This document shows positions 1 through 64,000 of a DNA stretch of 64,000 bases, one piece after another; the first letter of the stretch is position 1; each line of letters begins with the position of its first letter. A program made the position numbers and the translations under genes. This DNA comes from Eledone cirrhosa (lineage: Eukaryota). The notes below the pieces were generated by a model that worked only from the letters and a program-made list of their open reading frames with translations, made no database searches and was not told where the DNA came from. The stretch is taken from assembly GCA_964016885.1 (NCBI GenBank), contig OZ024745.1, forward strand, positions 41,044,001-41,108,000, in the 5' to 3' direction.

Positions 1-830
1 CGTCAATTTCTCTTTCATTCGGATGGATAGACTACCGTAGAGTCTATCCTTCCGAATGAATACAATGTTTTTTCAGATGATCTTTTAAAGCCAGTTCAAT
101 CTCTGTCTGTGTGAGTTGTACTGGCTTACGGGTTTTGTTTGATATTGCCGTATAAATAATAGTTTTTAAAGTATTTTCCTTTTTTATCTCTGGGGGAGAA
201 TTTAAAGAAAATAGACCATCCTCCTCCAAAGTTATATACTTCCGTACATTTTCCATTTGTTGGCCCATGTTCGAAATGTCAATAAGTTCATACACAATAG
301 TCTTTTTTATGCTTTGCGCGAACATTTGTCGAAATGTGGTTTTCTTGGTTTTTTGTTGTGTTTGTGTTATTTATGTTGGTGTATGCGTTCACATTTTTTC
401 CCCGTTGTGGTTAGACTCCATTTTTTCAAAATGTTCACTTATATTTTCAGTATCCGAGAGACTTGTAGTCACAGCTACTACCTCTCTTTCACCTTTGCTG
501 GTGGGAGTGGCACCGTGAAAAGTCGAAACGGCTTTCATTAATTGTTTCTACTTTAGGCACAAGGCCAGCAATTACCCAGTGCATTACTGGTACTTTATTT
601 TATCGACCCCGTAAGGATGAAAGGCAAAGTCAACCTCGACTGGATTTGAACTCAGATCGTAAAGGGACGTAACTATGCTGGAAAGCATGACGTCCGACCC
701 TCTACCGATACTGCCAATCCACCGCCCGAAACGGCTTTCATTAATGTTGGCAATTTCTCCGAGTCAATTTTTTTCACATTTTTTCATTAGGGTTTGGCTT
801 AATTTTTTCAATGTTTCTAATAATCATTAT
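1..830 (-). mobile_element. 5' part (ORF1, frameshifted) of a second L1/Tx1-like LINE, running off the window edge; interrupted by a SINE
   Basis: ORF 44..325(-) TIIYTAISNKTRKPVQLTQTEIELAL, continuing after a frameshift as IVFIRKDRLYGSLSIR, aligns by eye with ORF1 of the Tx1 element at 42436-43287 (TVTYHTVSTKSRRVERATEAQIQKAL...HITRGKKYATVDV). Confidence 0.55.
543..727 (-). mobile_element. tRNA-derived SINE (Meta-domain-like), full length
   Basis: Minus strand has A-box TGGCAGTATCGG, B-box GAGTTCAAATCC, body GACTTTGCCTTTCATCCTTACGGGGTCGATAAAATAAAGTACCAG, tail GAAACAATT; 18-bp TSD GAAACGGCTTTCATTAAT at 525-542 and 728-745. Confidence 0.9.
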
Positions 831-835
831 TCTTT

Positions 836-1003
836 CGGTAGAGGGTCGGACGCCATGCTTTCCAGCATAGTTACGTCCCTTTACGATCTGAGTTCAAATC
901 CCGCCGAGGTTGACTTTGCCTTTCATCCTTACGGGATCGATAAAATAAAGTACCAGTAATGCGCTGGATAATTGCTGGCCTTGTGCCTAAAGTAGAAACA
1001 ATT
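836..1003 (+). mobile_element. same SINE family, slightly 5'-truncated
   Basis: Near-identical to the 543-727 copy in opposite orientation; TSD ATTATTCTTTC at 826-836 and 1001-1011. Confidence 0.9.
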
Positions 1004-1851
1004 ATTCTTTCAGTTGGGAGGCTTGTTGCCTCCGCTACCCGCTGGGCGTGTCATCGTTACATGTGGTAATGGCTTACATTACCACTAGCGTAGAGACAAT
1101 TACAAGATTTTTAGGATGAAAAATTTCACCCCAAAAGGGGTGAAATAAATTAACCCTAATGTCCGAAGACCCAGGCAAGGGTGTTAATTAACACAATAAC
1201 GCAAGAATACATACAAACACTTACTGTTAACACGTAATATCTCCAATACTCGAGGAGCCGATATGAAGAACGTCTATACCATCCATAGATAGATAGATAC
1301 ATACATATGTGTGTGTGTTTATGTGTGTGTGTGTGTAGTATGCATGTATATAATCTATATACCTACGTACGTACATAGAAATGTCTATATGTGGACGTAT
1401 ACATGCAAACTTAAAAAGATGTATGTTACAAGGAAATTTGATCCGCCACTATAATACTGTAATAAATAATCCCCGATGTATAACTACGAATAAACAACAT
1501 ACAATCTTCAATTTCACCATCTAAAAATAACAACACTACACATCATTGTAAGCTAGACGTAATAAACAAGATGATATCAAGAATAAAGATATTAGAATTG
1601 TTACAAAGTAAAACATGAGTAAAAAGCTTCATTGAACTGTCAATCTCTGGAGTAGGTGTTTTAAAATTTCCAGGCTATACAGCTAAATTGTTCGACTCTT
1701 AATCGTTGATTTAGTAATTGGATAAAATTAAACGTGATCGGGCAACATCCTTTCACCTTTGGAGGTCACTGGTCGTCAGTGACAAGAGACAGCAAAATTG
1801 ATATTCTTTGTAAAACAGAAGACAAACATCAAAACAATGTCGGAGGGCTAA

Positions 1852-1990
1852 TACAATGGCACCTCTATTCTCAACATGAATATATAAACACACGCAAACA
1901 ATTTAAATATGGACATATATATATTTATATATACACACACAAACACATATATACCCCCCCTCTCTATCTCTCTCTCTCTCTCTCCCTCTA

Positions 1991-2024
<34 letters not shown>

Positions 2025-2103
2025 TGTGTTTGTATATATGTCCATATATAAATTGTTTGCGTGTGTTTATATATTCATGTTGAGAACAGAGGTGCCATTG
2101 TAT
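1852..2103. repeat. inverted repeat, ~70-bp arms, around a microsatellite spacer
   Basis: 1852-1920 TACAATGGCACCTCTATTCTCAACATGAATATATAAACACACGCAAACAATTT is the reverse complement of 2033-2103. Confidence 0.75.
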
Positions 2104-2144
2104 ATATATGTAAATATATATATATATGTGTGTGTGTGTGTATG

Positions 2145-2190
<46 letters not shown>

Positions 2191-2283
2191 AGTGTGTGCA
2201 TGTGTGTGTATGTGTGTATATAGGGCCGCTTGCGTGTGTATGTGTCTATCAATCTATCTATTAACACGTATATATATATATAT

Positions 2284-2426
2284 ATATTGTTATACTTTGG
2301 GAGGGTCATGTTGCCAATAAGAAACACACGCACCAGTTGCTTTCACTTCAATTTATTATAATAAATTTATAAATTTAGGAATTTATAAATTTATAAATTT
2401 CTGGTTGGTTCCACAACCAGATAGTT

Positions 2427-2478
<52 letters not shown>

Positions 2479-2678
2479 CTATCTGGTTGTGGAACCAACC
2501 AACCAACCAGAAATTTATAAAGTTATAAATTCCTAAATTTATAAATTTATTATAATAAATTGAAGTGAAAGCAAATGGTGCGTGTGTTTCTTATTGGCAA
2601 CATGACCCCAAAGTATAACAATATCGGTTTCAACACACGATTTCAGATAAAGATTCTTGCTAAACAAATTCAGAAACG
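2284..2678. mobile_element. fold-back PLE-derived insertion, family A copy 1
   Basis: Arms 2284-2430 and 2473-2624 are inverted; single-copy tail 2625-2678; flanked by (TA)n; same sequence at 20600 and 55424. Confidence 0.8.
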
Positions 2679-3008
2679 AAATATATATATATATATATAC
2701 ATGTATATATATATAGGGAGAGAGAGGGAGAAAAAAAGAAAGAAAGAGAAAGAGAGAGTGAGAGTGAGAGAGAGGGGGGGTAATGACATTACTGTTTGTG
2801 ATCAAAAGCGAGACAGTCGTCAAGAATAGGTGTAGAGTATATTGTATATTTATACTGAATAATTTTCCCGTCTCAAGTTTCAAGCCAATATATATTTGAC
2901 AAAGTCAAATGAAGATCGTCTTAATGTTGATACTATCACTCACAGAATTCCTTATGGACAGTCATATTATCAACTTGTCTTGATAAGACAACGTATAATC
3001 TCTCTCTC

Positions 3009-3109
<101 letters not shown>

Positions 3110-3132
3110 ATATATATATATCTATATATATA

Positions 3133-3169
<37 letters not shown>

Positions 3170-3289
3170 AAATGTACATATATATCCATGTATTTATATA
3201 TATATATATATATAATTATATATATATATATATATAAACACACACACACATACACACAGACCTACGCACACAAACACACATACATACAC

Positions 3290-3363
<74 letters not shown>

Positions 3364-4432
3364 ATATAGATAAATCTACCAAAATATACGGTAGTGTCCA
3401 ATCCGTATGAAGAACTCAATGTAATCCAAATATCACGAAAAGAGAAGATGCATTCAAAAAATTTTTCGATGAAAATCACAGGAAAACAGAGTCAATATAA
3501 ATTATTAAAAACAATGAATAAAAACAAAGAAACAGTTCCTTATATTAAAAAATTCATCATTTTACGATCGTTTCTAGGATATATATGTATGTTCGTATCA
3601 TATAGATGTATATGTAAAAATTTTACAAACTATCAGAGGGAATATACATACCTACACATATATATGCTGTATTCAGAAATAATTGTTTCTACTTTTTGGC
3701 AAAAGGCCAGCAATTACCCAGTCAGAAATAATGATATTTGTTTATTGAAAAAAAAACAAATATTTATTATAATAGGTCTGTTTGGGAACAGATTTTGAAT
3801 TGACCAATAGAAAAGTAGTAAGTGGTCAAGTTGATAGAATAGTAGTAGTAAAAATTTAATTTAGGGGTAGAGGAATGTAGACTTCAGTTTTGAATGGAAA
3901 GAATATTTTGAATGAAAAGATTACGTTGGGGATGAAAAGAGGTCAAGCCGGTGAAAGGTACACGAAAATTTGATGTTATTAAAGAATAATTATAATGTTA
4001 AAATCGAAGGAGAATAACATTTTAGTGAGAAATACCAATCTTATTTAAAACATAAGGAATTTAGATCTATAAAAGGAAATTAAATTAATTTAATTGATAG
4101 GCATACTTATAGGGATAAATTTATATTAATTCATATAGATGTGATAAATAAGAGTTAGATGTTATTAAAGAATGTTGTTAAAAACGAAGGAAAACATTTT
4201 TTTGGGGGATAAATGTATTAGTGAGAAATAACAAACTTATATAGACTACAAGGATTTTAGATTCATAACAGGAAATTAAAATAGTTTATATGTATACTTA
4301 TAGGTATTCATTTTAGGAAAGGATAGCTGTAAAAGGGAAATAAAATTATGAAGTTCTCAGTAGTAAAATACTAATTATAAGTTAACTAAATTTAAAAACT
4401 AATTATAATAATTTGTAAAATATAAGTGTATA

Positions 4433-5559
4433 TTAATTAGGTTTATAATATTTGACAGTTTTTCTAATTCTATGATTGCACGATATAATTAATTCTTGTC
4501 GCTTATTTAATAGGATATCCTTAGATTTCATTATTTCAAAAAGTTCCTGGGAATATAATCTACACTCATATCTGTTATTTTGATAAGAGGTGGCCCTTTT
4601 GAGCACACTCCAGGTCAGGTTATAATCTATATTATTTTTTCTATAATTATTAATTATTTCAGCCAATTATTAGCTAATGCGGCATTTTAAAAACTGTTTG
4701 TGGGTATTAAATCTTACTTTAGATTGGTTAGAAGTAGCTCCTATATATAAATAAGTTGATTAAATGGAGCAGTATACCAAGTAACTAGTCTATTACGGTT
4801 TCGATGCTGTTTTTTTATTTTTATACGATGTATCCTGATGGGAATTTATTATACATATGTTTAGTTAGATTCAATGATTTAGGTATTTTAGCCAGATTAT
4901 TAGGAATTTTGTTAGTAATGTTAATAACATATATTGGAGTATTAGGATGAATGGTTATTTGAAAGTTATTATATTGTATGTGAGAAGAGGTAGAGAAATT
5001 AAGTTTTAAGTTGGTGTTTTGGGGTATAGTGTGAGTGGCATTTAGGTATGTATTTTTCATTTGGTGTTTGTTGGTAATATTGGGTTGTATGTTTGTAGTA
5101 TTATTGGTACAAGGTATATATAGTAATTTGTTTTTGTGGCCGCTTCTAGCTAAATCTTCGTTATAAAAGGTCGCATTTTTATCAAATACATCCTTGTTAG
5201 ATGAAAGGTTAGAAATCCTTAATGAGATATTATATGCTAGGTTTTTAAGGATAGATCTAGGGTGAATGGATTGTGAGTGTATGTAATGTAAGTTTTGGTT
5301 AGGTTTATGGTAAGGTTGATAGATACCCGTAGATAAGTCTAAAGTTATATCAAGGAAATTAACTGGTGTTTTCAAATGTAATAGTGAGACTATAATAGTC
5401 TTTGAGGAAAGTTCTAATAAGTTTTTTATCTTTTTCAATTTCTGATATGCTAAGGTTAGTGGAAAGAAGAAGACAGTCATCACGATATAAACCACCTTTA
5501 AGGTGGGGAAAAGAAGCATTTATGTTAAATAGAAGAAAGAGGCCCACAAGATCGGTAAT
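4433..5559 (-). pseudogene. inverted partial copy of PLE RT C-terminal half and GIY-YIG endonuclease
   Basis: ORFs 5359..5562 (GGLYRDDCL), 4821..5519 (VNFLDITLDL...YHKPN) and 4433..4666 (CRLYSQEL...LLNKRQELIISCNH) duplicate the + strand copy. Confidence 0.85.
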
Positions 5560-5759
5560 CACTACCGTATATTTTGGTAGATTTATCTACCTACTTTGCT
5601 CCTAATTTTATACAGGTATTCATATTTTAATATATATTTTTTATATTTATATATATTATTTTATAACTCCCTATATATATAGTTGAGCTCTCTTTCTTGT
5701 CCATTATCCATATTACAAAGGAAAAACAATACTTGGGAACTTCTTTACGTTCTAAGGAT

Positions 5760-8259
5760 GAATTCTTACTTCTTATGATACAAAAAAACCAACCAATTCA
5801 TCAAAAGGGTCAGATGGAGAGCCTGCCACTTTGATAAAAAACAAAATGTACTGATAAGAAATATTTATATGATTTCACTACATATAAGAACCCACCACAC
5901 AACTCCTTGCTTGAAAACTTCGAGTAAGACCTTTTTAACTTAATCAAACACCTCAAATTTAAGAAATATAAATCTAATTTTCAAAAGGATCTTGATTCTA
6001 CCTTATTGGATCTAAAAAAATCTAACAAAATCCCTGTCCACTCTGACAAAACTGGAAATCTGTACCATATGGATATTGATAATTACAATGAGTTCATTTA
6101 TAAAGAACTCAGGAAAAATTATAAAAAAACAAATAATGCGGCACTTACCAATATCAACAACAAAACACACAACATAGTAAATAAACTCAATATTGAAGAT
6201 AGAACTGAACCTTTGGCACTGAAAAAACCACACTTTAACCTGAAAGATCAAAAATCTAATTTTAACTCTAATCCTTTTATAAGACTTATATGCCCTTCCA
6301 AATCTGACATTGGCATCATTAGTAAAAAAATTTAGATAGAGTCATACCACAATTAAAGAAACATGTTAATTTACCACTCTGGGAAAACACATCCCAGGTA
6401 ATTAACTGGTTTACTAATATTAGAAATAAATCATCTGCTCCATTTCTACAATTCGATATAGATGCTTATTATCCCTCTATATCACCCATACTCCTGAACA
6501 AAGCCTTAATATTTGCCAAAAATAGATCAAACTTAGCTGTGGATGACATTAATATTATCACGCTCGCTAGACAAACACTACTGGAATTTCAGAAGTAATA
6601 CTGGACCAGAAATACATATAGTAATCTACTCGACATTACTATGGGCTCTAGTGATTCTACCCAAATTACCGATCTTGTGGGCCTCTTTCTTCTATTTAAC
6701 ATAAATGCTTCTTTTCCCCACCTTAAAGGTGGTTTATATCGGGATGACTGTCTTCTTCTTTCCACTAACCTTAGCCTATCAGAAATTGAAAAAAGTAAAA
6801 AAACTTATTAGAACTTTCCTCAAAGATATTATAGTCTCACTATTACATTTGAAAACACCAGTAAAGTAGTTAATTTCCTTGATATAACTTTAGACTTATC
6901 TACGGGTATCTATCAACCTTACCATAAACCTAACCAAAACTTACATTACATACACTCACAATCCAATCACACTAGATCTATCCTTAAAAACCTAGCATAT
7001 AATATCTCACTCAGAATATCTAAACTTTCATCTAACCAGGATATATTCGATAAAAATGCGACCTTTTATAACGAAGATTTAGATAGAAGCGGCCACAAAA
7101 ACAAATTAGTATATATACCTTGTACCAATAATACTACAAACATACAACCCAATATTACCAACAAACACCAAATGAAAAATACACACCTTAATGCCACTCA
7201 CACTATACCCCAAAATACCAACTTAAAACTTAATTTCTCTACCTCTTCTCACATACAATATAATAACTTTCAAAAAACAATTCATCCTAATACTCCAGTA
7301 TATGTTAATAACATTACTAACAAAATTCCTAATAATCAGGCTAAAACACCTAAATCAGTGAATCTAATTAAACATATGTATAATAAATTCACTAATACTA
7401 ACTCTCTTAGTAAACATCAGGATACATCGTATAAAAATAAAAACAGCATCGAAACCGTAATAGACGAGTTACTTGGCATAATCTACAAATTAAAGATAAT
7501 ATCCCTAAAACTCCATTTAATCTACAAATTAAAGATAATATCCCTAAAAATTGTTTTACTATCCTAGAGAAAAACTTCCCGCCACACCATAAATACCATC
7601 AAATTTTAAATAGATCAACGGTCAAATTCTCCTACTCCACTACCAAAAATATACAACAAAATATAAGTGCCTACAATGCATATAAATGTAAAAAAAACCA
7701 TGAATATACAACCAACACATCAAACTAACCATAATACTAAAATATACCACAGCAAACCACCATCTCCTTCACATACAATAAGTCGAGTAAATTCCACACC
7801 TAATTTGACTAACTCCCCTGATATAATAATCACGAAAGGTTGTAACTCTAGAAACAAAGCAAATTGCCCATTAAAAGGAAATTGCCTTATTAATAACATA
7901 GTATATAAATGTAAAATTAGCACTAAGGACTCAACTTATTCATATATAGGAGCTTCTTCTAACCAATTTAAAGTAAGATTTAATACTCACAAACACAGTT
8001 TTAAAAATGCCGCATTAGCTAATAATTGGCTGAAATAATTAATAATTATCGAAAAATGAATATCGATTATAACCTGACCTGGAGTGTGCTCAAAAGGGCC
8101 ACCCCTTATCAAAATAACAGATATGAGTGTAGATTATGTTCCCAGGAACTTTTTGAAATAATGAAATCTAAGGATATCCTATTAAATAAGCGACAAGAAT
8201 TAATTATATCGTGCAATCATAGAATTAGAAGAACTTTCAAATATTATAAACCTAATTAA
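5760..8259 (+). pseudogene. PLE reverse transcriptase plus C-terminal GIY-YIG endonuclease, disrupted by stops and frameshifts
   Basis: FIKRVRWRACHF (~5798), HSDKTGNLY, RLICPSKSDIG, FLQFDIDAYYPSI, DITMGSSDSTQITDLVG, GGLYRDDCL, VNFLDITLDL, CPLKGNCLINNIVYKC...YIGASSNQFKVRFNTHKHSF, CRLCSQE...LLNKRQELIISCNH. Confidence 0.9.
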
Positions 8260-8972
8260 TATACACTTATATTTTACAAATTATTATAATTAGTTTTTTT
8301 AAATTTAGTTAACCTATAATTAGTATTTTATTACTGAGAACTTCATCATTTTATTTCCCTTTTACAGCTATCTTTTCCTAAAATTAATACCTATAAGTAT
8401 ACATACAAACTATTTTAATTTCCTGTTATGAATCTAAAATCCTTGTAGTCTATATAAGTTTGTTATTTCTCACTAATACATTTATACCCCCAAAAATTTT
8501 TTCCTTCGTTTTTAACAACATTCTTTAATAACATCTAACTCTTATTTATCACATCTATATGAATTAATATAAATTTATCCCTATAAGTATACCTATACAT
8601 TAAATTAATTAATTTCTTTTTATAGATCTAAATTCCTTATGTTTTAAATAAGATTGATATTTCTCATTAACATATTTATCCTATATTTTATTCTCCTTCG
8701 ATTTTAACATTAGCATTATTCTTTAATAACATCAAATGTTCGTGTACCTTTCGCCGGCTTGACCTCTTTTCATCCCCAAAGTAATCTTTTCATTCAAAAT
8801 ATTCTTTCCATTCAAAACTGAAGTCTGCATTCCTCTACCCCTAAATTAAATTTCTACTACTACTATTCTATCAACTTGACCACTTACTACTTTTCTATGG
8901 GTCAATTCAAAATCTGTTCCCAAACAGACCTATTATATTAAATCTTTGTTGCTGTTTTTCAATAAACAAATA

Positions 8973-9108
8973 TCATTATTTCTGAAGACAGCATATATAT
9001 GTGTGGGTAAGTATATTCCATCTGATAGTTTGTAAATTTTTTACATAGATCTATATGATATACATACCAACACACATATATATCTTAGAAACGATCGTAA
9101 AATGATGA
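8973..9108 (+). ncRNA. type I hammerhead ribozyme with long stem II in PLE 3' repeat
   Basis: Stem I TCATTATTT/AAATGATGA; CTGAAGA 8982-8988; stem II includes ATATATATGTGTG/CACACATATATAT; GAAA 9088-9091; palindromic ACGATCGT; GTA cleavage triplet. Confidence 0.75.
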
Positions 9109-9156
9109 ATTTTTTAATATAAGGAACTGTTTCTTTGTTTTTATTCATTGTTTTTA

Positions 9157-9219
<63 letters not shown>

Positions 9220-9329
9220 ACATATAACTGTGTTTGTATGTACAGTAATATAGCAGGGAAATTATACTAGCGACCCGATAGCTAAGCGTTTTTATTGATG
9301 CCTGCTTCAATAGAATGTCTGAAACGTTT

Positions 9330-10140
9330 ACATGCCGGAATGAGGTGGTCATTAACTCTTCTGACCTCGGAGATTTTTAAGTGTCACGGGTGTGGATTTC
9401 AATTATTCCCTATTCGTAGTCGTCCAAAGGATTAAGGTCTAGTGTGCTAGGAGTCCATATGTTTAAAGTAATGTGATCATGGAGATTTAAACTCAACTAT
9501 ACTTGGGTTGTTTGGGCTTACAGGACGGTGAAGAATCATGTAGGTAGATGTACATTCATCCTTTGTTCATACCTCAATCTACAACCTCACAACCCTCTCT
9601 TATAAGCAGCCACATTGATCACTAAGCCCAAAATATTTTGTACATAACTGTTGGGACATCTTTAAGGTCTCTGTACAAACATTTGCCCTTTCTTTGGTTC
9701 ACTTTTCGTCCTGATCAAAGTGTTCTCAAAAGAAAAGACCTAAATCATACCAAATTCCTAGTTTAACTTAGTCAATAAGCGTTTGCGCGCATCAGACGGC
9801 TATTTGTTTCTTTGTAGACTTGAATTCACAGCTCCGAATTACATATGACTTGTATCAAGGGTCCTCATACAACATGCTCTCGTAATGTGTCTTGGCATCT
9901 TGAGCATCTTGGCAATGGCGCTATTTGAGTTTTCCATATGTTTATCAATGATGTTCTGCACTTTCCGTACGAATTTGGATGTTCTGATAATATTAGGACC
10001 CTTAGTATGCGTTTTATGTTTCACTATTGCTGTAGAATGTCCCCGCCAGCGGATGTAGCTCTTTGCTAACTTGAAACAAGCGACCATGCAACTTTCAGGA
10101 AGTGAGCAATCTCTTAATCCCATACTCTGCCGTTACGGCA
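9330..10140 (-). mobile_element. decayed Tc1/mariner-superfamily transposase (maT/DD37D-like)
   Basis: Minus strand gives NLHDHITLNIWTPSTLDLNPLDDY (WPPxSPDLNPLD motif, ~9420-9490), an FDQDEKVN/DVPTVM-like segment near 9650-9740, and HTH-like ORF 9839..10123. Confidence 0.65.
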
Positions 10141-10911
10141 AAAATTACCAACTGACTTATCCAAACCAAATAAAGTATTACAGTGTATAATGTCCTTGAG
10201 TACACTTTCTCCTCTTCTTTCCTACTTACTCATATCTATGTCTTTGTGCTTTCACACCTGTGTGTGTAGATGTGACAACGAAATTATAGGCTGTGCAAGA
10301 AAAATACAATACGTGAGGGGAAAGGTAAAAAGAGAAGGTAAGAAATAGTGAGTAAAATATATAGGAAGACGAATGACTATACAAGCATGCACGTGAGATA
10401 AAATTTAATGTTTACCTATAGATATATTATGTACCATTTCTTGCCTCGGGGATTCTTCTTTTCTTTGCACTATTACATAAAACAAACGTGATAATCATTA
10501 TTTCTTATTCTATGAAACGACGTTTGTTCTATTGGATTTTGTATTAAATACTATTTTTCAAAGGTGAGAAGAAGTTGAAGATTAACTATCTACATAATAC
10601 ATAAATATATAAATATCAACTCAATATAACAGAACATAAGAGTACACATGTAACTATTAGGTAAAATAACACGGTGGTAGTATTCCAATGGTGGGAGGAC
10701 GTGTTGTTTATGTAGTTGTTTCGTTTCTGTAATTATTATTATTAGTATCATTATTGTTGTTGTTACTATTATTGATAATGTCATTACTAATATCAAATAT
10801 TATTTATATGTCTTTTGGAGGACTGAAATTCCAGTTAAGTAACAACACTTAAACGAGTTATAAAAAGATTTGATTGAAATAGCTGGAGTCGTTACAACTG
10901 TTAAAATAAGT

Positions 10912-11200
10912 TATAATAATAACAAAAATACAACAGCAACGGAAGAAGAAGAACAAGAAGAAGAAGAAGGAGGAGGAGGAAGAGGAGGAGGGGGAGGTCG
11001 AAGAAAAGGTGAAGAGGAGGAGAACAACAACAACAACAAGCGCAAGAAGAACAAGAACAAAAAGTTTAACAATGAAGCTTAACAACAACAACATCGACAG
11101 CAGCAAAGACAAGAACAGTAAAACAAGAGAAATATCTAACAATAAAATGAGCAATGGTAACAATAACATAGTCATCAACAAAAACAGCCGCAAGAGGAAC
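10912..11200. repeat. low-complexity (GAA/GGA/AAC)n region
   Basis: Mixed trinucleotide runs. Confidence 0.85.
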
Positions 11201-11913
11201 AAAACATTGTAAATATATATAAAAATAACCATGAACATAAAATATATATAGATTGCAGTAATTGGAACATAATAGAGCACTTTACCATATGTCTTTGAAA
11301 TATTTCAGTATATTTTAATATATTTCTTTGTCATAAGTATATTTGAAGTAGAAATGTTAATATTTAGATATATTTACATTGGATACTGAGATGGACTACA
11401 AATGTATTTGAAAATTAGTTTTCTCTGTTACGTTTTGCAATTCGAATAAAAATAATGAAATTTTAGTGTTATAAATCTAAATTATGTCATTATATGTTTG
11501 CTTATTTATTTCGTTGTTGTATTTTTTCTTTCCACGAATATAAAAAAAATGGCTTAATGTTGTTCGCAGTTTTTGTTTTATGTTAACACGTTTAATTTCT
11601 TTATTTTATTTACTTTTTTCTTCTTGCTTTAATGTTGGTTTTCTCGGTTTCCTGTTTATTCTTGAAATAGTACTGAAAAAGAAACGAAACTTCATAGTTT
11701 TTGTGTTTGTTTGGTTTATTTAGATTAAATTTGAATAAAACAGGGATATTGAGATGAATACATACATACCCACGCTCACGCGAACACACTCACCCTTGCA
11801 TAGACGGGCAAAATCACACACATATATCTATATCTATGTGTGTGTGTGTGTTTGTGTGTGAAAGAGCGTGTGCAAACATAAGTATATCCATATATGTAAA
11901 TGTATACTTATAC

Positions 11914-11969
<56 letters not shown>

Positions 11970-12039
11970 GTATGTATATATATTTGTATGTATATATATG
12001 TATATATATATATGTATATATATATATAGAGAGAGAGAA

Positions 12040-12072
<33 letters not shown>

Positions 12073-12227
12073 AAGAGAGAAAGAGAGAGAGGAACTTGCT
12101 ATATTTATTTTAAGTTTTGGCATCTGAAGAACTCAGCCTACCATAATTGATAAACCTCAGTGAAATATGAATAACGGAGTTTTACATAAACCTGAATCAA
12201 CTGAATATGGTCTCCGATCTTTTATTA

Positions 12228-12345
<118 letters not shown>

Positions 12346-12749
12346 ATAGGGGTTGAATGTGTGCATGAGAGTGTGAGTGTGGCCATGCCTATGTGTGAGT
12401 TTATGAAGATCAAGTAGGAAATATTGGAAATATTAGAAATCTGAAATATAGTGATTTCAATGGGAATGAAAATTACTACTTGATCCCGGATGTGTATTAA
12501 CATTTACGCTGAGAGGAAATATTAAAGTGACTCACTCAGCTTCCAGAAGATTAAGGTTTCGTTTTCTCGCAGTTGCCTGTCTGCATCTGCGGTCTTAATG
12601 TAAGCTTTCCAAGATTTCCGTTGCCATTATTTAAAGTGATCGGCTATTTTTATAGTCAATGCTTTCCGGAAGATTGTATTATGAATATACATACTTGTGT
12701 GTGTAGGAGTAGGAGTGAGCAAGTATTTAGACACACACACACATACACA

Positions 12750-12815
<66 letters not shown>

Positions 12816-12964
12816 TATGTATGTATACATATATATATGTATATATATGTATATATATATATATACATATATATATATGTATATATATATATACATGCTA
12901 CTGTATACATATATATATGTATATATATATATATACATGCTACTGTATACATATATATATATAT

Positions 12965-13367
12965 ATATGTATGTACGTATACATACATACTTACATTTAA
13001 GTAAGTGCCGTACTAAGAGTGAGAAATGAAATTTCGTTTCATTCTATTCCATTTATCGTTTTTGGTGCGCCTGGCCGACTGAACTCACTCGATATGCAAA
13101 TAGGGCTGCTCAGCCGTTAATTTTCATGAGGAAAGTATATACTTTCGGACGTTCAACCATCTGGCAGAAAGGTATACGGTGCTGACGATAGCTAACAAGC
13201 TTGAAACTAGTACATCGTTCCTGTGTCAGTGTTGAACAAAAAGGTGACGTGGTTGCCTAAACACTGTACGGCGTAAATCAGGCTGTTCGTTTGTTTACAA
13301 ACGAACAAAGCGAACATTATAATAAATGTTCGGTAAACTGATATGTGCATATATATATGTGTGCCTG

Positions 13368-13412
<45 letters not shown>

Positions 13413-13523
13413 TACTGTACGTCTGTATACATATATGTATGTACGTATACATACATACTTACATTTAAGTAAGTGCCGTACTAAGAGTGAGAAATGAAAT
13501 TTCGTTTCATTCTATTCCATTTA
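12965..13523 (+). mobile_element. non-coding PLE-like element, family B, with direct terminal repeat and hammerhead
   Basis: 12970-13055 is repeated directly at 13438-13523; hammerhead 13177-13217; flanked by (TA)n; relative at 24310-24748. Confidence 0.75.
13177..13217 (+). ncRNA. minimal type I hammerhead ribozyme
   Basis: CGGTG CTGACGA T AGCT AACA AGCT T GAAA CTAG TA CATCG. Confidence 0.8.
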
Positions 13524-13801
13524 TATATATATATATATATATGGTTATATATATATATGTGTGTGGTTTTCTCACATTTGTGAGAAACCACAAACCCTCC
13601 ATCTCAATTCTACTTTTGAAAAGCAGAAGAACTGCGAAACCGGTAAAGGAACCAAATAAATATATATTTTTTTTAAAAGACTCCAGTTGCATTTTCGATT
13701 TCATCTTTTTGCTTATACTTTCACTCATGTAGGACACCTCGGTTTTTTTTTTCATTTTGTAAAAAAAAACTCACTTTCTAACATATATATATATATATAC
13801 A

Positions 13802-13863
13802 AGGGCAGTGTCCCAGCATGGCCTCACCCGGATGGCTGAAACAGGTAAAAGAGTAAAAGAGTA
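13802..13863 (+). mobile_element. 3' tail fragment of a SINE/LINE ending in GTAAAAGA repeats
   Basis: CCCAGCATGGCC...GGCTGAAACAGGTAAAAGAGTAAAAGAGTA; resemblance to octopus SINE tails is from recollection only. Confidence 0.4.
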
Positions 13864-13864
13864 T

Positions 13865-14108
13865 ATATATATATATACACACACATATCTATATATATAC
13901 ACACACACACATATCTATATATATACACACACACACATATCTATATATACACACACACACACACATCTATATATACACACACACACACACACATCTATAT
14001 ATACACACACACACACACACATCTATATATACACACACACACACACATCTATATATACACACACACACACACATCTATATATACACACACACACACACAT
14101 CTATATAT

Positions 14109-14120
<12 letters not shown>
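13865..14120. repeat. compound (TA)/(CA) minisatellite
   Basis: About 10 units of TCTATATATA(CA)n. Confidence 0.9.
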
Positions 14121-14189
<69 letters not shown>

Positions 14190-14307
14190 TAGATGGACAT
14201 TTTTAGAAAGAAGATTTGAATATATTATTTCTATTCGGAAAACAATTGCATATATTGTCATCATTAAGATGTGGTTTGTACTTCTAGCTGTTTAGATTGT
14301 ATGTATT

Positions 14308-14369
<62 letters not shown>

Positions 14370-14413
14370 TAGGTAAATATACACGGGTGTGTATGATTGT
14401 GTATAGAAGATTA

Positions 14414-15195
<782 letters not shown>

Positions 15196-15224
15196 TATAT
15201 ATATATATATATATATTGTTATAT

Positions 15225-15480
15225 ATATTGTTATACTTGGGGAGGGTCATATTTGTGTAATATTGCCAGAATTAGTAACAGAACACACTCACTGTTTGGT
15301 TGGTTTTCGCTTTTCGCTTCTGTGTCTTTTATATCGGTAATCTAATTTATTCGGTCCTCAATGTTACCATTGACTGACCAACGGTAAAAAATAATACAGA
15401 TGCAATATAGACAAAAACACATATATATAGTTTATCAAAGTTCTTTCGTTGCACATCTGCAACATCGTCAGTGGTGCTAT
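15225..15480 (-). mobile_element. diverged relative of family A with hammerhead at 15434-15475
   Basis: Starts ATATTGTTATACTTGGGGAGGGTCAT like family A; minus strand ACCA CTGACGA T GTTGCA GATG TGCAAC GAAA GAAC TT TGAT. Confidence 0.7.
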
Positions 15481-15689
15481 TGTTTCCTCCCGTTACATTG
15501 TATGTCTACGCCATCTTTATTTAGTCTGTTTATATATTTATTTATTTCATTGTTTGTTTGTTTATTTTATTTTATTTTATTTTATTATGTATATATATAA
15601 TTGGAAAATAGTCAAATCGAATCTCTGGCGGTTTGCAAGTAAATTCGGCCTACTTATATGAAATGATGAGTTAGCAAAGCACTATGTAT

Positions 15690-15763
<74 letters not shown>

Positions 15764-17495
15764 GCGTGGATGTACAGGGTGATAAGAGTGATTTTGTTCA
15801 ATTTATAGTGTATGTATTTATACATTCTCTCTCTGTTTCTTGATTCTTCCTCCTATTTCTTTCCCCCTCTCTTCTTTCTCTTTCGTTCTCATTCCTCTTG
15901 CTCCACCATTCATACCATCCGTCACCCCTTTATTACTAATTATTATTTTCATAGCTGTTTGTCACGAGTACAAAAAGTGAGACAGTTAGGTCAAACAAAA
16001 TCTTATATGAATTAATGTTATAAGGTATATATGTATATGTGCTCTATCTACATTTTCATTTCCTTTAAATAACTAAAGCAGAGTATCTCAACTATGCTAG
16101 CTAACACATTTACTCTGCTAGCTAACACATTTACTATAGGTAAAAATGTATCTCATATATTCGTGTGTTAACACCACCTCATAGGCATGGGTGCAGGCAG
16201 CACTCAACAGGGAGTTCTTGACGTCTCGATGCACAGATGCTTTTTGGACACTGGCAAGAACCCAATAACTAAAAATAAACTCGTCTTACAACTTTCTTTC
16301 TGAACAATCGCAAACTTCGATCGAATTTAGACCCCGGGACTTACCTTTTCCTGACACATCTTTATCCATCTGCCGTGTTACTCTATATGAAATATTCTAC
16401 TATAATTTAGAGTTACCAAATATTATAGTTATCTGCATTGTGTCGATTATGTTTAAACATTTTAAATTTTCCTATATTCTTTTTAAATTGAAGCAAATCT
16501 TGTTTACACTTCTAATTTCACGGTTAAATCTTCTAAAACGATGGCAGTGGGCGCTTTCTGATGCATCGGTTAAATGTGCCTGTCGGGAATTCCAGACATG
16601 CATGTTTCGTGTTTCTGTGGTCGTCTCTGCCCAGCTGTTTCCGTCTTCTGGAGTACTTTATTTGACTCATTCAACTATTATTCATATTTATCAAATATTA
16701 TTATAGTTATCTGCACTGTGGTGACTGTATTTTCATATTTCAAATTAACCAATACTTTGTAAGTTCTGTTCAGCCCTCGATGTGAAGCTGTGATTAGGTG
16801 TAGTGATGTGATGGCTATGTTTGTAAAAAGAGAACAGCATTGATCATGTGCCCACGAAATCGTCTTGACACCTAACGGCCAGCAAATATATGGGATGTTA
16901 CAGATTTTCCTGATTTATTCTATCTGCTGTACTAGTGACTTACGTACAAATATAAACTACTTTAACTGACTCAGATCTGTTGATACAAATATTAACATAC
17001 ACACATATATGTGTGTATAAGTGAGTGTTGTTGTTAATATTGAAGACAATTATTTTCGAGATACAATTTATGTAAGAAACTTTATTTTACATGGTATTCA
17101 GACCTCTACAATTCGTTTGAAACAACAAATATCCTAAATCCGTAATCTTGTCCAGGTTTCCAAACCTCGAATTCTCATAATCAGGTTGGTGCGGAGTGGG
17201 AGATTGTTGGTTTAATTTCACTGCCACTTTCATTTGAGGCAAATGTATTTTGCAGGGAAATGTTCTTACTCCGCCACCATTGTATGTATTTCATACCGGA
17301 ATGTGAATCATAAAGATTGACTTCATGTTATATACTGTCTGTGTTTTTTGTTTTTTTTCTTCGGATAACTATTCGTCTTAGTTATCAACGCACTGTGGTG
17401 AGATGTACAGTCTTTAATGCGTTCGAAACTTCAGCGAGCCACAGAAGACAGCTGATGAGTGGGAATTGTCCTTGTGTTTGTTTGTTTCGCTTACG

Positions 17496-17556
<61 letters not shown>

Positions 17557-17808
17557 TCTCTCTTTCTTTCTCTCTCTCTTTCTCTCTCTCCCTTCTCGTT
17601 AAGAGTGAAATCAGCGATTCTTGGCTTAAACTTTAATCTGTTATTTTAATATATATATATATGATGAAGGGTAATACCCAGAAACATTAGTGTCTGCAGT
17701 TCTATTTACATGCCAACACAAGAGCTAGAATGAGGGGCTCATTCTTATGACGTGGCTTTAAAGAAGGGGATGTTTGCATAATTTCAAACGAATCGAATAT
17801 TATTATTA

Positions 17809-18000
17809 GGGACGTTGTATTGGCAGTATCGGTAGAGGGTCGGACAACATGCTTTGTAGCATAGTTAAACCACTTTATGGTCTGAGTTTAATTCCCGTCG
17901 AGGTTAAGTTTGCCTTTCATCCTTACGGGGTCGATGAAATAAAGTACCAGTAATTCACTGGGATAATTGCTGGCCTTGTGCCAAAAGTAGAAACAATTAT
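17809..18000 (+). mobile_element. tRNA-derived SINE copy
   Basis: TGGCAGTATCGGTAGAGGGTCGG...GCCTTTCATCCTTACGGGGTCGAT...GTAGAAACAATTAT. Confidence 0.9.
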
Positions 18001-18482
18001 TAATATTCAAAAAACTCAAATTACATTTATATGAATATATATATATATATATGTATATAAAATGTATGTATATAATCATCAGTGACATTAAAAGATCTTC
18101 TACCCACTCTTTCATTGTAATGAATACTTGGCAGAAAACATGTGGATGAGAAGACAATAGTTCTAGAGGTGAGAATTGGAATCTGAAATCAATGGAAACT
18201 ATTCACAGATTTCATGCTATTTTCTTTTCCTTGAAAATATGCCTCAATTTTCTCGTCTTTATATTCGTCTTTATCTACCAGTGTTTCTCTGCATTTTCTT
18301 TCTTTTGATCATTTAAATTTATGTTAAATAGGATTCATGTACGTATATTTACAATTAAATTACATTTGTATAATACAAAAAATAATAATAATTTCTGGTC
18401 GATTAATGGCTGTGTTAAATGCGATTCAGTATTTGAAATGTTGAAATACTGATACTGATACTGATGATGAGCTTGAAGTGTA

Positions 18483-18627
18483 TGATGATGATGATGATGA
18501 TGATCATCATGAAGAAGAAGAAGAAGAAGAAGAAGAAGAAGAAGAAGAAGAAGAAGAAGAAGAAGAAGAAGAAGAAGAAGAAGAAGAAGAAGAAGAAGAA
18601 GAAGAAGAAGAAGAAGAAGAAGAAGAA
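18483..18627. repeat. (GAT)n followed by long (GAA)n microsatellite
   Basis: Direct reading. Confidence 0.95.
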
Positions 18628-18639
18628 ATATTATATCTC

Positions 18640-19215
18640 AGTCATCGATGTTATTTGATGAGAGAATTTACCCTAATGAAGATCAAGCCGTCATCTGTAC
18701 TCTCAGAAATCCAGGACGTATAGGAGGGTCTTGCTGTTCCCAGTAGACATGGAGTGTTTCACAAAAGTAATTGGGTTAATGTTCTTTAACCAGATTGGAA
18801 ACTCTTTGAGATACTACCTAGTTCTCCAATGATGATGGGGACGACATTGATCTCATGACACTCCTAAATTATTTCCAGTTCCCAATTTAGATCATGGTGC
18901 CAGTTAATTTTTACCTTCTTCTCTTCTTGGACCATTGTGTCAAAGTGGCAAGCTACATCTATAATCAAGCAAGATCTTTTTTTTATGTCACTACCACGAG
19001 GTAGGCCTACTGTGTTCTAATCCTTTGTCTGTTTGTATCCTGAAATCACACTTTCACCACATAGTTATCTATCACTGACTCTGGCTTATACAAATGCGGT
19101 TTCTCAGAATGAAGTAATTTGTTCAGTTTGCAAAAATGCCAGTGAATCACTTTTCCTATATCATGCCTCCAAACTTTAAAGAGAATCTGGGCTAGATGTT
19201 TACACTTGGGATACG
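18640..19215 (-). mobile_element. 3' relic of an RLE-type (R4/Dong-like) non-LTR retrotransposon
   Basis: RHDIGKVIHWHFCK, DFRIQTDKGLEHSRP, CLIIDVA, VVPIIIGELGSI, LLGTAR motifs of the PD-(D/E)xK endonuclease region. Confidence 0.7.
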
Positions 19216-19237
19216 TTAGGAGCCACAGAGAAATACC

Positions 19238-19980
19238 TGACGTGGCATTGCTACCGAGGAGCGTTGCCATTTCGAGATAAGCTCTACAAGCATGGATGTG
19301 CCGTCAGTGGGAAATGTCCGAGCTACGTGCAGGGCAACGAAACCGTCCAACACGTACTCGTCGAGTGTCCGATAATTGCTGACCCGTGGGTTTATGCCGA
19401 GTCTCTGCTGTCACGTGTAGGACGGATCCGAATATTATTGTGAAGAACGCTTCACTGTCCTCCTTTATAGGAGAAGGAGAGGCCGTTTTTATAAGGCTGG
19501 TGGCCATGGCGAAAGAAGTCGTGGGTTGGACACGTTTGAAAGGTTTGAAGACAGCCATTTTCCTCTCCGGCGAAGCTCTGATTAACTTCTTCAGGTGTCA
19601 CTTGAGAAAAATCCGGGTGGGAAAGGGAAGTGCTGACATCAAAACAATTTGTGAAAAGGTGGGTGAGAAAGGTGAGCATGGCCTGATTGAATGGGCCCAC
19701 TCTGAGTGTGAGCCTGTAGATTAGAGGAGAAGAACTCGGGTAGGGCACCTACACGAGAGATCAGAGCAATCGTTTTTTTATGGGTGTTTTTCCACGATTG
19801 ACTCTCGAACGTCTCTTCAATTTTGAGGAACCTTTTTCTTTTAATTCTTTTGTTATCTTTCTTTTCTCTCATTGTTAAAATGTATTTACACGCAAAACCC
19901 ACACACTAACACTCACATACACACACTCTATGTTTTTCTTGATGTAAAGCCTTTGTGGTTAATAAAGAATTTATTATTAT
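19238..19980 (+). mobile_element. 5'-truncated L1/Tx1 LINE (ORF2 C-terminus and 3' UTR)
   Basis: WHCYRGALPFRDKL...CP...ETVQHVLVECP; ORF 19386..19724 is homologous to 37911..38258; ends AATAAA then (ATT)n. Confidence 0.85.
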
Positions 19981-20540
19981 CATTATAACAAATCATTATT
20001 ATTACTATAACTATAAAGATATTATGCCTCAACCATTATGTTGAAATTACGCTTTTCAGTTATCGACAATATATGGAAAATATAGAAATAATGAGCGAAA
20101 AGAGAGGGAAAAAGGAACAGCTGCTATACTATTGTTGTATTTTAGTACTGCTGCGTTCTTCAGAAAATCTTTTAACTCCCGCAATTATTTAACATCTTCT
20201 GATGAATTATAATAGTGTTTAGCACTGATTTGACTTTTCTTCAACATCATGATGTCTAGTGACATCCACTACGATACCGATGATGATGGCCATTATCATC
20301 GCCATCCTCAACAATGTCATCATAAACATACCTATATATATGTCCACACTATACAACCACACATTAAACTATATGCATTTGTATGTGAATACTTCAATTG
20401 TAAGAATCTGTATGTATATATATATATTAGATATATATATAAATACATTAGGTTATTCAGTATATTTGTGGTTTGTTGAGGAAGTTAGCAGCAATAGCAC
20501 TCTATGCTCTAGTACAGTGTGCAACCTCGTTTTATTCTTC

Positions 20541-20599
<59 letters not shown>

Positions 20600-20607
<8 letters not shown>

Positions 20608-20891
20608 ATACTTTGGGAGGGTCATGTTGCCAATAAAAAACACACGCACCAGTTGCTTTCACTTCAATTTATTATAATAAATTTATAAATTTAGGAATTT
20701 ATAAATTTCCGGTTGGAACCAACCAACCAACCGGAAATTTATAAATTCCTAAATTTATAAATTTATTATAATAAATTGAAGTGAAAGCATATTGTGCGTG
20801 TGTTTCTTATTGGCAACATGACCCTCCCAAAGTATAACAATATCGGTTTCAACACACGTTTTCAGATAAAGAATCTTGCTAAACAAATTCA
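20600..20891. mobile_element. fold-back PLE-derived insertion, family A copy 2
   Basis: Arms 20600-20716 and 20727-20843 inverted; tail 20844-20891; (TA)n flanks. Confidence 0.8.
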
Positions 20892-20945
20892 TATATAGAT
20901 ATATATAGATATTTTCAGCAAACCACAAATATAATGAATAACCTA

Positions 20946-21073
<128 letters not shown>

Positions 21074-21079
21074 TATATA

Positions 21080-21970
21080 TACATTGGCCGCCACATTATA
21101 CTTGTACAAACTCCAGGTTTGGGCATGACTATTAGTTGTATCATGCCTCCACTGACACGTAAATAAACCCCTAATGTGTGATTTAGTAGTATCCGTGGTA
21201 TAGACGATGGCCTGTCGAAATTGTGGAGTTCCCGCTAGCAATCCTGGGGCCAAAGTTAGCTACGTTCGGAAAAATTAATTTCCATTTCTTTCGCTGGACG
21301 ATACCACTCGAGACTGGCTGACTCATGGTGGTGGGTGTGCTGGCTGGGTCTCGCAATCGAAATCTTTACTCTATATCCCATCCTAATATCTAAATTTTTT
21401 TTTCATATAAGACTCTCTCCGTAATTTCATTAAATAAATAAATCTCGCTACCTCTATTTTTCAATTTACCATTTTGCAATTTAATATTTTTAATTTAGTT
21501 TAATTTCATCCTATAACTCGCAACATAAATTTAACGTTCCAATCTTCGGTTCACACATTAGACCATACATAGACACATTATAGATTCTTTGGGTGGCATT
21601 TTTTCGCGGCATTTTCTAACATGAATGTAGTTTGACACTTACACTACACTTATTTCTCCCTTTCTTTCTTCCCCTTCTTCTTTGACGGAGTGATGGTAGC
21701 GCATTGTAAGCCTTCGCCCCCTCACCAGATAATCATTGGTAGCTTTTCAGTTGCCAACACTTTGAGGGCGGCTGGCTGAGTAGCTAGTCGGTCAGCCCTC
21801 CTCTCTGTCTCTGATTTTTCGGACCCATGGCTTTTTACATATTCCTTTGTCATATTCTAATACCTGATGATATCACCGGATTCATATGGAACCCGGTCAT
21901 TGAAATGATCATAGTATAATAAACCTTTCAAGGATTTACACCAGTCCAGCCTCCTGTTATTTCATTTATG
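21080..21970 (+). mobile_element. PLE-like 3' fragment with hammerhead near its 3' end
   Basis: Between (TA)n tracts; hammerhead 21860-21916 then AATAAA; 3' end resembles 24930-24965(-). Confidence 0.55.
21860..21916 (+). ncRNA. type I hammerhead ribozyme
   Basis: ATAC CTGATGA ...ACCGG...CCGGT... GAAA TGATCA TA GTAT. Confidence 0.7.
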
Positions 21971-21984
21971 TATATATATATATA

Positions 21985-24260
21985 AATAACGAAGGAAATG
22001 TGGTAAGGAACCAGGTGGACCATAACGCACCAAAGTACTCAGTACTTGAGGTAGTAGAGTGGGTAATAGGAACCAGTAAGACCCCGACAGCTGAGCTCAA
22101 GCCGTTTCGACGGCTAATTCTGGACTAAAAGAAAATTTATCCTGGTATTTAAATAGCCGATCTTCTGAAGGGGTAATTCCATATATGGTCAAAGTGATTG
22201 TCAAAAATCAGTAGTAATTCTGTGGTTGCAAATTAGTAGGGGAGATGGTGGCTAAACCTGCCAGTAGGAGAAAGAGGGGAGGGGGTGGAGTAGACCCAAT
22301 CAAGCGTTGGTAGTGCCAGCTACAGCTGGGCATGAGGTCAAAGAAGATACAGGGGAGGGGAGGGGGAGGAAGTCGGAACGGTAGGTAGAACAATGGGGGG
22401 TAGAAATATATAGGAAAGAAAAAAAAATACTGAGAGTGAAGAAAAGCAAATAAGTGTAAAGAAAAAAGTAAAGTAAATTAAATTCTACGACCTAGGTCTC
22501 AGGCTATTGTTAGGCTAGAATAAAATAAAGAAAGAAAGAAAGAAGTAAAGAAATAAATAAATAAAGAAATAACGAAATAAGTAAAAGAACTAGGTGGGAC
22601 GCAATAGGCAAGGACCCTTTTAAGAGGTATAAGTACGTAAATGATACGGTGACGGGTCAACAAAAGGGGCCAAAATACTAAAGAGACTACCACGAAATAA
22701 ACAATAAAGGTTTCCATCTCGGGCCAGCAACGACCCAGTGCAGCAAAGTGAACTTGTACGAGATAATAATTCTGAGTCCCGAGAAAAATATATACTAATG
22801 CTAACTCAAGGACAACAACATCACCTATGATCTCACTTGGAGATTACTGTCCAGAGCCAATTCTTACACGGGAGGACGCCGTCCGTGCAATTTATGCTCG
22901 GAGGAACTTTACAAATGCTGTTTTCGACGGACCAACTCCTAAACAAGAAAGATGAACTGGTCACTGCATGTAAACATAGATTGCGTAGGACTTACCTCGC
23001 CCTCAAACCCCATAACGACCCGGGGGGGGGGGTAGACTAGGGCTATAACACCCCACTTGCCGATTTTGCAATGGGTAACCCATGCTTGCCAAGGAAGACG
23101 TAAGATCTTCTTTGTATTCTTTTATCGCTTCCTTTATTTCCTTCCCCCCTCTCTCCTTAGTCCTTCTACCCCAGCTCTTCTCCTTTGTCGGCGTCTTTTC
23201 TCGCCCACCCGAGGCTGCCCTTTGGCCCCATGTAGCTTTAGTACCCCCACCACCCCCTCCCCTAGTCTATGATAGATTTGGCGGACTCCGCACTTTATAG
23301 CAGTTGGCTTAGACCCCGGATTCTTGCCCCCTTTTTCCGACCGCTCCCACTATTCTCTGTGCCCTCTATATTTCTTAGTGGCACTTATGCCTTATTTTTT
23401 CGTTTCAGTATTTCTTGCTTCACTTTTCTTCTGGGCGGGGTGGATTCTGAATTTATTTCTCCGTATTCTACCTTTATTTCGTACGAACTTTCATGTAGCT
23501 TGTTTTAGATCTTTTAGAGTTAGCATTAGTATATATTTTTCTCGGGACTCAGAATTATTATCTCGTACAAGTTCACTTTGCTGCACTGGGTCGTTGCTGG
23601 CCCGGGATGGAAACCTTTATTGTTTATTTCGTGGTAGTCTCTTTAGTATTTTGGCCCCTTTTGTTGACCCGTCACCGTATCATTTACGTACTTATACCTC
23701 TTAAAAGGGTCCTTGCCTATTGCGTCCCACCTAGTTCTTTTACTTATTTCGTTATTTCTTTATTTATTTATTTCTTTACTTCTTTCTTTCTTTCTTTATT
23801 TTATTCTAGCCTAACATTAGCCTGAGACCTAGGTCGTAGAATTTAATTTACTTTACTTTTTTCTTTACACTTATTTGCTTTTCTTCACTCTTAGTATTTT
23901 TTTTTTCTTTCCTATATATTTCTACCCCCCATTGTTCTACCTACCGTTCCGACTTCCTCCCCCTCCCCCTCCCCTGTATCTTCTTTGACCTCATGCCCAG
24001 CTGTAGCTGGCACTACCAACGCTTGATTGGGTCTACTCCACCCCCTCCCCTCTTTCTCCTACTGGCAGGTTTAGCCACCATCTCCCCTACTAATTTGCAA
24101 CCACAGAATTACTACTGATTTTTGACAATCACTTTGACCATATATGGAATTACCCCTTGAGAAGATCGGCTATTTAAATACCAGGATAAATTTTCATTTA
24201 GTCCAGAATTAGCCGTCGAAACGGCTTGAGCTCAGCTGTCGGGGTCTTACTGGTTCCTAT
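21985..24260 (+). mobile_element. 5'-truncated Naiad-like PLE with ~740-bp inverted terminal arms
   Basis: 22066-22803 is the reverse complement of 23521-24260; extra tail 21985-22065 on the left arm only; GIY-YIG C-terminus in the centre; (TA)n flanks. Confidence 0.85.
22805..23015 (+). pseudogene. PLE GIY-YIG endonuclease C-terminal fragment
   Basis: LKDNNITYDLTWRLLSRANSYTGGRRPCNLCSEEL, frameshift, QMLFSTDQLLNKKDELVTACKHRLRR; homologous to 8026..8259. Confidence 0.8.
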
Positions 24261-24279
24261 ATATATAAATATATATATC

Positions 24280-24309
<30 letters not shown>

Positions 24310-24313
<4 letters not shown>

Positions 24314-24744
24314 AGTATGTATACGTACATACATATATGTATACAGACGCACAGTAGTATGTATATATATATATACATACATGCACACATATGTATATGT
24401 ACGTATGGATTCACCGAACATTTATTGTAATGTTCGGTGTGTTTGTAAACAAACATCCCGAATTAAGCCGTATAATGTCTAGCAACCATCGTTGCTCATT
24501 TGTTCAACACTGACAAAGGAACGCTGTACTAGTGTTAAGCTTATTAGCTATCGTCAGCAACGTATACCTTCCAGCTAGATGATTGAACGTCTGAAAGTAT
24601 ATACTTTCCTTATGTATATATATACATATATATATATACATACTACTGTGCGTCTGTATACATTAATGTATGTACGTATACATACTTATATTTAAGTAAC
24701 AGCTGTACTAAGAGTGAGAAATGAAATTTCGTTTCATTTTTTCC

Positions 24745-24748
<4 letters not shown>
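24310..24748. mobile_element. family B copy 2, fold-back arrangement, decayed hammerhead
   Basis: 24310-24610 is an inverted copy of ~13130-13460; 24640-24748 is a direct copy of the 3' part; at 24522-24562(-) GAAA has become AACA. Confidence 0.7.
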
Positions 24749-24784
<36 letters not shown>

Positions 24785-25186
24785 AAGGTTTATTGGTTTA
24801 CCACTGGATAGAATTGGTTATTCCGTATGGTCAATCTCGCTGTAATATTATGGAGAGTACTCAACGTAGTGCAGCTCACCCATCTTCGTTTGTATAGTCG
24901 GTGGTGCGAGTACAGTGTTAATTATTATAATAAAATAACAGGAGCCTGGACTTGTGTAAATTTTATTATTATATATATATATATATATGTGTGTGTGTTT
25001 GTGTGTGTGTGCGTGTGTGTGTGTGTGTTTGTGATCATGTGTGTGTTTGTTTGTTATCACCCCATCAATTATATAACCAAATGAATGCGGATCTTAAACA
25101 CCAACCAATGTGAAGTTGCTTCAACCCCGCGTTTTTCCTTGACCGTCCTAATTTTCAGTTTGACTCTCCTCCCTTTTCTTCTTCCT

Positions 25187-25211
25187 CTACTACTACTACT
25201 GGTAGTAGTAA

Positions 25212-25252
<41 letters not shown>

Positions 25253-25253
25253 A

Positions 25254-25297
<44 letters not shown>

Positions 25298-25298
25298 A

Positions 25299-25340
<42 letters not shown>
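25187..25340. repeat. (CTA)n/(GTA)n microsatellite
   Basis: Direct reading. Confidence 0.95.
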
Positions 25341-25342
<2 letters not shown>

Positions 25343-25605
25343 TATGTTGTAGTATATATTATTTTATGGTATTTGCGGTGTACAACTATAATTCCTGTTA
25401 CTTTTTGAAGGTTAAGATTATCAGTTTCATCACCAGCCACAACAGCATCATTAACAGTTGTATCATCATCAAGAAAAATACTATCGATATATTCAAAGTC
25501 ATCATCATCATCGTCATCATCATCGTCATCATCATGAGCCTCACCGCACCCCCGCTCACCATCATCATTACCAGCAGCATCTCCATCACAATATTCCTAC
25601 TTCGC

Positions 25606-25713
25606 AAGCATATGCTATCTTAAGTAAGATGAAAACCTTTGAGACAGTACTCTGTCCTCCTGCTCAAGAATATGCTATCTTAAGTAAGATGAGAAACTTT
25701 GAGGCAGTGCACT
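25606..25713. repeat. tandem duplication, ~60-bp unit
   Basis: CAAG(C/A)ATATGCTATCTTAAGTAAGATGA...CTTTGAG.CAGT occurs twice. Confidence 0.85.
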
Positions 25714-27262
25714 GAAGCTGTGCCCTTCTTAAGGACAACTCCTGTATATGTTTAAGTATGGATCTTTTTTTACCATGGATCTTAAATCATCGAAATTTAT
25801 GTTATTTAAGATAATCGTATAGAACGACATCGGTTAGTTTAAGCAAAAAGCTAATCAGTCTCGCTACATTTTGATGTACATGTATGATATTTTCTACTGC
25901 CAATGTTATCTCCACTCCAGTTCAACGTGTGTAATTATATAGAAATATTCAAGTAGATGGAAATATAGTTGTGATTTGTAAGAATCTACCCCCGAGAGAA
26001 AGTGAGAGAATTTCATGACAGATAGAAATTTTACAATCGGCTAGAATATAGTGGAATATAACTGTTTGGCATAGACAGCAAAATCAAAAAGATACTTTGC
26101 TGCTTGATAATTTATTTTCAACAGACAGAATCATATCGACGACGCGGCCCACTACGAAGTATATGCAAATACAGAGAAATAGGTGAATAGCGAGTATTTA
26201 TGGAAGTAACTAACTGAAAATCTCGTTTCGTTTGTATATCTTTATATCTGCCTTTACTTTGCCTTTATTGGAGAATTTAATTTACAGCTGAGAGAACTTC
26301 GAATAGTTATAGCTGCAAACACGTGTGAATGTGGCCAGCAGTTGTGGATTTGAAATAGTTTAATGAATGTATGATGAGCACGAGTATACAAAAGGTGAGT
26401 GAAAGTTCTAGTGAGTTTAAAGAGAAAAGCTATATTTCCATTTGGTTAGAGAATATGAGGTTGTAACAATATTTCTAAATTATCCGAACTCTCTTAACAT
26501 CACCAGCTGTTGGAGTCAGGACAATAAAGATTCATATAAATATTCATCTGCTGGCTTCAGCTAAGAAGTCCAACCATTAACTAGTAATAAACATATTATA
26601 GTAAAGCATCAAGAAATGTCCACTTCGAACTCTAATATAATGAGAGGTGTGACGTATTTTCTTTTAACAGTTTCAGATAAATAAGGAAGATCGAAGGAAA
26701 GGAAGAAGTTATTTCCATTATTTTGAATATATTTTCCCCGATATTCTCATAAGACTGGTGGTTATCTGCAATTTCCTCGTAACACGCAGTGGGTGGATAG
26801 CAAAGAGAAATGTTTATCCCGTTCCTTGATGGAAGTAAATTCTGATATTATAATTTAATTTTACCCATAGGGAAAATATCTGCATAACGAAAAGTGAATT
26901 GTTGTTAGCTGTGGTGCTTCTCTGGAATAATTATTATAGACTGATTTATTCGGACTGGTGTCCTTATCTTAGTCGTTAAAGTTACAAGCACTTGGCTGTT
27001 TTATCATTAAACATTCTTCAGGTATCTGTCGTATTCAGGAATTTTCTGAGAATTTCGATCTGAACAGTCTATCTAAACCAGGGGTTTAGATTGTTGTTAT
27101 TTCGTTGTACATGTCCATAATTTTGACAAGGGTCTCAGTTCTAAATTCCGAAAATATTAAAAAATACAATCACCCGAAGAAGGGAGGAAGGTACAACGGC
27201 CGAAATTTTGTAATTATATGAACAAAGATAACATAAATCCAAATATATCAATTTATAGTAAG

Positions 27263-27476
27263 TGTTTCTGCATTTAGTATAAGGCTAGCAATTTGAAAAG
27301 GTGATAGTCGATTAAATCGACCTTAGTGCGTTACTGGTACATTATATTATCAACACCGTAATGGTAAAATACAAAGCTAACCTCGGTCGGATTTGAACTT
27401 AAAGCGTAAAGGGTCGTACATTTATACCACACACTATGTGGTCCGACGTTCAACCGATACTGCAGATCTACCACCC
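27263..27476 (-). mobile_element. older long-form SINE copy
   Basis: Diverged SINE containing GTCGATTAAATCGAC; candidate TSD ATCAATTTATA. Confidence 0.75.
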
Positions 27477-27639
27477 GAAATCAATTTATAATAATGAGGA
27501 TTCTCCTCAGTAACTAAACAAATTTCCTTAGAACAACTACAAATGTTTTGACTTCTTTTCATCTGGAACCATAACAACAACAACTGGCCATGCTGTATTT
27601 ATATCATTTCAACTAATCACGTCAATTCAATTAAATAAT

Positions 27640-27841
27640 AGTTTGTGATTTAGGCACAAGGCCAACAATTTTGTAGGAGAGGAAAGTCAATTAAATCGAC
27701 TCCAGTGAATTACTGGTGCATTTTTTTATCCACCCTGTAAGGAAGAAAGGCAAAGCTAACTTCTCCGGGATGTGAACGTAAAGGGCTGTAACATTATGTC
27801 ATGAAGCATGTTGTCCGACGTTCTACCGATACTGCCAATGC
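27640..27841 (-). mobile_element. older long-form SINE copy
   Basis: GGCACAAGGCCA...GGAAGAAAGGCAAAGCTAAC...CTACCGATACTGCCAA. Confidence 0.75.
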
Positions 27842-27924
27842 CTAAAACTAATTCCACTAACTCTGAGAGAGGTTAAACCTCTAACTAAACATTATAGCAG
27901 TTACCAACTGAGCCAACAGAAATA

Positions 27925-28120
27925 ATGATTTCTACATTTGACAAAAGGCCAGCAATGAGAAGGGAAGGAGAAAGTCGATTAAATCGACCCCAGTGCGAGA
28001 CTGATACCTTATTATATCGACCCCGTAAGGATGAAAGGCACAGCTAACCTCGAAAGAACCGTAACTCTATGCCACAAAGCATAGTGACCGACGCACTACC
28101 TACCGCACGACGATACTGCC
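27925..28120 (-). mobile_element. older long-form SINE copy with internal deletion
   Basis: AGGCCAGCAA...GTCGATTAAATCGACCCCAGT...ATCGACCCCGTAAGGATGAAAGGC. Confidence 0.75.
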
Positions 28121-28352
28121 TATCTGTCAGTACTTGAACGTGTAGGTAGATAGCCATGTATCTGCACATGTTAAGTAAGCTATACGTGAAATAAGTACTA
28201 CCTCACTGGTTTTACTTCATTTACCTCGAATACGTCTAATTCGTGTAATCAAAGTTGATATTTGCTGGATTTCATATTAGTATTCATAGACATAAATATA
28301 GGTGTGAAGTTAAAAGGTTTGGCTCACAAACATAGAATCAGTTGCATTATTT

Positions 28353-28510
28353 GGCGGTGGATTGGCAGTATCAGTAGTGTGTTGGATGCCATGCTTTGCA
28401 GCTTAGAGTTACTGCCCTCTACGATCTGAGTTTAAATTCCGCCGAGGTTTACTTTGTCTTTCATCCTTACGGGATGATTGCTGGCATTGTGCCCAAAGTA
28501 GAAACAATTA
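28353..28510 (+). mobile_element. SINE copy with internal deletion
   Basis: GGCGGTGGATTGGCAGTATC...CTTTCATCCTTACGGG...GTAGAAACAATTA. Confidence 0.85.
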
Positions 28511-28576
28511 TTTGTCAAACATGTGTCTTCTCCTTTAGCCTCAGATTGATTCACCTCTTATGAGTGAAGTATGGTA

Positions 28577-28703
28577 TTGAGCTCAAGATCCGCTAAGGTG
28601 AAATAATTGTTCTCGGTATGGTGAACTGTTGTGTTACCACTTCTACCAAACTCGACTATGGACTGAATGCTCTACCACTATGGATATTACCTTCCAGTGT
28701 TCT
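28577..28703 (+). mobile_element. family F PLE-like end with decayed hammerhead and tail
   Basis: Homologous to 52435-52563. Confidence 0.65.
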
Positions 28704-28735
<32 letters not shown>

Positions 28736-28736
28736 A

Positions 28737-28777
<41 letters not shown>

Positions 28778-29000
28778 GGAGAAAGTTTACCAGTATTTCT
28801 TAAATCACGACTCAACATTCTGAAAGATATACTGATTCTCTATAGATGCTGCTGAGTTTTCCGTCTAAAGCGGTATTTTACCCTATGTATTAAAACTATT
28901 ATTGATAGCAATAAACTGTGTCTATAGTTATTTCCTGCTCTCCATTTTTGTTACATGTTTTAAGAATTTATTTACACACACACACACACATATCTATCTA

Positions 29001-29060
<60 letters not shown>

Positions 29061-29488
29061 TATATATGTGCCGTTTGTGGTCACGTTTGCTCTTTATGTT
29101 TCGTGACCTAAAGCTTCGATAATAAGTGATCGATAAATTATTATAGGGTCACAACTAAATGCTGCCAGGTATTTCTCCTTCACTCATCCGATTGATGCAG
29201 TCCAGCTTTTCAACATATAAAGTCGAAATAGGTTCATGTGACCTTAATACCTTTTCCAGAAGCATTAAAATATTATTGATCTCGTGCGTCTCATTCCATT
29301 GCTACTCCAGTATATGAGAAAGTTCACATCAATAAATAGATGAGTTGATCTGACTAAGGTTTAAAGTGAAGACAAAAGTAAATTTTGAAAAGAATGTATT
29401 GGATTAGTTTACTGCTTTTGTAGATTTAGCATTCTTCTTCTTACTAAAGAAAGGCTGAATTTTGTACATCTGTACAAAACCAAAGTAT

Positions 29489-29661
29489 AATTGTTTCTAA
29501 TTTTGGCACAAGGCCAGCAATTATTCCAGTGTATTACTGGTACTTTATTTTATCGACCCCGTAAGGATGAAAAGCAAAGTTAACCTCGGCGGGATTTCAA
29601 CTCAGACCATAAAGGGCCGTAACTCTTTTCTGCAAAGCATGGCGTCCGACTCTCTACCGAT
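29489..29661 (-). mobile_element. SINE copy
   Basis: Matches family consensus. Confidence 0.85.
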
Positions 29662-31147
29662 AAACCCAAAATATAATGAATATGAAGAGGGATCCTCCAT
29701 CGTTTCCGATGGTGAAGTTTCAGTTGCTTAATCAACCAAATGACTGACTTGTGAATTACGGTGTGATTGGTTGAGTATACAAGAGATACATTAACGAAAT
29801 TCTTAACTAGAATCAACGTGACAAAATATGTAACAGAGGCTGGGCTTTACAATTACATGTACAATCAGTCGCTGGACACCTATGTGGCTTCCGTCTACAC
29901 ATAACCCGGGATCAATTCTAATGACACTTGCTCATGTGTCACGCAGTGAAATGGAACACACAACATAGTCATTCGAAAGCACACTTCTTACCCACTCAGC
30001 TATGTCTGCATCCACAGATTCCATGTTTATGAAGGGAGACGTCGAGTAACCAAAGGAAATAAGAGAGAAAAATACGTTAGTTGCAACGTGCAAGTAATAC
30101 TAATTTGTGTGGTGACGTTAAAGAGAAATAAAATCATGTTAATAAACATCATACCATTTTTCCAACACAGCAGTATCGTTATACTATATATAGAACATCA
30201 ACAATAATGGTCACTAATTTAGGATCAAAAGCAGCGATTTGGGAGATGTTAAGTGTATTGAAACGGCACAAATACTTGACCGGTGCTTTGGATTATAGAT
30301 GTAAAGTTAACCATGGCGAGACTAGAACTCAAACAATATTCGAAATGAAAAAGACTGATAGTCAGATCGGAAAAAGGAAATAATGTTTCCATCTTTATGT
30401 TGTTAATTCTATCAGTCGGTTGCAGCTTGTGACAGAGAAGGCGAAATTTTAATTCGGAGAGCTCAAAGGCGTATCCGATAACGACGTTAACAATCCTACA
30501 TGTCTACCGCCCCTAAAGAAGGAAAGACAAAGTTGACATCGGCGGGATTTGAACGCAGAGAAATGAGCCAGACATATTCCGAGGAATCTAATACCGGAAA
30601 AATTCCAAGGTTTTTAATCCGGCGCCCTAACGACTCTGACAATAAACCACCCGTGCATTAAGAACGAAAACTATTAAGGCAAGAAGAGCGTTTATGAGAA
30701 GAAAGGTTACAATTCTCTCAGGGAAGTGAACTTTAGACGCTGATACGACAGAATGACATATTGTCTTATCTAATGTCAAAATAAGATATCTGGTGGGATT
30801 TGGATAATGTTTCCGTTGGATTAAATCTAACATATCTTGACAAATGCAGTAAATCATATATTGTTTTTCTAATCCAATCTTACTAAAACTAAAAAGTTAA
30901 TTTTCTCAGATGCAACCTATTTCGTACACTCCCTTTCCACATCTCCACACAATGAAACCACCATTAATAAAAAGATTTTTAAAATGATACTTACAGACAA
31001 GTATACATACCATCAATCAGACACAAACACACACACATATATAAATATACATATATATATATGTGTGGTGTGTGTGCGTGTGTGTGCATGTGTGTCTGTG
31101 TGTGTGTGTGTGATACATGCAAAAATACATTATATATTTATATATGT

Positions 31148-31178
<31 letters not shown>

Positions 31179-32046
31179 TGCTTTTGTGTCTATTTATACA
31201 GTATATATGAATGCATATATGTGTGTTTATATATATATATATATATATATATATCCATATATATATGTATATATATATATATGTACATAATATATATATA
31301 TATATATATATGTATGTATATATGTCTGTGCGTGTATGTGTGTGTATCTATGTGTGTGTTTTTGTAGGTAAGTGACAATTTTTTTCAGTGGGAAATATAT
31401 TTTTTCTTCGATTTTTTATCGTGGGCTATCAAATAGTTTGACCGCTACCAGGCTCGTAATTGACGTTATCCCATACGTCGGAGCCCCCCCCCCCCCCGGA
31501 GTTTTTTATGCAGTTTTATTTTCGCTTGTCATTAACGAATATGACCTCGAAGCTAAACGAAAACCACTATCTTTGTGGAAAACGAAGGGGTTAAGAGGAC
31601 GACTTGGTTAGAAAAGAATTATTTATACTGTTTTAGCTGTTTCCTTGTTTTTTTTTCGTATGTTATCAACTAATCTGACCTGCGAACCTTCCGTAAAGGT
31701 CTTTTTTTCCTTGAAACGGAGGTGGGTTCCCCCAGATTACCCTGACCCTAACCCTAACCCGGGAAAAATATCGATTGAAAGCATGTGTAAAGTCAGATAA
31801 GTTGATAGCACGCGAAAAATACAGGAAGAGGGGAAATTATTTCACATTTGAAATCGAAAGGGGTGTTCAATAAATTTAGCGAAGTTTTATACGAATTCTA
31901 CATAATCTTTACGATTTTATGATAATTGTTTCATGACTAGATTTGTATGATGGATGCTTAGAGTTTTTTTTTTAAATATGATTGTAAATATTAAACTTAT
32001 TTTGGCAGATATTCTGCTAACTACAATTTGTTCTTTATCATAATAA

Positions 32047-32234
32047 ATGTTTCCTCTTTTGGCACAAGGCCAGCAATTACCCAGTGCATTACTGGTACTT
32101 TATTTTATCGACCCCATAAGGATGAAAGGCAAAGTTAACCCCAGCGGGATTTGAACTCAGATCATAAAGGGGCGCAACACTATGCTGCAAAGCATGGCGC
32201 CCGACCCTCTACCGATACTGCCAATCCACCACCC
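32047..32234 (-). mobile_element. SINE copy, full length
   Basis: Matches consensus; TSD TTTATCATAATAA on both sides. Confidence 0.9.
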
Positions 32235-32967
32235 TTTATCATAATAATGGATTATTGAACAGCTAAATCTCTTGAATTGTCTATGGGGTACTTTACTATC
32301 ATATTTCTTCAAGTATACATACAGTAGACTTCTGGAAGAATTGTTATATCCATTCAACACACAAATCCTATCGTATAGATATCTTGGCTCTTAAGTTATT
32401 GGCGATAATGATAATTCTGCAATTCACCTCTGGTATATAATATCATTTTCAGCAGCGGCTTTGTGGGTGCTGTAAAGTGTTCTGTCAATTTGTTGTAGGC
32501 TATAGAAATTAAGAGTGCCTTTAACTTCAATGTTTAATATAATAAGGATATATACTTCTCTCTCGTCTATGGCATTTCTAACACAGATATCTCGTCTAAA
32601 TAATATGTAGTAAAAGAGTATATGGGAGTATTATATTTCTCTGGCATTTCAACAATCTATGTAGGTACTAGTCATACAATCACAGATGTATTTCATAGGC
32701 TTCAGTTTATTCTTTCATAGGCTTCGCTCCAGTGATTCTACCTCTTTCATGTTAAAAGACCCCATAGGTATATCGTATTTGTTTGAAAGATTTCTGTGAT
32801 ATTTCAGAAACAAGATTTTAGAAGAGAAGCTGTTCGCATACACATAAATGAGAAACTACACTTGAGTTAAGCAGGACAACCCACTATATTAATTTAAGCA
32901 TATCACCCATCACTTCATGCAGGTACGTTCAGATTGATTCGTTAACTATTATTTTACTCAGTGAAAT

Positions 32968-33314
32968 AATTGTTTCGACTTTAGGCACAAGGCCAGCAAA
33001 TATACCAGTGTATTACTGGTACTTTATTTTATCGACTCCGTAAGGATGAAAGGCCAAGTTAACCTCGACGGATTTGAACTCAAACCGTAAATGGTCGTAA
33101 CTCTATGCAGCAGAGCAGTGAAATAATTGTTTCTACTTTTGGCACAAGGCCACCAAATACCCAGTGTATTACTGGTACTTTATGTTATCGACTCCGTAAG
33201 GATGAAAGGCAAAGTTAACCTCGGCGGGATTTGAACTCAGAATGGTAAGTGCCGTAACTCTATGCATCAAAGCATGGCATCCGACTCTCTACCGATACTG
33301 CCAATCCACCGCCC
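32968..33314 (-). mobile_element. two SINE copies in tandem (one 5'-truncated, one full)
   Basis: Both match consensus; CAGTGAAATAAT occurs before, between and after them. Confidence 0.85.
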
Positions 33315-33681
33315 TCAAAGCAGTGAAATAATATTCATAAATAAGGATTTACAGACACATACTCGAAATATCTTTTCAAATAACTCTATTATGATTATAA
33401 GTAATTATTTTATTTTTCATCTTTTTACTCGTTTCGCTCAATTGAATATGACCAAGGGAGATTACCGTAATCAAGTATTATTTTACTACATATTATGTAT
33501 ACGTGTGTGTATTCATATACATACTAGTATTTCAGTATACATATATGGATGTACATCTTTAACTTAATTGTTCAAGTATTATATATTATACTAAAAATCC
33601 CTAGACGTATTTTAAATTGGTACTTATTGGATCTATTCGTCAGGCAAAAGGAACGCTATTCGTTTTTAGACGGGCGTATTC

Positions 33682-33743
<62 letters not shown>

Positions 33744-33837
33744 ACACGTATATTTACATATATATATGTGTGTCTGTGCGTATGTGTATGTGTGTGTGTG
33801 TGTGTGTGTACATTATACACAAACACAAATACACACG

Positions 33838-33871
<34 letters not shown>

Positions 33872-33874
<3 letters not shown>

Positions 33875-34003
33875 GATGTCCCCCCCAAAATGTATACATA
33901 GTTTGATTACTTGTACAGGCAATATTTATTAGAATGCTGTTGAAGTCTGTATATATTTTTTTTCATACAGGTTATCGATGTGTGTATACATTTTTGGGAC
34001 ACC

Positions 34004-34006
<3 letters not shown>
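33872..34006. mobile_element. Tc1/mariner-type MITE (~135 bp)
   Basis: TIRs CAGGATGTCCC(CCCC)AAAATGTATACA / TGTATACATTTTTGGGACACCCTG with TA on both sides. Confidence 0.75.
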
Positions 34007-34056
<50 letters not shown>

Positions 34057-35963
34057 GGGGGGGGGGGGGGGTCAGGCGTGTGCCTCTCTGTGCGCATGTG
34101 TGTGTTTCTAAATATTGTGCATGACGGGCGTACACACATTTTCTGTCTAGCGAATTCTACTCGGTCTATACTTGACAATATGAGGCTATAGATAAAGAAA
34201 CATATCTAAGTTGGTATGTAGTGAAATCCAAACTTGGTCAAAGTGGCTACGGAGCGTACTGGTTAACCACACACCAGCTATGCGTTTAACTGTAATGCAT
34301 TTTTCTAATATCATTGTTAGTCTTTCTTATTCATGTGAGTCCATACTCTTGATAAACTGCTAAAATATATTGCTATACTTATCATTACGTATACATAGAC
34401 TTAGGCAATGCAAATTAGTTATGAGTTTTGCTTCTTAATTATAGGGCAAAGATAGAATCGGTTTGTAACCCAGTCATGTGAGCGGAACAATTCCCTAGAA
34501 TACTCAACCAGTTACACCTTCGAAACTGACAAAAGAGCCACCACAATAGTCGCCATCATTTGTCTTTGAATTAATTTTAGTTTGGAAACGCTATGTTGAT
34601 TTCTAATTTTGACGCAACGCCAGTAAATTTCAGTGAACGTAAACTTCATTAAATTAACCACCGTACCTGTCTGGTACTTTAATCTATCGACCTACGGTGG
34701 TATGAAAGACAATGTTGATCTTGACAGCACCTGAATTCAGAATGTAAAGAACCAGAAAAAAATGTCGCAATCACATTTATTTGAAGGTCTACCAATTCTG
34801 TCTATCAGCCACCCCATTTGGAGACTTATAATTTACGTTTAAATCAAATTAGTAGAACATTCTACAGATAAATGTATTTATATAAACAACTTTTCAACGT
34901 ACTTGTGTAATGTTAAGACAGCGTCGTTGTATTTCTGGGTAAAAAACATATGTAAGCATTCTTCCAGTTCAATACCACCTCAGTACATTCACCCTGTGTA
35001 TCACAGTCGGTTTGATTATATATCCCGTTATCAAATTACAGCAATATTAGTTCTTGCACAGAACTTAATTGAAAACTGTTGTTTACTTGATAAACAAACG
35101 ATTAATCATTTTTAACATTTCTGAGAAATGTTATAAATATACACATACGTGGAGCGTATGAGTGTATGTGTGTGCGTGCATGCGGCTATCTGTGCATGTA
35201 TGTAAGTGTATAAGTATGTCTGCTGAACTAGCAGAAGCGTTAGAGTGTCGGACAAAATTCCTTTCTTTATGTATTACGGCTACATGTGTTCAAATTCCAC
35301 GTAGATCAATTTTCCTTTTAATCCGTTTAGAGGCAATAAATAAATACCAGTCAGGGACAGTTGTGGGGCAGGGTTGTTTCGATGACAAACAGCTTGCTGT
35401 GTTGTGATTGTTAAATGTCTTTCCCTTTTCAGTTCGAGAACTACTTGTATTGTAAACATAATTGACCGCCCGGTTTATCACCAGCACATATTGCGATCAT
35501 TCGATTGAGATCACCTAGTAAAAGACATCATCCTCCAATAAAAGACGAGTAATTCAAATGTGCGCAGTATGCGATTCTACCAAAAATACATTTTTCATTC
35601 TTCTATTACTGCTTACAGTGGTGAATGGCGCCAGCGTGCGTTTGCTATGTGCTAAGAGCCATTACCATTTGCTTTTTTGTCTTTCAACTATACAGGCTAA
35701 TAGCTTTCCAATCATCTCCGTGTATATATATTTATATATATATATATAGCATATATATTGCACAGGTCCTCCTTTTGTTTATTTTCATCTTGGCTACTAA
35801 GCATGCGGTGTTTTCTCATTTGGGAAACACATATATTGCGACCCATGAAAAATGATTCTCGTACTGTATGAGAAGCCCCCTGATGCTTAGCGATTTTTCA
35901 CAATGTTATATGTCTTGGATGATTAAGAGGTTTGACATTGGTCTTATATGATATACATACCAG

Positions 35964-36026
35964 TCCGAGTTGAAGATCCGCATACGTTGAAACAATTGTT
36001 CTCGGTATGGTGAACTGTTGTGTTAC
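35964..36026 (+). mobile_element. family F PLE-like end with decayed hammerhead
   Basis: CCGAG TTGAAGA...GAAA CAATTG TT CTCGG TATGGTGAACTGTTGTGTTAC then (TA)n. Confidence 0.6.
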
Positions 36027-37427
36027 TATATATATATATGTGTATGTGTGTGTGTGTGTATATATATAATAATACATATATCTTTGATATATATATTCAT
36101 ATGTACATGTGGGTGGGTGTGTTTTTGTGTGTGTATATATATATCGTTCGAATAATAGATAGAGATATAAATATTGGCATTCATAAGCATGTTGGAATAT
36201 GTGTGCGAGGGTCTGTTTGCCTGTGTGTGAGAGAATCTGTATCGACAGGTAACACACAAAATATGTTTCTGTATACATGGTATGTTTGTGCACAACCACT
36301 GAAACTGACAAACGCATAAAACTATAATTGAAAAGTAAGTGTCCATGATAAAATTCAAAGTCTATCCCAATTTAATCACTACTACCCATAATTATAAATC
36401 TAATTTGCAATATCCACCGATTTATGAAAACTGCAATACCATTATTCAATGGAACAAAAGTAATCTGGAAAAATGTCCGACATGTTATAATTTATTTTGT
36501 TTTTTATCGTCTCTTTGTTAGCGTGTGGTGTGTCTGTGTATCAGTGTATGTGAGTCAATATGTCTGTGAGTATGGAGCTATGTCTATAACTATGTGTAAT
36601 ACTATTTAAAGCCACGCAAACTTCTATAAAACGTATAGAATATAAAGACAAAGCAATTCTAACAATCGAATGATATAAAGAGAGCAATTATCTAAACAAA
36701 CAAACAACGCTGACTGCTACAACAATTACACTATCTACAACAATAACACCAGCAACAATAATTCTCGTATTTATTTTTACATCAGTTTCACCGAAACATA
36801 ATTTAACTCCAAGTATTTTTTTATCATTCGTTTTTATTATATTTATTTTTTACGACTACTGTTTTTGCTATAGTACACACACTAAATACATGAAGTGAAC
36901 ATAATCGGATTTTGCAGTAAATTGAAGGTCCGTTTGGTTCATTGTTATTAAGTAAAAGGTGTATTTGTAATAAGGAATACCAAAACTTCAATTGATAATT
37001 CTTTTTTCTTTTTTATTCTCTCTCTGTGGTCGTATCGTTGTTGTCGTCGTTTTAAATATTTGTTTTATTACTATTTAATTTTTTATCATGATATTTTGAT
37101 AGATTTTTTTTATTTTACTTTATACTTTTATTCTCTATTATTTATTATATTATATATTTTAGTTTTAGTTTTTAGTTTTTAATCTTTTTTTTAAAATTAT
37201 TTTCCTGTCTTTCTTTCGCCGTCAGGATATTGACTGTTTCTAATTAGTCATGCTTCATAAATTAAAACAGAGTAAAACTGTAGCGAAACGGAGTTTGGAA
37301 GAAAAACACAAATATATATAAAACACTACAAATATATTTATGTTAAAGCTTGAAAAAGCAACTAGAAAAGAATAAATAGAAGGTAATATAACAACACAAA
37401 CAGAGAGAAAATATAATAAAATAATAA

Positions 37428-37645
37428 TAATCGTTTCTTATATAGGCACAAGGCCAGCAATTTTGGGGGAGGGGAAATTCGATTAAATCGACCCCAGTGC
37501 TTGACTAGTACTTAATTTATCGACCCCGTCAGGATGAAAGGCAAAGATAACCTCCGCGGGATTTGAACTCAGACCATAAAGGGCCGTAACACTTTGTTGA
37601 AAAGCACAGCGTCAGACCCTCTACCGATACTGCCAATCCACCGCC
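37428..37645 (-). mobile_element. long-form SINE copy
   Basis: Consensus plus GGGGGAGGGGAAATTCGATTAAATCGACCCC segment. Confidence 0.85.
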
Positions 37646-37910
37646 ATAGGAATAATAATAATAATGCTTTCTTTATTAACCACAAGGTTTTACATAAAGT
37701 AGACATTAAGGACAGTACAGTACAATACAGGACGGTACAAATGGGCATTTCTGCGTGTAAAAAAAAACAAAGGATGTAATAAAAATAACAATGAAAAATT
37801 CCCCAATAGGGGGAGACTTCCGAGGGACATTTGTGGAGAAAGCCCATTAAAAGGCCACAGTGACCCTGACCACCAGGGCAAGTGCCCTCTCCCAGTTTTC
37901 CACCTTTAAT

Positions 37911-40900
37911 TTACAGACACATACTCAGAGTAGGCCCATTCACTCGGGCCATACTTGCTTCTCTCACACATCTTTCAACAAAATTCTGGGAAGAGAGCAC
38001 TTCCCTCTCTACCCTGATTTTCCTTTTCAAATGAAATTTGAAAAAGTTAATCAGGGCATCACCGAAGAGGTAAGTGCTCGTCTTCAGCCCTTTCAAACGT
38101 GTCCACCATACTATCTCTTTCGCCATGGCCACCAGACAGATAAAAACTGCCTGCCCTTCCCGGCTAAAGGAAGAGGGCAGGGTAATGCTCACGATGGACT
38201 CAGTTGATAGCTGGATCCGTCCTACACGTGACAGCACGTGTTCGACATAAACCCACAAGTCAGCAATGCTCAGACACTGGACGAGTGCGTGCAGGACGGT
38301 TTCGTCGCTCTGGGCGCATCTCGGACATGCCCGGCTGACGGCACCTCCATGTCTTTAGAGTTTATCCCGAACTGGCAAAGCTCCTCGGTAGCACTGCCAG
38401 GCCAGGGATATCTGGAAGTTATCCATAGGCCCCGGCCCGAAAGTCCTTCCGAAGAGATTGGCTAGTTGATTGGCTAGTCGACGCCTAGAGTATCTCCAAG
38501 TACGTCGTCGCTCTTCCCCTCCACTAATCCTCTATAGAACGCCAAGGTAGAGTTTCCACCGATCACATTGCCCGATTGGTCGAGGGCTGTGAGCGCCTGA
38601 AGACATTCCAGTCTCCAAGCGCTCCCTTTCGGTCTTCGCTTGACCCAGGACTGCAGTTCCGTCAAGGAGGCGAGCTGGGGAAAGACGTGTCTAGCAAACG
38701 GCGACCACACCTGATCACCGTCGAGGAAGAGGTGGAGGTGTAGCCTGAGCGCCTGTCTGCACATCATCAGCCACGGCAGGCTCAGCCCTCCACGTAGCGG
38801 GTGTTGACAGCAGATGGACCGCCTGACCATCGGAGCGCGTCCCTTCCACAAACAGCGAAAGAGCAAACGCTCCAGCGCAGTCAGGCGGGGCTTAAGACAG
38901 GCTACGACGGTCAGGCGGTAGTAGATGACGGACGCGATGTACGCATTGGCCACCTCCGCTCGACCTTTCAGGGATAGCTTCCTCTCCGCCCATTTCTGGG
39001 TGAGAGAAGCCACCCTGCACGTCACCTCGTCCCAGTTGTTGTCCGTCTGGAGGTCCGCCCCGAACCAGACCCCTAGCAATTTAACCGGTCCGTCCGTCCA
39101 GCGCCCGACGAAGCTGTTGGACGGCATGGACCTGCCTCTCCAGGTGCCGAGCTGCAGGCCCACTGACTTTTCCTGGTTGATCATTGCTCCTGTCACCGCT
39201 TCGTATTCTCTTAGTGAAGTGCCGATCGCCTCGATGTGTTTGGCGTTCGACACCACTACGGTGACATCGTCCGCATATGCTGACACGGATCTTCCGCATC
39301 CTAGTTCGCGCGGGACCCCCCTCAACGTCTCCATTTTGTGCAGTAAAATCTCGAGAGTCAATACGTACAAGAGGGACGAGAGGGGACATCCTTGGCGGAC
39401 CGAGCGGATGATGTTGAACGGTTCCGAAAGGTGACCGTTCACTCTCACCACAGAGCAGATGTCGCTGTGCATGGCAGCGATCCAGCCTCTGAAGACGGAC
39501 CCAAATCCAACCGCCCTCAGGACTGCCGCTAGGTCACGATGGTTGACCCTATCGAAAGCTTTCGACTTATCCAAATTGATCAAGGACCCACCCGTGCCAG
39601 GTTCCCTAGCTACCCTCTCTACGATGTATCGCATGAGGTGGAGGTTGTCGTGGATGGATCTGTCGGGAATGGCGCACGTCTGTGCCTCTCCCACCAGACC
39701 ACCAACGACAAGCGCCAACCTCTTTGCTAGCACCTTGGCCAAGATCTTGAACTCTGTGTTTAGCAGAGTTATAGGCCTGAAATTATCTATGTTATCCCCC
39801 TTGTTCGGATCCTTTCTCAGCAGCGCCACAGCTCCTCGGCTCACAGAGCTGGAAATTCTCCCGTTCTGTTGCCAGTTGCAGTAGACGTCCGCCAAGAGGC
39901 CTCCGAACAAGTATGGCATCTGTACGTAAACTTCATAGGGCAGACCATCCAAACAAGGCGATTTACCCCTTGTGCAGCCAGTCATTGATTTCCGTACTTC
40001 AGCGCCTGTTATCGGCTTTTCGCAACACTCCTCCTCAGTGGCCGAGAGCCGCGGCAGTCCGTCGAGGTAGACACTAAAGTCCATCCCTCGATCCGGCCCG
40101 CCGCTGCCCCTGAACGGCTGTGCGAAGTGTCGCTGAAAAGCTTCACACATTTGCCCGGGATCGAGTAGCATTCACCCGTCGTGGTCCACCAAAGACCGGA
40201 TCGTGGCTTTGTTGCCACGATGCGCCTCCGCCACTCGGGCCCATTGAACGGCTTTCGTCCCCTAGTGTCTGAGAGCACGCACCCTAGCTCTGCGAACGCA
40301 GCCTTCGTGCTTTGCATTGAAGAATTGGTCAAGGGCCAATTTCGCCGCAAGTACGTCGGTCGCGATGCCTTTGCTAAGCGCCTCGTCTAATTTTCTAACT
40401 AATTCTCCCTCTGCTCTATTTTTCTCTATTGCTAAAGACTTACTAAACCTAATGGACTCTATTCTAATTGCTCTTTTCAGAGCACACCACCACTTGTTGT
40501 TGACGATGGCCTCCACCAACGCCCGCTTAACTAGTTCGCTAATCCGGTCTCTGTAGGCCTTGTAAGGACGCGTTTAGCTTCCAGTAGCCGGGTCCTCGTC
40601 TATGAAGCCTATCTAAGTCAAGCACACAGTTCACGAATTTGTGGTCTGTATAGCTCACTATCTTGAATTGTGGACAGCCTATGCTAGACCTATCAATTTC
40701 CCTACAAAATACTCTATCTAGATATGATCTGGATGACCCTATGCGATTTGTCCAAGTCCACATTGGCACATTCGGGAAATCCAATCGGTACCTGTCAGAC
40801 AGTTCAAAACGCCTTAGCAGGTTGGTGAGGCTCTTGCACCCTCCTCCCCTCTCCGCTGATCCCACATAGTCCCAGTGTGCATCTAAGATCCCGTTCCAGT

Positions 40901-41323
40901 CGCCCACTAACACTAAAGAGCGGGAAGTTCCAAGAAAGGTCTCCAGACGCCGGAAGAAATCAGGCCGCCCTGCTCCTGTCGGGGCATAGACGGCCACTAG
41001 CCTGAAGACTTTCCCATCTCCACTGGTCACGTCTAACACCACCAACTTACCTTCCGGGTCCAGGAAGATGGCTCGTATGGCGAGATCCAAACCTCTCCGA
41101 AAAAGCACAGCAACTCCCCCTCCCCCGATCCCGGACGGCTGGGAGATGCGTACACATCGTAGCCGCCGAAGATCGGTGCGAAGGCCCGTGCCTCGGATAT
41201 TCTGGTCTCGCTGATGGCCACTACATCTATGTTTAGTGACCTGAGGTCGTTGAGCAGGTGGCCCTGCTTCCATGTCGACCCCAAGCCACGCGCATTTATG
41301 CTGCCTATTCTGAGTGAGGTCAT
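37911..41323 (-). pseudogene. LINE ORF2: AP endonuclease, reverse transcriptase, C-terminal zinc finger (frameshifts and stops)
   Basis: MTSLRIGSINARGLG, VAISETR, LVAVYAP, LVGDWNGILD, SYLDRVF, YTDHK (APE); KSPCLDGLP, NFRPITLLNTEFKILAK, LDKSKAFDRV, SVRQGCPLS, YADDVTV (RT); CPRC...ETVLHALVQC. Confidence 0.92.
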
Positions 41324-41357
41324 GTTGAAATGGAGTGGAAAAGATGGGAAAGACCAC

Positions 41358-43287
41358 TTACCTTTCTTCTTTTCGCAGAGGAAGGATGGTTTTACCATCC
41401 CTTTTCACTTGATCGTCTGGTGAAGGGACCGTTGGATCGCCCCTTCGGCTGGTCGTCGGCTCTTCTGTGAGTATATTCGAATATACCCTCCGGTTGAGTG
41501 TCCCTCCTAGGTCTCTGAAATCACCAACTACGTTGGGGAATTTCGTTTTAATGTTTGTGTATTGTTTCTGTGCTATTTTTACCAGTCTTATGTTAGTTGG
41601 TGTTTTGATTGGTGCTGGTATTATGTAGTCGTGCTGTGAAATGTCTGTGTGTTCAATTATGTAAGTCATTAATTTCTTGTTGTGTGTATTTATTGCTGTG
41701 CATTTGTTTTTCTGGGGGTGGGGTGTTTGTTCTGCTATTTTCTTGTCGTTGTTGCTGGGTGTGTGTGTTTTGTTGTGTTTGCGATGTTGGTGCTTGTGGT
41801 GGTGGTTTTGAAGGTGCTGTTGTTGTTGGCGGTGGGGTTGCCGCCGGTGGTGATGGTGCTGCTAGTGTGCGTGGTGATGGTGTTGGTGGTGTAGCTGCTG
41901 TAAGTCTTTTTGCAGTAGCCTTTACCATTTTTTGGTTTCTTTCCTTCCTTTTCGAAGGCGACGATTCGCTGCTTCTGCGTTTGAGCCTTCTTGCGACCTT
42001 TTGCCATCCCTCTTCCACCTCACACTCCATGTCCGATTCTGTGAGGTCGGGGAGTGGTACCAGTTCCACTCTTTCACTTGCTTTTGGTGATGTTTGCAGT
42101 GGAGTCTTCGATCCACAGCGAAAGCATTTCGGGCGTTTGCCCTCAACACTTATAGGCAGTTCAGTGTCGTTATTGAAGTCTATCACATCCGGGATAGCTT
42201 CGATGCACTCCTGGTTGGTTTGGATTAACATCTCAATGGAGGTGCCGACCCAATCTTCTCGTACTTTTTTTCTGTACTTGCAGTACAGTTGTTTTGTCCT
42301 CGATTCCGACGAGGACAGACGCGGCCAGCCAAGAAGGGGCCATCCCGGGGGGGGGGGGCGTTATCAGTTTGACTCTCACAATCTTTTGTCCGCAGTAGGA
42401 GGGCACCAACACCATTTCCTCGCTGCTTAGGGTCACTAAGGTTGAGCCTTTGCCTCCTTGTGTGTGGCAAATAGCACGTCCACGGTGGCATATTTCTTGC
42501 CTCGGGTGATATGCGTTTTCCGCTGCCACACAGACCCTAAGGCTTTTTGTATTTGAGCCTCTGTGGCCCTTTCAACCCTACGGGATTTTGTGCTTACTGT
42601 ATGGTACGTGACCGTACAGTGCTGTTGGGTTTCGAAACATCTTTCGGCTGCCTTGCAGATTGCTCGGTGACCGCTTTTCGTCACCATCTTTGCTTCCTGT
42701 AATTCCTCATTTGTTATAAGGATGGTTTCCAGGTTCTTTGCGATACCTGCAAACGAGATTGGTTTTTCTTTGTTGTTGTTGGTGTTGTCGTCGTCAGAGC
42801 TGCTGTTACTTTTGTTGTTGCTGCTGGTACTACGACTGCCGCCGCCGCTGTTGCTGTGGTTGTTGTTGTTGTTGCTGTTGCTGCTGCTGTTGTTGTTGTT
42901 GTTGCTGCTAATGCTGTTGTTGTTTATGCTGCTGCTGATGCTGTTGCGGCTGCTACTGTTGTTTTCCTTGTCACTGTTGCTGCTGCTGCTGTTATTACGG
43001 CTGCTACTGCTATTATTCATGACGTCAGACGAATGAAATGGGTTTTCGTATTTACCGCACACCTTTTTCGTCGTTGTCGTCGTCGTGGAGAAATTTTCCA
43101 CGTTTTGCACGTGATTTAGGGAACTATTTTTCTTTACTGGCGTAGCTTGCGAAAGAGAAGGGAGGGAGAGAGACACATTTAGAGAAGGGAGGGAGAGAGA
43201 CAATCTTCTCTCTGGTGTAGTGACGATTGAGGAAGAAGAAGACGGAATGAGTGGGAGTGACTTGTGAAAATTCTTTTTTGTAGCCAT
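41358..43287 (-). pseudogene. LINE ORF1 (low-complexity N-terminus, RNA-binding region, partial zinc knuckle), frameshifted
   Basis: ORFs 42436..43287, 42233..42529, 41653..42231 (VEGKRPKCFRCGS) and 41358..41669 in series upstream of ORF2. Confidence 0.75.
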
Positions 43288-43512
43288 GTTTTTTTTGGTT
43301 TAAAATAAATATTGGGCACAAAACCCCAATAAGCGGTTATTTAACCCCGAAGGGCCAAATAACGGGCAGAAAGACCCCTCTCACGAGGAGGAGGGTGTTT
43401 TTGTCTACAATTTGGTTAAAGTTTTAAACAATTTACAATTGTTATAGCGGTTAAAATTTACAATACCTTACAGAGCCGAGCTCCGTCAACCATGGCATTC
43501 AACAATAATAAT

Positions 43513-43940
43513 AATTGTTTCTACTTTAGGCAGAAGGCCAGCAATTACCCAGAGCATTACTGGTACTATAAGGATTTCTAAGTTTATCAAAAGGCCAGCA
43601 TTTTACAAGAAGGGAAATTCGACGATATTAAACACAGTATTTGACTGGTGTTTTATTTTATCGAGGCCTGAAGGATGAGTAACAGAATTGACATTTGAGC
43701 CAGCAGAAATATATTTTACCTTTACACTCCATCGATTTTCTCATTAGACTACGTAAATGAATAAATAATGATAATAATTATTGTTTCTACTTTAGGCGCA
43801 ATCGACTTTGAGGGAGGGAACAGTAAATCGGCCCAAGTTCATTACTGGTGCTTTATTTCATCGAGCGCGTAAGGATGAAAGGCAAAGCTAACCTCGGTGG
43901 AATTTGAACTCAGAACGCAAAGGCCATAACTCTGTGTTGA
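43513..43940 (-). mobile_element. cluster of SINE fragments
   Basis: Three partial matches to the SINE tail and body. Confidence 0.7.
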
Positions 43941-43954
43941 AATATATTGATAAT

Positions 43955-45560
43955 AATAATGATTGATTTATTGGTCACAGGGCTAGACGTATAGGGAACA
44001 TTACAAAAGACAGAGGGGTACACGAAAAAATCGAGTAAAAAGCGAAGATAAGAGAAATAAGACAAGATTTCCGAATAGGTGTAGTACCTTTCAGGGGTGA
44101 CTCAGTAGGCCCACCTTTCTTAAACCACTCTACTCTAAAAGAGCAGCCTAGGAGGGCACCTATATCTTCTCCAAACTAGCCAGGAAACAGGTGCATGTGC
44201 AAAGTAGGCCCATTCACATGGGCCATCCTCGCCACATTTTAGCAAATGTACTAGGGTTTCAGCAATTCTCTCCCCACCCTTACCTACATTTTTAAGCGCA
44301 ATTTGGTCGATGAGAGCTTGGCAGGAATGTGTCAGTGTTCAGAACTTTCAGCCACGTCCACCCCACAATGTCTTTCACTACAGCCACCAGGCAGAGGAAA
44401 CGTAACTGCCTTCCCTGGCGAAAAGAATGCGGTCGTGCGATATTCACAATAGGCTCGGTGGGTAGCTGCATCCATTCTACACGAGATAATAGCTGTTCGA
44501 CAAAACTCCACAAGTCAGTAATGCATGGACACTGGACTAACGCGTGCATCACTGGCAAGCCCGTCTGATTACATCTCCGTGCATATACAGTTTATCTAGA
44601 ATTGACAGTCTCCCTACCTCCAGAAGCACTGCCAAGCCAGGGATTTTTGAAAGTTGGCGATAGTCCCCGGCTAAAAGGGTTCTCCGCTCAGTTTGATTTC
44701 ATCGTACTTATCCAGCAATAGTCCTTTATAGAACTCTGGGACAGAATTTCGACTGACCGCATTGCGCGACTGGTAGAGGACAGTGACTGCTTGGCAACAT
44801 TACAGACGCCAGGCGCCCAGTTTCGGTCTTTTCTTGACCCATGATTGCAGCTCAGTCAAAGAGCTGTCTCACAAACGGTGACCACACCTGTTCAACGTTT
44901 AGAAGTACTTGGAGATGCCGCATCATCAGGCACAGCATACTCAAGCTCCCACATAGAGAGTGATGGCAGCTGGTGAACTGCGTTAGCAACAGAAACTGTT
45001 CATTCCAAAAGAATTTGAAGGGCTAGCGCTCCAAATTGGAGAGGCACGTCAGTCTGGCGGTTATAAAGGACGGACTTGATGAATGTGTAAGCAACCCATA
45101 CCCGTCATTTCGGGGATAGCTTTCCCTCGGCCTATGTCTTTGTGAGAGTGACTAACCTGCTCGTTACCTCGTTCTTACTCACCTTAAAATCTGGTCCTGA
45201 GAAGACCCCGAAAAACTCACAGCTCCATCTGTTCAGCGCCCGGCGCCGCTGTTCAACGGCATGGATTTGCCACTCCAGATGCCGAGCTGCAAATCCACTG
45301 CCTAGCTCCTCTCAAACTTTCATATGTCTCTAAGTTGGCAACCACATCTATTTCAACAATTTTCAAAGCTCTCACGGTGATATCGTCTGCATACCCCGAC
45401 GTGACCTTTCCGTGTCCAGATCCAAGCGTGATTACCTGCAAAAACTCCATCTTCTACAATAAATGCTCGAGAGTCAATACGTACAGAAGAGAGAAGAAAA
45501 GGTAATTTTGTTGGACCGAACGTGTGACCTGGAAAAGTTCCAATAGGTAACTGTAGACGG
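43955..45560 (-). mobile_element. older 5'-truncated L1/Tx1 copy
   Basis: SGYADDITV (45253..45450); HALVQCPCITDLWSFVEQLLSRV (44292..44558); 3' AATAAA then (ATT)n. Confidence 0.85.
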
Positions 45561-45914
45561 AGATAAAATGGGGTGTATATATTTCTTTAATAGATAGTAT
45601 TTTGCCACTGAGTGAAAAGTAAACACTATTTTAAACCACATCAAAGTATTTCTGAGAGGGGAGAAAAGGATGAAGGCCTGAGAAGCCTAGAAACTAATCT
45701 GATTATTGACAATGTTTCTGTCCACGGAGATATAAGAGCTGTAGGCTTAACCGTTTTTGTTAGATGCTCACTTCAAGAAAAGCATTAAGAGTATTATCTT
45801 ATTAATATACATTTTATTGCAAATTACCAAAACATAAACGCGTGGAGTCAACTATGAATTAATTATATGGTAATAATGATAAAACAACAACAATGATGAT
45901 GATGATGATGATAA

Positions 45915-46105
45915 TAATTGTTTCTACTTTTGGCAAAAAGCCATCAATTAACCCAGTGCATTACTAGTGCTTTATTTTATCGACCACATAAGTATGAATG
46001 GCAAAGCTAACGTCGGTGGGATTTGAACTCAGAACGTATAGGGTGATAACTCTATACTGCAAAGCATGGTGTCCGATGCTCTACCGATACTGCCAAACCA
46101 CCTCC
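45915..46105 (-). mobile_element. SINE copy
   Basis: Matches consensus. Confidence 0.85.
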
Positions 46106-46398
46106 CTAATAATAATAATACTGATGATTATCGTGATGATGGGGATGATGATGACGACAATGCTGAATACGATGGTGATGATGAAGAAGAAAAATACCAT
46201 CTTGTAAATTAATAGCCACAAACTGAAGATGCAATAAATAAAATTTAAAGAAAATGCAAAATATTGGTTGAGGGATATATATTATATATATTATATATAT
46301 ATTATATATATTATATATATATATATTATATATATATATACACACACATACATATGTATATATATATTTGTATATATATATATATGTATATATATATG

Positions 46399-46451
<53 letters not shown>

Positions 46452-46461
46452 ATATATATAT

Positions 46462-46513
<52 letters not shown>

Positions 46514-47131
46514 AGAGAGAGAGAGAGATAGTGAGAGTAGAGAAGAAAGAGAATTGGAGATATTAATAGATAAATGGTGAAATATAAATTGATGGTGATA
46601 GAGAGAAATAGTGGTTGATTAAGAGAGATAGAACAGATAGTGAAAGGAAATGTTTAACACAATGGTTTTAAATCGGTCATATTTCCTTCCTTCCCTTCCG
46701 TTTTCGGAAGGAAATAAAGTTAAATTATACGAGATACAATGGTGGTTTAGTATGACCAAGGGATGATAATAACATTGGGAAAATAGCTCTGACGTCGTTC
46801 GTTTGTAGTGTAATGCTATGTTTATGTATATGAGACACAAAAATAGGCACACAGAGAGTGAAAGAGAGAGAGAGAGCGGGGAAGAAAAAGATGGAGTGTA
46901 GGATTTAAATAGTTTGTGTAGGATCGCTAACAAAAGCAATCTTGAGGATCGATCGATGTTGCACCATTATTGTTGAGATTGACTTCACTTTATGGTTGAC
47001 TCGACTACCATTTACCGATTTTAACTTCCTTTAGTGTTCCTCTCGTTTAATACGATACACAACCACGGATATGTAAACGTGTTTGTAATATATATATATA
47101 TATACATACGCGTATGTATATATGTATATAA

Positions 47132-47172
<41 letters not shown>

Positions 47173-47336
47173 TATATATATATATATACGCACATGTATA
47201 TATATATATATATATATATACATGTGCATACATAAATACTAATAGAGAAAAAGAGAGAGTTTCTGAATATTCAATAATACATGGCTATATTTAAAGTAAT
47301 AATAGCTAAGACGGTAATAATTATAGCAATAATAAT

Positions 47337-47521
47337 TGTGTCTACTTTTGGCACAAGGCCAGCAAATACCCAGTGTATTACTGGTACTTTATTTTATCGA
47401 CCCCGTAAGGATGAAAGGCAAAATTAACCTCGACGGGATTTGAACTCAGTCCGTAAAGGGACGTAACTGTGCTGCAAAGCATGGCGTCCGACCCTCTACG
47501 GATACTGCCAATCCACCCCCC
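47337..47521 (-). mobile_element. SINE copy, full length
   Basis: Matches consensus; TSD TTATAGCAATAATAAT. Confidence 0.9.
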
Positions 47522-47829
47522 TTTTATAGCAATAATAATGTTCTTTGATTAACGTACAAGGCGAACGATTTTGCAAAGCGGAACGTCGACTAAATCTGCT
47601 CCAGTGTGTTACTGGTTCTTTATTTTAGCTATCCCGTAAGTAAGGTCTATTTCTAACTCGAAATTTGAAAGCAGAACTTAAATGACCGGCTGAAATAACA
47701 ACAGCATCAAGAATAAAACTCAAAATCATCAATAACCACTCAGAAATATAACAATAATAATGAGAGTAAGGACAATTTGCCAATCTCTCTTTCTCTCTGT
47801 GGCAAAGCAAAAAAGACAATAACAATGAT

Positions 47830-48110
47830 TTCAAAGGAAAAGCCTGCACTAGTCTCCTTCTCGAGTCGACCTTACCAATTAGTTTTCATGGGTGATCTGA
47901 AGCTCTTTGGCCGGAATAAATGTCAGGTTGACTCACTCGTCATAACTGTCAACTAATGTTGCAGGGACATTGGGATGGAGTTTGGTATCGCAAGGTATGC
48001 CACCTTGGATATGAAAAGAAATAGGCATGTACACAGTGGTGGGATTGGGGTACTTATGCGAGTCAATTGATGACCCGGAGGATAATGGGTACAAATATCT
48101 GAGAATATGT
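47830..48110 (+). mobile_element. RT fragment of an R4/Dong-like non-LTR element
   Basis: LVFMGDLKLFGRNKCQVDSLV...DIGMEFGIARYATLDMKR...GYKYL. Confidence 0.7.
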
Positions 48111-48207
48111 AAGAAAATGTGATGGGAAATTATTTAAATATGTTAGAAGAGTAATTAAGTAATAGTAGTTTTTCTTAAAAAGATATATTCAAAAAAATAT
48201 ATTCAAA

Positions 48208-48243
<36 letters not shown>

Positions 48244-48973
48244 TATTTCATGCTATTTTATATATAAAGAGAGATATAGAGGGAGAGAGGGGGGCGTAGT
48301 AATTCTGTATATACATGTATTTGTATGTGGGAGGGGCATTCATACACATATGTATATACGCATCCAAAAATATATATTTGTATGCAATTGTATTTATTTC
48401 TGCGAGTGTGTGTTTGCATGTACTAACAAGGTATCTTCACATATCTTCGCCATATAATGAATATTTATTGGCTACTCAATAGTATATATTATACGCAAAC
48501 ATTATGCAATACGCACACATACACACGAACACACACACACCAACATGTATACAGGCGGATATGCATACATTGGCACGCATACAGAAATACAGATATTTCT
48601 ATACATTTACTCACATTGAAATACATTCACCCATACGCACACATCTGTACGCATTCATGCTTGCACAAACATACAATCAAGAACTCACATGTACACCTTT
48701 ACACATCTTCTTTATTGCAAACAGAGGAATGTTCATATTTATATTTTCACACATAACGGAACTTATGTTAATCTATTCTCATCTATTGCAAAATACATTT
48801 TTCTCTTCTTTTTTGAGAAAAAGTTTCCATAAATCATTTGCTGTTGAAGTTCCACCAGTGGCACTGCGTTCATTGTTTTAGATGTGGGAGTAATTTCTGC
48901 AAAGTTGAATAACCGAAAGTGAAAATAATTGTTTTTGAAAATAGTGTATGTTTATTTAAATATATGTGTATAT

Positions 48974-49051
<78 letters not shown>

Positions 49052-49052
<1 letters not shown>

Positions 49053-49725
49053 AATATAGATTCAGCGATCGCATTTCGGCGGGCCGGAAAGGCGAAGCTA
49101 AACGCAAAAATCAGATATGATACTGGCAAAGTGCTCAATAGTTGAAAAACCAGAGTTAAACAATGTGTTAGGATGCCATACAAAACTGAAAAGGTGGTCA
49201 AGAAGGTATTAACCACCCAAGCCAAAAGCCAAATCAAGCTAAACAGGTCAAAACAAATAAATGATAACCAGACCTGGACTCCCGGAATTGCTGTTAAAAT
49301 CCGATGTAGAGTTTCTTTGACACCTAAATGAAAATACAGTCTGCTTAAAAATATAAGCTTTGGGGATAACGATCGAACAAGGAATATCACGTTGTCAACA
49401 GGTATTTCGCTCTGTGCCAAATAAGTGAATGACACGGTGGTATGTTAAACCACGTGTGGAAATCACAAGGGGAATGACCCCAGATTTTGGCAAAGTAATT
49501 CAGTAAGTGTATATCATGCAAAAAATAGGATAAATAGCACAAATCGAATAAGTTCTTAACCCGGTAGAAATTATTAACAAGTTAATTGTAAGACACGGGA
49601 GATTAATACAAATAAAGATTCAGCGAGAATCGCATTTCAGCGGGCAGGAAAGGCGAAGCGAAACGCAAAAATCAGAAATGATACTGGAAAAGTGCTCAAT
49701 AGTTAAAAAACCATAGCTAAACAAT
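49052..49725. mobile_element. element with ~115-bp direct terminal repeats inside (TA)n
   Basis: 49052-49164 is repeated at 49610-49725. Confidence 0.6.
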
Positions 49726-49775
49726 ATATATATATATAAACCAGAGCTAAACAATATATATATATATATATATAT

Positions 49776-49962
49776 GAACATGTATGACCCCGAAGGCAGA
49801 GCTCAAGCCGTTTCGACGGCTATTTCTGGATGGCTATTTCAGTCCAGAAATAGCCGTCGAGACGGCTTGAGCTCTGCCGTCGGGGTCATACATTTTCCTA
49901 TTACCGACTCTACTACCCTAAGTATTGAGTACTCTGGTGCGTTATGATCCAACTTCTTCGTT
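49776..49962. mobile_element. mini fold-back of the 21985-24260 PLE family
   Basis: Arms 49776-49830 and 49843-49900; tail 49901-49962 is homologous to 21985-22065. Confidence 0.8.
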
Positions 49963-49970
49963 ATATATAT

Positions 49971-50002
<32 letters not shown>

Positions 50003-50142
50003 TTAAAAGTTAAACAAGGTTCAATGAATAAATCAAAGAATGGGTTTTACAATAGATTGGAAGCACTCAACAGTTATGGTTTTCCAGAGATATTAATATT
50101 AATTCAAAATATTAACAAAATAGATATTCTTGTGATCAAGTA

Positions 50143-50209
50143 TATTTTATTATACATATTTCAGAGGTACTGAGTTAAGTTCAACAGTACGTCTTCATCA
50201 GATAAAATA
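50143..50209 (-). ncRNA. type I hammerhead ribozyme
   Basis: Minus strand TATTTTAT CTGATGA AGAC GTACTG...CAGTAC CTCT GAAA TATGTA TA ATAAAATA; the copy at 51374-51440(+) has core CTGCTGA. Confidence 0.75.
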
Positions 50210-51028
50210 AGATGACGCATGACATACCCTGACATAGATGGTTTTTTAACAATATTTTCAGTAACTTATTTATTATATTGTATTATTGTATTATGTTATG
50301 TATATTTGAAAGGTATCACCGTAAGTCTTTAGACAATATAATCCTTGAGTATTTTTTGATTAACACATATATATAATTTAAAATTCAGACTTTTTAAGTT
50401 TAATTATAAGGCCTGTTGATCCTTTAGGCACTCAAATTGTTAATCATAAATTCTTTAATAATTATAACTATAATTATTTTATAAATTATATTATATAAAC
50501 TGTTGTCAATATTATAAATAATTTTGGTAAAGTTTACCTTCGTGAGGTTATAAAAACATTATAAAAACATTATATATTTTCTTTCTCCTGTTTCGTAAAT
50601 CCTTTAAATTTGATTTCATAAAATTTGAATTTTAGAAATTAAACTTGATAGTATACTATAATATTAATACCTATTAACTTTTAAAACCTAAAATATTATT
50701 CATTACTCTGAACTAACTTAAATTAAATATTTTGAATATTAACGGTCAACCAAATAAGTTTAGATATATATTGTATATATGGATAATTGTCTATAAACTT
50801 GAACATAAATTATTCCCCTTTGTCTCTCTCTCTCTCTCTCTCTTTAATCATCTCTCATTTGTCTTCCGAGGCACCTACTAACTATATTATCCCATCAGCT
50901 GTTTCTTCCTCTATGCTTTCCTTTCTTTCCGCTTTCTTCAGTAATTTAAATTTGTTAACTGTTATATTGATGCCATGTATTTTTTAAGCTGTATTACACG
51001 CCCCCTCTCTATTATATATTATTATATA

Positions 51029-51219
51029 GGGCGGTGGATTGGCAGTATCGGTAGAGGGTCGGACGCCATGCTTTGACGCATAGAGTTACGGCCCTTGCTA
51101 TTCTGAGTTCAAATCCCGCCGAGGTTAACTTTGCCTTTCATCCTTACGGGGTCGATAAAATAAAGTGCCAGTAATACACTGGGTAATTGCTGGCCTTGTG
51201 CCTAACGTAGAAACAATTA
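51029..51219 (+). mobile_element. SINE copy, full length, close to consensus
   Basis: GGGCGGTGGATTGGCAGTATCGG...GAGTTCAAATCC...GTAGAAACAATT; TSD ATTATTATATA. Confidence 0.92.
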
Positions 51220-51887
51220 TTATATATTTTATATTATCATATATTTTATATTATTATATATTTTTCTCATGTTCTCAATATTAAGGTATAAATATTGAGT
51301 TTTGTCATATATTACTCACTACCATGACTGAATCTTAACCATCTACTATGTCAGAGTATGTCATGCATCATCTTATTTTATCTGCTGAGGACGTACTGTT
51401 GAACTTAACTCAGTACCTCTGAAATATGTATAATAAAATATACTTGATCACAGGAATATCTATTTTGTTAATATTTTGAATTAATTTATATATATATATG
51501 TGTGTGTGTGTGTGTACATATATACTCATATATATATATATATATCAACAAATTAACTGGAAAATCGAGTTTTGAGACGCGAGTGTATTAGAATTTCCAT
51601 GAAAATGATAAAGCTCGGCATGTGGAAGCTGTTAAAACAGCAAAATACCGTCGCTGCGGCGTTGGGTAAAATATTACCTCGAAGAACAGAGATCATGGGC
51701 TCGATGTGAGTTGACACGAAGGAAAGAAGAGAGGATAGGAAGAAGGAAATAGAATGGATGAATGAGAACAGGTCACAAACATTAAAATATGCGCATCAGA
51801 TCTCAACCCCCTGCTGGTTCGACGAATTAATTCTACAGAGAAAGTAATGAGTAACAAGACGTAAGCGCAGACTTAATAGAGTATATA

Positions 51888-52649
<762 letters not shown>

Positions 52650-53037
52650 GCGTGTGTGTGTGTGTGTTTGTGTGTATGTGTGTGTGAGAGTGTGTGTGTA
52701 TATGAACATATATGTATATAAATATATACATACATAAATTTATATATGGATATATAAATGCATATATATTTAACACATTTCTATGTATATATACACACAC
52801 ACACATACAGACAAGTGGACTCTATATATATATATACAAATGAAAGTATAGAAGTTGTTGTGAGCGTGAAGCCAACAGTATTTCATAATACATATAGTCA
52901 ACTTGTCTTCCTAAATCATTTACGGTTTTCGATATTCTCTATTAAGTCTGCGCTCACGTCTTTTTACTCATGATTTCCTTCTCTGGACTCGCAGGGTCGA
53001 CATCGGCTCATTCAAAATGCAGAGCGCATACTAAGCG

Positions 53038-53069
<32 letters not shown>

Positions 53070-53579
53070 TATATATATGTATGTATATATATATATATAT
53101 ATATATATAAACAATGGAAGAAACGTAATAAAACACCACCAAGTTACAGTAAGATCTCTATTGGTTAGGCTTTCAACAATTGATAGATACAGTGTAATTC
53201 TTTAATCTAATATTGAAACCCATAGAATTTACAGAATTTTCAGCAAAGATTGCGTTGATAAATAAATCTTTTTTGACATTCCTTGCGAAAAATGTCTCTT
53301 CCAGCTCAAATTTCCAAATGGTGATCTTTGCACTAATACTATCGATCTTCTTCTGTAAATGAAGTTTATGCCAAAAGCTATGATTGCATAAGCACTGAAT
53401 CATACAATTTGCAGCTTGGAAACTCGATTAAGAATATCAAATTTTGCAGCTTTCTTCTACTGTATCTCACAAGATCTAACAAGACAGGAAATACGAACTC
53501 TCTTATTTTTAATGGTAGCAGGGAAAACAGAATGCTTGATGGCAATGACATTAGCAACCCCTGACACACACTCACACGT

Positions 53580-53645
<66 letters not shown>

Positions 53646-54363
53646 CGGGCGAGAGAGAGAGATCCGTCGGTCCCTATATTGATCCAATATGCTAGAATGA
53701 AATCGAGAAAAACTACGAAGAACGTCCATTGTATGCTTATATGGTTTCCTTATAAAACGATAAATTAGTTACGATTTTTAGGAAATAAAAATGGTTGTCC
53801 TTCTTTATTTTCTTTTTTTCTTTCTTAATTCTATATTGGCTTCTTATATAGAATATTGGTTTTGTTATATATGTTTGCTGTCTTGCTTATAAAATAGCTG
53901 TTTTATGTTTCAATCCAATTCGACATCCCTTTAACCTATTGTACCGAAATGACCTCTCTGTCCGTATGATGGCTAACATAGAATTATACTTAGTTCCTAT
54001 AGCCAGTGAAGATAGAAAAATTAATAAACAAGTAAACACTATAACCAAGATCACTTAACCGTCAAAGAGATAAATCAGTTCTTTCAGTTTATCTTCAATA
54101 GAAATTTATGTTCACCAAGGCAGAGCGCCAGTATTCGCAATTCAATCTACTCAAGTAGAGACGATTATATACTTGGTTGGTCTACTTAACATTGAGGGAA
54201 ATGACTAAGGAGCCCCTCTGTTTAACACCACCTTCGCTTTAGATCCCTGCATTCTGTCTGCCACATTAATAAGTGAATATTCAAGCAACAACTGCATTAA
54301 CATGTTCAAGTTTCTGTACCGTGTATCCATGACCATGATATATATATACTTTATATACTTCCC

Positions 54364-54431
<68 letters not shown>

Positions 54432-54436
<5 letters not shown>

Positions 54437-55333
54437 AGGATGAATATAAAATGAAAGTGCTTTTGTTAAAAAAGGAATTTATTAGGTATTGACATATGTT
54501 TCTGTAACAGACCGAATACCTATGTATCGCTGCTTGCGTAATCATATAATGTTAGCAAGCATTCGATAGCAAATGTATAATCAGTTGTCACTTCTTCAGA
54601 GATTTTGGATAAACTGGATAAAATCAGAAAAATTGAAGTATTTATATTAGTAAAAGAGGAAGGAACAGAGGGGATAGAATATGACAGATGGTAAAATAAT
54701 TTACTGCTAAACAAGTATATAATGGGTTTTTAATGAGAATACCATGAGTAAATCTAAATAAGAATTTTGGGAGTGTCAATTTTAATCTCTACTTGACCAA
54801 CTGGACAGTGGACAGGGCTGGTCATTTGGTGCAGTAGTATTAACTATAAAGTGTCAATTGGGGAAGGGGGAGATTTCGATTGCTACTAAATAACATCAAT
54901 GCTAGTATCCAGCTGGTATATGCACTAGGGAATTGAATCAAGAAATCAGAAATCTCATTTTATCTATAGCAGTTTGTATTAAAAGGTAAATAATAGAAGA
55001 GTTGATAGAATTAAGACTAATAAAGAATGTTCATATCTATTTTGACAATCAAACGGGGATAGAGACAGGCGTTCAATCCTGGTAGTATTTATAATATGAA
55101 AATGTAGATTTTAAGCGATGGTTACAGTATAACGATCGCTCTATTCTGTTATTTAATAAAATGTTTTTGGATTTCATAATACAAAATAATTCTACATTAC
55201 ATAATTTACAAAATTCCTGTCCATTGGAATATGGGAGGGCAGCCGCTATTATATCCCATTTTAGGTGAAATTGTTGGTTATTTTCACGCAGCTGCCAAGC
55301 CATGTCTGCAAGTGTTGTTACATAACGCTGGTT

Positions 55334-55337
<4 letters not shown>
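54432..55337 (-). mobile_element. 5'-truncated Naiad-like PLE (GIY-YIG C-terminus and 3' UTR with hammerhead-like motif 54487-54603)
   Basis: ORF 55073..55303 WQLRENNQQFHLKWDII...CKLCNVELFCI...LLNNRIE...CNHR; CTGAAGA...GAAA CATATG TC; (TA)n on both sides. Confidence 0.8.
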
Positions 55338-55423
<86 letters not shown>

Positions 55424-55431
<8 letters not shown>

Positions 55432-55947
55432 ATACTTTGGGAGGGCCATGTTGCCAATATGAAACACACGCACCAGTTATTTCACTTCAATTTATTATAA
55501 ATTAAATTTATAAATTTTGGAATTTATAAATTTCCGGTTGGTTGGTTGGTTGGTTCCACAACCAGATGGTTGTTCATATACTGTCAAAGTTCTTTCGTCA
55601 CACATTCTGTGACCTCTTCAGTGACTTGTTTTTTCAAAACAATATGGCGTAGGACAGAACAAAGGAGAGGCACAAAAACAAAGAAAAGGATCCCCAGTCA
55701 CTGAAGAGGTCACAGAATGTGTGACGAAAGAACTTTGACAATATATGAACAATCATCTGGTTGTGGAACCAACCAACCAACCGGACATTTATAAATTCCT
55801 AAATTTATAAATTTAATTTATAATAAATTGAAGTGAAAGCAACTGGTGCGTGTGTTTCTTATTGGCAACATGACCCTCCCAAAGTATAACAATATCGGTT
55901 TCAACACACGTTTTCAGATAAAGAATCTTGCTAAACAAATTCAGAAA

Positions 55948-55949
<2 letters not shown>
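55424..55949. mobile_element. fold-back PLE-derived insertion, family A copy 3, two hammerheads
   Basis: Arms 55424-55626 and 55696-55895; tail 55896-55949; (TA)n flanks. Confidence 0.85.
55697..55739 (+). ncRNA. minimal type I hammerhead ribozyme (mirror copy at 55583-55625, minus)
   Basis: GTCA CTGAAGA G GTCAC AGAATGT GTGAC GAAA GAAC TT TGAC. Confidence 0.8.
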
Positions 55950-55983
<34 letters not shown>

Positions 55984-56179
55984 TGGCTTCCCCCTCGTTA
56001 TCGAATATGGCCATTGCACGATTTACTATTATTAATAATTATTAATTAATTCTATCCTGCAATGCCTCTGCATGAGATATTTTTTGAAGTGAGGAAAGAC
56101 AGTACACTGAACCAATCCCACTCTCTGAGCGACAGTAGCTATAACCCGAAAAAAAGAAAAGATCAACATTATCGGTAAC

Positions 56180-56590
56180 TACTGAGTCGGAGTTATCCCA
56201 GTTTCCTGAGTTGCCTTCTCCTAGAAGAATGCCCTGACAAAGGCTAGAGGTCCTTCACTCCTAATGGATATCCGCGCGATCGGGTGTCCAGCCCGACTAT
56301 TTCTATGTCTCCGCGCATTTACATACACATGCACCCATGCAGAAACATATACATATACATATACATACATATGTACACGTGTCTATACATATTTACACAC
56401 TTTCGGATGGATGTTGACACTTATGAGTTCTTCTGCCCTTTGACAGGTATTGTTTTATGTCCTGCATAGTGTCCAAAATCGTCCTCCTCACCAAGTAAAC
56501 TTGGTGGGGTTGCCGGTTTAGTCGCCGACGACCCGATCATGCGACAGGCTGTACTGGGTTAAATGTTACCAGTAGCACTCAATAGTGACC
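56180..56590 (-). mobile_element. possible RTE-like LINE 5' UTR remnant
   Basis: GAGTTGCCTTCTCCTAG...AAGGCTAGAG and GGGTTGCCGGTTTAGTCGCCGACGACCCG resemble RTE 5' regions; from recollection only. Confidence 0.3.
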
Positions 56591-56656
56591 CGACATATAT
56601 ACATATATATATATTTTCATTATTTTCATTTTACGTCCGCTTTCCCTGCCTGTATG

Positions 56657-56699
<43 letters not shown>

Positions 56700-56703
<4 letters not shown>

Positions 56704-56880
56704 GTTTCTACTTTTGGCATAAGGCCAGCAATTACCCAGTGCATTACTGGTACTTTATTTTATCGACCCTGTAAGAATGAAAGGCAAAGTTAACCTCGGC
56801 GGGATTTGAACTTAAAATGGAAAGGGGCGTAACTCTATGCGTCAACGTATGGCATCCGACCCTCTACTGATACTGCCAAT
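56700..56880 (-). mobile_element. SINE copy
   Basis: Matches consensus. Confidence 0.88.
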
Positions 56881-59352
56881 ATATAATAAGGAGTTGACGG
56901 ACCCAGCATATTTATCAATGCCAATATATTGAATATTGTAAATTCTATCGACTTTTAAATTGTATTAGCAATGTCGTTTGAGCGTAGCAAACAAGTTATT
57001 GCACTATGTTTTCCTCATCAGTGAGATCTGACTTTAAAACCCACCGAGGCCAAAATTGGTTTTCCTCCTTTTGGAAATGAAACGCCAATCCAGAACGTGG
57101 ATTGACATAATTCTTATAGTGTCAGGTAAAATATATACCAATTTTTGCTCGATGTTTGTCTTTATATACCTGACATAGTGGATGTGAGCATACCTGCGTG
57201 GTTAAGAGGTACGTTTCTCTATCCTAACGTTCCTGATTCAAACGTATTGCACAAAAGCTTTGACAAGTGTCTGTGTCATAAACCTAAATAGTCTCACCAT
57301 ATCTGTGTATGATTTGTTTGATTGAAACTGTTTGGATGTTGCTGAATAGCTTGTACCTGTAATTCAAAGCTCCAGATTGGTCACATAGTATCTCATACTG
57401 AATGAGCTTAAGAACTAGTGCAAAGTACATGACTCTGTGGAATACTCAAATACTTACATTTGATTCACGTGCTGCAGGTTGAGTTTACTAACCTTTCGAA
57501 TGATCATGACATCTGATGGTGGAATCACGATCATCTTAAAATTCACGATGGGGAAATGGAAAGTACATCATTCTTTATAATTCTGTGTGCCATAATTAAC
57601 TCGGGACTAATAATAACAATAACATCTTCATTCGATGTAGTTGACTGTTCTTCCTCTCCCAATTTGCTGGCCTTATACCTAAATTAGAAACGATGAATTG
57701 CATGTATCTGTGGTTCTTTAGCTCCAAGTCAACTTTCACTGAAAAGACGACCTGTGATTAAAGATGTTGCAGCTGTGTCAATCCTCTCTAATATTCACAC
57801 ATATCTTATATAACACTAAATTATACAATGTGTTTTCGTGTTTTAAAAACTATGATGCGATTTTAGGATGTTATTTATTGTCATTTCTTGCTGGTCGATA
57901 ACCGCATGGAGAGTCATTTGGACAGAAAACAATGAGATATTTATAATTAGGGATATTACAGACCACTATGCAAAGAACCGTCAATTAACCCTTTTTTATT
58001 TGATCTCCAGAGGGAATTCCTATCAGCATTACCTATAAATTTTGTATGGTGTATTTCGAGGCTGTAAACCAGTATTTCGAAACACAACTTTACATTGCAG
58101 TTCGCAAGCACCAGATATCTATCATTTTGTATTGTTATTTAAAATCACTTTAGTAAATGAATCTTTCTCGTGGTAGTGTTTATGATGGATTTCAAATAGT
58201 TATTAAGACGTCTGATCATGTTTACGTGAATAATAAATCTTTGATAGTCAACCTGCCAGATCTTACTGTCGCTTTATTTTAAACCAAATTATCGATATCC
58301 GCTTTATCACATATAGACATAAGAACAAGAGATTTGGTGGTTGGAATTCTATAAATCATTTTACTCAGTTACCAAAAGCATTCATCGTGTTTTCAAAATT
58401 GGAGCTCGGCTACCTCGTCAAGAGATGTAATAGTTAATGCAACAGTTGCTATATACCAATATATTTTCATACATGTTTTTGTTACTTCTCAGTTGTTTGT
58501 CTTGATACCAGAATCGATTGCGGACACATTAGGCGCTTCTCTTTTTTTCCATTAGTGAAATTCTGTAGCTTTCTGGATACGGCTGATGAAAATAAATGAA
58601 TATTGAATTTTTGCGAAGTTCACTAATACTCTTTCGCTACGAGAAGAGATTATGACCACAAGATCACGAAGACATATAACATCGATGGGTGTGTGTGTGT
58701 GTGGGTGTGTGTGTGTGTGTGTGTGTGTGTGTCTTTGTGTGTGTGTGTGTGTCTGTGTGTGTCTGTATCTGTGTGTGGCTGTGTGTCTGTGTGTCTGTGT
58801 GTAAGCAAAGATTTTTAAACGGAGATATCCACATAGCTTTGGCTAAACAAGTGGCTGGGAACCTCAATGAGTTGTTATGGTTATTAATCACTCAGCTCAA
58901 ATTGATCTAATGTAAAGCCAGCGACGTAAAATCCGAAAGAGAGGAGAATAACCGGCATCACAGACCATTAATACATATTTAAAGGGAAACAAAGGCTCTT
59001 ATAAATTTAACACATCGTTATTTTATCCTACAAGCTTTTCACTAATGATATGGAATCCATAATCGATAATTTCGATGAATTAATTACTTTCACTCATCGA
59101 TGCATTCGGAATAATATAGTTAATGTTGAAAGAGTGCCTTAGAGTGGGGAATAAGAATACAATTTAAATAAAAGTAAAAAGCACAATGTCATAGGTAATG
59201 ATTTGATATCTTTTTTATTTCTATACTTAATATCTACAAGAAGAGCACCTTTAAACATTAAATTCGTTATTCCTCATGTGGTCATGAAAGTAAGTAATTA
59301 ATTAATCAAGATTATCGACAATGGATGACTTCGCATTATTGAATCATATATG

Positions 59353-59402
<50 letters not shown>

Positions 59403-59408
<6 letters not shown>

Positions 59409-60532
59409 AAGAGTGAAGAATAACATGGTCAACAGTACTAAAAGGGTTTTATTTACAGTATTAGCAATTGTTTCATTGATTAAGTTGTCTAAACATTGCT
59501 AATCACTTGAAGTTGTGTCACTCAATTTTAAATACAATGTATGCTTAATCAAATCATCTGAAAAACTGATTAAAATTATACACGGCGTTTGTAAAATACT
59601 AGGAAAATTCAAATCACAACATCAGTAATAAAGAAAGAAAAAGGAAAAAAGAAAAGAAAAAGAGAGAGAGAAAAAGAAAAAAAAGAAAAAAGAAAAAAGA
59701 TAAAGAAAAAATAATAAATAAATAATAATAAATAAGTTAGAATGAAGATGATAAAAAATAGAAATTAAGTAAAACAAATGTATATGTGTGTGAAGAAAAT
59801 TGAACATAATATGATTCTTGAAAATAGTTGTGGGGATGGTAGGGGTGGTCAAAATATAAAAATGTGATGGTATAAACATAAAAATACTAAATACATACAT
59901 ATATGTATTGGTTAAATTATATTATGAAGAAATAATACAGTGCTAAATAAAGGGTAAATTAGTCAGTTAATAAATTGGATGTTATGTTAGAAGTGAAGAG
60001 AACACGATAGGATATAATGGAAGAGGTGAAATAGTTTTAGGCAAAGAGAGTTAAAGAAACAAAAGTTAGGAGGTTATGATGTTGAATCAGTGATTAGTAG
60101 ATTTATTGACAGTTAGTAATAATTGTTTCTACTTTAGGCACGAGGCCAGCAATTACCCAGTGCATTACTGGTACTTTATTTTATCGACCCCGTAAGGATG
60201 AAAGGCAAAGTCAACCTCGCTGGGATTTGAACTCAGATCGTAAACAGACGTAACTATGCTGGAAAGCATGGCGTCCGGCCCTCTACCGATACTGCCAATC
60301 CACCGAATGGATTATTATAATAGACTCAGGTGGTACAGTTTGAATTATGGAATTGTTGGGTCGAGTCAAGTTAGTTTGAAATTAGTGAATTTAGTAGCTG
60401 CTTTATGCCTACAGAAAACTGACCGCTCTATTTTGCTGTTAAACAGCATTTTGTCATATTTTAAAATATGGAGCAACTCTATATTGCAAAGTCCGCAATG
60501 GGACATTCCATTTCTGTAGGCCTTTGCCCCTG

Positions 60533-60535
<3 letters not shown>
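59403..60535 (-). mobile_element. 5'-truncated Naiad-like PLE with nested SINE and decayed hammerhead (59455-59555)
   Basis: AKAYRNGMSHCGLCNIELLHIL...LFNSKIERSVFCRHK (60366-60530); CAGATGA T TTGATTAAG...CTTAATCAA T GAAA CAATTG; (TA)n on both sides. Confidence 0.75.
60121..60305 (-). mobile_element. SINE copy, nearly identical to 543-727
   Basis: Matches consensus. Confidence 0.9.
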
Positions 60536-60569
<34 letters not shown>

Positions 60570-60577
<8 letters not shown>

Positions 60578-61200
60578 ACGTTATAAAGAAAGAAGAAACA
60601 TTAGACATAACATTAAAAAAATATAATATACCTAAATTCCTTCATTATCCTCGACTACGTAGTTTCGTGGCTACTTCGAAAAAACATTACATCATAGAGA
60701 TGCAGTATTTTTGTGAGGTTTGCCCCTGAAGTGTAGTGACTGCTATAAAGCTTACACTACCCACACTTCTCGCCCTCCTAGCCAACTCGTCTATGCCTTG
60801 TGGTATTTTTCTCTTGGTTGTAAGAGGCTTAACTCTGTTTCTTGACCGCTGTATCACGTGATAAGTTCCCCCTCCGCCTTTCGGGATTCTATCTCGCGTC
60901 CTATGGACGTGTTTTGAAACTCTAATTGAGGTATTCTCTTGATAAGTCGGCAAACCTCACCAAAATACTGCATCTCTATGATGTAATGTTTTTGCAAATT
61001 AGCCAATGAAACTACGTAGTCGAGGATAATGAAGGAATTTAGGTATATTATATTTTTTTATTTTATGTACAATGTTTCTTCTTTCTTTATAACATATTAT
61101 ATAGCTATGATATTGAATCAATCTAATCCATTCAGATTATTTTGTCCCTATTATTCATAGAGCCACAACGGTTAAGGTTGGCACCACACAAATTCAGGGA
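60570..61200. mobile_element. family G fold-back element with decayed hammerhead
   Basis: 60570-60724 is inverted at 60949-61103; ATTCTC TTGATAA...GAAA CTACGTAG TC GAGGAT at 60933-61027. Confidence 0.7.
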
Positions 61201-61382
61201 TATATGTGGGTATATGCATGTATATGTATATGTATGTATTCGCATGTGTCTGAGTATTTCTTGTATTGTATATATATATATACGAGGAACGATCGACTTT
61301 CGTCAAATAGGACCGAGGGAACAATGTTTCCGTTGGTCTTTCCAATTGCTAATACTATCTATCGGTCGCAACTCCAGGTAGA

Positions 61383-61500
61383 AGGAGCAGCGTGAAATAA
61401 AGTGTCTTGCTCAAGGACATAACACATCGCCTGGTCCAGGAATCGAACTCACAACCTTACGATTGCGAATCCAATTCTCTAACCACTCAGCCACACGCCT
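61383..61500 (-). mobile_element. 5' part of a second tRNA-derived SINE family
   Basis: Minus strand GGCGTGTGGCTGAGTGGTTAG (A-box)...GAGTTCGATTCC (B-box)...GTCCTTGAGCAAGACACTT. Confidence 0.75.
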
Positions 61501-61561
<61 letters not shown>

Positions 61562-61583
61562 ATATATATATACATTTATATAA

Positions 61584-61692
<109 letters not shown>

Positions 61693-61792
61693 CGTGCGTG
61701 TGTGTGCGTGTGTGCGTCCCGGGTTTAATCTTGGGTAACCGCAGTAAGTAACGTACTCAGTACATAGCATAGTATGAATTTGTAATATAGAA

Positions 61793-61897
61793 AATGCTTC
61801 TACAGGAATAGAACTGTTTCATTCGAAGGAAATCACAGAAAAGCTTTCCTGGTGATTTCCTTCGAATGTAACAGTTCTAGTCCTGTAGATGCCATTT
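61793..61897. repeat. imperfect palindrome, probable fold-back remnant
   Basis: TCTACAGGAATAGAACTGTTTCATTCGAAGGAAATCAC / GTGATTTCCTTCGAATGTAACAGTTCTAGTCCTGTAGA. Confidence 0.7.
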
Positions 61898-62335
61898 GAA
61901 TATTAAATATATATATGTATATCTCTATATATATCTATATATATATATATGTGTGTGTGTGTGTTTTATGTGTGTGCGTGTGTGTGTGTGTTGGTGCGTG
62001 TGTGTATGTGTGTGTGTCTATATATATCAAATGAAACGGTTTGTAAAATTCGTAAAATTGGAGCGTTCTCAGCGCGATGTGTAGCCGTGAACAGCTGGAT
62101 ACTCCATGTTTGAGTAACAATTCGTAGTTAAGGATAGAAATCAGCGGCTGGGGGAAATGGTTAAAATCTGACCTTGAAATATTACATACTGCTTTTGTTC
62201 AGTAAATATACATAAACTAAATTCAAGCAAAAATGAAAGTGAATTCAACATATATATGCAATTATATGTGTTTTTGTGTTTGTTTCTGTGTATATATGTG
62301 TGTATGCGTATGTGTGTGTGTATGTGTGTGTATGT

Positions 62336-62367
<32 letters not shown>

Positions 62368-62948
62368 TGTGTATGTGTGCGTGTGTGTGTGTGTGTGTAT
62401 GTGTGCGTGTATCTATGTGAGTGTACCTGTGCCTTTGTTTGTGTGTATCTAATTATTTAGTCTTTATTTTCACGCGATGCATGACTTGTTCAAGACACAC
62501 CTATCGCCTCGCGAAAAACGAATCAATATTGCATGAGATTATGTGAGTAAAGATGTATGCTCGTTTGAATGTAAGAATTTGTGTTTGTAAAATTTAGATT
62601 ATAAATGAAGCGAAAGAAAACTTAAATATCTTAAGGAAAATTTAACTATAGAGACAGACAATGGTGGAATGCAATCTGAACAATATGAATAACTACTAAA
62701 ATAATGCTAACGACAACATCATTAACAACAACGAGTGCAATGACTACAACAATTATAGCAGCACGAAAACAAGAACGATAGCAATAATAACACTAGTAAT
62801 AACAGCAGCACCAATATCTACAATAATAATAATGCCAATAGCGGCAACAGCAATAACTACCATATTAGCAACAGCGAGACATTACAAGAACAATTACAGC
62901 AACGCAACAGCAATGAAAATAATGGTAATCCCATCAACAGTAATAATG

Positions 62949-63127
62949 GCTTCTACTTTTGGCACAAGGTCAGCAATTATCCCAGTGTATTAGTGGTACT
63001 TAATTTTATCGACCCCGTAAGGATGAAAGGCAAAGTTAAGCTCGGCGGGATTTCAACTCAGATCATAAAGGGGCGTAACTCTATGCTGCAAAACGTGGCG
63101 TCCAACCTTCTACCAATTCTGCCAATC
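62949..63127 (-). mobile_element. SINE copy
   Basis: Matches consensus. Confidence 0.85.
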
Positions 63128-63792
63128 TCCTGCCCTTTGCCAATCCCCCAATGGCCTCTGATTTTGGCACGAGTTCAGCAATTATTGGGGAGGGGAAGTC
63201 GATTAAGCCGACTCCAGTCCGTTACTGGTTCTTTAATTTATAGCGCCAGTAACAATATCAGTAATAATAACGCTAAAAGTAACAGCACTAACAACACCAA
63301 CATTAGCAACAACATTAACAATAACAGGAATTCCAGCAACAACAGTGACGAATAACAATACCAACAACAGTGGCATTAACTACAGCCATAAAAACCAAAA
63401 TGCAAAGGCAACAGTTTCAAACCCAACAATACGAATAACAGGAGGAATAGCAACAAGAGGAACACCAATAACACCAATAACAACAATATCACAAATTCAA
63501 AGTTCAAAAACAGAACAACTTAAATTTATAGAGAACTCGTTAGCAAAGAATTAATTACACTGGTAAAAGATTTGAAAATATCACGGGTGGAACAACTGTA
63601 GTAGCAACAACAGTATCAACGTCAGCATCGTTGTCGCTATCATTATTACTACCATCACCATCATCATCATCATCACCATCATCATCACCATCATCATTCT
63701 CATCCCTCTACCATCATTTTCCTCATCATTGTATTTCGTCCTCTCCCATCACCATTGTAGTATCAAAATCAAAAACAATTTCGCGGTATTAT

Positions 63793-63983
63793 AGCGCTGG
63801 ATTGGCAGTATCGGTAGAAGGTCGGACGCCATGCTTTGACGCATAGAGTTACGGCCCTTACTATTCTGAGTTCAAATCCCGCCGAGGTTAACTTTGCCTT
63901 TCAACCTTACGGGGTCGATAAAATAAAGTACCTGTAATGCACTGGGTATTTGCTGGCCTTGTGCCAGAAAGTAGAAACAATTA
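63793..63983 (+). mobile_element. SINE copy
   Basis: GGATTGGCAGTATCGG...GAGTTCAAATCC...GTAGAAACAATTA. Confidence 0.9.
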
Positions 63984-64000
63984 TAACGTAAAACTTGTTC

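What the first reader, a model, noticed from the sequence alone, without database searches (positions are those of the whole stretch)
3368..9160. 5.8-kb palindromic Naiad-like PLE whose 3' tail equals its own 5' leader: circular or tandem RNA template
Seen: the inverted arm extends ~135 bp (3368-3500) past the point where the sense copy stops (9160). The last 30 nt of this tail, CACTACCGTATATTTTGGTAGATTTATCTA, reappear at 5560-5589 as the start of the ORF-bearing copy. The element map is therefore circularly permuted: ORF, 3'UTR, hammerhead, tail, leader, ORF. Inference: the template is either a hammerhead-processed monomer that circularises (as in retrozymes), with RT starting downstream of the junction and reading through it, or a tandem transcript.
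Basis: partly seen in the sequence, partly recalled or inferred. Interest (0 to 1): 0.8.

Follow-up and report, generated by a model that had tools for sequence, protein, structure and literature searches.

The report
Palindromic Penelope-like retroelement with two starts
This is a decayed jumping gene of a known kind with a known mirror-image layout, but its two unequal ends sit just in front of two small conserved RNA hairpins, which suggests how such elements choose where copying begins.

Summary
A 5'-truncated inverted copy (3367-5559) runs about 130 nt past the sense copy's end, and its last 30 nt equal 5560-5589.

The label is wrong. RT precedes a C-terminal GIY-YIG domain, with RWR, DKT, CxCx5C-type and hammerhead features: Hydra clade, not Naiad.

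Palindrome, one-sided tail, tail-equals-leader and the circular-RNA idea are published (Arkhipova 2013, Cervera 2014, Craig 2021, Frangieh 2024). An unchecked scan note describes similar palindromes in another genome.

New here, and not found in my searches: Hydra elements carry two bulged hairpins between hammerhead and ORF (at least one in 35 of 40 families, two in 23; covarying stem). In 22 of 26 ends compared, the 3' end lies -1 to +8 nt from a hairpin start. This element ends before hairpin 1 (9160) and before hairpin 2 (3367). So the tail is the roughly 130-nt spacing between two inferred RT starts; the 30 nt are only overlap with the sense copy's truncation point.

If the hairpins set the starts, the template must extend into the next unit's leader. 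Uncleaved tandem RNA (about 0.55) versus circle (about 0.3) is unresolved; no RNA data.

The parts
3295..3367 (.). (TA)n target, left flank
   Evidence: sequence
3367..5559 (-). Inverted, 5'-truncated copy starting at the equivalent of 6665, with a ~450-nt internal deletion; ends at the long terminus T2 (+196 from the hammerhead cleavage site)
3367..3497 (-). Tail, from short terminus T1 to long terminus T2, about 130 nt, present on this arm only
3367..3396 (-). 30 nt identical to 5560-5589
3414..3492 (-). Hairpin 1 (ACUC/GAGU lower stem, UU bulge, 3-bp upper stem, long loop); starts 2 nt past the point where the sense copy stops matching
3554..3738 (-). Disrupted hammerhead of the inverted arm (altered core, insertion); cleavage-site equivalent at 3563; bounds approximate
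3673..3732 (.). Later 38-nt SINE-like insertion with 11-bp target duplication (3673-3683, 3722-3732)
   Evidence: the piece matches a dispersed repeat at many window sites; 'SINE' is my recalled label
5551..5567 (.). Head-to-head junction at 5559|5560, no direct microhomology, 5-bp mini-palindrome across it
   Evidence: chance about 3%
5560..9160 (+). Near-full-length sense copy (unit about 3.70 kb, about 100 nt short at the 5' end); ends at T1 (+61 to +68)
5598..5688 (+). Hairpin 2 (GCUC/GAGC lower stem, UU bulge, long AU-rich loop); starts 8 nt past T2 (5589), just upstream of the ORF
5712..8255 (+). Decayed single ORF with stops and frameshifts: RWR 5812, DKT 6045, RT core about 6330-7130, Asn-rich insert about 7130-7440, CxCx5C-type linker at 7841, C-terminal GIY-YIG about 7895-8250 with CxxC and CxH
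   Evidence: motif definitions
8256..8972 (+). Long AT-rich 3' UTR with a diverged internal repeat (8381-8538 vs 8571-8736, 74%)
8973..9108 (+). Type I hammerhead: 9-bp stem I, 99 nt between the core halves (long stem II), short stem III with palindromic loop, cleavage after 9099
   Evidence: activity not tested
9160..9220 (.). (TA)n target, right flank

Best explanation
A decayed insertion of a Hydra-clade Penelope-like retrotransposon into (TA)n. Shown: the anatomy, the clade, two conserved bulged hairpins between hammerhead and ORF, and genomic 3' ends lying just 5' of either hairpin. Inferred: the element protein binds a hairpin, and reverse transcription primed by nicked (TA)n DNA starts a few bases upstream of it, helped by short TA microhomology, so the hairpin itself is not copied. 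Both target strands were primed, one at T1 (sense arm, copied 3.6 kb to 5560) and one at T2 (inverted arm, stopped at the equivalent of 6665), and the two cDNAs were joined head to head. The tail is the T1-T2 spacing. Because hairpin 2 lies beyond T2, the RNA must continue into the next unit's leader; the most likely template is an uncleaved partial-tandem (pLTR-ORF-pLTR-leader) transcript.
For: Clade motifs and domain order. Hairpin anchors in 35 of 40 families with at least 130 nt of leader, two in 23, against 3 and 0 of 115 ORF control windows. Hairpin 1 upper pairs are Watson-Crick in 26/27 (13 U-A, 13 C-G), 22/27 and 16/27 cases, each reached by 0 of 5000 shuffles; only the 2-nt bulge register pairs (0.95 versus 0.02-0.18). 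22 of 26 ends compared lie -1 to +8 nt from a hairpin start (15 of 18 families). A window-wide scan gives 5 hits, 4 at element termini. All 4 palindromes with both outer ends visible pair one T1 with one T2 (window 3367-9160, 21980-24260, 49778-49963; L079). L008 repeats the geometry with a 15-nt overlap. 267 raw reads of run X6 show TATATATA at the T1 position. Published Hydra consensus ends are bimodal: 12 at +30 to +70, 11 at +88 to +153, 1 at +355 of 24. In vitro, Poseidon RT starts internally at two sites that define the tail, on uncleaved RNA.
Against: No RNA or biochemical data for this family. Misses: L050 ends near the cleavage site, L062 is not a terminus, L066 and L021 have variant hairpins that the pattern missed. 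Hairpin 2 upper pairs 2-4 are not above shuffles. Shuffles ignore relatedness; the 26 ends were chosen where a continuing copy existed, and the window scan was designed after seeing the motif. The Penelope-13_HM consensus has both arms ending at about +41. 4 of 4 has a 1-in-16 chance under even odds. The tail-to-leader joint in other genomic copies was not among the 15 joints shown (43 hidden, repeat flanks skipped). An active hammerhead would cut the start sites off a linear template, which this model must avoid by slow or protein-gated cleavage. Poseidon starts without homology to the target, unlike the TA microhomology seen here.
Confidence: 0.6

Rival explanations
1. Same hairpin-set starts, but the template is a hammerhead-cut, religated unit-length circle; RT runs about one lap and stops in the hairpin its own complex holds.
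For: Proposed for these elements by Cervera and de la Pena; circles are shown for short retrozymes. In Hydra the hairpins lie just downstream of the hammerhead, so a cleaved monomer carries both start sites at its 5' end and is a useful template only if circular (inference). The short palindromic stem III suits dimer-only cleavage. Among full-ORF relatives with both ends visible, L023 and L053 (T1) begin in hairpin 1's 3' arm, L031 (T2) in hairpin 2's, and L029 is about one unit long.
Against: 4 of 9 such copies fit (window sense copy included); L043 (+82), L052 (+37), L074, L068 and the window's sense copy (-101) do not, and selecting full ORFs confines 5' ends to this region anyway. Poseidon hammerhead mutants still insert and no RNA reads ended at the cut site. 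A circle needs a tandem precursor first. Contigs with exact terminal overlaps (9 of 83) fit collapsed tandems equally well.
Confidence: 0.3
2. The hairpins serve translation initiation, an internal promoter or endonuclease recognition, and RT starts nearby only because TA-rich sequence there pairs with the (TA)n primer.
For: Hairpin 2 lies about 15-55 nt before the ORF start; the 12 nt upstream of the hairpins are 83% and 72% AT; the D. virilis tail was needed for endonuclease recognition; ribozyme-linked translation initiation is known.
Against: The hammerhead-to-ORF interval is AT-rich in many relatives, yet ends cluster within about 10 nt of the hairpins, some with little or no TA homology (L001, L003, L074). 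The variable loop (8-19 nt in relatives, about 70-80 nt here) argues against a fixed double-stranded DNA site; U-U outnumbers A-A mismatches 34 to 9, but G-U and A-C are equal at 12.
Confidence: 0.15
3. The inverted arm arose by fold-back self-priming (for example on an antisense template, Arkhipova 2013) or by a template jump, not by a second priming.
For: A 5-bp mini-palindrome spans the junction (chance about 3%); junction palindromes were read this way in rotifers.
Against: A fold-back on the sense cDNA cannot supply 130 nt that the sense arm lacks, and T1 is a recurrent natural end. The second palindrome's junction shows no such hairpin.
Confidence: 0.1
4. Assembly artefact or chance match.
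For: Long inverted repeats flanked by microsatellites are hard to assemble.
Against: The arms differ by about 4% substitutions, 14 indel events and a later insertion; the layout recurs in the window and in unrelated loci.
Confidence: 0.01

Closest known systems
Hydra clade of Penelope-like elements (Craig et al. 2021, PMC8557442), e.g. Hydra-1_Obim, Penelope-13_HM
   Same: RT then C-terminal GIY-YIG; RWK-like, DKT, CxCx5C, CxxC and CxH motifs; 3' type I hammerhead; (TA)n target. Penelope-13_HM is listed with a 5'-truncated inverted copy.
   Different: Unit about 3.7 kb (usually under 3 kb), Asn-rich insert, long 3' UTR, 99 nt between the hammerhead core halves, long hairpin loops, tail about 130 nt instead of 30-40. 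A different family from Hydra-1_Obim, judged by eye. The paper's main text has no occurrence of 'hairpin'.
Poseidon PAc of Anolis (Frangieh et al. 2024, PMC11167929)
   Same: Two internal RT starts downstream of the hammerhead define the tail; tandem RNA; both target strands are nicked and extended.
   Different: Other clade; starts lie inside the ORF in an AC-rich stem-loop, without target homology; no duplicated hairpin in the text I read.
Penelope elements of Adineta vaga (Arkhipova et al. 2013, PMC3846280)
   Same: Inverted pLTR, tail on one end only, junction palindromes, Asn-rich ORF inserts.
   Different: 31-bp tail; a self-priming model was proposed.
Non-LTR retrozymes (PMC7229834; bioRxiv 10.64898/2026.07.22.740005)
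   Same: Type I hammerhead, kinship with pLTRs; circular RNAs shown.
   Different: Non-coding tandem repeats of roughly 50-970 nt; this element is kilobases long, ORF-bearing, and no circle is shown.
Naiad clade
   Same: Tandem or inverted insertions, tail, (TA)n bias.
   Different: N-terminal endonuclease, IFD, no canonical hammerhead: none fits.

Membership tests
Hydra PLE | RT followed by C-terminal GIY-YIG endonuclease | tested here: met
   tblastn and HMM order; Pfam GIY-YIG only weakly, E 0.05
Hydra PLE | RWK motif and DKG changed to DKT | tested here: met
   RWR at 5812, DKT at 6045 (definition)
Hydra PLE | CxCx5C linker | tested here: met
   C-N-S-x5-C at 7841: spacing kept, second Cys is Ser in this decayed copy; intact in the homolog consensus
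Hydra PLE | CCHH absent; CxxC and CxH beside the conserved E and N | tested here: met
   read from the translation
Hydra PLE | No IFD insertion in RT | tested here: met
   gapless alignment to P0002 and P0006 across motifs 3-4; spacing like published Hydra rows by eye
Hydra PLE | Type I hammerhead near the 3' end | tested here: met
   core and stems I and III present, stem II much extended; cleavage not tested
Hydra PLE | (TA)n insertion | tested here: met
   both flanks
Hydra PLE | Length generally under 3 kb | tested here: not met
   unit about 3.70 kb; a tendency in the paper, not a criterion
Hydra PLE | Phylogenetic placement with reference Hydra RTs | not tested
   reference proteins were seen only in a supplement; no tree was built
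Naiad PLE | N-terminal GIY-YIG before RT | tested here: not met
Naiad PLE | No canonical hammerhead; DKA motif; IFD | tested here: not met
   hammerhead and DKT present, no IFD
Retrozyme | Short non-coding tandem unit | tested here: not met
   3.7-kb ORF-bearing unit
Retrozyme | Circular RNA intermediate | not testable with these tools
   no RNA holder listed

The most novel reading that the evidence does not exclude
Hydra-clade retrotransposons copy themselves from a hammerhead-cut, religated 2.4-3.7-kb protein-coding RNA circle. A protein dimer grips two conserved bulged hairpins, primes one target strand in front of each (giving palindromes with one short and one long end), and each RT stops after about one lap when it meets a bound hairpin.
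Probability: 0.25. Interest if true: 0.8.

Novelty: new member of a known kind. Interest (0 to 1): 0.45.

Why it matters
The origin of the tail, the inverted copies and the role of the hammerhead are open questions for Penelope-like elements, the closest retroelement relatives of telomerase RT. The duplicated hairpin gives a short cis-element that predicts both RT start sites across a clade, turns 'tail' into 'distance between two hairpins', and makes circle versus tandem testable from 5' end maps or one in vitro assay.

Tried and rejected
No whole genome is held, so copies could not be mapped genome-wide. No RNA holder listed. The single read-laying run did not show the tail-to-leader joint among 15 listed joints; 43 were hidden and the repeat flanks skipped, so it is inconclusive; summed depths are not copy numbers. 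An exact 23-nt search of metagenome contigs found 0. A homolog search with the endonuclease piece found none. Viral contigs held no relatives. Alignment A1 was too diverse for two scans; A2 worked. Rfam gave no hammerhead or hairpin family, only sub-threshold matches. The apparent 14-nt overlap in L068 is microsatellite and was dropped, leaving 15 of 28 loci with post-hammerhead sequence matching their own leader; the 28 were picked from 83 for having a hammerhead, and several of the rest lack a leader or end at T1. L062 is not a terminus but stays in the count of 26. The minimum-energy fold does not give the active hammerhead, and for hairpin 2 gives only the lower stem. Rejected: Naiad, assembly artefact, simple fold-back, and the idea that the 30 nt are the canonical tail. 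Not done: tree, structure prediction, covariance model.
Full report
Observation. The window is AT-rich, microsatellite-dense animal DNA. It is probably from a cephalopod: this is an inference from named homologs of Octopus vulgaris and Argonauta and a recalled likeness of its commonest dispersed repeat. Between two (TA)n tracts lie a near-full-length sense copy (5560-9160) and, head to head with it, a 5'-truncated inverted copy (5559 to 3367) that starts at the equivalent of 6665 and lacks about 450 nt. The arms differ by 3.8-4.3% substitutions and 14 indel events, and the left arm has a later 38-nt insertion with an 11-bp duplication, so this is old genomic sequence, not an assembly fold-back. 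The left arm runs about 130 nt past the sense end; its last 30 nt equal 5560-5589, the only two such hits at up to 8 mismatches.

Identity. The decayed ORF has RT first and GIY-YIG last. RWR, DKT, a CxCx5C-type linker, CxxC and CxH, no CCHH and no IFD match the Hydra definition and, by eye, the published Hydra alignment. Naiad is excluded. A type I hammerhead with cleavage after 9099 has 99 nt between its core halves, against 10-25 nt in the metagenome relatives where my scan found one. No tree was built.

What is already known. An inverted 5'-truncated copy and a tail at one end only are standard (Craig 2021; Arkhipova 2013; a curation guide). A Hydra family with an inverted copy is listed. 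In Poseidon the tail is the stretch between two internal RT starts on tandem RNA, and hammerhead cleavage is not needed. Circular templates were proposed in 2014.

What is new here. I fetched 83 loci of relatives (77 metagenome, 6 genome contigs; 69 families). Between hammerhead and ORF they carry two copies of a bulged hairpin: RCUC paired with GAGY, a 2-nt 3' bulge (UU in 45 of 57), and a short upper stem. Of 40 families with at least 130 nt of leader, 35 have one or more and 23 have two; 115 ORF control windows gave 3 and 0. Chosen by anchors only, hairpin 1's upper pairs are Watson-Crick in 26/27, 22/27 and 16/27 cases, with U-A and C-G exchanging 13 to 13 at the first pair, and none of 5000 shuffles reaches these; hairpin 2 supports only the first pair (28/30; 32 of 5000). 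Shuffles ignore relatedness. In 22 of 26 comparisons between a copy that stops and one that continues, the end lies -1 to +8 nt from a hairpin start; two misses have variant hairpins, one ends near the cleavage site, and one is not a terminus. The 26 were those with a continuing partner, not all loci. Ends of 24 published Hydra consensi, computed from supplement numbers, are bimodal as well.

In this element hairpin 1 is in the tail (3492 to 3414) and hairpin 2 in the leader (5598-5688), both with long loops. The sense copy ends 2 nt before hairpin 1 and the inverted copy 8 nt before hairpin 2. The tail is therefore the T1-T2 spacing, and the 30 nt are its overlap with the sense copy's truncation point; L008 shows the same geometry with 15 nt. 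Two more palindromes in the window (one other family) and L079 also pair a short with a long end (4 of 4 with both ends visible), whereas the Penelope-13_HM consensus does not. Reads of run X6 support T1 as a recurrent end (267 loose ends) and show copies crossing T2 into the leader (41 reads at 5591, 40 with another letter); the tail-to-leader joint itself was not among the rows shown.

Mechanism. Shown: anatomy, hairpins, and position of ends. Inferred: the protein binds a hairpin and RT starts just 5' of it on a nicked (TA)n primer; both target strands are primed, one per hairpin; the cDNAs join head to head. A simple fold-back cannot supply the extra 130 nt. Linear uncleaved tandem RNA (about 0.55) is simpler and matches the only biochemistry I saw. 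A circle (about 0.3) remains live: cleavage would leave both starts at the 5' end of a monomer, and 4 of 9 full-ORF copies with both ends visible are within about 20 nt of one unit, three of them stopping in the hairpin that matches their start; the other five do not fit, and the sample is biased.

Literature seen. PMC11167929: parts 1-2 of 4 of the text and a supplement search with no hits; figures are not held. PMC8557442: passages, section 11, supplement parts 1, 2, 52 and 53 and searches. PMC3846280, PMC4209133, PMC7229834, PMC8969392, PMC13725137: passages only. bioRxiv 10.64898/2026.07.22.740005: parts 1-3 of 5, supplements not seen. The hairpin did not turn up in searches (most papers seen as listings only) or in Rfam. 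Repbase entries, Arkhipova 2006 and supplementary figures were not seen and could mention it.

Verdict. A new family of a known clade with a known layout and a wrong label, plus a clade-wide cis-element that appears undescribed and makes the tail and circle questions testable. Interest 0.45.

Noticed in passing
window 21980-24260: Second palindromic Hydra-type insertion in (TA)n, arms 99% identical, endonuclease remnant at 22793-22963, variant hammerhead core with long stem II; the left arm runs 86 nt past the right arm's end.
   Followed up: yes
window 49778-49963: About 190-bp palindromic stump of the same family as 21980-24260, one short and one long end, in (TA)n.
   Followed up: yes
window 54432-55338 (-): 5'-truncated Hydra-type copy of a third family; hammerhead with 90 nt between the core halves; ends in (TA)n 57 nt after the cleavage site.
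   Followed up: partly
window 60375-60536 (-): Another Hydra-type endonuclease remnant, its 3' UTR interrupted by the common dispersed repeat.
   Followed up: no
window 13182-13212 (+), 50151-50201 (-): Further type I hammerhead motifs without a detected ORF.
   Followed up: no
window 14386-14719: Fold-back element with 94-bp inverted ends (87%) enclosing a canonical-looking hammerhead at 14567-14539.
   Followed up: no
window about 38000-43300 (-): Non-LTR retrotransposon with endonuclease-like and RT-like ORFs, higher in GC than its surroundings; read from the ORF list only.
   Followed up: no
window 8912-9115 and 3404-3607: Laid depth over the hammerhead and tail is several times that over the ORF, with loose ends showing related stem II variants: possibly abundant stumps or a non-autonomous relative (depth is not copy number).
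   Followed up: no
L041:1426, L043:2280: Two copies of one family begin 42-44 nt upstream of the cleavage site, at the hammerhead's 5' edge.
   Followed up: no
L050 about 2574; L052 about 245: One copy ends about at the hammerhead cleavage site and another begins about 5 nt after it; single cases that could reflect cleaved RNA.
   Followed up: no
L078-L083: Hydra-type elements in contigs filed under bacterial genomes, probably host contamination.
   Followed up: no
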